From NCBI GenBank assembly GCA_022813865.1, contig JALDZX010000047.1, positions 1-64,000 on the forward strand: 64,000 nucleotides of DNA, read 5' to 3'. Origin of the DNA: Xylographa opegraphella. Lineage: Eukaryota. Below are positions 1-64,000 of the stretch, piece after piece. Both the position numbers and the translations under genes were made by a program. Every line of letters starts with the position of its first letter. Within the stretch, counting starts at the first letter, position 1. The notes below the pieces were generated by a model. That model saw only the letters and a program-made list of their open reading frames with translations. It did no database searches and was not told the origin of the DNA.

Positions 1-430
1 AGGTGCTAGTCCTGATCCAGCCCGACCCCTATTACCTGTGACTGATGTCATAGCCGTCACAAGTATAGTAAATCGTGATAGTCTAAGATATCGATACTAG
101 CCGTTTAGGTACTAGCTATTTAATAGTTCCCCTACTAGCCACGCACCTGAGACTGTTAAGTTCCCAGGAGAATTAAGGTTAGGCGGCTAGTATGACATGC
201 AGTGGCGTATTGCCTGCTAAACCGGCCACTAATACTCCATGACCAGTGATTGACCACAGGCCGCTACGTTCACATTTGAGTCACTTTCAACAATATTCAT
301 ATGCGGGCGGCATGTCTTCGTACTTTTGAACCTGCACGCACATTCTCTCCCACAACGATACTGCAAGCGTATTTCAAGTGCAGTTTTCACTATCATGCAA
401 ACCTTGGAGGGCAAGACATCCAGGTAAAAA

Positions 431-2141
431 AATGGAGCTCCTCGTCGGAACACTCCCTAACATGCTGAGCATTTCGAAGGGCCAAAAGGACCGAGATGCA
501 AGGAGATTCGCCGTAGAACCTAGCAAACAGACTTGTTCAAAACCCAGCATGGATTGCGATGCTGTTGAGAAGCTGAGCTTGGATGATAAGTTTCCACTTT
601 TCACTAAGTCTCTAGAAGGGGCTTCTGTGCCAGTCCAACCACCAACTCGGGGTCAATCGCAGTTAACGGTCCAATCGGCATATACAGCAGGATCACATCC
701 CACAAAGGCTGCTATTGTAACTGCAACCAAGGAAGCGAAAGCTGCCCTAACGTCGTCCAGGAAACCTAAGTGGACGCCAGAGCAAAAGCGGCAACGACGC
801 GAACAAAGAGCTTTGCAGGGAGAAAACAAGACGCCGCGAGGCCGATCAAACGGTCAGAGGCAAGTCGCTTCTGAACGGGATTCAAGGATAGATGGAGGAG
901 TCTCTATCATTCCCGAATTCGAGGCGAAGGGCGCTGCGAAACCGAAGCCTATCACAACTACCTTGCCTGTGAGAAGTGCAAGAAAAGCTTCTCTCGATAA
1001 GAAGATCTATTCAGCATCCGAGAACACCTTGGAAGCGAAGATGACCTCAATCAAAGCAGCTCATCATCTATCCACAAGCATCACGAACTTGAATCCGAAT
1101 GCACCTACGTATAAACCCACAAAGCTTGCTCCTGCTGGCGGCTTATACAACCCACAATATCAGAATTCTCAGCCTTTCGTTCCCTATCAGCCTATGCGGT
1201 CAGTTCCAGTGTCCTACAAACTGCCTCCGTGGCGTATTGATAAAATACACAGATTCGCCTCGGCTGTAGCCACACAAAATTCATTTCCATCACCCCCAAA
1301 TGGCTCTTCATCTGCGAAAGGTAGGCCGACGGCCTTGACTTCACAGGCAGATCGTCAGGCGAAATTCAATATCCCGAAGGGGATTGCCACCGCTAATCCT
1401 TTACTATCGGCATTACATAAGGATCCGAAGCTTCATCGTAACGCCCCTCAACCAACAGTAGCATATATAGAGCAATCGTCTTTACCACCACGACCTTCAG
1501 CTAAGCCGGGGAATCTGCTTCTTGTCCTCGATATAAATGGCACACTTCTTTATCGAAGGAAAAGAACCACTCATATATACCCACGGCCTTCACTGAAAGA
1601 ATTTCTTAATTACTGTCTGAAAACCCACTCAGTCCTGGTTTGGTCATCGGCCCAGCCAGTAAACGTCGATATGATCTGCTCGAGAATCTTTTCGCCGGCC
1701 GAGCGTTCCCAGCTTGTTGCCGAGTGGGGTCGAAATACACTCGAGCTAAGTGCTGCAGATTATCGCCAGAATATTCAGGTTTACAAACGTCTGGACCGTA
1801 TCTGGAAGGATGACCGTGTCCAGGTGCACCACCTGCGATACGCCCAAGGTGAAAGATGGAGTCAAAAAAATACGGTCTTGATTGACGATAGCATGCTGAA
1901 AGCATTAGCTCAGCCATTCAATCATATTGAGGTTCCTGAATTTGATCTCAAGAATGGAAATTTTAGTGATGGTGATGGTACGGAGGTACTGGGGCAAGTG
2001 GTGGCCTATCTGGAAGAGCTGAGGGCATGGGAAGACGTGAGCTCTTTCATGAGACAAGAGCGGTTTGTGCTGAATGGAGGCTATCGGTGGGACTGGGCGA
2101 CTGGGCGCCGGGTGTGTCCAGATAGCAGAGAAGACCTCTGA
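431..2141 (+). CDS. NIF/FCP1-homology (HAD-like) phosphatase-domain protein with long disordered N-terminus; start codon uncertain
   Basis: C-terminal LLLVLDINGTLL...RPSLKEFL...VLVWSSAQPVNV...YKRLDRIW...NTVLIDDS matches NIF family motifs; single exon; first ATG at 431. Confidence 0.8.
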
Positions 2142-2988
2142 TTTTGATTCTTGAAAATCACGACGAACTCGGTAAGCCGTTAGGCAGATCATTCTCAGGA
2201 TATCAGCTCAGACTATGCTGGCAATGTGTCAAGACCCAATGTCCCGATTAATGAAACATCCAAGTATGCGGACTTCAACTTAGAAATAAGGCCAAGCAAG
2301 CATAATGGACCTATATGCTACTTTTATGGGTATGGAGCGCGATGTTTGAACTGCTGATCGCTGACGAATCGCCTTTGGAAGAATGTCGACCTCCGCAGAC
2401 TCGGAGCCCCTTCCAATGTAGCGCCAGCCATTCAAGAACCTCCATGTTCGTTACGTTACGCAGAGGCGTGCTTCTGTGTAACATCCACTGGCGTGGCCAG
2501 CCAGACACACTACTTCTCATCTGACTTGTCTGGAGGAGACGAAATAGCGGCAAAAAACAGCTAATTGGGACTAGCACTTGCTCTTAATGCACGCGACATC
2601 CACTGTTTCCTCTTCTCCGCACACCATATTCTGCCTACCAATCTCCACAACATCTTATCTGCTGCCTTGAGGCTGGCTGGCTACACAAGGCAACCAATTG
2701 TAATGGCCGTTTTTGCGCAGATCAGAGAGCATGCTATGTGAACGGAATATTTTTTTGCAGTATCCAAGGATGTGACGCGCATGTGTTGTTCCTGTTCGCT
2801 GGGCAAGCGCAAGTATCCGTTGATCATGTCTCAATCGAGGCATCTGGGGGGTCTATCTATCGATCGAAGGCCTGTTTGTACCATCTCTGCTTGCCTGCAA
2901 TTCCGTCCATACAAGGATCCTGATTAAAAGGTGGGGAGAAAAGTTTTCAGCCGCAGCCTTGTGTATAATACCTACTGAAAATACGGAC

Positions 2989-5346
2989 ATGCCTTCATCA
3001 ACTGTTTTGTTTATCTCTGAAGTAAATATGAACGAATGTTCCTCTAGACGTGAGAGTGTTTCTTCGATTGCAAGTTATCTTGACGATTCGCCATACGTAC
3101 CACCCCAAAGAGCACAGCGCATTGGTGTTTCCAGAAACAAGATAAACTATCGGCCCCCGACCTTCCCTCAACTTATTGTGGATGAATTCCTCCCACGAAG
3201 AAATGAGTATAGATATACAGATCTAGCATCGCCCTCTGATGAGATTCGCCTACTCGTTTTGCATCCAGGGCGGTATGACGAGAAGATCGAATGCTCTCTC
3301 ATGACGGTTCTATCGAGTGACCGCAAGCTCCACTACGAGGCTCTATCGTACCACTGGGGTGGCGATGAGCCCACAAAGGAGATATGGATCCGAAGTTTCA
3401 AGGGTAGCTTCCAGGGGAAGGCTGTCAAGAATTTCCGCAGTTTCCAGAACATTGCTCATTATGTGAAGCCTCATAAGTTCTATATCAGGTCAAACCTTTA
3501 CGCAGCTCTACGCCAATTCCGTGACACCGAGCGCGAGCTCATTTATTGGATAGATGCGCTCTGTATCAACCAGGATAATCAGCAGGAGAAAAACATGCAA
3601 GTTTTGAAGATGGCGGACATCTACAGCAAAGCATATAATGTATGTATCTGGCTCGGTGAAGGCAATGAGCAAAGCAATATGGCAATTGACTTCATTCCAA
3701 GCATCTTGAATCTTTCACAATTCGATGCTCTCATCAACGACCAGAATATGCTGAAGCACTGGACCGCATTCGCAGACTTAATGAGGAGCACATGGTTCAG
3801 CCGTCGTTGGGTAGTACAAGAAATTGTATATGCTAGGGAAGCAACTTTGCATTGTGGTTCCGCCACTATACATTGGGCAGATTTTGCTGATGCTGTGGCT
3901 TTGTTTGTCACGAATCTTGACACGATCAGTACCTGGCTGCTGGCTTCCAGGGATTACAGCAAGGGCTTGAATGTTTTAGGCCATGTGCCAGCATCAGGCG
4001 CCACGATATTGGTCAATGCTACGAGCAATTTGTTTCGAAAAAGTAACAACGGCTACATTCTGGAACACCGTTCCAGCCTCGAAACTCTTGTCTCGACGCT
4101 ACTAACGTTTGGATCGTCTGATCCTCGAGACACTATATATGCACTTCTCTCGGTTGCCAAAGACACCACCTCTCATCCTGGCGTGCCTTTATTAACTGAT
4201 CCACCTTCGCCAACGTCGTCTTATCACTCCGCTGAGGAATCGGTCTCGTTGACAGCAAATTACACTAAGAACATTGTTGAGGTCTACAAAGACTTTACCT
4301 CATTCTGTGTTCAGTCGTCCCGCTCTCTGGACATTATCTGTCGACATTGGGCGCCTAGTGAAAGAAAGAAGCCATTTACCGTTAAAGAATCGCTCCGCCT
4401 CGGTAAAATGAAAGCCTTATTAGAGATTGCAAAGTTTCCATCGTGGGTCCCTCGCTTGGCTGAATCAGCTTTCGGCGGACCAGAAGAAGCTCTTAACGGC
4501 CGAAAGAATGGAGATAGTCTGGTTGGACATCCCGCGCGCAGATTCTACTCGGCGTCTCGTGGGACTGACGCGGATAACATACGTTTTGAGGAATATCCAA
4601 TCGAACGAAGCGTTGAGATCAGAAAGGAGCAACAGAAGCCTAGGATGAATCCTACTACTGAAGGTGATAATTATAAAGAACCCTCTCAAAACGAGACTAT
4701 TCCTGTGGCGCTTGCCCACGACAAAAGAACCGACAGCGCTGATACCATCAAAGCAACACCCGAGACATTTGGAATTTCGATGTTCGTGCACGGATTCCAG
4801 ATCGGCACGATAGCCAGCCTCTCTGCTCGACTGGCTGAGGGGATGATTTTGAACGAAAGTCTCAGAATGGGAGGTTGGGAAGAACCTGATGACGATAGCT
4901 CAGTCAAAGTCCCAGATCAGCTCTGGCGTACCTTAGTGGCAGACCGAGGTCCAGACGGTAACAGTCCACCAAGCTGGTACCACAGAGCTTGTCTCCATTG
5001 CTTTGCTAATCGTAACAATACCGGGGATATCAATACCGCTGTGCTGATCGCCCGCGGTGTGCCAACGATGATGGTGGAGTTCCTAAAACGTGTGCAGAGC
5101 GTGGTATGGAACAGGAAATTACTCCAATCAGAAAACGGAAGATGGTTTGGCCTGGCACCTACGCGCGCAGAGGTGGACGACATCATTTGTATCCTATATG
5201 GGTGCAGTGTTCCAGTCATCCTTCGAGAGCACAGGACGCACACCGCAACCTACTTCGAATTCATCGGAGAGTCTTATATTCATGGCGCGATGGACGGTCA
5301 AGCCATGAGTGGTACTTGGAAAGAACAAGAATACGAGCTGCGCTGA
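2989..5346 (+). CDS. HET-domain (PF06985) heterokaryon incompatibility protein, HET-6-like
   Basis: EIRLLVLHPG, YEALSYHWG, WIDALCINQ..EKNMQVLKMADIYSKA..VCIWLG, WFSRRWVVQE, SDPRDTIYALL, C-terminal GCSVPVILR..FIGESYIHGAMDG; single exon. Confidence 0.92.
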   Translation: MPSSTVLFISEVNMNECSSRRESVSSIASYLDDSPYVPPQRAQRIGVSRNKINYRPPTFPQLIVDEFLPRRNEYRYTDLASPSDEIRLLVLHPGRYDEKIECSLMTVLSSDRKLHYEALSYHWGGDEPTKEIWIRSFKGSFQGKAVKNFRSFQNIAHYVKPHKFYIRSNLYAALRQFRDTERELIYWIDALCINQDNQQEKNMQVLKMADIYSKAYNVCIWLGEGNEQSNMAIDFIPSILNLSQFDALINDQNMLKHWTAFADLMRSTWFSRRWVVQEIVYAREATLHCGSATIHWADFADAVALFVTNLDTISTWLLASRDYSKGLNVLGHVPASGATILVNATSNLFRKSNNGYILEHRSSLETLVSTLLTFGSSDPRDTIYALLSVAKDTTSHPGVPLLTDPPSPTSSYHSAEESVSLTANYTKNIVEVYKDFTSFCVQSSRSLDIICRHWAPSERKKPFTVKESLRLGKMKALLEIAKFPSWVPRLAESAFGGPEEALNGRKNGDSLVGHPARRFYSASRGTDADNIRFEEYPIERSVEIRKEQQKPRMNPTTEGDNYKEPSQNETIPVALAHDKRTDSADTIKATPETFGISMFVHGFQIGTIASLSARLAEGMILNESLRMGGWEEPDDDSSVKVPDQLWRTLVADRGPDGNSPPSWYHRACLHCFANRNNTGDINTAVLIARGVPTMMVEFLKRVQSVVWNRKLLQSENGRWFGLAPTRAEVDDIICILYGCSVPVILREHRTHTATYFEFIGESYIHGAMDGQAMSGTWKEQEYELR

Positions 5347-5814
5347 CTATGCTATCGATGTCCTACTTGCCTGCTGGACCATATTTCGCGGGGCTAAGAC
5401 TCGAGTGATATGTAACTCGCTAGGGTCCGGGATTCTCTGTCTTCCTGGCTTCTTTGAAGACAACTGGCTCACCATTTTCTCCTATCCGCAGGAACTACCG
5501 GCTAGTGTCCTTCAGCTCGAAAAGGATCAGCGCAGGCTGTTGCCTTAATTCCTCGGCCAGTCTTTGTGAGTATGTCGACATGGAGCACAAATTTCCATGG
5601 CCTAGCCAACTTGGTAGAAGTGCTCTTGTGCAGCCAATAATACATGGGATATAGATACCACATCAAGATTTCGGATTCACATTAGATACACCAACCTGAC
5701 TACTTCGTCCCCGTTGACTAAGGAAGTTGTGTGAATCCAAGCTTAGATGCTATTTTTCTTGAGTCTTGTTATATGAGAGCGACCAACGCTGACATTTGGT
5801 ATCGAATGCTTCGC

Positions 5815-6786
5815 TCACTTTTTACTCTCAACCTTGCCTTGTCCTTCGAGCCCCTCCAAAGCCTTACACGCCTCTGCCCAAGCTCGGTCTCCCTCATAGA
5901 ACTGACTCCTTAAATACGCCCACGTCATCCTCTGCACGACCGCCAACCTCTCCGGACTTTCATCCAACGTCTCACCCGCATCCCACCCACTGATGCCCCC
6001 AAGCCCATGCTTCGCACCCTTCAGCATGAGAAGATCTTTCGGTGCTGGAGCGAGCGTGTACGCGTCGGCATGCCAATCAGCGCCGCGAGTTGTCAAATGG
6101 GGACTGAAATCATCGTCGCCACACACCACGAGCGCCGGCGTGGCCATTCTGCCGAATTTTGCGCCGTAGAACGGGATGAGTTTCCTCCCGCTGTCTGAGA
6201 TGTCCACACCGCCGTTTCCGATACCGGTTAGGATGACGCCGGCCTTGATACGTGCTTCGGGCTTATACCACGTGGACCCATCGCGCGGATCCGTGTTGCT
6301 GGCACCCAGCAGCATGGAGGCGGTCCACCCACCAGCCGAGTGGCCCGCGACCGCCACCCGCGTGCGATCAAGGCGACCTTTCAGCCCCGGCACCGCCGCC
6401 TCGACAACATCGAGGTTGTCGAGGATGCGCACCATATCTGTGGCTCGATCCTGCCAGAACAGCTCCTGGCCCTCAGGGGCTTGCAGGCCCAGGAACCGCG
6501 AGCTCAGGTGCGTCGGCTGCAGCACCGCGAAGCCGTGGCTGGCCCAGAACTCGTACAGGGGCGCGTAGCCCTCCAGCGACGAGAGCGAGTTGCTGCGCCC
6601 TTGCCCGTGCGAAAGGAGGATGAGCGGGAGGGCGTCCCCGGTTGCGGGTAGGGTGACTCGCAGCTGGAGGTCGACCGGGCGGTCGGGGCCGGGGAGGACG
6701 ACGGGGCTGAAGGAGATGATGGGCTTGGGGGCTTTGATGGGGATGGTGGCCGCCGAGCCGATGAGGGCGTGGTCGTTGGTGTGCAT
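5815..6786 (-). CDS. Alpha/beta hydrolase, chlorophyllase/PAF-acetylhydrolase-like
   Basis: LILLSHG, GFAVLQPTH, nucleophile elbow VAGHSAGG, candidate Asp (GDDD) and His (GAKHGLGG); intronless; ATG at 6786. Confidence 0.85.
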   Translation of the reverse strand: MHTNDHALIGSAATIPIKAPKPIISFSPVVLPGPDRPVDLQLRVTLPATGDALPLILLSHGQGRSNSLSSLEGYAPLYEFWASHGFAVLQPTHLSSRFLGLQAPEGQELFWQDRATDMVRILDNLDVVEAAVPGLKGRLDRTRVAVAGHSAGGWTASMLLGASNTDPRDGSTWYKPEARIKAGVILTGIGNGGVDISDSGRKLIPFYGAKFGRMATPALVVCGDDDFSPHLTTRGADWHADAYTLAPAPKDLLMLKGAKHGLGGISGWDAGETLDESPERLAVVQRMTWAYLRSQFYEGDRAWAEACKALEGLEGQGKVESKK

Positions 6787-7614
6787 GGTGTTTGTTGTTG
6801 AGTGGTGGATAGGAGTGAGTGGGAGATGGGATAGATTACTCCGCAGGAAGTGGAGGGACGATAAACGTTCGAGTGCCAGCGATAAGTGTACCTGTAGAGG
6901 ATTTATATACACATAATCAGTTCAATGCTAGATCAGCAGACGCCTGCGCTTTGTAATATATGTAGTCCTGGCGGAGATAACGCGGACTTAAGCTCGGGCT
7001 TCGGGCTCTGTGACTTCCCTCCAGACGGGAGCGGTACTCAACTCTTGTGTATCTAGGATAACCTGGATGAGTTTCCTCCGCTGATAAACAGAAATTTGGC
7101 CGGGCATTGGAGGGGTTAACGCCGAGTTGTATCTGGGAATGCTGGATTCATGGCGGAAGATGAGGGTTGGATCCTGGCTGTGTGTGCTTGATTGAGTGTT
7201 TGCTGATAGCGGGATATGTTGTCTGGATGCTTGGAAATTACGTGTTAAGTCGAGGATCGTAGATGCATTCTTCTCAGGGCGGAGCATTAGTCATGGGTCA
7301 GCAATCCTCATTGGTGGGCAGTAGAGTAATGTCCATTCAGATACTGAGATGTATCTATCCGCTACGGAGATAGTACGTTGTGTCCGCCATAACAAGGCAC
7401 GATGGAAAGGGCATGTGCCCAGAGCTGTTGAGTCGTGTGAGACTGGATAGTGTGAAGCGGCAGACTGGCGTGTCAAGGGGTGTCAACATCCATAGGGTAC
7501 AGGGTTCGGGGCGGCTCTACGCAGCAGAACGAGTGGATATCACCCCGGCAGGGAGAGAGGTGGTAGTAAAAGACAGGCACCAGATCGTATTGATCTATCT
7601 CGCAAAACAGGCAC

Positions 7615-7755
7615 ACTGAAAGCACAGCAGATACAACAGACCGCACCCAAGACGCACCGGAGACACAGCAGAAACAAAAAACACACCAAAGACACAACAG
7701 ACACAACAAACACACCGAAGACAAATCGAAAAGTAAAGCAACGCACAAAACCAAA
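7615..7755. repeat. Degenerate C/A-rich minisatellite (about 9-nt period, GACACAACA-like) downstream of CRT10
   Basis: Units such as gacacagca, gacacaaca, gacacaaca, aacacaccg read directly. Confidence 0.5.
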
Positions 7756-7853
7756 TCCTGCGTACCACGGCGCCAGTAGGCGCGGCCGTGCTCATTCATC
7801 AACACAAAGAAAACCCACCGCCCAAGCGCCAGTCCCTCCTCTCACCCCGCTGA

Positions 7854-9917
7854 TCAAAAGATCAGCACCTCGTCCGCGCGGCCCTCTCCCCTCCCGATCT
7901 CGTAGCTCAGCACCGAGTAATCGTGATACGTCAGCATGAGCCTCCACCTCCTGGGCTCGGGCCCACTGCCCTGGACGGGCCCGACGGCGATGCCAAGGAG
8001 GGCCGCCTCGGGCCGCTCGCCCCGGTTCTCCTGGCTCTTGAACGGCAGGAGCCAATCCAGGCGGAAGGCGCAACGGTTGGTGGGGCCCTGGCGCGTGAGC
8101 GTGAGCAGGGCGACGCGGCCGATGGGCGAGGCGAGGATCACGATGCCGAGCGTGGGGATCTGCAGCGACATGATGAGACGGTTGTACTGGTGGATGCGGG
8201 AGTGCGAGATCGGGATGTGCTGGTCCAGCATGTGGGTGAGGTATGTCGCGGGGATGGCGTGGCGACTGGGGAGGTTGGTGAAGGAGAAGGTGTTAGGCGA
8301 CCAGAGGGTTGGCGTGGTGGTATTGCAGGTGAGGAGGAGGAAGGGGAGGGGTGGCGCGGCGGAAGGGTCGGCGGCGGGGGTGGTATCGGTGGCGGAGAGG
8401 GGGATGGGGTTGGCGGGGAGGCGGCGGGGAGGATTGAGGTCGAGCGACGGACGGAGGTTCTCGCGTAGCCGCTCGATGTCCATGCCCATCTCGTCTTCGC
8501 TGTGGTAGTCCTCGTCCAGGCCTGCTCCCTCGTCGTCCTCGGCGGTGGTGCGAACACCAACGTCGAGGTGGAGGGGAAGCAGGCCTGTGGTGGTCGGGAC
8601 ATTGGACCTTGGATGCCACATCGAAGAGTCGGTGACCTCTTGCTGGCTGCGGGTGATGTCCCACGAACGATCGCCGTAATTGGCGACCGCTCTGCAGCCG
8701 AAGATCTCGGCCTCCCTTCTCAGGGGTCGAAAGGAGCGGGGATTAAGGCAGAGGATGTTCCAGCCGTGCCAGACTCTGCACTGGGATTAGTGATTTAGGA
8801 AACGAGAAGATGCCTGGTACAACTTACGCGTTATGAGGAAATGGTATCCCGTGCTCTTCTGCGATTTGCTGGGAAGTATAATATTGATAATTACCTTCAA
8901 ATATACGCCAGACTGCAACTGTTCCTTCAATATCCATGCTGATGAGGTATCTTCCTGTGGGGTCATCTTCGGTATTGCAAAAGGAGATATTGGGTATATT
9001 GCAGGAGTGGCCATAGAGAACAAGGCACTGATCTCGCGAACGGTCATGGCTGAGACCCTCAGGCCCTGCTTGTCGCCAGCCACCGTCTTCCCCTCCAGAA
9101 ATTCCATCTTCAATGTCTTGCGCAATTTGGAACTCTTGAGAGAAACGCTGAGCAGGGTCTGGTGAGTTTTCTTGTCTAAGTGCAAAAGCAAATACTGTGA
9201 TCGTATGGGTATTTGCACTAATAGCAATCAAACGGGCTTCTTTGTGTATGGCAATGCCCCATGCGCTCATTCCAACGTTGACATAGAAGAACGGTCTCAG
9301 TGTAGATGTATGCTCTGATCTGCCGGCTTCGCGTTGCTCAAGTTCATATGCCAGAGAGCGAGTAGTTAATACAATTACATCTCCATCGTCACAGGCACAC
9401 ACCAGGAGTTCTTCATCGCCAAGATCCCCGACCTTAAGATGGTTGACAGCATGAGGATTATTGGGATTGACGCATCCTGGAAGGTATTGACTGTATGGTA
9501 AAGTTATCACAAGATCTGGGTGAGAGTTGATCCGCTGACTTGGATATTGGGGTTTGTAAATAAAGAGGTCAGCCCCTATAGCAAGAAAGTAAAGATTGTG
9601 GTATTGAGACAAGGCAGTCTGTGAACTATTAGTAAATTCTAAGGCATTAAGGTCAGATGGCTGTACAAGAGTGTTGCGGAATATCTCTGGTGGATCAGGA
9701 CGATCACTGAACCTTCATTCCAAAGTAAGCACAGGTAAGAATATTCCAAAGGATATGATAGGACATACGGTGGAAACTGCTCAGTCAGTATTCATTAGCC
9801 AACAGCTTCTACTTTAGAATGCAACTGCATAGAAGCGTGACTTACTCTTTCGTGAGCAGAAAGTACCGAAGATACCGAGATATCAAGCTCACGAAATCCT
9901 CGCTGTCCGGTAGCCAT
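7854..9917 (-). CDS. CRT10: CRT10-like WD40-related protein; multi-exon (9846-9917, 9769-9776, 9667-9712, about 8828-9618, about 7854-8780)
   Basis: Spliced model reads FRNTLTALSQYHNLYFLA, NHLKVGDLGDEELLVCACDDGDV, SAWGIAIHKEARLIAISANTH, GHSCNIPNISF, LLGIAVGPVQ..RRWRLMLTYHD. Confidence 0.8.
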
Positions 9918-10656
9918 AGCTGGTCAGGAGAAGCTGAAATTTCTAGACCACGTGTAGAAGATACGCGCGAGAGATGAAAGGAAGATATAAAAGGAAGTAA
10001 GAGTCTACAGAGATCGTGAAGATGCTTCAGCAGCTTGATGTTCAGACGCAGAGTTCGTGATGGTAAGAAAGCCGTAAGAAATTTGCATTAAGGGATCAAT
10101 TAGGGGCACGGTATTAGCGAGGGCTCCGCTATTAAGACCGCCTGACGACGTGAATTCTCGCCAATGTCCCCCCAACACGCAGGTTGAGAGACGCCTATTA
10201 CGAATTCTCCGTCTGCTCTTCGGTCTCATGGGAGCAGAGCCCATCATAAGATCCCTTGGTGCCTGCAGCTCTGTCGAATGCCGCCGCGGTTGCAGCGAAG
10301 CAATGCTTGCGTTGGCTACATGATCAAGGTATCCAAGGACATTGTGAGTACGCTGACTGTGAGGATTAGACTCAAATCGTATCCTAGAGCAAACTTCTTC
10401 TCAGAAGAGGTATTCAGGATGCTTACATGATCGGTGGCACAGAACGCCACAAGTGACGGCTCCACAGTTCTGCCGCCGGCAACGTCATGTCGATCTCAAC
10501 GGCTGTCGGACGCCACAAACACTTGAAAAGCTTCGATCTTACTTTGGAAAAACTGTCCAAAAAGGAGAGAAATAGGAGAGAAATAAAAGAAAACGCCCGT
10601 GGTGGATGCTGTGTGCTATAAGACAAACACTATCCACGAGTACGATAACTGCAAGA

Positions 10657-12020
10657 ATGCCAGGCTCTTCAGATCGACGAGAGATTGTCGTGATAGGTTC
10701 GCCACCTTCGACAGCAATAGAGAGATTCAGCTGATATGACGGGTATCAGGGGGAGGAATCATTGGATGCACGACGGCGTATTTCTTGACGCGGCATCCAT
10801 CATATGATCCCTCCAAGCACAAGATTACGCTACTGGAGGCTTCGAAGATTGCAGGTGGCGCATCTGGGAAGGCAGGCGGCCTGCTTGCGTTGTGGGGTAG
10901 GCCCTGCTCCAAGGACGTCTCTTCTGTCTTGAAATGCTGACCCCCGTCAGCGTATCCAAGTAATATTGTTCCGCTAAGCTACCGATTGCACGCTGAGCTT
11001 GCTAAGGAACACGATGGAGCGGAGACATGGGGATACCGGCGTATCCACTGCGGTCAACTAACCGCGAAGGGCCGACCCCTAGGTGTAAGTAGCGGAAATG
11101 AAATCAAAAAAGGAGAGAATGGCGAATCACTATCGTTGAAAAAGCGAACCAAAGAAGCCATCGGCACTCTGCGAGCAGCGGGCATTCCTCGAGACCTCGA
11201 TTGGTTTTCCGCCGACAGCGTCAAAGACTATAGCGAGATGGGCGACCCAGACACGACCGCGCAGGTGCATCCGTACCAGTTCACCACGTCGATGGCCAAG
11301 TTAGCCGAAGAAAAAGGTGCCAAGATTATCCTGGGGCAAGTTATTGACATCGGCAAGTCCAACAACACAGTCGAATCGGTGACCTACAAGGATAAGGAAA
11401 CCTCGGAAACGAAAACGATACCGGCGACCGATGTTGTAATATCCGCTGGACCGTGGACGCGGGAATTATATCCCCCTGCACCCATATCCGCAATGAGGGC
11501 CCACAGCGTCACCATTCGGCCGTCAAGGCCTGTATCACCATATGCAATCTTCACTGAAATATCCCTGCCGCTGGATTTTGGGCGCACTGGGGAGAAGGGA
11601 AAGTCGAAAAGCTCGAGGAGCAAACAGGTCACCCCGGAGATATATGCCCGCCCGAACAACGAAGTATACGCCTGTGGCGAAGGCGACACCCTTGTGCCAC
11701 TACCCAAACTCTCCGCTGACGTCGTCACCGACAACGCGAGATGCCAAGATATCATCGATTATGTGTCTTCCATTTCGGACGAGATGAGGGACGGGGAGGT
11801 TACTGTCCGACAGGCCTGCTATCTTCCAAACGTGGACGCTGCGAGTAGCGGTCCCTTGATCGGTGAGACGGGCGTAAAGGGATTACTGCTGGCGGCGGGC
11901 CACACGTGTTGGGGCATCCAGAACGGGCCTGGGACTGGGAAGCTGATATCGGAGTTTGTATTCGACGGGAAGGCGAAGAGTGCGAAGATTGGATCGCTGG
12001 ATCCGAGGAACGTGTTATAG
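10657..12020 (+). CDS. FAD-dependent oxidoreductase, DAO family (TDA3-like); two short 5' introns
   Basis: Spliced N-terminus IVVIG|GGIIG (Rossmann), GGASGKAGGLLA, TAQVHPYQFT, AAGHTCWGIQNGPGTG. Confidence 0.85.
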
Positions 12021-12223
12021 TGGCATGGTTGGGTACGATTGAATGTATATAAAGCGATGAGATCTCGATGTCTAGCTTGTATAACAAACGTATGCATGGT
12101 TTCTCATGGTTTCCGGACATAGTCATAATTTTGGAATACTACAAACATTCACAGCGATGAGTTGATCATCCCACACCCGCTTTTTTGACCCACTCCCCAA
12201 ACGCCCTCCCATAGCCCTTCCGT

Positions 12224-13580
12224 TCAGGTCATCGGCGGCTGGGCAAAATCCACCAGCCACAGCGCCAGCTTCATCACATTCGCCATCGGCACCGCATTAT
12301 AATTACTAACCCTCACGCCCCCCACGCTCCGATGGCCCTTCAGCCCTTGCAGCCCCCTTTTCTCCGCGCCCTCCAGAAACGCCTTCTCCTTATCCTTATC
12401 CCCGCCGTGGATGCGAAAGCAGATGTTCATCCGGCTGCGGGCATTGCGCTCCGGGCACACCTGGAAAACGTCCGGGTTCCCGTCTAGGATATCGTACACC
12501 ACCTTCGTTTTCTCGCCCGCGAGGTTCTCCTGCGAGTAGGTGGCCTGCGTGCCGTGCACGGTGAGCAAACCACGCATCACCTCACCAGCGATCCAGATGC
12601 TGAAGATGGGGATAGTGTTGTAGAGCGAGTTGTTCTTGGCGATGGTGGGGTAGTGGAAGATTACGGGGGGAGACCACACGCCTACGGCGTGGAGGAAGGA
12701 TGGAGTAGGATAGGTGGCGAGAAGGGATTTTCGGATAATGACTATGGTGGTATCGGTGATACCGATGTTTTTCTGGGCGCCGCCCTGGAGGAAGGTTAGT
12801 CAGTGGTTCTCAGGACAGGCATAGGAGACGCACGAAGATGACAGCGTATTTGTGGACGTCCACGTGCCGGCTGAGGAAGTTGGAGCTCATGTCGGCTACG
12901 ACAAGATGCTCGTCCTCCTCATCCTGTCCTGAGGACTCCAGGACGCTAGGAAAACTGGGAAACTCTACACCGTCGACGGTCTCGTTGTCGCAGTAGTAGA
13001 CGAAAGCGCTTCCCTTGCCCCCTTCCTTCCTTGTGGGCGTCAGCTTCCATAAGCTTTCTTCTGGTATCGTCCCAAACTTCCCACCGTTGGCCTCACGAGC
13101 ATCCATGGCGACATTAACGAAGTCTTTCCCCAACGGCTCAAGCAGATTAGCTGCCTCCTGGGAAGCTTTGAGCGACCATGAACCAGTAACCAAGTAGTCC
13201 AGCTTCAGTTCCTCTCGCACCTGCCTCCTCACCCTTTCTAGCACCTTTGCCTCATCAGAGCCCAGCTCCTTCTCCGCACGCCGTCGTCTCCGCTCAACCC
13301 ATACGGCCACCATGTTGAAAACCACGGCGCTGAACTCGCCACTGCCGCCACCGTGGAGGAAGAGCACTTCATAGCTGTCGGGGATTTCGAGCAAAGAAGA
13401 AAGCGCGGCTTTCGTGTCCTCGACTATCTTTGTGGCAAGAGGGGAGCGGTGAGAGATTTCGGCGAGGGAGAGACCGGTATCTTGGTAGTTGAGGAAAGCT
13501 TTGGAACCGGCTTCAAGGACAGGTGTGGGGAGCGGAGCAGGGCCAGCGCCGAAGTAGGCGATCTCTTCTCGTGAAGGCAT
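12224..13580 (-). CDS. SER1: Phosphoserine aminotransferase; one intron at about 12786-12832
   Basis: YFGAGPAPLP, EISHRS, YCDNETVDGVEF, VADMSSNFLS, spliced GGAQKNIG (PLP Lys), SLYNT, KGHRSVGG. Confidence 0.96.
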
Positions 13581-13814
13581 TGTGGATTGTGAAGATAAGA
13601 CAGCAGAGGGAATTATGCGGGCAAGAAAAGAGACTTTGGACGCAGCAAGTACTGAGAAGTCAGGGACTGAATAGAAATTGCAGACTGGCTGCTATACTTT
13701 GTGTACAAAACCTTTCACAGCTATTACATATAATATCAAATCGACATATGTTACGAGGATCAACTTTTGCTTCCTATCCATCAAGAAGGGAGATGGATTG
13801 ATGTTCATCGCCCG

Positions 13815-13821
13815 GAGTCAT
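13815..13821. promoter_or_regulatory. Candidate Gcn4/CpcA site (ATGACTC on minus strand) in the SER1-LYS4 divergent promoter
   Basis: GAGTCAT near the middle of the 421-bp interval between two amino-acid biosynthesis genes; a 7-mer can occur by chance. Confidence 0.4.
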
Positions 13822-14001
13822 ATTCCCTCCGGTTTCGGCTGCGGAAAAGTTGAAGGACGGGCAATTTATTTTGCCAACGCCCCATTCTGCACAGCAATCA
13901 ATTGAATGTTCTCCAAATTTTGAAGGGTCTATTTAGAGAAAGGATATTTGATGATGCTGGTACTCTCCTTCAACTATTAGACTTGTCCACGATGTCCATG
14001 C

Positions 14002-16452
14002 ATGCTAACGCGCCCCCAGAGACGCGCAGGCCCGGTCCTGCTCCGCCGAGCATGGACTCGAGAACTACCCCGACGGGCCATCTACGCTCAAAGACCTCGA
14101 CTGTATTCAAGAACCCCCCGCCGGCCAGAAGAAGTGTTTCACTCACAGCTCGACGACCCTTCCGCAGCGGCAATTCTATCCTCCCTCAAAACCTCCCCTC
14201 CAACCCCCCAAACCCTCACTGAAAAAATAGTCCAGCGCTACTCTCTCGGCCTGCCCAAGGACAAGACCGTCAAGTCCGGCGACTATGTCACTCTCTCGCC
14301 ACACCATTGCATGACCCACGACAACTCATGGCCGGTGGCTCTGAAGTTCATGTCGATCGGGGCGACGAAGATCCACGACAAGAAGCAGATCGTGATGACG
14401 CTGGATCACGATGTGCAGAACAAGAGCTATTCGAATCTGAAAAAGTACAGACAGATAGAGGAGTTTGCGAAGAAGCAAGGCGTGGATTTCTACCCCGCGG
14501 GTCGGGGTATTGGGCATCAGATCATGGTCGAGGAAGGGTATGCGTGGCCGGGGACGATGGCGGTGGCTTCGGACAGCCATTCTAATATGTACGGGGGTGT
14601 TGGGTGCCTGGGGACAGCGGTGGTGAGGACCGATGCGGCGAGTATATGGGCTACGGGGCGGACGTGGTGGCAGATTCCTCCAATAGCAAAAGTTACGTTC
14701 AACGGTGTGTTACCGGAAGGCATTACTGGAAAGGACGTGATAGTTGCACTTTGCGGGCTGTTCAGTAAGGACGAAGTCCTCAATCATGCCATTGAATTCA
14801 CAGGGTCGGAGGAAACCATGAGAAGTTTAAGGGTGGACGACAGGTTGACTATTGCCAATATGACTACCGAATGGGGTGCTTTGACAGGATTGTTTCCCAT
14901 CGATTATGTGCTGCAAGGCTGGCTGCGATATAAGGCGACAGAAGCTGCTTTGTACAGAGATTCGGAGCTGGGAGACAATGCGACTCATGAAAGGTTCACT
15001 CATTCTCGACTAGACGAGTTGTTTGCCAACCCAATGGCCTCCGACAAAGGAGCTAAATATGCGAAATACTTACATCTTGATCTTTCCACGCTATCTCCAT
15101 ACGTATCTGGACCGAACTCTGTCAAAGTTGCCACACCTCTCACAGAGCTGGCGTCTCAAGACATCAAGGTCAACAAAGCATATCTGGTTTCCTGTACGAA
15201 TTCACGCGCTTCGGACCTCGCAGCAGCCGCCAAGGTCTTCAAGGATGCTGCCGAGAAGAATGAAGGCAAAATACCACGTATAGCAGACGGAGTGGAGTTC
15301 TATATCGCAGCAGCCTCCTTGCCAGAGCAAATTGCAGCGGAAGAAGCAGGTGATTGGCAAGCGCTGCTGGACGCCGGCGCACAGCCACTGCCAGCGGGTT
15401 GCGGGCCATGTATTGGCTTAGGAACCGGTCTGCTTGAGCCCGGCGAAGTAGGCATAAGTGCAAGCAACCGTAACTTCAAAGGCCGCATGGGCTCTACAGA
15501 CGCAAAGGCATATCTTGCTAGCCCTGAAGTTGTCGCTGCGAGTGCTTTGAGCGGCAAGATCAGTGGACCCGGCACTTATGTCCAGCCGAAAGGCTGGCAA
15601 GGTGTTGTCTTAGGAGACGGTGATGGTATCAGAGAAGAGGATAGAATGATTACTGCGGACGAAGCATTGGAGAAAGTGATTGGCCAACTCGACAGCATCG
15701 TCTCTGACGCGGAATCGGACCTCTTCGGTGCCCCAGTTACAGAAACGGTGGAATCCGATTCTATAATCGATGTTCTGCCAGGCTTCCCGGAGAAGGTCAC
15801 TGGCGAGATAGTATTCTGCGATGCCGATAACATCAGCACGGACGGCATCTATCCTGGCAAATTAACTTATCAGGATGACGTCTCTGTGGATGACATGGCA
15901 AAAGCGTGCATGCGGAACTTCGATCCCTCGTTCTCCTCCGTTGCAAAGGAAGGCGACATCCTGGTCGCTGGTTTCAACTTTGGCTGCGGAAGTTCTCGAG
16001 AGCAAGCAGCGACGGCAATCCTCGCCAAGAAAATCCCATTAGTGGTGGCCGGCAGCTTCGGGAATATCTTCTCACGCAACAGTATCAACAACGCGCTCAT
16101 GGGTGTAGAGGTGCCAAAGCTGGTGCAGAGACTTAGAGAGTGCTTCTCTGCACCAGCGACTCAACTCAAGGAGGCACAACAGCACATCACTGAACCGTCG
16201 CAGAACCGGGAGTCACTGGATTCTCCACCACCGGCGCCACAGATGGTTCCGGCCGCGGAGAAGCGCCTGACCCGACGCACAGGATGGACTTTCGAGTGGG
16301 ACGTTCGGAGAAGCAAAGTACAAATTCAGGAAGGAGATGGCGGGGAGACATGGTCGCAGAGAGTGGGCGAACTGCCACCAAATGTGCAGGAAATTATTGC
16401 CCGCGGCGGCCTGGAGAAGTGGGTGAAGGGGGAGATTGAGAAGGGCAGTTGA
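14002..16452 (+). CDS. LYS4: Mitochondrial homoaconitase
   Basis: Arg-rich presequence, [41 protein letters not shown] Fe-S ligands, GCGSSREQA; single exon. Confidence 0.97.
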
Positions 16453-18406
16453 TACAACAATAGATGGCAAACGAAACCAAGAAAGAATACACGGTGCGAC
16501 GGCGCGAAGCCTCCATGAGGCCAAGCCGTCACGGGTATCACGATACGGAAATTGACAGACAAAGAACAAGAAGTCATTTGGCTCCAATTGACGAGCGGTC
16601 TGTCGAAGGCTGGATCGACGGGTATCTCAAACTGGAATCGGTGCCCGCCATGGCGGAGAGTCAAGTGACCGACAGTCGGGCGGTGAGAAGTGCAAAAGCT
16701 CCAGAGGATCTCCGGAAGTAGCAACAGCCATCCAACAGTGGCCTGCACATAATTTAGTACTTTAACCGATTTGACTTTCAAGTATATTCAAGCCAATCAA
16801 TGTAGCGCGTATGTGTATACTTTGCCTGCCCGTCAACAGTGGTGCAGGATCTCGTAAAGCTAGCATGACTAAGAAGCCCACAATAATTCTAGAAACGTAG
16901 ACGATGCTTTGGCCACTTGGCAGACTCGAATAGGATCTCGTACATCTGATATCATAGTTGAAGCGAAAGCGTGATACTAAGGTGTCCTCGATTCGGCTGA
17001 CCTCGACGGCGGAGGAGCTCCAACGTTGAAGCTGGAGCTAGTATTGCTAACAATGTCTTACTTATGCAATTGCGGCTCATAGACTCATATGTGATCAGCT
17101 CGTATAATGTTAGCTATAATTACTTTTATTATTTTCCCGAATTCTGTGCGGGTCACCGCCGGAGTTGCCGTTCGTGTAGGATGGTGGAGCAGTAAGAAGT
17201 AATTATGGGCACGTGGTGGCCAGGCTGGCTGTCAGACTGCATCTCATTCTCATCTCGACTCATCAAGCGGACGCTAGATCTGCTTGCTTCCTTCGTGTAT
17301 CTTCGGGTGGAGGATGCGCCAGAGGCATTGGTCGTTGAAGGCCGTGTAGACGGGAGAATGTGCTGAGTTCCATCGGCTCAATTGACCGACTTCGCATATC
17401 GGTGTGCTCTAAACATCATAGTGCCTGCATTATTGCCTTTTGGTCTTTTCTTTTCCGGAGCCCTGATGGGAGAGAGTGATAGTCGATGACAATTTAATTG
17501 GATTGGATTGGTGAAAGCATGAACGATGGCCAATTGCCAGGATGCTTGTCACCACGGGCCGACCGGAGCTGGGATGGGTTATGCCATCGTCCCTTGTATG
17601 GATGAGATGATATGCATGATCTCGAACACTCGCGCCTTCAGACCAGACCATCGCATAATGCGACCGGCTGCTGCCACACTTTCTACGCTTGCTGAGGTGG
17701 GATGAGGACGTCTGACTAGTCCTAATGCGCGAACTTCTTTCTCTTCGTTGGCCTCGTATTACCTCCGTACGGAGTACTCCGTACAGTATCAGCGCTCATC
17801 ATCTTGTGGCATCAACATCTCCGAGTTGCAAAGGCTAGAACAGCCGACAGCTGTCAATATACCAGCTATCTGTGAACGGGGTTGATAGGGACCGCAGAGG
17901 TTGCGATAGAGAACGTGGTTGTACGGCGCCGGTGCAAAACCCAACAGGCCAACCCCTTGGACACCAAATGTTTTGCAATGGCTGCCAACCATGCACAAAC
18001 CTCCGACACGTTGTGCGCCAGAACAACCCGCTCACCCACCATGACTCTCGCGTTTTACACCTCATACCCTTTCGTGTTAAGTGCTATGCTTATTCTACCT
18101 CTGCGTGTCTTGGCTCAGGCGCAGTGGGTGAGCAGTGCATGTTGCCTCCCCTTTAGTCTGTTGTTTTCAGCGCACATGTTCATTCCTCCACTACTCTTCT
18201 ATACGATGTGGCGGTCCTGGTTGCTGAACTATAGAATAGGTTCGGGCCCAAGACCATGACCAACTATTTCTATACTTCAGTTCAGATTGCCCTCTCTTTT
18301 ACAGGCGCATAATCACACTCACTGCTCGTAGCCATACGTGGTGATACACTCTTTCTATACAATTTAACGATACTATCTATTTCAAAGCCACGACGACGAG
18401 GACATA

Positions 18407-19484
18407 ATGTTTTTCTACTCGTTCACTGTCGTTTTTACCTTTTTGGCTGTCCTTGCCACTTCAGCGCCTATATCAAGGCGAATGATCACGCCTGGAGCTG
18501 TGATTGCCTCGAATTTCGCAGACCCTGCGTTCATCAATGTCGGCAACCTTCATTATGCCTTCGCGACTAACCACGACGGGATGAACGTTCCGATGGCTTC
18601 CTCCGTTGATATGATCGGTTGGAAGCTATTAGGCGATGCAATGCCAACGGTTGGAGCTTGGAGTACTGGGAAGGCTGTCTGGGCACCGCATGTGGTTCAA
18701 TTAGTAAGATGCCGCACTCGAAGTCTTCCACATAAAAATACTAATTCCATCCTTGCAGCCGAGTCAGAATGGCCAGCCAGGAACATTTGTTCTGTACTAC
18801 ACCGCTTTGTCGAAAGCGAATCCTACCTTCCACTGTATTGGTGCAGCAACATCGGCGACTATCACAGGCCCCTTCATCGTCCGCGATGAAGTATTCGCCT
18901 GTTCTGCTGGTGGGGGATCCATAGATCCGTCTGGTTTTCATGACGATGGGGACGGTCGTCAGTATGTGGTCTACAAAACAGATGGGAACAATATTGGACA
19001 TGGCGGCAATTGCAACAATGGGGTGGCTCCCATCGTGCCCACTCCAATCATGCTCCAGGAAGTCAATCCAGCAAACGGCTACGAGTTGATTGGTGGACCG
19101 ATGCAAATCCTCGATCGAGGCTCAGCAGATGGGCCATTGATCGAAGCGCCAAGCCTCGTTCGGGTGCCCAACACCGAAGTCCCCGGCACATTCGTGTATA
19201 TTCTTTTCTTCAGCAGTAATTGTTATGCGGGCGGTCTGTACGATACCAGTTATGCCACGAGTATCAACGGGATTACAAATGGAGGGCATGACTATCAGAA
19301 GTCTTCAGCACCCTTACTGGTTACCGGGAGCGCGGAGGGAAGATTGTACAGTCCTGGGGGCATGACCGTTGGACCAAAGGGCATTGATGCTGTCTTTCAT
19401 GCGGATTTAGGGACGACTCATACGGTTCGTCAGATGTGGTACGGGACACTCACGATAACGGGACGCACGGTTTCAATTTTATAG
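18407..19484 (+). CDS. Secreted glycoside hydrolase family 43; intron about 18704-18758
   Basis: Signal peptide, NFADP, VWAPHVVQ, HCIGAATS, GSIDPSGF, YVVYKTDGN, PLIEAPSL (catalytic D, D, E present). Confidence 0.9.
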
Positions 19485-20491
19485 TCTCTTTTATATACCC
19501 TGTACATGCATTATGCAATAAAAGTTTAGATCGAATCAGCTTTTTTACAATTTCTCGGATCCTACCACTTTCCCTTCGCTGAGATTGTGGTATTTGAGGG
19601 TCATCTACATATCAGCTATACCCTCCGTACACTCAAAAAGACCGCCCACGGCAGATCACATTTCCTCCCTCTCCATGGACTCAGAATCCACCGTTGAGGT
19701 CTACGACAACATCATCGCAAGCCACAAAAAATGACCCTGAAGTCCGCTTCACATTGGACACCTCTATTTTCGCTGGATAAGATACACAGATAGTTCCGCC
19801 AAGTCTCAGGACATCCACCAGAAAAGGGGTAATACAAGGTACGCTCCACATTTCATGGTATTTAGGGCAATATGGGGGGAACGGGCTGGCTAGCGGTACA
19901 TTAGTGTACGAGTTCATGCATGGGCAGGGTCTTTGACGATAACGAGGGCCAACGAGTGAGAGATTGAGAAGTGCGTGATGCGCTGCAATGGCTAGAAAGC
20001 GAGTTGCTCCTTTTGTGAGTTGACGGACTTGGAAGTGATAAGAGGGTGGTGACTGAGGAAGTTGGTTGTATATCGCATGGGTTTTGTCATGATGAATTAC
20101 TAAAGTGACAAACGCTTTTCGGAATGGAGATATGAGTCCTTGTGGTGACGTGATCATAGGATGCAGAGTGAAGGTAATCGTTTTCGAGGGAGATTTCAAG
20201 TCCAGCGAAAGGGTTTGCGCGTAACTACGAATATATCGAGTAGGTACCTTACTTCGGAATGCTTGGCACAGTCTAAAAGCGAGTAACCAGAAACAGACTA
20301 GTATCAAGCTCAACTGGAAGCTCTCCGACCTCAACTCTTACCTTCAGTGGATGCCACCCAAAGTTGCCGATTGAACTGCTTGCAGATAGACTTCAGCACT
20401 GTGACGATGGCCCACCAATGGATGCTCCAGGAATGGATTGATACGCTGATTCAGCGTTCAACGACATGATTTATGAGTATACTAGTGTATT

Positions 20492-23400
20492 ATGGATGTT
20501 GCAGACGATATGCAGGATCGAGAGCAGCAAGCCGAGACCTCTAACGAGGAAATTATCGTGAGGGCAGATGAGGTTGACGAAACTGGCGCGGACATTTCAA
20601 CGATATCACCTACAGATGGCGGAGATTTTGAAGCACGAGTGGAGGCCCGACGCCAACAAGATATTCGATCCATTGGCGGTCCTAAGATACTAGCAAATGC
20701 TGTTTCTAGCCCTCCGAAGCCTCCAGCCAGACCGATACTGCGCCGTGATGGCTCCGGCGCACCGCCCCCTCCCAAGCAACCTCCTCCGCCCGTTCCTCCA
20801 TCACAAGAAGACGCCCCGCTCATGGCAGACTCCTTGAGTTTAGCAGAGCTGAAGAACATGGTAAAAGACTTTCCGAAGTCGGAGGCAGCTGCTTATGCCT
20901 ATGAGTACGAGGATACAAGGACGTTCCCGGAGGAGTTGGAGGAGTGGTTTCAATATACGGTGGAAGACAACATCTTCCAAAAAAGTGCTAAGATCGCTTT
21001 CATGGAGACAGTTACAGACTTCGACTGGAAGGGCCGGTCGATCCCACCGACGGGCATCATGGGGCGTTCCAGGTGGTTGGGCCTTCCGCCAGAGCTCAGA
21101 GAAATTCTCATTGATCACTTACTCCAAGACCTATCCTCGTTGAATAATTTAGTGGTGACTAAGAACCTGGAATGTATTTCGTACATTGCTATGGGTGTGC
21201 CCGCAGAGACCACATGGCTTGAAGAGGATCCACGGCCGGATGAGGAGGCTAATTATGCACCCCCTAATGACAAATATCGAAGGGCAGTCGGCCAGCTCCG
21301 CTATATACATAAGGCAGCAGACATGTTGTGTAGAAAAGATGCGATACAAATACTCTGGGGAGTTTTCAATTTTATCTGTGAGAATGACAAGTTAGTCTTA
21401 CTGAAGCGATTTCGGTAGAAGGACTAACCGAGAAGTACAGAGCCTATGGTTTTCTAGATCTAACAAAGAATGCAGCAAAGGATGAAGATGGTTTTTCTAT
21501 GAGTTCTATCCGAGACCGGCAATTGAGCGCCATTTTGACCACATTGTACTTCGTGGTAGAATCTGGCCGGCAACAAGCCGCAAAAGGAGAAGTCGAAAGT
21601 ATACGGCAAGCAATTGGTATTTGCTATTGAGAGAACTTTTATATATTAGCTAATGAATCATTTTCAGTCACACTTCAACCGAACTTCCTGCATTATTTGA
21701 CTAGCATGGTAGCTAAATTGCGATGGGATGATGGTTACAGCCTGCCGCTTACAAGAGTAATTTCCCGTACATATCTTTCCAAAAACTGTGCCTGCTAATC
21801 GTTGTATCTCTATTTATCAAGGTTTTACTACTGCTCTGGAAGGCTATTCTCCTTGATTTTGGTGGGACTAAAAGGTTGATTGAAAGCAAAATTATATTAC
21901 ACAAAGAATCAGAAGGCGACGCAAATCATAATGAAGTCTTCCTGACAGCCTCGCCGCTTGACTATCATATATTTAGGCAAGAGATAACGTCTAAATATCC
22001 TGCTTACAATCCTCCGCCACCGCTTGTCCCACTTGAACTCAACAACAGCTCCATTTTGCCCCCTCTTCACACCAATCCAAGCAGAACAACTAGTCATGAG
22101 AGCTTAGCCTCCGCAGCTGGTATGCATACCAATGGTATCGGCAAATCAATATTCCATCAACCCGTACATATTTCCACACCAGCACCATCGCCGCCTCCTT
22201 CTCCTGCTGGTCCAGGTGGCAAAGGCGGCAAAAAGCAGAACTACCAGACTAACCAGAACTTTCCTTTCTTATATCCTCCTCTTGATGATACAAGCAATAC
22301 TGTTGGTGGAAAGGGTAATGCAGGGCTCCAAGACAAACTCGTGGGAAAGAAGTGGGAAGGCTGTGATATTCCTGCTTCCATCCTCGAAGCGGGACAGCTA
22401 TTTGCAAGTAGGATGCGGATGTCACGCTCGCTGCGTCAGCTTTGGGAAGTCCGCGAGGAATTTATCAAATTTGAGCGGGGATGGGAAGATGAGGACAAGA
22501 AAGGCCTTTCTCTCGAGAAGTCGATGCTAGACCTGGACCTCGAGGACGACCAAGAGATCGAAGACAGCTCAAACCGAAGCGAAAATATCTTCAGTCAGGA
22601 CCAATCTACCATGGAGAAGCGGCCTATCAAGGAGACTGGTGACGAAGATGTACAGGGGCGCTTAGATGCTGTAGAGAGCTTTTATGTGAGCAGTAACTGG
22701 TGCGGGGAAGAGTGTACGTACTGATTGAGCCTTGCAGCGGGATAGTCTGCCCCACCTCCAGTCCATTGTGATAGTTCTCCTCAAAGTTTTCCTGTCGAAC
22801 GTAACAGTACTCGGTAACCAAGCTCAGAACGGTACACCTAATCCATTCACGCTGCCGGAAGCAGCGAACGAGGAGGTTCGTCTCCCGAAGAGTAATCTCA
22901 ATCTCGCGCGGCAGGTCAACGGTATCGTAAATAGTGAGCGGATCGAAGACGAGGCGGCAGATTCTGCTGTTGTAGAGTTGAATGCGGTAAGGTGTCGGGA
23001 GATCACGTCGAAGGCCGTTGCTGGTATCCTGTTAATGCTTCTGAAGTGGTTCAAACTCTCTCGTAAGGAGATCTTGTTCACCAGATATACCCATTTTTAG
23101 CTCTGACTCAGCTGCAGATATCCTCAAGTTTGAATATCTTACCCAATTGCTGCTCGACTCCAACTACGTCCCACTGGCACTGAAGTTCTTCAGCCATCAG
23201 GAAGTTGACAACGCCGTTCACCAGAGAAACGACCGTGATGACCTCGAGCAAGTCTCCTCTGCCAATCTCTCACGCCATTGCTGATATAGTCTCTCTAGTT
23301 TCTTCCACAATTGTCGCCTCAACTCCGGCCATCCACCCTCTATTCCTGTATCACCCACGCCATCGTCATCTTCATCCTCCGCGACATCCTCCTCCGATGA

Positions 23401-24094
23401 AGCCCTTCCCCCTCCAATCCTTAAACACCGCCCTCAACCCTCTAACAACGACTCTCCTCCGCCTTCCCCGGGGGTATCACCCTCCCCACCACCACCTCGC
23501 CTTCCCGAAGTCGACTCCCTCGGTCACCCCACCACTGCCCTTCCACCATCCCCTCTGACCACCTACGCGCCCCGCTTCTTCCACACCACCATCACCCACC
23601 TGCGCCTCCTGCAGAAAATCACCAAACGCAAAGCCCACCGCGCCCTTCTCCTCGTGCAATACAAGTCCTCCACCATTCTGCGCCGTCTGCTCAAGATCCC
23701 CCAACACGCCCTCCGCCTCTACACGCTCAAGCTCTTCAAGGCCCAGGTCCCGTACTGCGGCCGCAAGTGGCGCCAGACCAACATGCGCGTCATCACCGCC
23801 ATCTATCTGCACTGTCGGCCGGAGTTGCGCGACGAGTGGATTAGTGGCGGAGGCGTGGAGGAGGCCGTCGAGGAGGCCGTCCCGCTCGAGCGGGCCGGGA
23901 GGGCGCTCGTGCATTGGTGGCATTTGAGGGGGTATCGTGCGGCTATGGGGATGGAGCTTGGGGGAAGGAAGGAGGAGGGAGATTTTTTTGCGAGGGAGTT
24001 GGAGAGGATGGGTTGGCCTGATAAGGTGGAGGGTTTGGAGGAGGGGGAGGAGGGGAGGGAGTGGGAGGGGCCGTTGGCGGGGGAGGGGTGGTGA
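20492..24094 (+). CDS. FAR11: STRIPAK subunit FAR11/HAM-2/PRO22 (STRIP1 ortholog), multi-exon
   Basis: DSLSLAELK, EELEEWF, FRQEITSKYPAY, KKQNYQTNQNFPFLYP, KWFKLS..LKFEYLTQLLLDSNY, VQYKSSTILRR..QVPYCGRKWRQTNMRVITAIYLHCRPELRDEW. Confidence 0.94.
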
Positions 24095-25254
24095 GGCATC
24101 AGCCGGATGGTGTGGCGAGGTCGCGTGCTGGTGGATCATCTAATATCGTGTTGCTCGGGTGTCTGTCCAGATAGAATATCGATCTTACTGTCTTGGAACG
24201 CGAAAAGTTTTGGCAAGAAGATAGGAGTTTTGGATTTTCGTATGTTCTCTTTCGGCAAGAGCTTACAATCGGATTCGAGAGTGAGTGTCACGAACCATCG
24301 CGAGCCGTGGCAGGGTCAGGCTCAATAAGGGTCAAGAGCAGGTATGACCCATACAGAGGGCATCTCATGTAATACCCTCAGGTGATATCTGTCGTCCAGA
24401 TCGCTACATGGACCACCACGGAATCTGGAAGCTAGAAAGACTGGCTCGCATACAAGCAAGCATGCCAAAATTCTCAAGGGGTTCGGAGTACTCAGTTTAC
24501 TTAGCAAAGACACAAGTGGATTTCATGATTCACCACCTCTCTGCCACCGCACAGAATTATTGACGTAACGCAGTTCTGTATCAGATTATCCGAGTCTTCT
24601 GCGACATCTGTTGATGCTTTTGGAGCAGTAGCCCTAGCTGACCGAGGCCCCCTACCTATCAAAAAATACGCTGCTGCTGACGTTCTTCCTCCAGGAACCG
24701 GTAGGGATTGAATTGTATCTGCGACGCGTAGATAATGTCAATTTTCACAGATTAAGTAATTACAGGCATTTAAATAACGGGATTAACTAATTAGACCGGG
24801 ATACATAGGGGATATCCGCGAAAAAAAGGGTGCCTCTGCAATGGTATTCGGGGCCAGCGGTGTGTAAATACAGGGGTAAACTGGGGCAGCGCAGTATATA
24901 ATTTGACACAGAGTCGTGGGTCTGGCACTCTACAGATCAGATTGATGATACCCGGCAGATCTGCAATTCTAACAACTGATAAGCCTCTGCAACGAAAAAG
25001 CCCCATTTGTAACCACTCGTTCGTGACTTGTGGCATTTCTGTTCCGATGGCGCTGTTTGGGGTCGGACAGCATGGTTGTATGTTGTAGATGATTGGTGAA
25101 AAACAAAGGAAAACAAACTGCCCTTGAACGCCCAAAACTCTTCAGCCTCGTCAGTGGTTTGGGGGCCAGTGACAATGCTCATTGCGACGTGTTACATGTC
25201 GCGTCCTATGCTTTCTTATCACTACTGATCCTTAGACCTTTGGTGTTTGGTACA

Positions 25255-26312
25255 ATGGTTTTGCTTTCTTTCCCCTTTCCGTACGTGCTTTCGGTGGTGG
25301 GAATATGCATCCAAGTAAGGAAAGTGATTGCAGATGGACATAATTCACTTATTTCCCCGCAGGCCAGTGATGTCTTGCCGGTCGGACAGCCTCTCGCTAT
25401 CCAATGGCAACCGGGAACCCCAGGCCCCATCTCCATCCAGCTCGATGCCCCAACGGATGTCGGACATGAGAATATAACCCGTCAGGTTAAGAACTATACT
25501 CCTTACTTGAAATGCACATTGACTTTGGATTTGGCCATTGGCTACTTACCTTCTTCTCACTTTAGTTTCGTCACCAAACAATGGCCTTTATGTCGGGATA
25601 CCAGATCCAGTCCTCGCTGTGGACAATCAAGGCTAGGGTTATTTCTTGCAAATCTGCGATATCAACACTGACGACTGCACCTATACCTTTAATGGTAGAT
25701 TCTCCTTCGTCAACAACACCTTGGTAACTTCATCGTTATCATCCGCAGGGTGCGAAACAGCTGTCCGAGCAAACTTATATTCTCATTCTAAACAAGTGCT
25801 GATTTATTTCTAGTACAACAACCTCGCCTATTTCATCAAGTACGAGTACACTTCAAATTGCTTCTTCTGCCACAAGCACCGCTGCGACTAGCTCTTCAAT
25901 GCTACCTGTCTTACCAAGTACAAGCACGGTTCCAACTGGATTTTCGACGAGTACCTCTTCAACTACCATTTTGTCAACCACGAACTCAACATCTCTACCA
26001 AGCGTATCCCCGGATCTCCATAGTGACCTGTCAACCGGAGCACAGGTTGCTATAGGATTCGTGGTGTCCGTGGTTGTCACTGCAGCTCTTCTTGCGGGAG
26101 GATTCGTTATACTGAGAAGACGCAGAAAGCTACAAGTCGGAAAGAGAAGAACCCAAACCCCACAGGAGTCCTATAAAAAAGCAGAGCTATCGGGTGATGG
26201 CACAGAAACAGGGGTAAATGAAATGGATGGATCGGGGTCAAGAAATACATCTGAATTGCCAAGCAACGAGCTAAGTCACGAACTTGCGGTAGAGAATGAT
26301 GGGGTGAGATGA
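25255..26312 (+). CDS. Putative type I membrane protein (signal peptide, Kre9/Knh1-like N-terminal domain, Ser/Thr stalk, TM); best frame interrupted by TAG at 25634, possibly a pseudogene
   Basis: SP..SDVLPVGQPLAIQWQPGTPGPISIQL, S/T-rich stalk, TM LSTGAQVAIGFVVSVVVTAALLAGGFVIL followed by RRRRK, tail KAELSG..ELP. Confidence 0.55.
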
Positions 26313-26723
26313 TCGACGTCTGGACAGAAGAGCAGTAAAGTTTAATTTAATCAAAGAGATGAGCCGTTTCCATTCGTCGCCGCCGTACGATCCTGTAGTA
26401 TATTTCAACTAAGGAGTTGGGGTGAGAATCAAAGGTACACGTAGCAGTAGCTTCTAGAGGCTAATAGTCCTGCTGCAAGATTGTGTCCGAGTGTCTGTAG
26501 GCTATAGAGAAACCATAACATGAGTTGAATACACTGCTATAACAAAGGAGATTCTTCGTTCTATCATAGCGAGGTTTTTGACAGGGGCTCATTTGCTATT
26601 ACCCGCTAAAGCGGCCACCCCCGGGTAAGCTGAGGCTATTGCCAAGACTTTATTCCTCGAAAACGTCGTCCATATTCTGGCTCGAAGAGCCAGACCTGGA
26701 ATACAATCCTTCAAAACGTGTTC

Positions 26724-27684
26724 ATGGCCTTTCGCGCCGCCTCTGCCATCCCAGCACGGTGTGTTCTATCCCGTAAACTCTTACCGCGCTCATTTGCTCT
26801 CCGCCGCCTTTCCACCCTCCGCAATGTCCCTGCCCCATACCCCATCATCGACGTCTGCCCACGCCCCACCTGCGACTGCACGCCCACGCCGACTGGTCTC
26901 GACATCAACCACAAGCTCCCCATAGCAGGCACTAAGCCGCCCTACGCACAGCACATCGTGATCTGCACTGGGCGTGACGACTGGTCGTCCCGTATTGAAG
27001 ATGAGGAAGGCCCCAATCTTGCAAAGGAGCTCAAGGCTCTGCTAGGTCCCAAGGGGCAATTCCACGATGTTTGTCGCCTTCGTTGCATCATCAAGTCTGG
27101 CAACTAACATATTGTTCCAGCCCAACCGCCCCACCCTCATCACAAACGCCAGCCTCCCTCCTACCCCACCAAGCCGTGCGTCCGCGTACCTCTTTCCATC
27201 ATTCCAGCATGTCCCGCACATTGATCTGTCTCCCTCTGGCCTCTCGCACTTCGTCAACTCGAGTGTGCTAAATGACTCTCCCCAAAGCCTCCAACCGACG
27301 AGCACGCATGCCCTCACCGCGCCCATGGTTCTCATTTGCGGCCACGGCGGGCGCGATCAACGCTGCGGCATCCTGGGCCCGCTTCTGCAGGCCGAATTCC
27401 ATCGCGCCCTCGATAAGAATCGCTCGCAAAGCAACGTGGGAGCGCAAGTCACGCTGGTTAGCCACATCGGGGGCCATAAGTTTGCGGGCAACGTCATTGT
27501 GTACCTGCCTCCTGGGTTTTGCGTGGATGGCGAGGTGACCCCGCTTGCTGGGCAGGGCGTGTGGTATGGGCGGATGGAGCCGAGGCACGTCGAGGGAATA
27601 GTGGCGGAGACGGTGGGAAAGGGGAGGATAGTGAGCGAATTGGCGAGGGGATGGACGGAGTGGAAAGGTGAGGGACCTGGATGA
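26724..27684 (+). CDS. AIM32: Thioredoxin-like ferredoxin (sucrase/ferredoxin family), AIM32-like; intron 27069-27120
   Basis: Presequence, ICTGRDDWSSRIE, LICGHGGRDQRCG (CX8C), SHIGGHKFAGN (HX3H), WYGR. Confidence 0.85.
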
Positions 27685-29569
27685 TGATGAAGAAATGGTA
27701 AAGAAAGCAAGACAGTTGATCGGATTGGCTCGCACGTGATTGTGGATACGCGCAGGTGATGGTACAGGCGGTCGCCGTCAGCGACAACAACACCCCCGCC
27801 CCAATACTTTCCTGGAAATTCTGTCGTCTGGCCTGCGGGCTGGTATGATCACAGAAAGTGCACTCTGCCTCGGTGGCCGCAATGCTAAAAGGGATTGAGA
27901 CCTTGTAAAGGCTCTCTGCAACCCTACGAGTCTTAAGATATATTCACACGCGCCTTAAAGAGCAGCGTGTGGGCTGCTGAAAGCACGATGAACCAAATGC
28001 CGCCGGAAGCCATTCAGGTTCTATGCTGGACTGCGGCAACCAACAGCTTCACTTCCGTCCTCGACCGCACTGGGGCTTACCGCGATGAGGAGATAGTGGC
28101 GTCGAAAGCCGGAGCCGAGTTGACTATCTGGCTGGGTGGAATTTGGAGAAACCCTGATAATGAGACGGATTTCCTTCACGCGGAACCACGGTGCCAGATC
28201 CAAGGTATGAGCGGATGGTCGTGAGGATTTACAATTGTAGAGTTACAACCGGAACTACTTAGATGACTATAAACTAGAGTCAAGAGATATGCAAGTCGAA
28301 AAACAACCGCATAAACTCCTGACCTCTGCACACGATACTTTACGCGGGAGGATGGCTAGGAGAGATCGCGATGGATTTGCTGCACGGCGCCTCAGCTGCA
28401 GCTTAATTCGTTTAAGCTGTGAGGGACGGAAGATGAGTATTTGTGGGCTGCAACACGGCCAGGGAGGTGTCCACGCCTTCGCGGCGGCTTGGGAAAAGGA
28501 CATGGCCAATGCAGCACCTCAGTGGTTGTGCCGGCAAAGCTTGTGTACGAATCCTAACACAAGACAGAGATGTTTCATTGATCTGAGGACAAGGACCGTC
28601 GCCGGGTCGCCTAAGATATCCAAACGGACCTCTCTGGGAAATGATCATACGTAGCCAGTAGTCTCAGTTGCTGGTGTGATTGCAGCAAAAGCCTGAAGCG
28701 CGCATGAAAGTTTAGTCGGAAAGGACTGCACATATCGTACAACCTCTAGGACAGAAAAGGCACGAGCGAATATAGTGCATCAGGGGGCCGTCGACCATAC
28801 CATACATGAGGCAGTTGCTGCACATCCTCCGCTTCCTCCCGTATCAAAAGTCGAGTGCTATAGGAGAAAAGGAATTGAAATATTGCTTCACGGAACGAGA
28901 AACAGACAATATCTCTCGACAAAGTGTAGGTCCCACAACCAGAAAGGTGCTGCACAGTCACAACGTGATAAAACAAGAGCTCTTTTTACCGGTGGCGAGA
29001 GCCGCAAGAAGGTATTTTGGTAATACGTTAGGTGTGTACCAACATCCGGGGTGCAGATGGACTGAACGGTTTGCACACTCGTGCGAGTGGCAGCCATCCA
29101 ACTTCATAGTGGTGGTGTGTAAGCGGCAGCGCTGCTGTCACCAGCTCGGAAGCTGCAGCTCGCCTTTCTCTACTTCTGGTGGTGGGACCTCCGGCACGGT
29201 AGACATTACCAGCACACAGAATTCCAGATTTCGCGTTTGGAATAGGGACCACTGCTGTTGTTGTCGCTATCCGGAGGTGCCATTCCTCGAAACGTAGCTG
29301 TGTCATGTAGATTGGAGGCGTGCGGGTCAAGTTAGAACCTCGGCTCGTCAATGAGTAATAGCGAAGGTTGGATACCTGTACGAGGTCTAGGACAGCTTCA
29401 CCATTACGACGGAGTCGTAGCATGGCCTCTAGGATATGACCCAAGGATCCTGATCGCAGGAGATTGACTCCCAACTGGTAGAATCTGGCACGTCCCACCT
29501 GGGATCCATTTCTCCTATGGAAGATTAGAACGAGCACAGAGCGTGTTTATTCATGAAAGCGAGACCTCG

Positions 29570-29910
29570 TGTTACGATCCTGCCTCTCACTAGTATAGTT
29601 CGATTAGGGATCTGGGTTGGATTCGTCAATNNNNNNNNNNNNNNNNNNNNNNNNNNNNNNNNNNNNNNNNNNNNNNNNNNNNNNNNNNNNNNNNNGCTTC
29701 CCTTCACCACTAATCCCAACTGGTGGTAGCTTACCCGGTCAAGGTGAGAACCTTAACAACCAGACTGATTCCACCCATTCATTTCAACTATTATTTTATT
29801 TATTACAAAGACCCTCGAGCCCGAAGCAGCCTGCTTTATAATAAAAAAATTTTAATAAAAAATAAATTTATAATTACGTACTCGATTGCCAAATATAAAA
29901 AATAATAAAA
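29570..29910. mobile_element. Probable repeat/LTR remnant spanning an assembly gap, followed by a very AT-rich (RIP-like) tract
   Basis: TGTTA at 29570 and TAACA at 29754-29758 bracket the N gap; AT-rich run at 29780-29910; no matching TSD. Confidence 0.35.
29631..29695. other. Assembly gap (Ns)
   Basis: Run of N. Confidence 1.
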
Positions 29911-31441
29911 AGGGTGTTGACGCGAAGTACGCGAATTTACGCGATTTTCGATTAATTATCGCAAACTTCTGACGTGGTACTGTAGCAGGATCCGCCGAAG
30001 CTAATGGATCCCTGATTCCCTGAATGGCACAGAGGCTCCTATGCCGCCACGGCCGAGGCCCAATCTTCGAGGGAGCAAGAACCAATTGGTCGCTAATGTT
30101 CCGTTTCCAGGCCTGAGACTTCGATAGCGTGCCAATCTGGACAAAAGTTTCTTCGGTACAGGAAGGAACGTCATGTGATAGCTCGGTCAAGTTCTCGTCT
30201 CATGCTCAAACATAGGGGATTTTGTTGCCTTATCATCCCGCGCGGCACGGCACGAGGTAAATTCTCAGCGTGGTCGCAACGGGTCCCGAGCAGTACACCT
30301 ACAGCTTTGACGACTCCTCCAGACAACAGTGGTTGGTATCGAATTCTTCGAAAATGCCTGGACCAGTGCTCAATTCTGACGAAGGCAACATTGAGAGAAG
30401 GACCAACGTCAAGCCTGCCGTTTAAGGGATAGTGCATTCTATTCCACCCACCCGAGATTCAGGACGCTCGCTTAGTCCTATTAGACGGCAGTAGTCCTCT
30501 CAACGTAGCTTCCTACGCCCGAAGCCGCACCACTGACGGAACGCCGAAATTCTAAAGGAACGAAAAACCACGGAGTTGTGGGAGAACGGCTCCTTTAGGC
30601 GCAGCCCCTGTGGGATCCTTTGGGGTCCCCCAACCTGTGACGATGTCGGACGGAAGACCCCTCGGGCAAGTTTGTTGGCGATGTAGATATCGTCTAAATG
30701 TTACACGTGATTCATGGTTTCCACGTTCGCCGCTCGTCTGAAACCGACCGGGCATGTCTTCTACGAATGATTGGATCAGAGGTCAAAGCCAGTACCTGGT
30801 ACACGTCGATGCCCTAGCAGGATGGAAGCTCACTAAGTATCGAGAACGTACGGAGGTACGGTACGCGTGGAAAACGCAAGGTTCATGGAATCTGGCAACG
30901 GCAAGGAATAACGTTTTAAGCTTCAAAACAAAGGCAACCTTTTTCCTCCGTAACAGAAGAGTCTGGACGAGCCGCTGAGCCAAAGTAGCCGATCGCACTA
31001 CTGTACATTCTTCTACACGAAACAGCGGCCAGCAGGCGCCCGAGCGAGACACCCCGAACGTGGGAAAACGTCGCAGGATCAATCTCCGCGCCGGCCATTA
31101 CACCCCGCCCTCGCAGATTAGATTGCCCCGCGAGCCGAATTGTTTTACGCCGATGGGTCTGAAACGGCCAGGTTGTGGTGGAAGGATGGGATTCGTGGGT
31201 CGTAGAATTGAAGAGCATCGACACAACTGCACATAAAGTGTTCAGCGGTCAACGCTTTTTCGTTGACCATCGAGCAGGGTTTCTTCCTGGCAGGATCATA
31301 CATTCTTTTGGATAATTTGTCTTCGATTTTTCGATTGTCCTTTGAAGGCTACCACCGTTCATTTATCATTTCTTCACGTGTTTATACTGCTAGTAGCTGC
31401 GAACCCAATCCTGACGAGCTATAAAGCAATCCGCCACCACG

Positions 31442-32410
31442 ATGATTACATTCTCCACAGCCGTCCTCCTCTCCCTCATCTCATCCGCCGCTGCGATCTC
31501 CTACACCTCCACCTTCACCCAGTGCGTCTCCCTCCCTCCCTCCCTCTCTCCCTTCCGCGTCCCATCCCTACAAGCTGACTCCCCTCCGCAGATACGGAGC
31601 CGGTGACACTCGTTCCTCAGGCAATTGCAACACAGCCACCGCCGCATGCGGCTTCTACAGCTTCCCCGGCTACAACGCGGCCGCCTCGCAGAACCTCTTC
31701 GGCGTGGGCGACGGGCAAGGCGCCGGCCCGGGCTGCGGCCTTTGCTGGCAGCTGACGCCCGAGTTCCTCGACGACGGCGTGACTCAGATCGCAGGCGCGA
31801 ACGCCATCGTGGTCAAGGTCAACAACCTGTGCCCGGCGAACGGGAACGTGCTCTGCGCGCAGAATGACCTGTCCGGCCAGAGCCGGAACCAGTACAGTCA
31901 GTCCTTTCTTTCGTAGCCGGTATTGATAAACAAGTGGGTGAATTATCCGCTTACATCGGTCCCGAAAAAGACGCTACCGTCAACTTCGACCTGTGCATCG
32001 ACGACGGCGCCGCGGCGCAGCTCTTCGGCTCCAGCGGCACCGCCCTCGCCATCGGCACCGCCACCCAAGTTCCCTGCAGCGGCTGGTCTGGCAGCTTGGA
32101 CCTCACGAGCGGCACCAACTCTGCCATCACCGGGCCCCCACCCTCCAGCGGCGGCGGCGGCGACCCCAGTCCTCCACCCATAGATCCGGCGGCTCCGCTG
32201 AAAGCCGCCAAAGCCCCGGTCGCGCCGCCGACAACCCTGACGACCGTGTACGTGGCACCCTCGGCGCCTACCGACCCGGCGGCAGGAGCGGGCACGCAGA
32301 CCATGTATGGTCAGTGTGGGGGCCAGGGCTACTCCGGCCTAACGAACTGCGTCGCCAGCGCGACGTGTACGACGCAGAATCCGTATTATGCGCAGTGCAC
32401 GCCGACGTGA
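31442..32410 (+). CDS. Secreted GH45 subfamily B-like/expansin-like DPBB protein with C-terminal CBM1; introns 31522-31591 and 31897-31970
   Basis: Signal peptide; [43 protein letters not shown] linker; CBM1 [34 protein letters not shown]. Confidence 0.85.
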
Positions 32411-33436
32411 GTGCGTGGAGATCTGCGACAGGAAGGCATCGCGGGGTGTGGGTTTCGCGTGTATAGTGTGGGAGTCACCTGGTGCGGGGACCTTTTGGCT
32501 TCTCTTCATGTATATATTTGTCTGCCACATCACACTAGTATGACATTCAGGCCGTGTCCAACGAACCCGTCCTCGTTTCCAAGGATGATTCCTAAAGCTA
32601 TACATGGAAATACTTGCCTGCCCATCGAGCCAGCATGAAACCCCCCCGGTCCACCATACACAATGAGCCAGGACTCGACGCCCAGGACGCAGAATCCGCC
32701 CATCCATGCATGCAAGCCAAAGGACCGTTCAGCGCGCCGTAGCGAAGCAACGCATCAAACCGGGTCTCATACCGACGGAGTCCAAGCGCTCGACATGTCG
32801 TCTGCCTACGTGTCGACGTAATTACAATCGAACCGATGAGCCAAATTGCTGTATCACGCATTCTGCATTCGGCAGGTGGAAAAAACAGGGGTGTTCCGAG
32901 CCCGGCGTTGGAATCCGCGGCAGCGAGTATGCGGAGGGGGGGCTGAATGATTTGCGAGGCTGTGACGACGGCGATGGACGGCGTTCTAGGACTTTGTAAG
33001 ACTTTGTTGCTGGGTGGCCAGATCATCAACGTTCAGATCGAGGGTATATGCTCCACCAATAGGCGGATGATGAAAGCTGTGAAATATCCTCAGAGGCACA
33101 TGAACTTTTCCTGGCTCGTTTAAAAGCTCCAAGACATTTTGGGAGAGATATTCCATGAATATGAATAGTATGTCTTGGCCAAGAAATCTACACAATCTAG
33201 TGCCGCTACTCAAGCACAAAGCCAAGCAGAAAAGCTTCATCACGGACTTTAAAGCAGAAGTTAAATCAGGCAAGACAAAGGCAAAGCAAGGCAGGAACAG
33301 CAAATCATCTTCAGCCATTACCGCTCCCACCGCTCTAGGTCCCCAGTACCTTCTTCAAGAGTGCCCCAAAACTGACGTGTACGTGCCACGCCACCATCTA
33401 TCGTCTATCGCTCCCTCCTGCCAAAGCTCCCACTCT

Positions 33437-35422
33437 TCAAATGTACTTCAGCCTTTTAAACGCGATCACCGCTGCGATTGCCACGACGAGAATAACGCTC
33501 AGAATACCAAAGAACCACTGCAAGCCCAAACTGTCTTTCCCAGGCACCGGAACATTCATGCCGAACAGCCCGGAGATCATATTCAGCGGCACCAGCACCG
33601 TCGCAATGAGCGTGATCTTGCTGAGCACCTTATTGGCTCGATTGCCCTGCGCCATGTGATCCACACTCAACTGCGCCAGATAGTTTGAGTGACTGCGACT
33701 GAGCATCTTCTCGAAATGGCCGAGGTTGCTCATCATTGTGACGACGTGGTCCTGCACATCACCAAGGTAGAGCCCGATTTCCGACCGCGGGGTGACGCTG
33801 TGCTGCTCGTTGCAGCGTTTCGCAAAGCCTTTGATGACATCCGCCTTTCCGCCCAGGAGACGCATGAGAGACATAACTTTCTTACGGCACTCACCGATCT
33901 CCCGGAGGAGTGTGGTGAAATCTCCTTCGCGAGCGATAAAAACCTGGTCCTCGATCTGATCGGTTTCAAGCTCTATAGAACGGATGACCGGCCCGAAAGA
34001 GTCGACGATGTTGTCGATGAGTGCGTAGCAGATCCAGTCGGCGGTGAGGTTGATGTAATTACGGAGCTTACCGATACGCTTGCGAACATCGGTCGCGTGA
34101 GGGCTAGGCGCGAAGGTGAATGTAATAATGCCTTCACGGAAGACGACCATGTAAACGTTGACAGGCTCGAGGTAGTCATCGCTGGTTTTGTCCATTTGGT
34201 AGAAGGACCGGAAGCACACAAAGTAGTATTGCTTGAAAAGCTCGACCTTTTCACGGATTTCTTGGCGCTCGATATCCTCCGCAGTCAATCTGTGGATGCC
34301 GAAAGCTTTCTGAAACATTTCTAATTCCGCCTCGCACGGATTCATAACATCCAACCACCAGGCACCGCCCTCTTGAGGCAGGTGGAACAGTTCACGGAAA
34401 GACTCATCGTGCATGACAAGATCTCCCAGCTCTGGAGCGTGAATCGTATGTTCAATCTCAGATGAGAAGAAGCTGTATCGATTTGGCTCAGCCACGCTGA
34501 GTTTTCGGGCAACGCCAGGTCTTCCGTATCCTGCTCCAATTTTTTCATCGCAAATGGAATCAGATTCCCCGCCATCCATTCCCCCCGACTCAAAGTCTCG
34601 ATCCATTGGACCTGCAGGATATTTGACGATTTGAGGAATGCTTCGCTGTGATGGATGCTGGACAGCGATTACCTTGCCATTAGTGCCTTGTGAGCTGAAA
34701 CTATGTCGTTGTCGTGACTCGTCGGACTTCAAAGGTCGTCCGCGCCTCATGTTGGCGGCGAATTCCTCCAGTTCATCAAAATCGATCTCGAATCCCTTGG
34801 TAGGCTCTTCAGGTTGGGGAAAACAAACATCTTCCTCAGGTCGGTCACTGTCCACGACTGGCTCTGGTTGTCGAATACTCCCGTTGCTGAATGTTGGTCG
34901 CCGACGATGGGTTCCGCCTGATATAGTCCGATGCCGACTTAGGTCGAGGTCGGACGGAGCCTTGCTGCCGAAAGTGGCAGCCCGCTCACGGCGTCGAGAA
35001 TCAGCGAATGCATCAACCGAATTTGGCGGTGAAAGCGAGCGCTCCGATGGAGAGCGATCCCGAGCCCTGCCGAATTGCTCAATTGTATTATGCATTCGAC
35101 GCGATAAACCACGTTTCGGTAGCGGAGTGCCGCTGCCCGGTTCACATCCTCCGTTAGCATCAACGTTACTTTTATCGTCGTCTATGATGGCATGTTCAAA
35201 GTCCTTGGCAAAAACTGGCGTTTGGCGTAGAGACTCGTCAACGTGAAGCAATTCCGGAGCTCTTGCATCCATGCTGTTCACAGTTCCCCGACGGGTGGTT
35301 GTGTCACGACGAGAGCCTACGCCAACGGTGACTGAAGCAACTGGATACTGGTTCCGATGGTCATCGAGATCGGTCTCAGGAGTACTGAACCTCGTTTGCT
35401 CGGATCTGGATGGAGAATCCAT
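33437..35422 (-). CDS. ALR1: CorA-family Mg2+ transporter
   Basis: WWLDV, FGIHRLTAEDI..REKVELF, DWICYALIDNIVDSF, GLFGMNV, two C-terminal TMs. Confidence 0.93.
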   Translation of the reverse strand: MDSPSRSEQTRFSTPETDLDDHRNQYPVASVTVGVGSRRDTTTRRGTVNSMDARAPELLHVDESLRQTPVFAKDFEHAIIDDDKSNVDANGGCEPGSGTPLPKRGLSRRMHNTIEQFGRARDRSPSERSLSPPNSVDAFADSRRRERAATFGSKAPSDLDLSRHRTISGGTHRRRPTFSNGSIRQPEPVVDSDRPEEDVCFPQPEEPTKGFEIDFDELEEFAANMRRGRPLKSDESRQRHSFSSQGTNGKVIAVQHPSQRSIPQIVKYPAGPMDRDFESGGMDGGESDSICDEKIGAGYGRPGVARKLSVAEPNRYSFFSSEIEHTIHAPELGDLVMHDESFRELFHLPQEGGAWWLDVMNPCEAELEMFQKAFGIHRLTAEDIERQEIREKVELFKQYYFVCFRSFYQMDKTSDDYLEPVNVYMVVFREGIITFTFAPSPHATDVRKRIGKLRNYINLTADWICYALIDNIVDSFGPVIRSIELETDQIEDQVFIAREGDFTTLLREIGECRKKVMSLMRLLGGKADVIKGFAKRCNEQHSVTPRSEIGLYLGDVQDHVVTMMSNLGHFEKMLSRSHSNYLAQLSVDHMAQGNRANKVLSKITLIATVLVPLNMISGLFGMNVPVPGKDSLGLQWFFGILSVILVVAIAAVIAFKRLKYI

Positions 35423-36615
35423 TGCAGGGTGTCAATTGCAGAGTATCTGTATAATGTAATCTTAATGCTTATATCTAGTTATATGTCAGTCATTATGATC
35501 GTGCAACTTCCAGCCGAGCAGCATACGTATGGTAGTATTATGAAATTTACGGTATTGAGGGTCCGTCCCGAATGCACCTCCAGCGCTCGACGGCTAGCCA
35601 CCAGCTAGCACATATATCAAATTTAGCCCGCCAGCTTTACTGATAAAGTATACCACCTCTGTAGAGATAGTTCTGTCTGAAATCGAGTTTAGAATTGTTT
35701 GGTCCTGATTTTCTGTGCCAAAACCCAGTTATGGAGGCTGGAGGTCGCCTCCACACAGGACCCGGAACTTTGGACCCAGGAGTGGTCGGATGAAGGAGAA
35801 CTGGTGGAAGTGGAGTCCCGCCAACGTGGTGGTGTTGGAAACTGAAAGCTGAGGAGGCGCCAGACTTGGTGACTGTGCGAGATCAGGAGTGATGAAGACT
35901 CGAGCAGTCCTGTATATAACGGCAGCAGCGAGATATTGCTACTGCTTAGGTGTGTCGTTGATCAAGATGGATGATAGTTGGAATATGTGTTCGAGTAGGC
36001 GGCGATGTAGTTCTGTCAGGAAAGGAGGCGTCGTGCTACGTTTCCACCAGCAGGTGTAATGGGGAAAATAGTGTAGGAGAGAATGTGTGTCAATAATGGG
36101 GTGAGGTTACAATGCTCTAAGAGCTTGGATGACGCTAAGCTCCGAGAAATTGCCGCATTGAAAAAAGTTTCTCTTTGTGAAAAAGCGCCGGGCTGAATGG
36201 GCGCATCGCGGTAGCACGTGAAACCTACATCCCGTCCCGAGTCTTTGTGTGCGAGATGTCATCTTGATATGCTACAGGCCGGTCACAATTAAATATATGG
36301 CTACCTCCAAAAGATAAGTAAATGGCGCAGTGTAGATACACAATGCGCCGGGGAGAGAGGCATGCTGGTCAGAGCATGGGCCATGTGCAACTTCTATTGG
36401 AGCTTCTGCTTCGAGTACAGACCCAATTGCATAGCACTACCAGCCCAGTCTGCACGATTGCGTATGGAAGTCACAGCCCTCTCCAGCTTCCATCGTACTT
36501 GCGAATAGCAAGTCACAGCCGGCCAATGTTCGGCAGCAGCAGGCGCGCTGTTACAGAGGCCGCTGACAGACACATGACGCTGGCGACCGCAGTTCATTTC
36601 CGAACCGTCGACCCT

Positions 36616-37737
36616 TTAACTGTATCGTCGTGGTACACGATCCTCCCAGCTTCCGTGCCATCGCCAGCCCCTGGTGATTGATTCAAGCTTAGCCAGGGCT
36701 TGATTCACTTCTCCCCGTCCTTCGCGTTCCCTGCGTCCTTCGAGTTCGACGAAGAAGATATAATGCCAAGGAGTCAGGCGACTAGGCCGGCTGCCAATGC
36801 TGGTCAGGTTCAAGCTGTAAGTTTTGAAGACTTGCAGAGCATCTGCCAGTGCTCCTGGTGAATGATGGTCGATTGTGAAGTTGATAAGCGTCTTCCATCG
36901 GTGGATTTTCGTTTCGGGCTGGTTGCTGTCGTCTCCTATCGAGCTTTCATCACTTGACGCTCTACGTAGAATAAAGAAACGGGTAGTATTGTCGTCGCGG
37001 TCCTCGATTCTAGTGGCTAGAACATCTAGATCGTGTACTTGCGCTGCGACCTTGCTCGAAATGGCTGCTAGGGTGCCAGTGGTGTCTTTGGCTACTATCT
37101 CCGCGGCTTTGGACGTTGAAGATACTTCTTGACGCTCAACCCCTTTCAAATAGGTAGATAAGAAAGCTTCACATTGGCCGAACGCCTGTGGGTGCGAGTA
37201 AATACGCTTGACATGCCGTACACCTGTCAGCGGCTGCGTCTTAGGCTTTGGCGGACTCGGCGACTGGTGTGTCGGAGTTGCATCGCCTGGTAATAGGTCG
37301 TCCAGAGGCGGACAGTCAGACCGGTGTCCAAGTAGACAGTGGTGAACATCAAGATAGGCTTCACCGCAAACATAGACATTTGTAAACTGGGATTGGCGGT
37401 CTGCGAACAGATCCAACGTATAGACGACTGAGCCGTTGGTGGAGTTCTCAAAGGGTACGACACCATATGCTACTGCACCAGATTGCACTGCAGCAAAAAT
37501 ATCTCAAAGGAATGAGCATAAATATATTGTGGAGGTGGGGATGAAAAATGTACCTTGTATGTTTACTCGAGCCTCTAAGGCGAAAGATCTCTCACCAAAG
37601 TTCTCCAGAGCGGCCTTCATACACTGTGAGTGAATCGCTAAGTATCATCATTCCTTTGTCGCTCTTACCTGATGGGTGTAAGAAGATGGTGGCCCGAGGT
37701 AGGCAACAATACCCAGACCAAGGCCGAGTCCTTCCAT
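36616..37737 (-). CDS. PHA2: Prephenate dehydratase; two 5' introns
   Basis: Exon 1 VAYLGPPSSYTHQ; VVPFENSTNGSV, IYSHPQAFGQC, NTTRFFIL, ACT domain PGALADAL..NLTSIGSRPS. Confidence 0.95.
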
Positions 37738-37806
37738 CAGATCACCACCCGTTTACGGCCCAATTGTCTGCACACAATCAAACCCTTGCCACCCGTTTGC
37801 CTTGTC

Positions 37807-37813
37807 GAGTCAT
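37807..37813. promoter_or_regulatory. Candidate Gcn4/CpcA site about 70 bp upstream of PHA2
   Basis: GAGTCAT (ATGACTC on the gene strand); short motif. Confidence 0.35.
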
Positions 37814-38242
37814 GACTATCCAGTTTTAGACATCCCGCATCAATCAAATACACGATACAGAGTAATAACGCACGGTGAATGATGCTGTAGCGTGGGGGCA
37901 TGGAAATATTATAGAAATGTTTCGTCGAATTGACTAGCCTTCTTCATCACCAGGTCCCGCTGTGCACAGAGAGAGTTGATATGCATGGATAAAGTTCTAT
38001 TCAAAAGGGAAATCATACACTGCAAAGATGGTAGTATTTTGGAACATTCTAAACTACAGAGCTTTGAAATTTGTTGGTTGACTTAATTATCTACACTATT
38101 CCCCTGAAGAGTTAGAACATATCTCTAGCAGATTTCGTTGCGCAATCACCAACAATGCCGCTTGTATGTATGTAGCCGCTGGGAAGCCCCGCTGCCTTCA
38201 GTGTTCGTTTTCGTATCACACGATGCAGCAGAGCGTACCCAC

Positions 38243-40501
38243 TTACATCATGTGCTTAGGTAAAAATGCCCATATTGTTCCTATGACCGCCATGATGGAA
38301 CAGATAATAATCAAAAACCAATCCAAGATTCTCTCCTTCATGCTGATATCCTTACCAAATAGCTTTAAATAAAATGACAGGGGAAGAACAACGCAAATGG
38401 TAAAACAAAAGGCTGAACCCATAAGCGCCATTACTCGGTCGAATGACGGGCAGAGAATGGCAATAACCAGGATAACTATGGTGGTCAGCGCTCGAATGGA
38501 AATCTTGAGGCACCCGCGAGTGAATCCGGACAGGCCTACTAATCCTGGCGTATCTGGTACATGTCCAGGTTGTAAGCCAAAGAAGCTCTCGATTGTGGTA
38601 AAGATAGGTCGAGCACTACTAATTGATTAGCGACGAATAACAATCTAAGAGGATAGATTCACTTTAGTGGTATTTTGGTAATGGGAATAATAGCAATGCA
38701 TATAACAATAAGCACCGAAATCGAATTTGGATACCCTTCGGTCACAAAAATATTTGAAGTCACTTCATCAAGGATACCGCTGCCGAACATGAGAAACCCT
38801 GCTATAGCCATACTCAAATCCAAGATGTACTATATTTGGTAAGATACAGCGAACCGATGAGGGAGTCTATAATCCAACTCACGGTAAAACCAAATGTCCA
38901 CTTCAAGCTCCTGCGATATTTCTTTGGATGTCGCATATCTCGGTATATATTCGGAAATACCGAGTGGCCGCCCCAAGGAGCTTCAAACAAAGTCAATTCT
39001 GGACGTACAGAAGAGAGAATGCACCTACACATCAAAAGACCAAAGCTTAGAGGCAAAGTATACCAACTCTGAGGGAAAAGGTATGTGGTAGCAGGCTCAC
39101 GCAACGATCCAGGCGTATGCGGCTTTAGCAGTCCGTCGATGAAAACAAACACTACGACTAGAATTCCGTTAGCATAATCTACATCAGTGTAGAGATAAAC
39201 GATACTCACTTCCGAAACAACATATAATTCCCAATGAGCTTGAGTACCCTAGCAATCGTAATGGAACAAAGCACAATGGTAGCATTATAATACCACACAG
39301 TATCTTCCATTCCAAGAGGCCCCATCCAGGTATCAGAGCATCAAGGCTATCGGCGAATAATACAAATAGTGCGACACAAGCTGCAATGAGCTCAAGGCTG
39401 AATAATATACCAATAATGACTTTCGCTCGCGAACCAAACGAAACATATGCGATATCTGCAAAGGTGATTAGACCTCTGTCAACATCTAGACATTTCCCAA
39501 GGAGCGTGGCGGTGTATGCAGTTATTATGGCAGCAAACGACAAGAATAGCAAGCCAATGAGCCAGCCAGCATAATTTATACCCAAAGGAAGACTGAGAAG
39601 GCCAACTCCGATTAGTACATTTGTACTATTCAACACCGTCTGGTAGATTGTGCTTTGCCCGACGACCGTCAAAACAACTTTTCCGTCCTCTTGCTCAACT
39701 CGTTTGACCAGCAATGGTTCGAGTTCCTTATCGGGTTCCTGAAGACCAGTGATTTGTTGCTCGTGGAATAATCGCGAAGCATGTCGCTTAGACGACTCGT
39801 TGAGACGAGCTGACAATGAGCCATATGTGCCATTGTTGATGGAGCCTATAGAAGAACCCAGATAGGATGCTTGCGAGAAAATATCATCGTCGCCACCGAT
39901 TGGAGAACTTGCGACGCGATTTTGAGATGCTATCCGGGAGATGTCCTCGGTCTCCTCGATATCCTCCTGCACAGCAAGATCTGATGATGTACCTTCTTGT
40001 TCGAGTTGTTGACGCAACAATGATCTGTGGGTGGTCTGACCACATTCCTCATCCTGTTGTTGCCCGATAGCCCCTTGGTCATCCTCGGTCACTAGAAATG
40101 AGGACCGACTTGGCGTTATCTCATGGAAATTGATTGCTCTTTGCCATGATCTCGCGAAACTCTCGACACTGTTGACACCGCCTACTTGTGTGAGGGCATT
40201 GATACGGAGCGCGATAGACGACCTATAGAAAGGCCAGGGTTAGTACAGCAATTCCTTCAGATGTAACAGGTATTGACTTGCGTAAACAGAAGAGAGGGTG
40301 AGCTTACCGTCTCCTCCGAAGATCAACTTCTTGAGTGCCACTATCTCGATTGTGGTGTTGTCCAAGAAGTCCATCGTTCTCTCCGTGGGGAGATGAATCG
40401 CCGCGACGTCGTCCCCTGCTCAGGATAGACGTGAAAGAGCCATGCCTTGGCGATGATCTCCCACGTTCGTACTCGTCCCACGTTAGGGTGTTTTTCGCCA
40501 T
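38243..40501 (-). CDS. AVT1: Vacuolar amino-acid transporter, AAAP family (AVT1-like), multi-exon; 3' end approximate
   Basis: GQSTIYQTVLNSTNVLIGVGLLSLP, ELIAACVALFVLFADSL, PWGGHSVFPNIYRDMRHP, MALMGSAFCFTICVVLP. Confidence 0.88.
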
Positions 40502-41309
40502 CGAGTACTCCTCTATGGGCAAGTTGAGAGCTCACTCTTCCATTGTAGTAATGCGCTACGGATCACAAGGTTTCCTTAGGTCCTTCTGACCATCAAGTAG
40601 TCATGTATAGAACAATTTCGGCAGTAGGGTTATCGTCAAGGAATTTAGGTATGCGATATCGGGTCACTAGTGGGGTGACATGCAAGAGATCATGTGTCAC
40701 ACCACAGAGTGTGCACGGAAAGGTGACACGACATAGAGATCTCAAGAGCGAGAGTAAAGAAATGGTGCATATATAGAATACTGCGGTTAGAGAAAAGTAG
40801 CGAAGCAGAATTCCAACAATGACACTTTGACAGGGAGTATGGAGTAAGCGGGGACCCGCCGTGGCGATAAGAGCTTGAGAACTTTCCTCCACCCTGGTAA
40901 AACCACGGTAGTCACATCCAGTATTGCTTGTAAAGGCTAAATCAGTACGCAGACACAGAAGACACCACAACCTTAGCTCCTAGATTGAGTAATGTTTGAC
41001 ACATGTGGATATGGTAATAATGAATCTGTTGATTGTGACTTTAGAAACCAAAAGTGACGTATAGGGCTGTGGATGTTAGTCAAAAGTTAGTCACCTATGA
41101 GAATGCGCACAAAACTTCGTTTTGTATAATGGTCAGCATCTGATCAAGGCCGTAATCGTCGTCCGGAGTTTGCGAGTTCATTGAAGTCGCTGAGCTTCTG
41201 CTTCTCGTCTGAAATAGAATCGCTATTCTGTTACGGGACGTGATAGCACCTTTCTATTGTCGAACAGAACCACTCTCTGCGCTCTTCGGAAGCGTCCCCC
41301 TTCGTCACA

Positions 41310-42718
41310 ATGAGTGCCCCACAAGCAAATGAGGCAGAAAAGAATATCGAGATTTGGAAGGTCAAGAAGCTGATCAAGCGCTTGGAGGCCGCGAGAGGCA
41401 ACGGAACATCCATGATCTCGCTCATCATACCGCCGAAAGATCAGGTCTCTCGAGCCGCAAAAATGTTAGCTGAAGAATTTGGCACGGCCTCGAATATCAA
41501 GTCTCGGGTCAATCGCCAATCAGTCCTTTCAGCTATTACCTCGACCCAGCAACGTCTTAAGCTGTACACCAAAGTACCACCGAATGGTTTGGTCGTATAT
41601 TGTGGCGAAATTATCACCTCCGAAGGTAAAGAGAGGAAGATCAACATAGATTTCGAGCCTTTCAAGCCTATCAATACATCACTCTACCTTTGTGACAACA
41701 AATTTCATACGGAGGCTCTAAGCGAGTTGTTGGAATCGGACCAGAAGTTTGGATTTATCATCATGGATGGTAATGGAGCCCTCTTTGGGACACTGAGCGG
41801 TAATACACGCGACGTGGTACACAAGTTTTCCGTTGATCTGCCTAAGAAGCATGGCCGTGGTGGACAGTCCGCCTTGCGTTTTGCTCGTCTTCGTGAGGAA
41901 AAACGTCATAACTATGTGCGGAAAGTTGCAGAACTAGCAGTCCAGAACTTTATCACCAACGACAAAGTCAACGTTGCAGGTATTGTCCTCGCAGGATCCG
42001 CTGATTTCAAGAACGACCTCAACCAGTCAGACTTGTTTGACAATCGTCTTCAATCCAAAGTCATTAAGGTTGTTGATGTGTCATATGGAGGGGAGAATGG
42101 ATTTAACCAGGCGATCGAGCTAGCGGCCGAAACCCTCAGCAATGTTAAGTTCATTCAAGAGAAGAAGCTGATCGGCAAATACTTTGAGGAAGTCAGTCTT
42201 GCGGGTGGTCGGGTAAGCGATGATCTCTGTCTGCTATTTGATGCACACATATAGCTAATGGCATGCCAGGTATGCTACGGTGTTGAACAAACTTTGAAAG
42301 CATTGGAAGCAGGAGCAGTTGAAACGCTCATTGTGTTTGAGAACTTGGAAGATACTCGATGGGTTCTGAAGACGTCCGATGGCACGGAGATCGTTCTGAT
42401 TACGAACAAATTACAAGAGCAGAATCGAGAGCAGTTCATGGATAAAGAAACTGGTCAGGAGATGGACGTTGTCGACCAAGCTCCCTTCCTCGAGTGGCTA
42501 GCAGAGAAGTACAAGGACTTTGGGGCAACTCTAGAATTTGTCTCCGACCGATCCAGTGAAGGTAACCAGTTCGTCAAGGGTTTTGGAGGTGTTGGAGCTA
42601 TGCTCCGTTACGTACTCAACTTTGAGCAAATGGCTGATGACGACGAAGACGAGTTTTACGATGGTTAGATCAATATGCCAGCATCTTTTGTGAAGCTAAT
42701 TTTGGCGGATTAGATTGA
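41310..42718 (+). CDS. SUP45: Eukaryotic release factor 1; introns 42213-42269 and 42664-42713; spliced end EFYDD-TGA
   Basis: [34 protein letters not shown], acidic tail. Confidence 0.97.
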
Positions 42719-42906
42719 CGGTTTAGAAGCCTCGCACTGAGCGAGGATCCGCTTCCGGATTTCCCAGAAAGGGAACATTCGACGGCTCTTCGCATCCCGT
42801 CTCACCACTCTGCCGAGCTTATCAACGAATATATGACAGGCAAGGCTGGACCAAGCCATCAAAAAGCTCGGCTTTGATCACAGAATGAGGGCTTGAGGCG
42901 ATTTGT

Positions 42907-42974
42907 GTAAGCTAAGCACAGAGCTCCCCAAAATACTTTGACGGGGTGATTTCGAACTAACTAAGGATTACTAG
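42907..42974 (+). other. Predicted 3'UTR intron of SUP45
   Basis: GTAAGC donor, ACTAAC branch at 42956-42961, TAG acceptor; 68 nt, typical local size. Confidence 0.7.
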
Positions 42975-43260
42975 AGATCTTACAAAGTTGGTCGTGTCAC
43001 CCACGGACCATTTGCTGGAATGAGCAAGCCATTGATAAAGATTTGGAACCAAGTAACCGAAAAACTTCCGATATTTGGCTCGATTGACGGAGAAATCTGT
43101 TTGTCGGGCATCAAACGACGTCAATATGAGCGACGAATACTAAGTATGCCTCTGTATTGCATGTAGTGTTGTTAAACTATCTGGAGATGTATACACAGAT
43201 TGTGTATATATCGACTTTGCAGATTTATGGATGATCAAAGAAAGAAATTGCAAGGGGTAT

Positions 43261-44187
43261 CTATAGCATCACAATACTGAAATTATTCCTTGCTCCACCA
43301 GGCCGCAGTTCCACTCTTCTATATGGTTGTCGCTGGGTTTTCTCTGCTCTTTTGAATTGCCAGAGGTAATACACAAGCTTCTTACTCAACTTCTTCTGGA
43401 CCAACTCGTAGCCCTCGTTCATTATGATTCGTTCCAGCGTCTCCTCATCGAGATATCTGGAGTTTAACACACAAGGCGCGGGAAGCACCAGAAACATTGC
43501 CGGAAGAGCGTCTTCTATTTTCCCTTTTCCCCAAACTTGTAATCGTTCGATATTTTGGCTCATTCTCAGGAAGCTGCCCACCCGCCTCAGCATGGCACCC
43601 CTTTCTTTGGCATCCCCAATGTAATTCACTACCAGGCTCAGACTCACAAGATCAAAGCCCTCTTCATGAAGAAGCCCTATTTCAGGTAGTGGCCTTTTCA
43701 TAAAATCCTGCTCCAAGATATCTGCATGCTTTGAATGCAAGTCTATCCTCTCAACATCAAAATAGCCGCTGCGAGAGCATGCGTTGTCGACCGAGAGCGC
43801 TCCGACTTCGAGCAGCCTCAACTTCCGATGCGATTGCGTCGTCATATGCGTAGGATTTTCTTTCAGTATAGGAGTGAGCCATTCCATCAAAACCCGGGAA
43901 GTGTCACCGCCTCGCCTGGCTGATTGTCCCAAAATGCTAGCGTGCTGGTAGCTGGACAAGCCACCAGCAGCGTCAATTTGAGATTGTAGAGACGTCGCAA
44001 GTGAAGCATCTTTGGTGGCGACAGCTTGGGATAACTGTTTTTGCAAAGTATGGTGCTTGCGGATCACGTTGCGGGTTGCGCGAGACGAGAGTGATGGGAG
44101 AGGCTGGGGATTTGGTGGCCGGGTGTGCGAGAGGAGGGTGGGCTTTTTTGACCGTCGCTTTTTGGCGCCCATTTGGGAATTATTCAT
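43261..44187 (-). CDS. BMT2: 25S rRNA adenine-N1 methyltransferase
   Basis: GGLSSYQHASILGQ..RGGDTS, LLEVGAL, ILEQDFM, SLSLVVNY, VLPAPCVLNSRY, NNFSIV; ATG at 44187 or 44172. Confidence 0.92.
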   Translation of the reverse strand: MNNSQMGAKKRRSKKPTLLSHTRPPNPQPLPSLSSRATRNVIRKHHTLQKQLSQAVATKDASLATSLQSQIDAAGGLSSYQHASILGQSARRGGDTSRVLMEWLTPILKENPTHMTTQSHRKLRLLEVGALSVDNACSRSGYFDVERIDLHSKHADILEQDFMKRPLPEIGLLHEEGFDLVSLSLVVNYIGDAKERGAMLRRVGSFLRMSQNIERLQVWGKGKIEDALPAMFLVLPAPCVLNSRYLDEETLERIIMNEGYELVQKKLSKKLVYYLWQFKRAEKTQRQPYRRVELRPGGARNNFSIVML

Positions 44188-44417
44188 TGGATGCGGTAGA
44201 TGTAGCCAGCCACAAGGCCAACTGCTGGTAACTAGAATCAGCCCATGCCAAAAAGCTGAATCTGGAAGAGACAGGTTGTCGCCGTGAATGTGGATGATGG
44301 ATGGACTAAAGTTTAGCCGCTCCTTAGCCCACAAACTAGGGCTCTCTTGCGAAGCGAGCGAAAAAGCGCGAACATCTAATTGAATATCATCGACTTTGAT
44401 AATTCGATCCAGCAACA

Positions 44418-45229
44418 ATGGCGCCCAAGGAGGAGAAGACCAAGAAGGGTGAGTAATACTGCTACGGTATCTTGAGCGTTACGTGTGTAGAAGTTGGATG
44501 ATGCATTCTCGCCACGGCGGAGCTATCATGCACAACCACCGATATTGGAGAACTGCAACGTCTTCCGGCCAATAATCATGCTGAGTGTGTTAATTTCAGT
44601 GGATATGTTCGCTAACAATCTGATGATTAGACGACAAGTCTAAGTCGAAAGGCAAGAAGCCCAATGCCAAAGCCTCTGCCGCTGCGAAGGCTACTCTCAA
44701 AGGTGTACGTTGTGTCCAGTGGCTTACCACTTCAAACTCTTCGACTGACATAATTCTGTGTAGGTGAACTCCCACAAGATCCGGAAAGTCCGCCTTTCCA
44801 CAACCTTCCACCGGCCCAAGACCCTGCAACTTTCCCGCGCACCGAAATACCCTCGAAAATCAGTTCCTCATGAACCTCGCCTCGATCACCACAAGGTCAT
44901 CATCCATCCGTTGAACACCGAGAGTGCAATGAAGAAGATTGAGGAGAACAACACGCTGGTTTTTATTTGCGATGTCAAGGCAAACAAGAGGCAGATTAAG
45001 GAGGCGCTAAAGAAGCTGTATGATGTGGATTGTGTGAAGATTAACACATTAATCAGGTATGTCATGATCCTTTCACAGGGAGAGTCAATGTTGCGGGGTG
45101 TATTGCACGATCTAAGAAACTAATCTGTGAAAATTCGACAGACCCGACGGATCGAAGAAGGCATATGCGAGATTGACGCCTGATGTGGATGCGCTGGATA
45201 TTGCGGCGACGAAGCTATCCATTGTCTAG
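44418..45229 (+). CDS. RPL25: 60S ribosomal protein L25 (uL23); four exons
   Basis: [55 protein letters not shown]. Confidence 0.97.
44493..44589 (+). ncRNA. Candidate intronic box C/D snoRNA in RPL25 intron 1
   Basis: Oversized 182-nt intron; box C-like ATGATGC at 44498, box D CTGA at 44581; 13/14-nt antisense to a conserved 18S segment at 44527-44540. Confidence 0.5.
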
Positions 45230-45864
45230 AGTGCTGCGTGGATTTGGCTTGGGTAGAGCATAGCATAGAAGCTGTGTCCCACCGAATGAAATATCTTCGA
45301 AATTGCCTCCACATGCCAAAGGAAATGGGCAAACAAAGACACGTGGAGCAGTTGCTAGTATATGGGCATCTGAGCATCAAGATCAGAAAGATCTTCCTAT
45401 AACTTGGTAATAAAATTCCATGATGATACCCGCCAGTCGGATGTCTCCGTTGGCTTCACTCTATATTCGGAGTTGCCTATCGGATGCCAGTATCTCCAAC
45501 TCTCAAACAGTAGATGTGTAGCACAGCCATTTTGTTTGAACGAAGTATCCTATAATAGGAACCCCGATGTTAAGCCTCTATACTGGTGACATGAATTGCT
45601 TTTCGTGCTACCTGAGCGGTATAGTCCACTGGTGACTCAAAGGCTCCTCCATTATGACCTGTTATGCGTTCTAAGATATACAGTCGTCCGCAAGTAAAAC
45701 CCAGAACATGATATGAGCTTCAAACCAAGTCCCACCTTTTATCTATCGCAGTTGTTTTGATCTTTGGGCAGCTCTCCCATTAACGTACTCTGAAGTGGCC
45801 GTTCAGCATCTAGCAAATGTTCGAAGCCGTCCCGATGAGGCCGAAAGTCGTCCGAATCATGTTG

Positions 45865-46221
45865 TTACATGCCGCCTCCTCCTCTCAGCTCCTCTAGATG
45901 CTTCAGGATATTCATCTGCGTGTCCATGAACCTGTCCACACAGTTCGATGCACAAGCTTCTTCGCTCTTGTCCAGCTTGCCAGCCGAGATACGCGAGGTT
46001 ATGCACTTTTTCCAGCAGGTGTCGGTGAGGTTTGATATTGCTGTGAAAGTGTGCATTAGCGTTACATCGTACGGGAATGGAAGGAGCCATTGGAATCAGC
46101 GGGGAGTGGTGGAGAGAATACTCTTCGCAATCATAGATTGTTGCTGCTCTTGCACGATAAATTGCTGAAGGTCTTTCTTGTCGGCATCGGTGAGCTTCGA
46201 GAGGTCGATGTTCGACTCCAT
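45865..46221 (-). CDS. TIM8: Mitochondrial small Tim chaperone; one intron
   Basis: DKKDLQQFIVQEQQ; twin CX3C: CWKKC..LDKSEEACASNCVDRFMD. Confidence 0.92.
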
Positions 46222-46696
46222 GACAGGAGTCAAGTGAGGGATGCGAAGGTATGTGTTGTCGGTCAATGTGTCGTATGTGTTTTCGATGGTGATCCAATGC
46301 CTGTCGCTGCGCCACACCAAGACCTAAGGTATCGTCAGAGCTTCAACGCATACGCTGTTCTTCACTGTTCGGAGCCTAGCGCGATGAAGCATGAATGGGC
46401 CGGCATGGCGGGTCCGAGGTCGTGTTGCTGCTGCCTCTTTTGCGCCGCTGAGCCGTGTCTAGCGCAGGCTCTAGCTGCAAGATCAGGGGCGCATCCTTGC
46501 ACGACCCACCCAGCAGCTAAGAATAATAATATCCCCACCCTCCCCGTTTCCTTTTCAACCACTTCTTTTTCCCCATCTCTGCTTTAAAACGCATCACATT
46601 CGCTGCATCTCTACTGTCGCTTCATCTGCCCATATCATTTCACCTGCATCTCTCTTGTACATAGTAATCCTCTACATCTCCTCCACAAGATTCAAG

Positions 46697-47619
46697 ATGA
46701 AGTACGCACTCGCTCTCGCTGCTCTTGCGGCTACCGTGCTCGCCAACCCCGTTCCTCAAGCTATCACCGCCGACATCACCCCAACGGCTGCTGCTCCTCC
46801 AGGATGCATGCCAACATTCCCTGGCACCTTTGTCATCACCATCACAAATGTCACGACAACTTCAGGGAAGCGGGATGTTGCAGAAGCTGCTCTTGACAAG
46901 GTTCGTCTCCCGTCTCCCCATTCATCGTCGACAAGAATCTAACATGAGCATAGCGAGTCGTCAGCTGCGGAAGCTCTGGCACCCTCGTCGAGACCCTCTC
47001 TGGTGGACAGCTCTTTGACTCCCATGGACGTACCGGATACATTGCTGCGAATTACCAATTCCAGTTCGATGGTCCTCCTCAGAATGGTGCCATCTACACC
47101 GGTGGCTTTTCCGTTTGCGCGAATGGCACTTTGGCTCTCGGCGACTCGGCCATTTTCTACCAGTGCCTCAGTGGAACATTCTACAATCTCTACGACCAAT
47201 CTACTGGCGACCAGTGCTCGCCTGTTTACATCAACGCCATCCAGTGCGTCGGTGCATCCGGTGTCACCACGACAACCACTGCCACAAGTACCACCGCTAC
47301 AGCAACACCTTCCTCTATGTCCATGTCGTCGACGACTGTCAGCACTAGCACAATGACACCATCAAGCTCCAGTACCATGACCACCGCAGCTGTCATAATC
47401 CCACCTTCAAGCATGAACATGACTGTCGCTACCAGCGCCCCGACAGCTGCCAGTACGGCTTCTGTTGTCATCCAGAGCAGCGATGGACAGCCCCAGAACC
47501 CTACGGGCACCGCCTCGGCCACCATCACCTTATCAACTGGTGCGGCTAGCGTTCTTGCAGCCGGCAAGGAGCTGATCGCTTTTGCTGGTGCCGGTGTTGC
47601 CGCTCTTCTCCTGATCTAA
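46697..47619 (+). CDS. PIR/Cis3-like cell-wall protein with probable GPI signal; one intron about 46901-46953
   Basis: Signal peptide, KR Kex2 site, [48 protein letters not shown] repeat QSSDGQPQ, hydrophobic C-terminus. Confidence 0.88.
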
Positions 47620-49024
47620 ACTTCTTACGACGTCACATTACGAGGTCAATTAATTGCTAGTGAGGTAATGGCTGGTTACTACGATTTCAGAACGACGCAG
47701 GACATGCACCAGGGGGATTGGATCTAGCACGGCATTTGACCTGGAGGGATGTCATCGCATGAAACACGTAGGATAGAAAGCGCTTCTTTCCAACTTCTTT
47801 GGCGGGTTGAGATGTATGCATTCACTCATTAGGGCGGCGAAGTCTGTTTTTTTCTTGCACAGATTCTTGCCGGGGGGTTGTCGGGTTATGGCCCGTACCA
47901 TAATAGGTTCGCAAAGAAAAGTTGACCATCTCACAAAGTTCCGAAGTTGGAGTGAGAAATGGGGCGAAACGATGACGAAACCGTATTGAAACGCCGGGTC
48001 GGTCGCCGGTTAATGAGACAGTCTTGGTATCTAAATTAGCGAAATTGATGGACTATCTTAGGTAATGCAACAACAAGAACAACAAAACAAGAATATCTCA
48101 ATTACGACACAGAAACATTCCATCTTGAATCGACACAACCGCCTTGCCTTTCTATCTCCTCTCAAGACCCTGCCCCTTCAGAATGAATTCTCCTCCCTCA
48201 CCACCCCCCCGCACCCTTCCAACTCGAGCACTTCCCAGTACCGTACAGTACGGAGTGCTCCGTACAGTAGCGCGCAGTAAGGGTAAGACTTAAGTACGTG
48301 GCCAACCCACCCCAACGCTCCACTTCCACTTCCACTCGATTTTCCCACCCCCGTATTCCCAATCCCGGCCCCCCCCTCCTCCTCCCAATCTCTCCCAGAT
48401 TAGCGCCGAGCCCCAACTAAAACCTCGGCTTAGGTAGGTAGCGTCCGTGCTGACTGGTTGGGGGCCGGAAAACCTTGCTCTTCTCGGTGCGTGGCGTTTG
48501 CTCCGATGCGCGATAGAGCGAGGCGCTAGGCCGCTATGGGGAATGAGCTGGGGGGGCCGGAGCGATTATCGGCATATTTTTATGGAGGGGAACAGGGGGG
48601 GTTGTGGGGGATGGGCGAGGCTGGTGGCGTGGTGGTGATGTGGTGATTTTGGTGGAGATGGCCGCATGGGGGTGGTGAGAATACGATCTGCTTTTGGAAG
48701 GGGAGGTTTGCTAGGCAACGCAGGACTACGGTGGTTGAGCAGGCGACGGGTAAAAAGTAGCCTCATTGGAGGGAGCATTTTCCGGCCGCGGCGGGAAAGG
48801 CTTTCGTTGCGGTTCGTTCGGAGTTCCGGAGCCGTTTGCTCGTTCGTTGCTGTGGAGAAGAATAATGGCGGAGTTGGTGGGGGTCATGGCTTCGGGAATC
48901 ACAGCGCGCTATCGATAGTACGAAGGAATTGGCAGGTCGGGTTGCGCGTAGCCTTGTGCACCTACTAGACTACAATACGAGATGTGAATCACTTTTGAGG
49001 GCTCGTGCCGTCTGATGGCGAGCG

Positions 49025-51451
49025 TCACCGCCACGCCTCCAGCCCTTTCAGCAGGCACCCCGGCTGGGCAGCAGCACGAGGGACGAGCCTCCCGACCTCG
49101 AAGACCGTCTCGCCCGCGTTCTCCAGCGTCATGATCGTCGGCACCACATCCGCCTCGGCCACCACGAGCACCATGCCCAGCCCCATATTGAACACCGTTG
49201 CCACCTCCATCTCCTCGAGCGCGCCCGCCGTTTTCAGCCAGCGGAACACGGCCGGCAGCGGCCACCGGCCGGCGTCCAGCTCCGCCGCCAGGTGCGCCGG
49301 CAGCATGCGCGGCACGTTCTCGAGCAGGCCGCCGCCCGTGATGTGCGACATGCCCTTGACGAGGGCTTGGCCGGCGACGCGGAGCAGGGGCTTGACGTAG
49401 ATGCGCGTGGGCACGAGCAGGCTCGCGCCCACGCTCGCGGTCGGGTCCCAGGGCGCGGCGTCGTGCACGCTCAGCTTGGCGCGCTGGAGGATCTTGCGGA
49501 TGAGGGAGAAGCCGTTCGAGTGGCAGCCGTCGGAGGCGAGGCCGAGCACCACGTCGCCGGCGACCATGCTGTCTTTGTCGGGCAGCAGCTTCCGGCCCTG
49601 CGGCAACGCGCCCACCGCGGCTCCCACGGCGTCGTACTTGCCCCCGTCCTCTTTGCTCGCCGTGCCCTCTCCCCCGAACAGGCCGGGCATTTCCGACGTC
49701 TCGCCGCCGACGAGCGCGCAGCCGGCTTCGATGCAGCCGCGAGCAACGCCCTGCACGAAAGCGGCGGCGACGTCGACGTCGAGCTTGCCGCAGGTGTAGC
49801 AGTCGAGGAAGAAGAGCGCTTCGGCGCCCTGCACGACGAGGTCGTTGACGTTCATGGCCACGCAGTCGATGCCGACCGTGTCGTGCTTGCGCATCTCGTG
49901 CGCGATGTTCAGTTTCGTGCCGACGCCGTCGATGGCGCCGATGAGGAGTGGAGGTTGGTAGTAGCCGGCCGCTTGGAGGTCGACCACGCCGCCGAATCCG
50001 CCGATGCTGGCATCCGCTCCGGGACGCGCTGTCGATTTGACGAGTGGGATGATGCGCTTGACGAGCTCGTTGCCGGAGGATATGGAGACGCCGGCGGAGG
50101 CGTAGGTCAGGGCGGCTTGGACTTCGCTTGTGGGACTGGTGTTCTCTGTGGTGGATTCTGATACCTTGAGAGCACGGTGGCCGATATCTTTCCGGTAGTG
50201 CATTCCCGAGAATTTGATGGTTGAGATGCCTTGGTAAGCAGCCTCTATGGCTTCCGTCAGAGTCGCGCCGGTCGAGTTGGCCGCTATTATTCGACCGCCG
50301 GATGTCTTGAGAGTGTCAGAAGAGATTGTGGTGCCGGCATGGAAAATCATGGTCCCAGCTGCCGGTTCTTCAAGCTGTACCTCGTCGCCACGCACATAGG
50401 GTCCTGGGTAACCGCCGGCACACGCAACAACTGTCGCGGAGAATTTGGAGTCGATCTTGAGTTCGACAGCGTCGAGCCAATGTTCTGTACAAGCCAGCAT
50501 TACTTCTGCTAGATCTGTTTCTGCGCTTAGGAGAGGTAGGAGCGTCTGAGTCTCTGGGTCTCCGAATCGCACATTGTACTCTAGAACCTTCGGACCTGTT
50601 CTGGTGATCATGAGTCCGGTGAACAGAAGCCCAACAAACGGCATCCTTTCTTTCCGCATACCGTCGATGGTCGGTTGAATAATGGTGCGATGTATTTCCT
50701 GGACCAATTCTGAGGTGGCTACTTTTGTAGGTGCATAGCATCCCATGCCCCCAGTCATTGGTCCCTGGTCGTTATCAAACACTTGTTTGTGATCTTGTGC
50801 AGCTGGCAAAGACTTGACAGTATACCCATCACTGAAGGAGAGTATGCTAAGCTCTTCTCCCACCAAGAACTCTTCGATTACCACTTCATCTCCGGCAGCC
50901 CCAAACTCCCTCTTGAGCATGATATCCTTCAAGGCCTCGAGTCCCATTTCTTTGGTCGCTGGTATCATGACCCCCTTCCCAGCCGCAATACCACTGGCCT
51001 TGATAACCACGTCATGCGAGACAGATTCCAGATAAAGTTTGGCCTTCTCGTAGTCATTGAAATTCTGAAATGCAGCAGTGGGGATCTTATGCCGGGCCAT
51101 GAAATCCTTTGCAAACGTCTTCGAGCCCTCCATCCGCGCAGCTACTTTTGATGGCCCAAAGCAACGCAGACCAGCTGCCCTACACGCCCCTTCGATACCG
51201 GCTACTAGAGGGGCTTCAGGTCCTGGGACAACGAGATTGACTCCCTTTTCTTTAGCGAACGCCATCAAGGCGTCAAAGTCCTCGGCTTGGATATTGCTGA
51301 CATTCTCCACCGTGTCAAGACTACCTGAACCAGTGCCGCCATTCCCAGGAACAACGAAGATCTTCTTGACCCGTGACGACTGATTGAGCTTCCATGCCAA
51401 AGCGTGCTCACGGCCCCCATTGCCAACAAGGAGGATTGTAAGATTTTCCAT
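49025..51451 (-). CDS. ADE5,7: Bifunctional GAR synthetase / AIR synthetase
   Basis: GNGGREHALAW, EYNVRFGDPETQ, GGFGG, DGVGTK, GGETSEMPG, HSNGFSL, SHITGGG; single exon. Confidence 0.97.
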   Translation of the reverse strand: MENLTILLVGNGGREHALAWKLNQSSRVKKIFVVPGNGGTGSGSLDTVENVSNIQAEDFDALMAFAKEKGVNLVVPGPEAPLVAGIEGACRAAGLRCFGPSKVAARMEGSKTFAKDFMARHKIPTAAFQNFNDYEKAKLYLESVSHDVVIKASGIAAGKGVMIPATKEMGLEALKDIMLKREFGAAGDEVVIEEFLVGEELSILSFSDGYTVKSLPAAQDHKQVFDNDQGPMTGGMGCYAPTKVATSELVQEIHRTIIQPTIDGMRKERMPFVGLLFTGLMITRTGPKVLEYNVRFGDPETQTLLPLLSAETDLAEVMLACTEHWLDAVELKIDSKFSATVVACAGGYPGPYVRGDEVQLEEPAAGTMIFHAGTTISSDTLKTSGGRIIAANSTGATLTEAIEAAYQGISTIKFSGMHYRKDIGHRALKVSESTTENTSPTSEVQAALTYASAGVSISSGNELVKRIIPLVKSTARPGADASIGGFGGVVDLQAAGYYQPPLLIGAIDGVGTKLNIAHEMRKHDTVGIDCVAMNVNDLVVQGAEALFFLDCYTCGKLDVDVAAAFVQGVARGCIEAGCALVGGETSEMPGLFGGEGTASKEDGGKYDAVGAAVGALPQGRKLLPDKDSMVAGDVVLGLASDGCHSNGFSLIRKILQRAKLSVHDAAPWDPTASVGASLLVPTRIYVKPLLRVAGQALVKGMSHITGGGLLENVPRMLPAHLAAELDAGRWPLPAVFRWLKTAGALEEMEVATVFNMGLGMVLVVAEADVVPTIMTLENAGETVFEVGRLVPRAAAQPGCLLKGLEAWR

Positions 51452-51754
51452 TTTTGAATACAGGACGATATCGGAGGGGATTACAGCATTCTTGTAGGCT
51501 TATCGTCCAAGGCAAAACCCAAATCATGCACAAAACTCAACATACGATTTAGAAAGTGCCAAATTTATTGTAGTCGAATCTAATCATAAAGCGGCCTTCG
51601 GTGAGTGCTAAAAAAAATTTGCAGCAGATTTCTTCCGCTTGGGAAACTCAAAAGTTGAGAAGTTCTCGAAAAAAGTGATCTCTCCACCTAGCGTGCTAGC
51701 TACGACCGTACTTCCATCACATTCGTTCTCGAGTCGTTTGTTGCCGTACTGAGG

Positions 51755-53104
51755 ATGATAGTTATCAGTAGGGTTGCTACTATCTTGCCACTGTAATACA
51801 CTGACGGCGGCACAGGAGTGCCATGCTCTTCAGCCAATCTCGGTAAATGCAATCCGTAGAAAATTTCTCCCAAGCACTCAATATTGTGGTGTATTTACTA
51901 CACTTTCCTGCGTGAACAACCAAGTACTGAGAACCTACTCATTATTCTTATGCGAACTCTGGCAGCAACCGGATTTACTACCACGGTGTATTTACTCATG
52001 TTTTTTCAGGGCCTGGGTTTGATGTCATCGGACTTGCCCTTTCCATATATCTAGAGTTGCAAGTCTCCATTTCAGAAGAGCCGCCGTCACCTACTCCAGC
52101 TCACCTGAACTGTACTATCACGTACGAAGGTCTAGGCGCTGAGAGCGTGCCTCTGATTGCGGATCACAACCTAATCACCCAAAGTGCGCTTTACCTACTT
52201 CGGTGTAATGGTGTCCACTCGTTTCCAGCCCATACCAGTGTTCATATCAAAAATCCAATCCCTCTGGGAAGAGGACTCGGCTCTTCTGGCGCAGCTGTCG
52301 TTGCAGGCATTCTGCTTGGCAATGTCGCCGGTAGCTTCAACCTCCCGAAGGAGAGAATTCTGGATTACTGTCTCATGATTGAAAGGCACCCTGATAATGT
52401 TGCGGCCGCACTTTATGGTGGCTTTGTTGGTACGTATTTGAGGGAATTAGAGCCGGGAGCTATGGCGCGAAAAGAGATCCCCTTAAGTGAGGTATTGCCC
52501 GCTCCAGCGGGTGGTGTCGATACCGGATTGAGGCCTCCAGAAGCGCCAGTGGGTATCGGACATTACATCAAATTCAGATGGGCACCCGAGGTAAAAGCGA
52601 TAGCCATAATACCTGACTTTGAAGTCAAGACGGCCGAAGCGCGAGGAGTGCTGCCTGAGACATACTCAAGATCGCATGTGGTGGGTTCAGAACCAGTGTA
52701 TTCGTGGATTATACGTACTAACAGCTATGCAGACGTTCAATATGCAAAGGATCGCGCTGCTCACGACAGCTCTTGGGCAATCGCCGCCTGATCCAGAGCT
52801 TATCTACGAAGCCATGCGGGACAAAGTACACCAACCTTACCGCAAAGTCTTGATACCGGGGCTTGCAGATGTGCTGGATAAAATGTCTCCACAGTCGCAT
52901 CCTGGCTTGTTGGGTATCTGTCTGTCGGGAGCTGGACCTACGATCTTGGCACTAGCTACGAACAATTTTGAGCAGATCGCTGAAGCTATCATACAGATAC
53001 TTTCACTGTTCAAGGTCAACGGTAAAACCGTTAGCTGTGAGTGGAAACTGTTGCAGCCTGCAGAGGATGGAGCGACGGTGAGCGGAAACTTGAGAGGATC
53101 TTGA
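51755..53104 (+). CDS. THR1: Homoserine kinase; introns 51768-51815, 51843-52009 and about 52681-52732
   Basis: Spliced MIVIRVPCSSANLGPGFD; PLGRGLGSSGAA, ERHPDN, DKVHQPYR, LSGAGPT. Confidence 0.95.
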
Positions 53105-53484
53105 AATGAAATAAGCTGGGCATGTCGTGCATGAGGATGCGCTAGAACGCCGGTATAGAGGTTGGCCTAGATATCACAGGACGTTCGATTGTATTTTAAT
53201 CGTCGTATTTGGAGCTCGATGCTCGTACCTACATATGGGAAGGCGTTAGAGATAACCGAAAGACTTCTGTAGACTCGAAATCTCGAGGAATAAACCTGTG
53301 TCGAGACAGATAATCATCTGCATTCGGGATCACACAATGTCTTTCAGAACACTTCTGTGAAACTAGAATAAAGGTGAATTTTGCGGAGTGCACACTTCAA
53401 GCCGCTTCAAAGTCCACTTTCCCAATTCCCGAAGAGCAGACTCTCGGAATCAGTCCGAAAACCCACAAGGCTGAGAAAAAAAAA

Positions 53485-53508
53485 NNNNNNNNNNNNNNNN
53501 NNNNNNNN
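53485..53508. other. Assembly gap (Ns) after a poly-A run
   Basis: Run of N. Confidence 1.
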
Positions 53509-53595
53509 CAACTTCCAATTGTCCAATCAAACCCCAGCACCCATCATCCCACTCCTCCACCACCCTTCCCTATCTCCTCCACTCAACCAAAAACC

Positions 53596-54500
53596 ATGCC
53601 GCCCACCTCCTTCCCCGCCCGCACCGCCTTCATCGAGCGCAACACCAAAGAGACCAAAATCCAAGTCTTGCTCTCCCTCGACGGCGGCGCGCTCGACCTG
53701 CTCCCCTCGACCACGCACTTCCCCTCCACGCCCTCCTCCTCGACCTCCTCCCTCGCGCACGCCGCCTCCCCCCTGTCCATCCCGCACATCCCCGAGCAGA
53801 CGGAGGAGACCCACGCCTCGCAGACGTCGCCCTCGCAGCAGATCTGGATATGGACGGGCATCGGCTTCCTGGACCACATGCTGCACGCGCTGGCGAAGCA
53901 CGCCGGGTGGAGCCTGCGGCTGCGGAGTAGAGGGGATCTCGCCAGTGAGTTGAGCCGCCGCCTTGCTTTCTACATCTTGCTGCTTCCGCACCTCCCACCA
54001 CGAAGCACACCCTCCTGAGCTCCCCCTCCTCAGCCCCCCCTCCTCTTTCCCCCAAAACCCCCATCAAACCCTCAACTAACCCCACCCTCCCAGTCGACGA
54101 CCACCACACCACAGAAGACACGCTCCTCGCCCTCGGCAGCGCCTTCTCCGCCGCGCTGGGCGCGCGCACCGGCCTCGCGCGCTTCGGCACCGCCCACGCC
54201 CCGCTGGACGAGGCGCTCGCGCGCGCGGTCGTCGACCTCTCAAACCGGCCCTTCTTCGTCGGCGTCTTCGGCTTCCAGAACGAGAAGATCGGCGCCCTTA
54301 GCACGCAGATGGTGCACCATGGCCTGCAGAGCTGGAGCCAGGCCGCCGGCGTCACGCTGCATGTGGATGTGCTGCGTGGGGAGAACGATCACCATCGGGC
54401 CGAGAGCGCGTTCAAGGCGTTGGCGGTGGCGGTGAGGGAGGCGTGTCGAAGGGTGGAGGGGAGGGAGGGGGAGGTGGTGAGCACGAAGGGGGTTTTGTGA
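53596..54500 (+). CDS. HIS3: Imidazoleglycerol-phosphate dehydratase; intron 53945-54093
   Basis: [63 protein letters not shown]. Confidence 0.97.
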
Positions 54501-54884
54501 CGTGGGACCAGAGGTGTGGGGACCGGTGGACGGAATTGTGGGAAGGGGATGGAGGTGCTGAGGATGGAGCATAAATATTTAGGGAGGGGAATTGTGTGTT
54601 GGCAGTTATTCGATATTTAGGTATAGAGATCTGTTTCGCAAGAGGGAACTGCAGAAAGCTGCGTTGTAAGTGTAAGCATACTTTTGTATATTATCTAGAC
54701 TTCCGCAAGCACGATGAATGGCATACATGGACAATTGTAAGCAGGCCGAGCATTTTACGCAAGCTTTATTCTAAGAGATCGATCAAATCCGGTCGTCCAA
54801 GGCGCCTTGCTGTATAACCTCACCTGTGCAGGCACTCTTCTGAACATTCAAAAGAGCTTACATAGTCTCTCCACCGTTGATACC

Positions 54885-56836
54885 TTACGGGCCTTCGTCT
54901 CCTGGTCCCCCACCGCGTCCAGAGCCGACAGCTTCGGCAGCACTCAGGCGAAGGGCCTCTTTCAGTTCAGACTCATTGATGGCGTCGATGGCTCTTCTAT
55001 GCCAATCAGCCTCGCGAATTGAAGACTGATGGTTTGCATCCGGTTCAATGCCGTGGATGTGATTAGAGTGGCCGTCGCTGACGTTGGTATCATTGCCGTT
55101 GTCGTCACTATTTCCGGTCTCCCTATTGTTCCCATTACGGTTGCTATCAGCATTTCCATCTTCGGCTTCGCCATGGACTTCATTACGACTGTGATTTTTC
55201 ATTGTGACCATATCATCCATCACGTCGTCTGAGAAGTGCTTTCGACCCAACATAAACTTATATGCTGCATCGCGCCCGAGATACATTTTCAGATCCTGGA
55301 AGTAACGAGGCCTGAAGCTTAAGCAACCTCTCTTCAAGCCAATTTCAGGACCAAGAGTATCCAAGAAATCTGTTACTTCTCGACACCAGCAACGGCTTTC
55401 AAGAGTCTCCAGTAATAGCACTATATCCACTCGCCTCCAATGCGTCATTCTCCTAAGATATTTTGCGATTTCTATATCATGCCCATTCCGTGCGTTAATG
55501 TACGGAACCCCATGAAGCTCCGTGTAATAATAATAAGTACGTTGTGCTTTGCTATAGGCCTCGTACTCTTTCCGTGTTAGATGTATCTCGTAGTCGTGAG
55601 GGTATCTTCCCCACTGCATCTGATGGATACCGACCTTGAGTATGAGATGCCTTCTCTCAGGAACGGCCTGCGCTACGAACGGGGACGCCAAATTTTCGCT
55701 GAGTTTCCTCGAGAGACGTTCGAGATGGTCGAACGTCCCCCAGATGTGGGTAGAATTATTCAGATTGTGTAAGATAATTGTTGCACTTGGTAACCACCTC
55801 GCGTTCTGTTGTGCTGTGGAGTTATGGTGGGAGGAATCGTCGACAACATCGAAATTAAAGTCGAAGATAATGCGCCTACGTAACAGGATGTGTTGCCAAC
55901 CTTCTTCCCAAAGCTTTCGGCAAGTGAAGAGAATATTGAGATTCCTTCCAGAATTGCACCTGGCAATGGTAGGTACCACACCCCATTCTGTACGGTGTCT
56001 GCTCTGATGCGTATCGAAATATTGCTGGGACGGATAGAAGAAAGGTTCCGGGCCTAGAACAAGTCCCATTATTCGACTTCGTATAGGAGACGGAAGCCGC
56101 ATCAACGGAGCAGTATGTTTGCTAATCCAGTTCCTAGGCGTGCTACGCGGACGAAATTCGAGACGTCTATTAGAGAGAGAGCGATTGGGACCCAATCCAC
56201 TCTCCAACTCACACCTAAATGCTTCACACCATATCATTTTCGTTGGATGTCCATGATCATCAAATGGGAGGCCCACGACCACCACCTCCTCATATGTTTT
56301 CAATGACCGTAGACTCTGGACCAGTATGTTTGTCACATCGACTGGAATCGGAGTACCATTCCCAGCCCAGCAATTTTGGAACGCTACCGAGAAAGACCCC
56401 CGCTGCTTGTCGGATTTGCCAAGCGCTTTGACCAGCCTGTATGTATCGTGTCTCTTTGGCTCGGTCTCTGAGGCTCGGTCTCTGAAATGAGTTCATGGTC
56501 GGATACGAGAAGCTGCACATTGTGCAGGAAATCGGTAGTTCGGAGGCCACCAAAAATCGATCTCAAGGGTGTCAGAGGTTGGTGATGCACCTTATCGAAA
56601 ACAAATTTATTAGTCTTGTAGAGAATACCTATTGCCTCTGTATAGATGGTTCGACATGTGCGTAATATAGATAGAAATATAGGGACGATCTTGTGAAACG
56701 GGTCAGAGTTTGGAATATTGATGGCACCATCTTCGTGAGCATCGAAGAGCTGATGATACACAAGACATCGAACCTCTGCGGGTAACCAAAAGAATGAGAA
56801 AGGCCCTCTTCCGGCAGTCTGAAAAGCTGTTGCCAT
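54885..56836 (-). pseudogene. Frameshifted ~645-aa protein with two F-box-like (LPxE-type) modules
   Basis: FFWLPAEVRCLVY..SILRTCRTIYTEA..ILY and LMRLPSPIRSRI..NILFTCRKLWEEG; ORFs 56384-56845 and 54885-56336 fuse in frame when one copy of a 14-bp duplication is removed. Confidence 0.7.
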
Positions 56837-57042
56837 AGTCTCCAATACTATTCACGACTATGTTTGAAGTCCAGTGCGTTTAACAGTCTCTTGCCTCGAT
56901 AGCATAGTTGGAAATATATAGTAGATGATGGTGATCGATATCTGGAAGAAGTAACTCTGTTCTGTGTCATGCGACATGACTGAGTGGGACTGAAAGTCGA
57001 CTCAAGTCCAGGAATTTTATCGTCCGGTGGTATTCATGCTCT

Positions 57043-58285
57043 TCATGGAGTCATATTATCCGCCGGCTCGGCCTGGTCGTGATCATGTACTTCACCATCC
57101 TGATCACCATACTTTTCATCGCCCTCTTCTCCATCCTGCATCTCATCATCTTCTCTTCCGTCGTCATCTTTATCATCATTCTCTTCTTTGATATCTTTCG
57201 TTCCATCTCCCTGTCTGACATTAACTCCATCACCACCGGAGGGAAAACTCAAGTGCTTCCAGTCCTCTATCTCCTCAATAATACTTCGCAGTCGATCTCT
57301 TACGCTCTCCACAGCATAACTACCTAGCAACAGTCTAAGGGGTGGAAAGCTGCAGTGACCTAGTTGCCAGACAAGCTCGGCTGCCTTGACTACACTCGTA
57401 GGCTGTTTATCCCCCAGCCATTGTACCATCCTCTTCGCGTGCCCTGCTGGAGCTGTCGGTCCCGCGTACGGTTCACTCGCGGGCTTGATGAAGAAGTGTC
57501 CGAATGTAGGTAGAGGGTTGGTTTTGCTGTCTGGTTCATCTCTTCTGACATGACCAGGCTCCACAAGCGTAGCCTTGATATTGAAAGCATCGATCTCGTA
57601 TAGCATGCTCTCGATAAGTCCTTCGACGGCGTATTTCGTTGCACAGAAAGGGCCCAAGCCAGGAACTCCCAAGGCTCCAGAAGTACTACTGAAAATCAGA
57701 TATCTACCGCCCTCTCCATTTGGTCGACTTCTGAAGTAGCCCAGGCTCAACTGGATAATGTTCAAAGTCCCCCAGAAATTGGTCTCGAACTGATTACGGA
57801 TCTCATATTCGTCTTGATCCTCACAAGCTCCAATCACACCGTAGCCAGAACAATTCGCTATTATATCAATGCGGCCCCAGTGTGCGATTGACGTCTTGAT
57901 CACGGCGTCCACAGTCTCACGAACACGAACATCACACAGTAGACCAAGGCAATGGGACGGCGATGATCGAGAGGAGCTAGAAGACCAAGCTTGCATAGAG
58001 GAGAGGGAATGTTCGAAAGTACGGCCAACGGCCGTAACTAGGTCATTGTGTGTTAGAGCAGCCTTGACGACGGATCGACCCATGTGACCAGTTGCTCCAA
58101 AGATCTAGAAGAGAGGGTAAGTTCATGAAATCGAAATTTTGGATTGGATGAAGTGGACGCACAACCCACACCAGCTGCTTGGAGGGATTCTGGGGACCTG
58201 GCGGATCGCACGAAACGGGCAATTGAAGCTTGGAGTTTTGAGATGCAGATGTTGGTGACATCGCAAGATCGACCCCATCCTCCAT
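57043..58285 (-). CDS. Short-chain dehydrogenase/reductase with acidic tail; one 5' intron
   Basis: Spliced VWV|IFGATGHMG, GRIDIIAN, QFETNFWG, SSTSG, FCATKYAVEG, TLVEPG, PLRLLLG. Confidence 0.88.
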
Positions 58286-58818
58286 ATCCGAGCGTCTGTT
58301 GGCCTCTGCCACGGAGGCAGTCTATCCGTATTACCTTTGCATCTTTGTCAGGAGATATTGAGTGACAAATTGTGGGGAAACCGAGCTTTGGAAGGGCCGA
58401 GGCTGGTGCCGGCCCGTGCCCTCGCTTGCTGCCGCTTTGGGATAAAACTAGCTCTGACCTGTACGCTGTACTCCTTCCATCCTACCTAGGTACCTAAGCT
58501 GCTGCGATTATTATTCTGGCAGACTGGCATTGTGCGATAGCATCGGGTAATCGGTACAGTCAGTCCCACGGATAGTAGTGTCCTAAATTTATGACCTCCA
58601 GTTGCCCCGGTTGTCTACCATGTTTGGTGTGCAGATTGGCCACTTGGGCATATCTTCGGGCTGACCCGGTCGTTGGAAATGTCGTAGCCTCGTCCCTATC
58701 TACTTATTGTCATCCTCTCAATTGATTCTATAGCCATCGTGTCTGGTCACTCCCATTACTTGATCTGTACTTCTTGTTTCTCTGCCTGATCTCGATCTTG
58801 TGCCTATCGTGTCACAAC

Positions 58819-61741
58819 ATGGCCGAAGCAGTAGGTCTTGCAGCGAGCGTTGTTGGCCTTGCAGCGTTCGGCGCCAAACTGTCACTGACTCTGTATGAAT
58901 ATGGCGATACCATTGTCCACGCACGGAAGCAGATTGATGGCATAGCAAACGAGGTGACACTTTGCTCAACTGTCCTACGCCACATGGGCGCGGTTCTTGA
59001 AGGCGAGAAAGCTATATACTCTCCAGCCTTAGTTGTGACGACAACACGAATTATACAGGAGTGCAAAGTTTTGTTTCGCGAGATTCGATCCAAGGTCAAG
59101 CATAGAAAACGGCAAAGCGGGAAAGGCATTCATAGAATCAAATGGTTATTTGACAAACCAAGGGCAAAGGAATTGATGGCCGAGCTGGAGGGTCTGAAGT
59201 CGACACTTATGTTAATGGTACAAACTGTTTCGTTGGCAACGAAAGCTCCGAAGTATGTGCAAGTGCATCTGGCTTCTGCATCTTGGATAGGGAGCTTACA
59301 ATGCTCACGCTACTTCTATCGACTCGACGACTGACTGAAAGACAGGAATGACGACAGGTCGGATCAGGATGTTGATGGAATCAAGAAGGAGCTTGAGCTG
59401 CTGAAGAGCTTGATCATTGCCAATCATAATATGATTCTAAATCTTCAGGAGGTTGAGATGGAAGCTGCTCTTGGCATTGATCCAGTTCCTCCCCCTTCAG
59501 TCCGCCTACCTGTCGACCAATCATACGCTCGAGGTGCTGGCTATCATGATGCTCAGTTTCCGCCAGATTCGGCACAACAACCAATATATGAGATTCGAGC
59601 GAGCACTGCTCGTGAGGTCGCTGCTCGCGGAGCTCCAAGACTACATCCATCATATGAAGGAGCCGCAAAAGACGACCGTACACATCATGTGAGCCATCCT
59701 GGAAAACCTGGGGCCGAAAGAAACAAGGAAGTGGACGGTGTTAATGCTGTCTCATGGCGTGGTAAGAAATTTCTGTACCAGTCGCTGGCTGCAGTCATCG
59801 CTTCCATACCAATTTCCCATCCCATGAATGATGCTGACACCAGAGACCTGGAAGCAACATACTGATCGAATATTTTCCTTCGCAGATGGTCCAGTCGTGA
59901 TTCTAAATTCAGGACGAGACACAGATCATACGAATGACATGAACGAGCCTGGATTGACGCAGCCTTTTGTGTCGTCGGATCATCAGGGAACTGTAAATTC
60001 AGACCCTGGGCTAAGTTCGCTCCCAGCATCTCCGCTTGCGCTTTATGAGAACAGTAGAACGCCCGTTCATGTGCCATCTACCAGACCTGATCGTCACTCA
60101 ACCTCTTGCCTCCTGATCGAGGAAGTCCCATCGGGCTACCCATCTGGCTACTACGTTAGGCCTTCGGTCAAGGGGCTAATAACAGAAGGGGGGTATCAAT
60201 CGAACGATAGGCCATTTTCTAATGCAAAGCAAGATACTACCAATACTATCAAGCTGTTGTTGGATAAATGGACTGTAGTTGGATCATCGTATGTCACAGC
60301 GTTGATCGACGAAGTCCCGCAGCTCTCTGAAGATGAGGAAGCTGAACAACCTGGACAACGTTCTCGTCGTGGCAAAGGTAGACGAAGGGCGTCTGCTAAA
60401 ACGAACGGGGATCATACCACCGGTTACAGCGACAGCGAAAGTAGTGAGAACTCTGACATGAATTCAGGCTATGCGACCACAAGCGATGAATATGATGATG
60501 ATGGTGGCCATCCTCGCAGATCCAATGACGGTCCTGGAGGTAATTATTCGCAAAGACCAAGTCATCATCGCAGAGAGTCCTACGAACGGGTACCTTATGC
60601 ACAGCGCTACGAAATGCCTCGTTACGGAAACGCTGACTACGGAAATTATGATCCACAACCTCACCACATGCGTTCAGCGCCAGAAGTTTCTCAGCCTTGG
60701 GGTCACCCAAGAAGTGCTGGGAACGACGAGTTACGATTACTTGAAAGCAGACTGGATCATCAGGAACGATACTTTAACCTTCAAGTTGAAAAGCTAAAGG
60801 TCGAGATGAAACTTGAGGGTCGGGAAAACAGGGAAGCTGAAGCTGCGGAACGGGAAGCAAGGAGACAGACACTGGTAAAAGAAGCGGAATTCACAAAGGA
60901 ATCCGCGAGAGTCGCTGCTGAAAAAGCTGCTGCGGAAGAAAGATACAAATCCGAACCGATACTCGAGGCGTGGAAGCCAGCTGCAGCATGTACGTCGCCT
61001 GCAGATGAGCATGACGGATATGATGTGATTGATCTCCTCGCAAAGAAAGACAGAGGTGGTGTCATATGGTCCCGTGGGAATGCTGCCCGCCTCTCGATGT
61101 TTGTTGGTCTTACGAAATTTCTCACAGTCCAGTTTATACCACCATCATACCTCCAGGCTGGCGAGGAATTAGATAAATACACGATAATTGGGAAAGAGTG
61201 GGTTCGGAGGGAGGTATTGGAGCTGTTTGAGCATCCATTTGTCGAGAAGGAGGCAGCATTCTACGAAATCTCGCGTCCACTGACATTTGTAAGTGAGCTT
61301 CTCAATCGCGTCGTACTTCATTCACTCCAGCATTCAATGCGATTGGTCTTTTGTCAGTTGTTCGGCTGACAAGCATAGCCACAAGTGAAATCGTTAGTTA
61401 GCACTTCGTTTCAACTTCGGAAGGACAGCTATGCGCACACGGCGCGGTCTCTCATGGCCGTGAGAGCGTCACAGTTCTTCAGTACGCCCAAAGATGACGA
61501 CGAAGTTCTACACTCCTCCACGTCCTCTTCCACCTCTTCATCCACCGCTTCCCCACCACTCCCGGATGAACTACATGATGTCCACCCTAAGAAGTCACAA
61601 CCGCCACCTGACACCAGCGCGCGGCAGGATAAAGGTAAAGAAAGGATCCGTCACGCCGCTGGCTTAGGTCGAGAACAGGGTCGCGAGCGTCGGAAAAAGA
61701 GGACGAGCTCCACAACATCTCGAAGTCGGAAACTCTTCTAA
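58819..61741 (+). CDS. Protein with fungal HeLo-like N-terminal domain (PF17111-like), disordered middle, coiled coil and small C-terminal domain; introns about 59253-59346, 59762-59885, 61289-61378
   Basis: MAEAVGLAASVVGLAAFGAKLS..IANEV..IKWLFDKP..ELEGLKSTLMLM typical of this family; consensus splice sites join the ORFs. Confidence 0.65.
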
Positions 61742-63606
61742 TGGAGGTAGCGGCTTCTTATTCGATATGCCCCCGAAGGAGATTAAACCTCGGCCGTGCC
61801 GCCAGTTACGACTGGAGCGGTGACTACCAGCCTCGTGGCAAGAATTGTTAAACTAGATACCAAACTTAACCTTGCGGCGATGCCCTGGGCGCTAGGTCGT
61901 TATGGGTGTTCATTTCTATTGAAAGGTACAACCGCAACATCAGAGGCCGACGGTGGATCTAAACGAAAACAGATATGTTTATATAATACGCGCAATTCCA
62001 CGTTCCCACAGCACCTCTATTATTGTCAGTTTAGAGCACCACAAGCACCGATAAGCTTGGCCCGAACATTAGGATATGTATATATTGCCAAGTTGGCGTA
62101 GATAGCACTGGTAGATCATTGACGGAGGTATAGACGCAATAGAAACTTCGTCGTTAGTTGTCCACGTTGCTCCAGTCCATTTGATATCACGAGGGTCCGA
62201 CCAAGGATTTCTGGCTCGTACTTCCTAGCTCCGGGCTGTTCGCGCATGGTGTGGTCTTCGGTGTAACGAGAATCAAAGACTCAAGTGCGAATAGTCACTA
62301 ATTACCACATGCATCACAGTAGAAGCATGACTATAGTGTCTTCATGGAAAGCAGAGATGACAGGAAGCCAGTCAATTGTGTTAAATTCAATGTTTATCTC
62401 CGTAGAGGGAGACAAATTAAGAGAAGTAGCTTACACAGAAAGAGGTTCCCAGTCGACCAACAAGTTAGCTATTGTCCTCTGCCGACCATGAATGTCAAAC
62501 CTGAGCGCAAATCCAAGTGTTCCTGCGCGGCGGCTACTGACACACCCAAACCGTTGTTGGCTCTGCTGCCTTGTTGAGCTCGTCGCGACACCAACAAGAA
62601 AGGCATATCTCTGTTGCCAAAGGTTGGAATGTGCGGATCGAGCATTCTCCATCTGCTCCCCTGTAGACCTCCGAGGGTCTATGCGATAATATCCTCGATC
62701 ACAGGATAGGTCCAGTATAAATCGGACATACTTCCGTACAGATGTGAAGTCAGATGTCACAAACTGCTCACGAACACCCGGTGCTGTGCCATCTTGTTCA
62801 GCCACAGCGTGCTGGGGCAGCTGCAAGGCAGAAGGAGGTCGGCCGGGAACCAACCATTTCTGGGCATTGCGGTTTCTCCCCGTGGTGGGAGTTTCAGCTA
62901 TGTTTAGTCGCACGCGCTCCAACTCATCTGGCACAAAAGCTTCTGTTATATTTCCGTGGTGGTGCAGAATTGATTAGAAATAACGACGCGTAACTCTCCA
63001 GCAGTATTGTATCTCATTACAGATCAGGTACTCCGTCTGCGAATATACCTTACGTACCGATGAATTTGCGGTAAACTAACGCATAATTTATATAACTGGA
63101 TGAATGCACAGGATAAAAATGACGTCGAACATATCTCCAGCCTCGGGCCGTGTGGCGCTGCAGAGCGGTGCATTTCGGCAGGGGGCAGGTACGGGGACGG
63201 AAGCTGATTGGTTCTTTCTCGAATTGGCGTACGTCAGCCACCTTCTCCCATGTGGCCCCCTTTGTTCCTGCAACAGGTCGAACCTCCCCAGCTAGGATTT
63301 CATGGCCACCCGTTCTGATTCGTGCAAAGCACGTCCTTTTGTCCCCAGTGTTGTGCTATGCTCGTTAGCGTCACGCTTGAGGAGTCCGCGTCAGCCTTTT
63401 GCCGGTCGGCCTTGAATCCTCCGTTGTTGGAGTAGTACTTGTTAAATACTCTCCAACACCCTGAATCCTTTGTTTATTATCTTGCTGACTGTTTGCTCGT
63501 CACCCGTTACTGTTTCTTGCATCTCTTTGACATCACATCGACGACCTCGTCAAACTTGTCAAACTCGTCTTCCATTCTCTTGTTCTTGAACTGCACCAGA
63601 TTCGAG

Positions 63607-64000
63607 ATGCGTGGAACTACGCTCGCCGCTTTGACGGCCGGTCTCTTGACCACTGGCTCAACCGCCATCGAGCTCTTCAAGCGTGATGGACCCGCCGCAG
63701 TCATCCCGATGTCAATACAACGAAAGTCCGTGGAGTGGGTAGGAAGCAGATACGAGTTCGACCAGCTGCGCAAACGACAGAAGACTGTTACGGAGACGCT
63801 TGACAACTTCGAGGTTGGTGCTCCAGACTTTCTATTTCCTCTGGAACCGCAAGCTAACAGTCCTCAGCAAGGGAGTTTATATTTCGCGAACGTGACCATT
63901 GGGACACCACCACAAAACTTCCGCTTCCACATCGATACCGGCAGCAGTGATCTATGGACAAACGCGGCATCATCACCTCTTTGCCAACAGGGAAACAACG
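63607..64000 (+). CDS. Secreted aspartic protease (yapsin/OpsB-like), 5' part only; intron about 63814-63867
   Basis: Signal peptide, KR processing site, ETLDN, LYFANVTIGTPPQ..HIDTGSSDLW. Confidence 0.9.
   Translation, partial: MRGTTLAALTAGLLTTGSTAIELFKRDGPAAVIPMSIQRKSVEWVGSRYEFDQLRKRQKTVTETLDNFEVGAPDFLFPLEPQANSPQQGSLYFANVTIGTPPQNFRFHIDTGSSDLWTNAASSPLCQQGNN

Follow-up and report, generated by a model that had tools for sequence, protein, structure and literature searches.

Elements of a probable readthrough/NMD autoregulatory circuit at the 3′ end of eRF1 in a Xylographa-like ascomycete

Described readthrough systems and the eRF1 locus

The level of eRF1 governs the fidelity of stop codons throughout the cell, and it is a basic question how the factor senses its abundance and corrects it. 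The erf1 gene of Neurospora crassa is reportedly autoregulated by readthrough together with NMD triggered by a 3′UTR intron, as Kurilla et al. are said to have described in FEBS Lett in 2020, and the same work is said to have already proposed the circuit for many fungi. NMD elicited by 3′UTR introns was reportedly treated by Zhang and Sachs in Genetics in 2015, and the exposure by readthrough of a cryptic PTS1 in metabolic enzymes is said to have been described by Freitag and colleagues in 2012. The locus analysed here lies in the window, by which the whole stretch of 64,000 nucleotides is meant throughout, and has the gene and the fungal subphylum in common with Neurospora erf1. The logic would also be shared, with a leaky stop, a 3′UTR intron and readthrough that shields the mRNA from NMD.

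In plants, eRF1-1 has a conserved readthrough context, and fewer than 25 nt separate the next in-frame stop from a downstream 3′UTR intron; the extension peptide is described as poorly conserved, and readthrough is proposed to remove the exon-junction complex (Nyiko et al., NAR 2017, PMC5397192). The readthrough-type stop context, a second stop just before a predicted 3′UTR intron and the weakly conserved extension recur in the window. The signals differ, in that plants use the tobamovirus-like UAG-CAAUCA whereas the window and its relatives use UGA-CGG (or CAA) followed by a hairpin, and a word search of the available text of PMC5397192 for 'stem-loop' and 'hairpin' returned no stem downstream of the plant stop. 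According to the same text the plant extension has no motif, in contrast to the conserved last tripeptide of the fungal one.

Type II viral readthrough signals consist of UGA-CGG or UGA-CUA with a 3′ stem 7-12 nt past the stop, and both UGA-CGG and CAA-UYA are given as known readthrough contexts (Firth et al., NAR 2011, PMC3159437). The window resembles these in its UGA-CGG, a comparable spacer (11 nt here), a GC stem and raised conservation at synonymous sites. The viral stems extend over 10-12+ bp, enclose loops near 100 nt in size and have compensatory changes, whereas the fungal eRF1 stem has 6 bp, a loop of 5 or 8 nt and no covariation, and belongs to a cellular gene. Cryptic PTS1 signals exposed by readthrough are found in metabolic enzymes of fungi and animals (Stiebler et al. 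2014, PMC4207609), and these enzymes resemble the window in that a tripeptide of the [SA][RK]L type terminates the extension downstream of a leaky UGA. Their extensions are reportedly short and the enzymes have a peroxisomal role, whereas the eRF1 extension is about 50 residues long, is attached to a translation factor and carries the tag in only part of the lineages.

Compared with these systems, the locus is probably explained best as an eRF1 3′ end with an autoregulatory 3′UTR of the readthrough/NMD (RT-NMD) type, common to the filamentous ascomycetes sampled. The analysis shows the sequence features and their conservation, and also that the orthologous intron is spliced out in relatives. 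The circuit type is already known, and the window is one more case of the layout of Neurospora erf1 and plant eRF1-1. A sequence-only reading of this DNA had proposed that the circuit is thereby extended to a new lineage; the layout is indeed present, but as all related fungi sampled have it, little is gained by the claim. Experimental demonstration of the circuit is confined to Neurospora and plants, to which the window would add a lichen-forming lineage, and the comparison yields testable cis-elements in a near-invariant hairpin exactly 11 nt past the stop and a conserved C-terminal tripeptide of the readthrough product.

The eRF1 gene, its last codon and the stop signal

The gene in the window is identified from its sequence as eRF1 of a Xylographa-like ascomycete. 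All three Pfam domains, eRF1_1, eRF1_2 and eRF1_3, were found in the product, and the 301 residues encoded by exon 1 are 100% identical to eRF1 of Xylographa soralifera/parallela. The coordinates given in the sequence-only reading were all found to be correct when read directly from the letters of the window. The coding part is laid out as follows.

41310..42212, + strand: eRF1 exon 1 of 301 codons, covering domains 1 and 2 (translation; Pfam eRF1_1 and eRF1_2)
42213..42269, + strand: intron 1, 57 nt, GTAAGC..GCTAAT..CAG; the exon-exon join matches homologues
42270..42663, + strand: eRF1 exon 2, domain 3 (translation; Pfam eRF1_3); its 3′ edge is base 1 of the last codon
42664..42713, + strand: last-codon intron, 50 nt, GTTAGA..GCTAAT..TAG
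42714..42718, + strand: bases 2-3 of the final Asp codon and the main stop TGA, 42716-42718 (sequence; GA[TC]-TGA-C-spacer-hairpin pattern)

Left unspliced, the DNA reads GAT GGT TAG at 42660-42668, so that the protein would end in ..EFYDG* with TAG at 42666-42668. Excision of the last-codon intron gives G|AT for Asp, then the main TGA and then CGG, and thereby restores the GAT-TGA-C that is uninterrupted in intronless loci. The ..EFYD end could be placed in 78 sequences (77 loci and the window), and 29 of these have an intron at the matching position of the last codon, as do L004 and L005 in addition. The 5′ splice site of the window, GTTAGA, is unusual, being the sole one with T at +3 among the 29. 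Retention of this intron had been suggested to provide an extra splice choice of stop codon. That stop is particular to the window sequence and the suggestion does not hold for the genus: in two congeners the retained intron reads on (GELDM...) where that of the window stops.

The stop region was compared in 81 sequences, 80 related eRF1 3′ ends from metagenomes and the window; the class labels of the metagenome loci are rough, being the best hit to named eRF1 proteins, and enter no count. The elements following the main stop are these.

42719..42729, + strand: readthrough context CGG and remainder of the 11-nt spacer (CGGTTTAGAAG); pattern in 80/81
42730..42746, + strand: conserved hairpin CCUCGC-ACUGA-GCGAGG, 6 bp, 5-nt loop, 11 nt past the stop
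42745..42762, + strand: hairpin of the sequence-only reading, GGATCCG-CTTC-CGGATTT; exists, not conserved

GAT-TGA-C, a spacer and the near-invariant hairpin CCUCGC-loop-GCGAGG were found together in 80 of the 81 sequences, and the spacer measured 11 nt in every one of these 80. The bases after TGA were CGG in 48 of the matching sequences, CAA in 23, CAG in 4, CGT in 2, CCA in 2 and CTG in 1. The main stop context, TGA-CGG in the window, is conserved and of a known readthrough-promoting type, with CGG and CAA both among the contexts given in PMC3159437.

The conserved hairpin (CCTCGC at 42730-42735, ACTGA, GCGAGG at 42741-42746) was absent from the sequence-only reading and occurs once in the 64-kb window. 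Its stability is −10.7 kcal/mol with a z of −2.63. The arms CCTCGC/GCGAGG were intact in 74 of 80 sequences, and the loop had 5 nt in 64 cases and 8 nt in the other 16, loop sizes which preserve the reading frame. A consensus fold computed for 47 relatives contained this helix and no other; in the alignment of 47 sequences 98.6% of the stem cells pair, and three C-to-U changes retain a U.G pair. The third codon positions of the arms are invariant (CTC, xGC, GAG) and the loop-side first position of xGC varies between A, G, C and T. The pattern speaks for a constraint on the stem at the RNA level. Compensatory double changes were found at none of the 6 pairs, and the covariation test was uninformative as the arms never co-vary, so that the stem structure rests on invariance and energy and the element may instead be a sequence-specific site. 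The small hairpin previously pointed out at 42745-42762 does exist, though with little stability (−6.3 kcal/mol, z −1.05). It is missing from the consensus fold of the 47 relatives and was rejected as a conserved element.

The readthrough frame and the predicted 3′UTR intron

Downstream of the main stop the following features were placed.

42719..42877, + strand: readthrough ORF of 52 codons (RFRSLALSEDPLPDFPEREHSTALRIPSHHSAELINEYMTGKAGPSHQKARL) and second stop TGA, 42875-42877 (translation)
42779..42793, + strand: conserved block TCGACGGCTCTTCGC, giving S-T-A-L-R when translated in the frame of the readthrough ORF (alignment and tblastn to annotated long isoforms)
42866..42874, + strand: last three readthrough codons GCT CGG CTT, Ala-Arg-Leu; fits the PTS1 consensus [SAC][KRH][LM]
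42907..42974, + strand: predicted 3′UTR intron, 68 nt, GTAAGC..ACTAAC..TAG, 188 nt past the main stop and 29 nt past the readthrough stop

All 48 non-redundant relatives keep the readthrough frame open over 48 codons or more, a length that the other frames attain in 5/48 and 0/48. A Pfam search with the 52-residue extension gave no family. The block TCGACGGCTCTTCGC matches the ..CTGACGGC.C.TCGC / LTA(P/L)R block of relatives. The body of the extension is barely constrained as a peptide, with pairwise differences at codon positions 1/2/3 of 0.17/0.21/0.24 for one group of sequences and of 0.58/0.57/0.68 for a second. A hidden intron joining the motif-2-like peptide TKPSKSSALITE (42850-42885, another frame) to the readthrough frame was also considered, and was rejected because of the approximately 54 nt between the blocks and because no splice signals were seen there on inspection.

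Where the readthrough frame terminates ahead of the intron, 14 of 18 non-redundant relatives have [SAC][KRH][LM] as the end of the extension, and the window has -ARL. When every frame with an identified stop is counted, such ends make up 29 of 77 (18 of 56 distinct). The codons of the final tripeptide vary (Arg AGG, AGA, CGA, CGC or CGG; Leu TTG, TTA, CTT or CTG) and amino-acid replacements are limited to K or H in place of R and A in place of S. The background of [SAC][KRH][LM] among open-frame ends was 55/9306 in the loci, the tripeptide ends themselves included, and 6/1911 in the window, or 0.3-0.6%. In the stop-before-intron relatives the final tripeptide accordingly appears conserved at the protein level. 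A PTS1-like end of the eRF1 extension may be a new point; a literature search of titles and abstract openings gave, among the matches listed, nothing on the hairpin or on a link between eRF1 and PTS1.

Introns in relatives were called with a crude home-made scorer, which left 8 of 48 non-redundant loci with no suitably placed candidate. Any candidate at all was obtained for 44 relatives, and for 22 of them the top one started at +182..+199. The same crude predictor puts the readthrough stop 3-38 nt ahead of the candidate 5′ splice site for 18 of 48 relatives, and has the readthrough frame crossing the junction in 22 of 48. A 3′UTR intron more than about 50 nt past the main stop was taken as the NMD-type arrangement; the second stop of the window, 29 nt before the predicted intron, is in a non-NMD-inducing position. 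A candidate rule is that the extension ends within about 35 nt before the 3′UTR junction, or else beyond it.

Splicing in relatives is shown by comparisons between contigs. L043, which is 99.3% identical to L040, is devoid of one CDS intron and of the 48-nt 3′UTR intron at +182, and a matching pattern was found in L029 relative to L031, in L026/L033 relative to L019 and in L008 relative to L010. Transcript-like contigs missing exactly the orthologous 3′UTR intron thus occur in four lineages. The core of the sequence-only reading, a leaky UGA-C, an open extension and a second stop too near a 3′UTR intron to set off NMD, was in this way strongly supported, its elements recurring in relatives (TGA-C in 80/81, the frame in 48/48, the intron start in 22/44) and the orthologous intron being absent from transcript-like contigs.

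The predicted circuit and competing explanations

Readthrough, splicing and NMD are predicted for the Xylographa-like fungus on the strength of the sequence comparison, with the hairpin as a putative stimulator. Removal of the last-codon intron would give an mRNA ending in ..GAU UGA CGG, where UGA-C and the GC hairpin 11 nt downstream would make termination poor and responsive to the supply of eRF1. Splicing of the 68-nt intron, 188 nt downstream, would deposit an exon-junction complex. With abundant eRF1 the ribosomes would halt at UGA, the exon-junction complex would be retained and the mRNA would be lost to NMD. With low eRF1 a part of the ribosomes would translate 52 more codons to the stop 29 nt before the junction, and these readthrough ribosomes would displace the exon-junction complex and stabilise the mRNA.

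Chance, an ordinary 3′UTR with an open frame and an intron-like string, is a very improbable explanation. The strict 3′UTR-intron pattern is expected 0.72 times per 64-kb window and occurred at least once in 49 of 100 shuffles, and an open frame of 52 codons is not rare; the features within the window alone are not beyond chance, and their significance therefore comes from conservation in relatives. The conservation of the elements (80/81 and 48/48) and the splicing seen in transcript-like contigs already contradict chance. Programmed readthrough might also be lacking altogether, the hairpin and neighbouring blocks being a 3′UTR binding site or an element for stability, localisation or splicing, and the extended forms, in those species that have them, arising when a different 3′ splice site is used and the stop is bypassed. 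The invariance of the stem sequence in the face of absent covariation is what a sequence-specific site would give, public gene models in Aspergillus and Talaromyces, among others, run ..EFYDG/E straight into SEDERPE.. by splicing around the stop, three isoforms are annotated in Talaromyces marneffei, and a possible in-frame alternative acceptor, TTTCCCAG|AA, is present in the window at 42761-42767. The annotated long forms are mostly predictions, however, and splicing is unable to supply the extension in the 50 of 81 sequences (49 and L053) that have no last-codon intron yet retain the stop context, the hairpin and the open frame. TGA is followed by C in all 80 pattern matches, as expected of a decoding signal, and the frame-preserving loop lengths and the conserved final tripeptide point to translation of the readthrough frame, making this alternative improbable.

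Readthrough could instead serve chiefly to make a second protein, an extended eRF1 with a PTS1 (-ARL here, -SRL, -SKL or -AHL in relatives), with NMD secondary or absent, and such a role could coexist with RT-NMD. The fit of 14 of 18 stop-before-intron relatives to the consensus, the synonymous codon variation and the low background agree with this, as does the fact that readthrough-exposed PTS1 is an established fungal device (PMC4207609). The 14 of 18 are related sequences, however, and not independent counts, and the 22 of 48 junction-crossing relatives end otherwise (..RSSLRHMAMV, ..PSKLRNV..), so that the PTS1-like tag is not universal. A release factor has no obvious peroxisomal task, and the constant distance between stop and intron is accounted for by the logic of NMD and not by targeting. 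Targeting as the chief function is hence unlikely, and RT-NMD autoregulation is retained as the probable explanation. A poly(A) site before 42907, which would speak against RT-NMD, is possible on the sequence of the window alone.

As a speculative and rather doubtful addition to RT-NMD, the readthrough eRF1 might be more than a by-product of the mRNA switch. In the lineages whose extension stops just ahead of the 3′UTR intron, the tripeptide (-ARL here) would then be a peroxisomal import tag selected at the protein level, clearing an extended and possibly interfering factor from the cytosol, and the end ..G[RP]S.LR.M.. of other lineages may be another disposal or regulatory signal. The hairpin may likewise be read by a specific factor and not act just as a physical barrier, a suggestion made because the 47 aligned sequences, whose nearest named relatives fall in several ascomycete classes, display no covariation.

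Public gene models of fungal eRF1 have differing C-termini and range from 367 to 515 residues, with the exact ..[FY][YF]DD terminus in only 48 of 120 homologous proteins. It appears that automated prediction either reads on across the last-codon intron or splices around the stop, and the true layout of the eRF1 3′ end would let these models be corrected.

The eRF1 gene and its last codon

The region of interest is the 3' terminal part of a plus-strand eRF1 gene that contains two introns. All three Pfam eRF1 domains (1, 2 and 3) are present in its product, and the exon 1 product (301 residues) is 100% identical to the annotated eRF1 of Xylographa soralifera and X. parallela, which marks the organism as a Xylographa-like lichen-forming ascomycete. 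The convergent downstream gene encodes Bmt2, a 25S rRNA adenine-N1 methyltransferase, and ends at 43261, so that 542 nt from the eRF1 stop are left to hold the 3'UTRs of both genes. Upstream of eRF1, an Aa_trans (amino-acid transporter) Pfam domain was found in an open frame at 39184-40239 (-), which is likely to be a single exon of a longer gene.

Features at the eRF1 locus
41310, +, eRF1 start codon ATG
41310-42212, +, eRF1 exon 1
42213-42269, +, eRF1 intron 1
from 42270, +, eRF1 exon 2
42730-42746, +, conserved hairpin (-10.7 kcal/mol, z -2.63)
42866-42874, +, extension terminus -ARL
42907-42974, +, candidate 3'UTR intron GTAAGC..ACTAAC..TAG, 188 nt past the first stop and 29 nt past the second
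43261-44478, -, Bmt2 gene (Pfam Bmt2 domain, E 5e-76)

The comparison employed 120 homologous eRF1 proteins and 80 eRF1 loci extracted together with their flanking sequence from metagenome contigs, the latter retrieved with the exon-2 protein as query and 70-83% identical to it over the best matched segment only. Their nearest named eRF1s are lecanoromycete, eurotiomycete, dothideomycete and leotiomycete, as rough labels only. The loci are mutually related, and counts over them do not represent independent events.

All coordinates of the sequence-only reading proved correct when read from the window sequence. Without splicing eRF1 ends in ..EFYDG-TAG, with TAG at 42666-42668, and excision of a 50-nt GT..AG segment (42664-42713) gives ..EFYDD followed by TGA (42716-42718) and CGG. 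Judged by its relatives, the last-codon intron is real and ..EFYDD is the canonical eRF1 end. The exact terminus ..[FY][YF]DD is found in 48 of the 120 proteins, while 47 have ..DG with tails that are unrelated and differ in length, which is what gene predictors running on into the intron would produce. Among the 78 sequences with the ..EFYD end located (77 loci and the window), 49 have uninterrupted GAT-GAT-TGA-C and the remaining 29, the window included, have the intron as G|GT...AG|AT-TGA-C; outside these, L004 and L005 carry it and L053 does not. Splicing regains the identical GAT-TGA-C in every intron-bearing sequence, and only the window has T at +3 of the 5' splice site (GTTAGA) among the 29 introns. 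The EFYDG-TAG end proposed as a splice alternative is present in the window but is not a conserved second stop, since both Xylographa annotations read onward through the intron as GELDM... These peptides imply GTGAR.. and no TAG in both introns, and the EFYDG-TAG end would thus be peculiar to the window sequence.

The sequence TTTCCCAG|AA at 42761-42767 (+) may offer the last-codon intron an alternative acceptor that keeps the frame, and its use would bypass both stop and hairpin. In the alignment of the relatives' post-stop region the CCAGA block at this site is kept in many relatives, including some without the last-codon intron. The public eRF1 models of filamentous ascomycetes (P0003-P0122) have inconsistent C-termini and lengths between 367 and 515 residues; in many of them the last-codon intron is translated or the stop is skipped by splicing. 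Talaromyces marneffei eRF1 has three annotated isoforms of 434, 447 and 504 residues.

Stop context and hairpin

In 80/81 sequences (80 loci and the window) the stop is TGA with C as the next base, and an 11-nt spacer separates it from CCTCGC-loop-GCGAGG; L076 is the exception. The stop is followed by the codon CGG in 48, CAA in 23, CAG in 4, CGT in 2, CCA in 2 and CTG in 1 (n=80). A 5-nt loop is present in 64/80 and an 8-nt loop in 16/80, and the arms are exactly CCTCGC/GCGAGG in 74/80. According to PMC3159437, UGA-CGG is the classical type II and CAA-UYA the type I readthrough context, and viral stimulatory stems are located 7-12 nt past the stop. The hairpin motif occurs once in the 64 kb window and was missed by the sequence-only reading, whose own hairpin is present at 42745-42762 as a weak structure (-6.3 kcal/mol, z -1.05).

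When 47 non-redundant sequences are folded to a consensus, the conserved hairpin is the sole helix that results. Its stem pairs in 98.6% of cells and three C-to-U changes retain a U.G pair; no compensatory double changes were found in the stem across these 47 aligned sequences. Third-codon positions within the arms are invariant (CTC, xGC, GAG), while the first position of xGC, in the loop, can be any of the four bases, which changes the residue (S, G, R, C). It appears to be the RNA, and not the encoded peptide, that is under constraint.

Of the 80 related loci, L076 (2903-2992) alone lacks the hairpin; it reads ..EFYDSD-TGA-CAT.., and its post-stop frame is nevertheless open for 100 codons. 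In a divergent group (L049, L061 and L074) the stop context is TGA-CAA-TAC, the loop has 8 nt and the stem contains a U.G pair or a mismatch. The open extensions of this group are very long (148-198 codons), and the candidate intron comes as late as about +400.

Putative readthrough frame and candidate 3'UTR intron

In the window 52 codons are open past the first stop, ending with TGA at 42875-42877. All 48 of 48 non-redundant loci have a post-stop frame without stops for 48 codons or more, a length reached by the other two frames in 5/48 and 0/48, and the 3-nt difference between the two loop lengths keeps the frame. At codon positions 1/2/3 the extension differs by 0.17/0.21/0.24 in one group and by 0.58/0.57/0.68 in a second; the extension body is weakly constrained and resembles in this the unconserved plant eRF1-1 extension (PMC5397192). 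At 42779-42793 (+), TCGACGGCTCTTCGC aligns with the relatives' conserved block (CTGACGGC.CCTCGC), which repeats the stop-context TGACGG and in many also the hairpin 5' arm CCTCGC, a copy that could be an alternative pairing partner for GCGAGG. The Thr codon in this block is always ACG in the sequences inspected, which suggests RNA-level constraint.

By chance, 0.72 matches to the strict intron pattern would be expected per 64 kb, and none of the features taken in the window alone goes beyond chance. With a crude splice-site scorer, a candidate 3'UTR intron was found in 44/48 non-redundant loci; two of the four without one are transcript-like contigs. By the same scorer the 5' site lies at +182 to +199 in 22/44 loci (+191 in the window). 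The readthrough stop ends 3-38 nt before it in 18/48 (type A; 29 nt in the window), the frame runs across the junction with a stop typically about 35 nt past it in 22/48 (type B), and in 4/48 the stop is undefined or precedes the candidate by more than 55 nt. L043, 99.3% identical to L040, lacks exactly two 48-nt GT..AG segments, one within the CDS and the other at +182 in the 3'UTR; their layout equals the window's, with the stop 29 nt ahead of the junction. L029 versus L031, L026 and L033 versus L019 (54-nt segment) and L008 versus L010 (62-nt segment) behave likewise. We regard these transcript-like contigs as direct evidence of splicing in relatives.

The proposed reading of leaky stop, extension and 3'UTR intron as readthrough/NMD autoregulation fits the circuit known for plant eRF1-1 and Neurospora erf1, and the window would be a further case of this already known type. 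Its layout also agrees with the Neurospora erf1 circuit, which its authors reportedly proposed as common to many fungi. According to PMC5397192, plant eRF1-1 has its next stop fewer than 25 nt ahead of the 3'UTR intron, and the EJC is located 20-24 nt upstream of the junction. EJC-dependent NMD via spliced 3'UTR introns is described for Neurospora (PMC10578600).

C-terminal tripeptide of the predicted readthrough product

Type A extensions end in -SRL, -SKL, -ARL or -AHL in 14/18 non-redundant sequences, and over all frames with a stop found the same ends occur in 29/77 (18/56 distinct). These ends, the window's -ARL included, match the consensus [SAC][KRH][LM] of the type-1 peroxisomal targeting signal (PTS1). 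Before stops, [SAC][KRH][LM] was found in 55/9306 open-frame ends in the loci, with the ends described here counted in, and in 6/1911 in the window. Arg is encoded by AGG, AGA, CGA, CGC and CGG and Leu by TTG, TTA, CTT and CTG, and such synonymous change is an independent argument for translation of the readthrough frame. No paper linking eRF1 readthrough to PTS1 was among the matches listed in the literature search. Type B ends are unlike those of type A (..LVHG|RSSLRHMAMV, ..GPSKLRNV..), and their motifs recur in annotated long isoforms in public databases.

At 42850-42888 (+), upstream of the 3'UTR intron and in a frame other than that of the readthrough ORF, the window encodes TKPSKSSALITE*, which resembles the conserved end of intron-crossing extensions of other fungi (..GPSKLRNMVTE*, ..RPSPLRSMMTAT*). 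A frame or intron-position change between both layouts may have left it behind, or it may be a nucleotide-level element.
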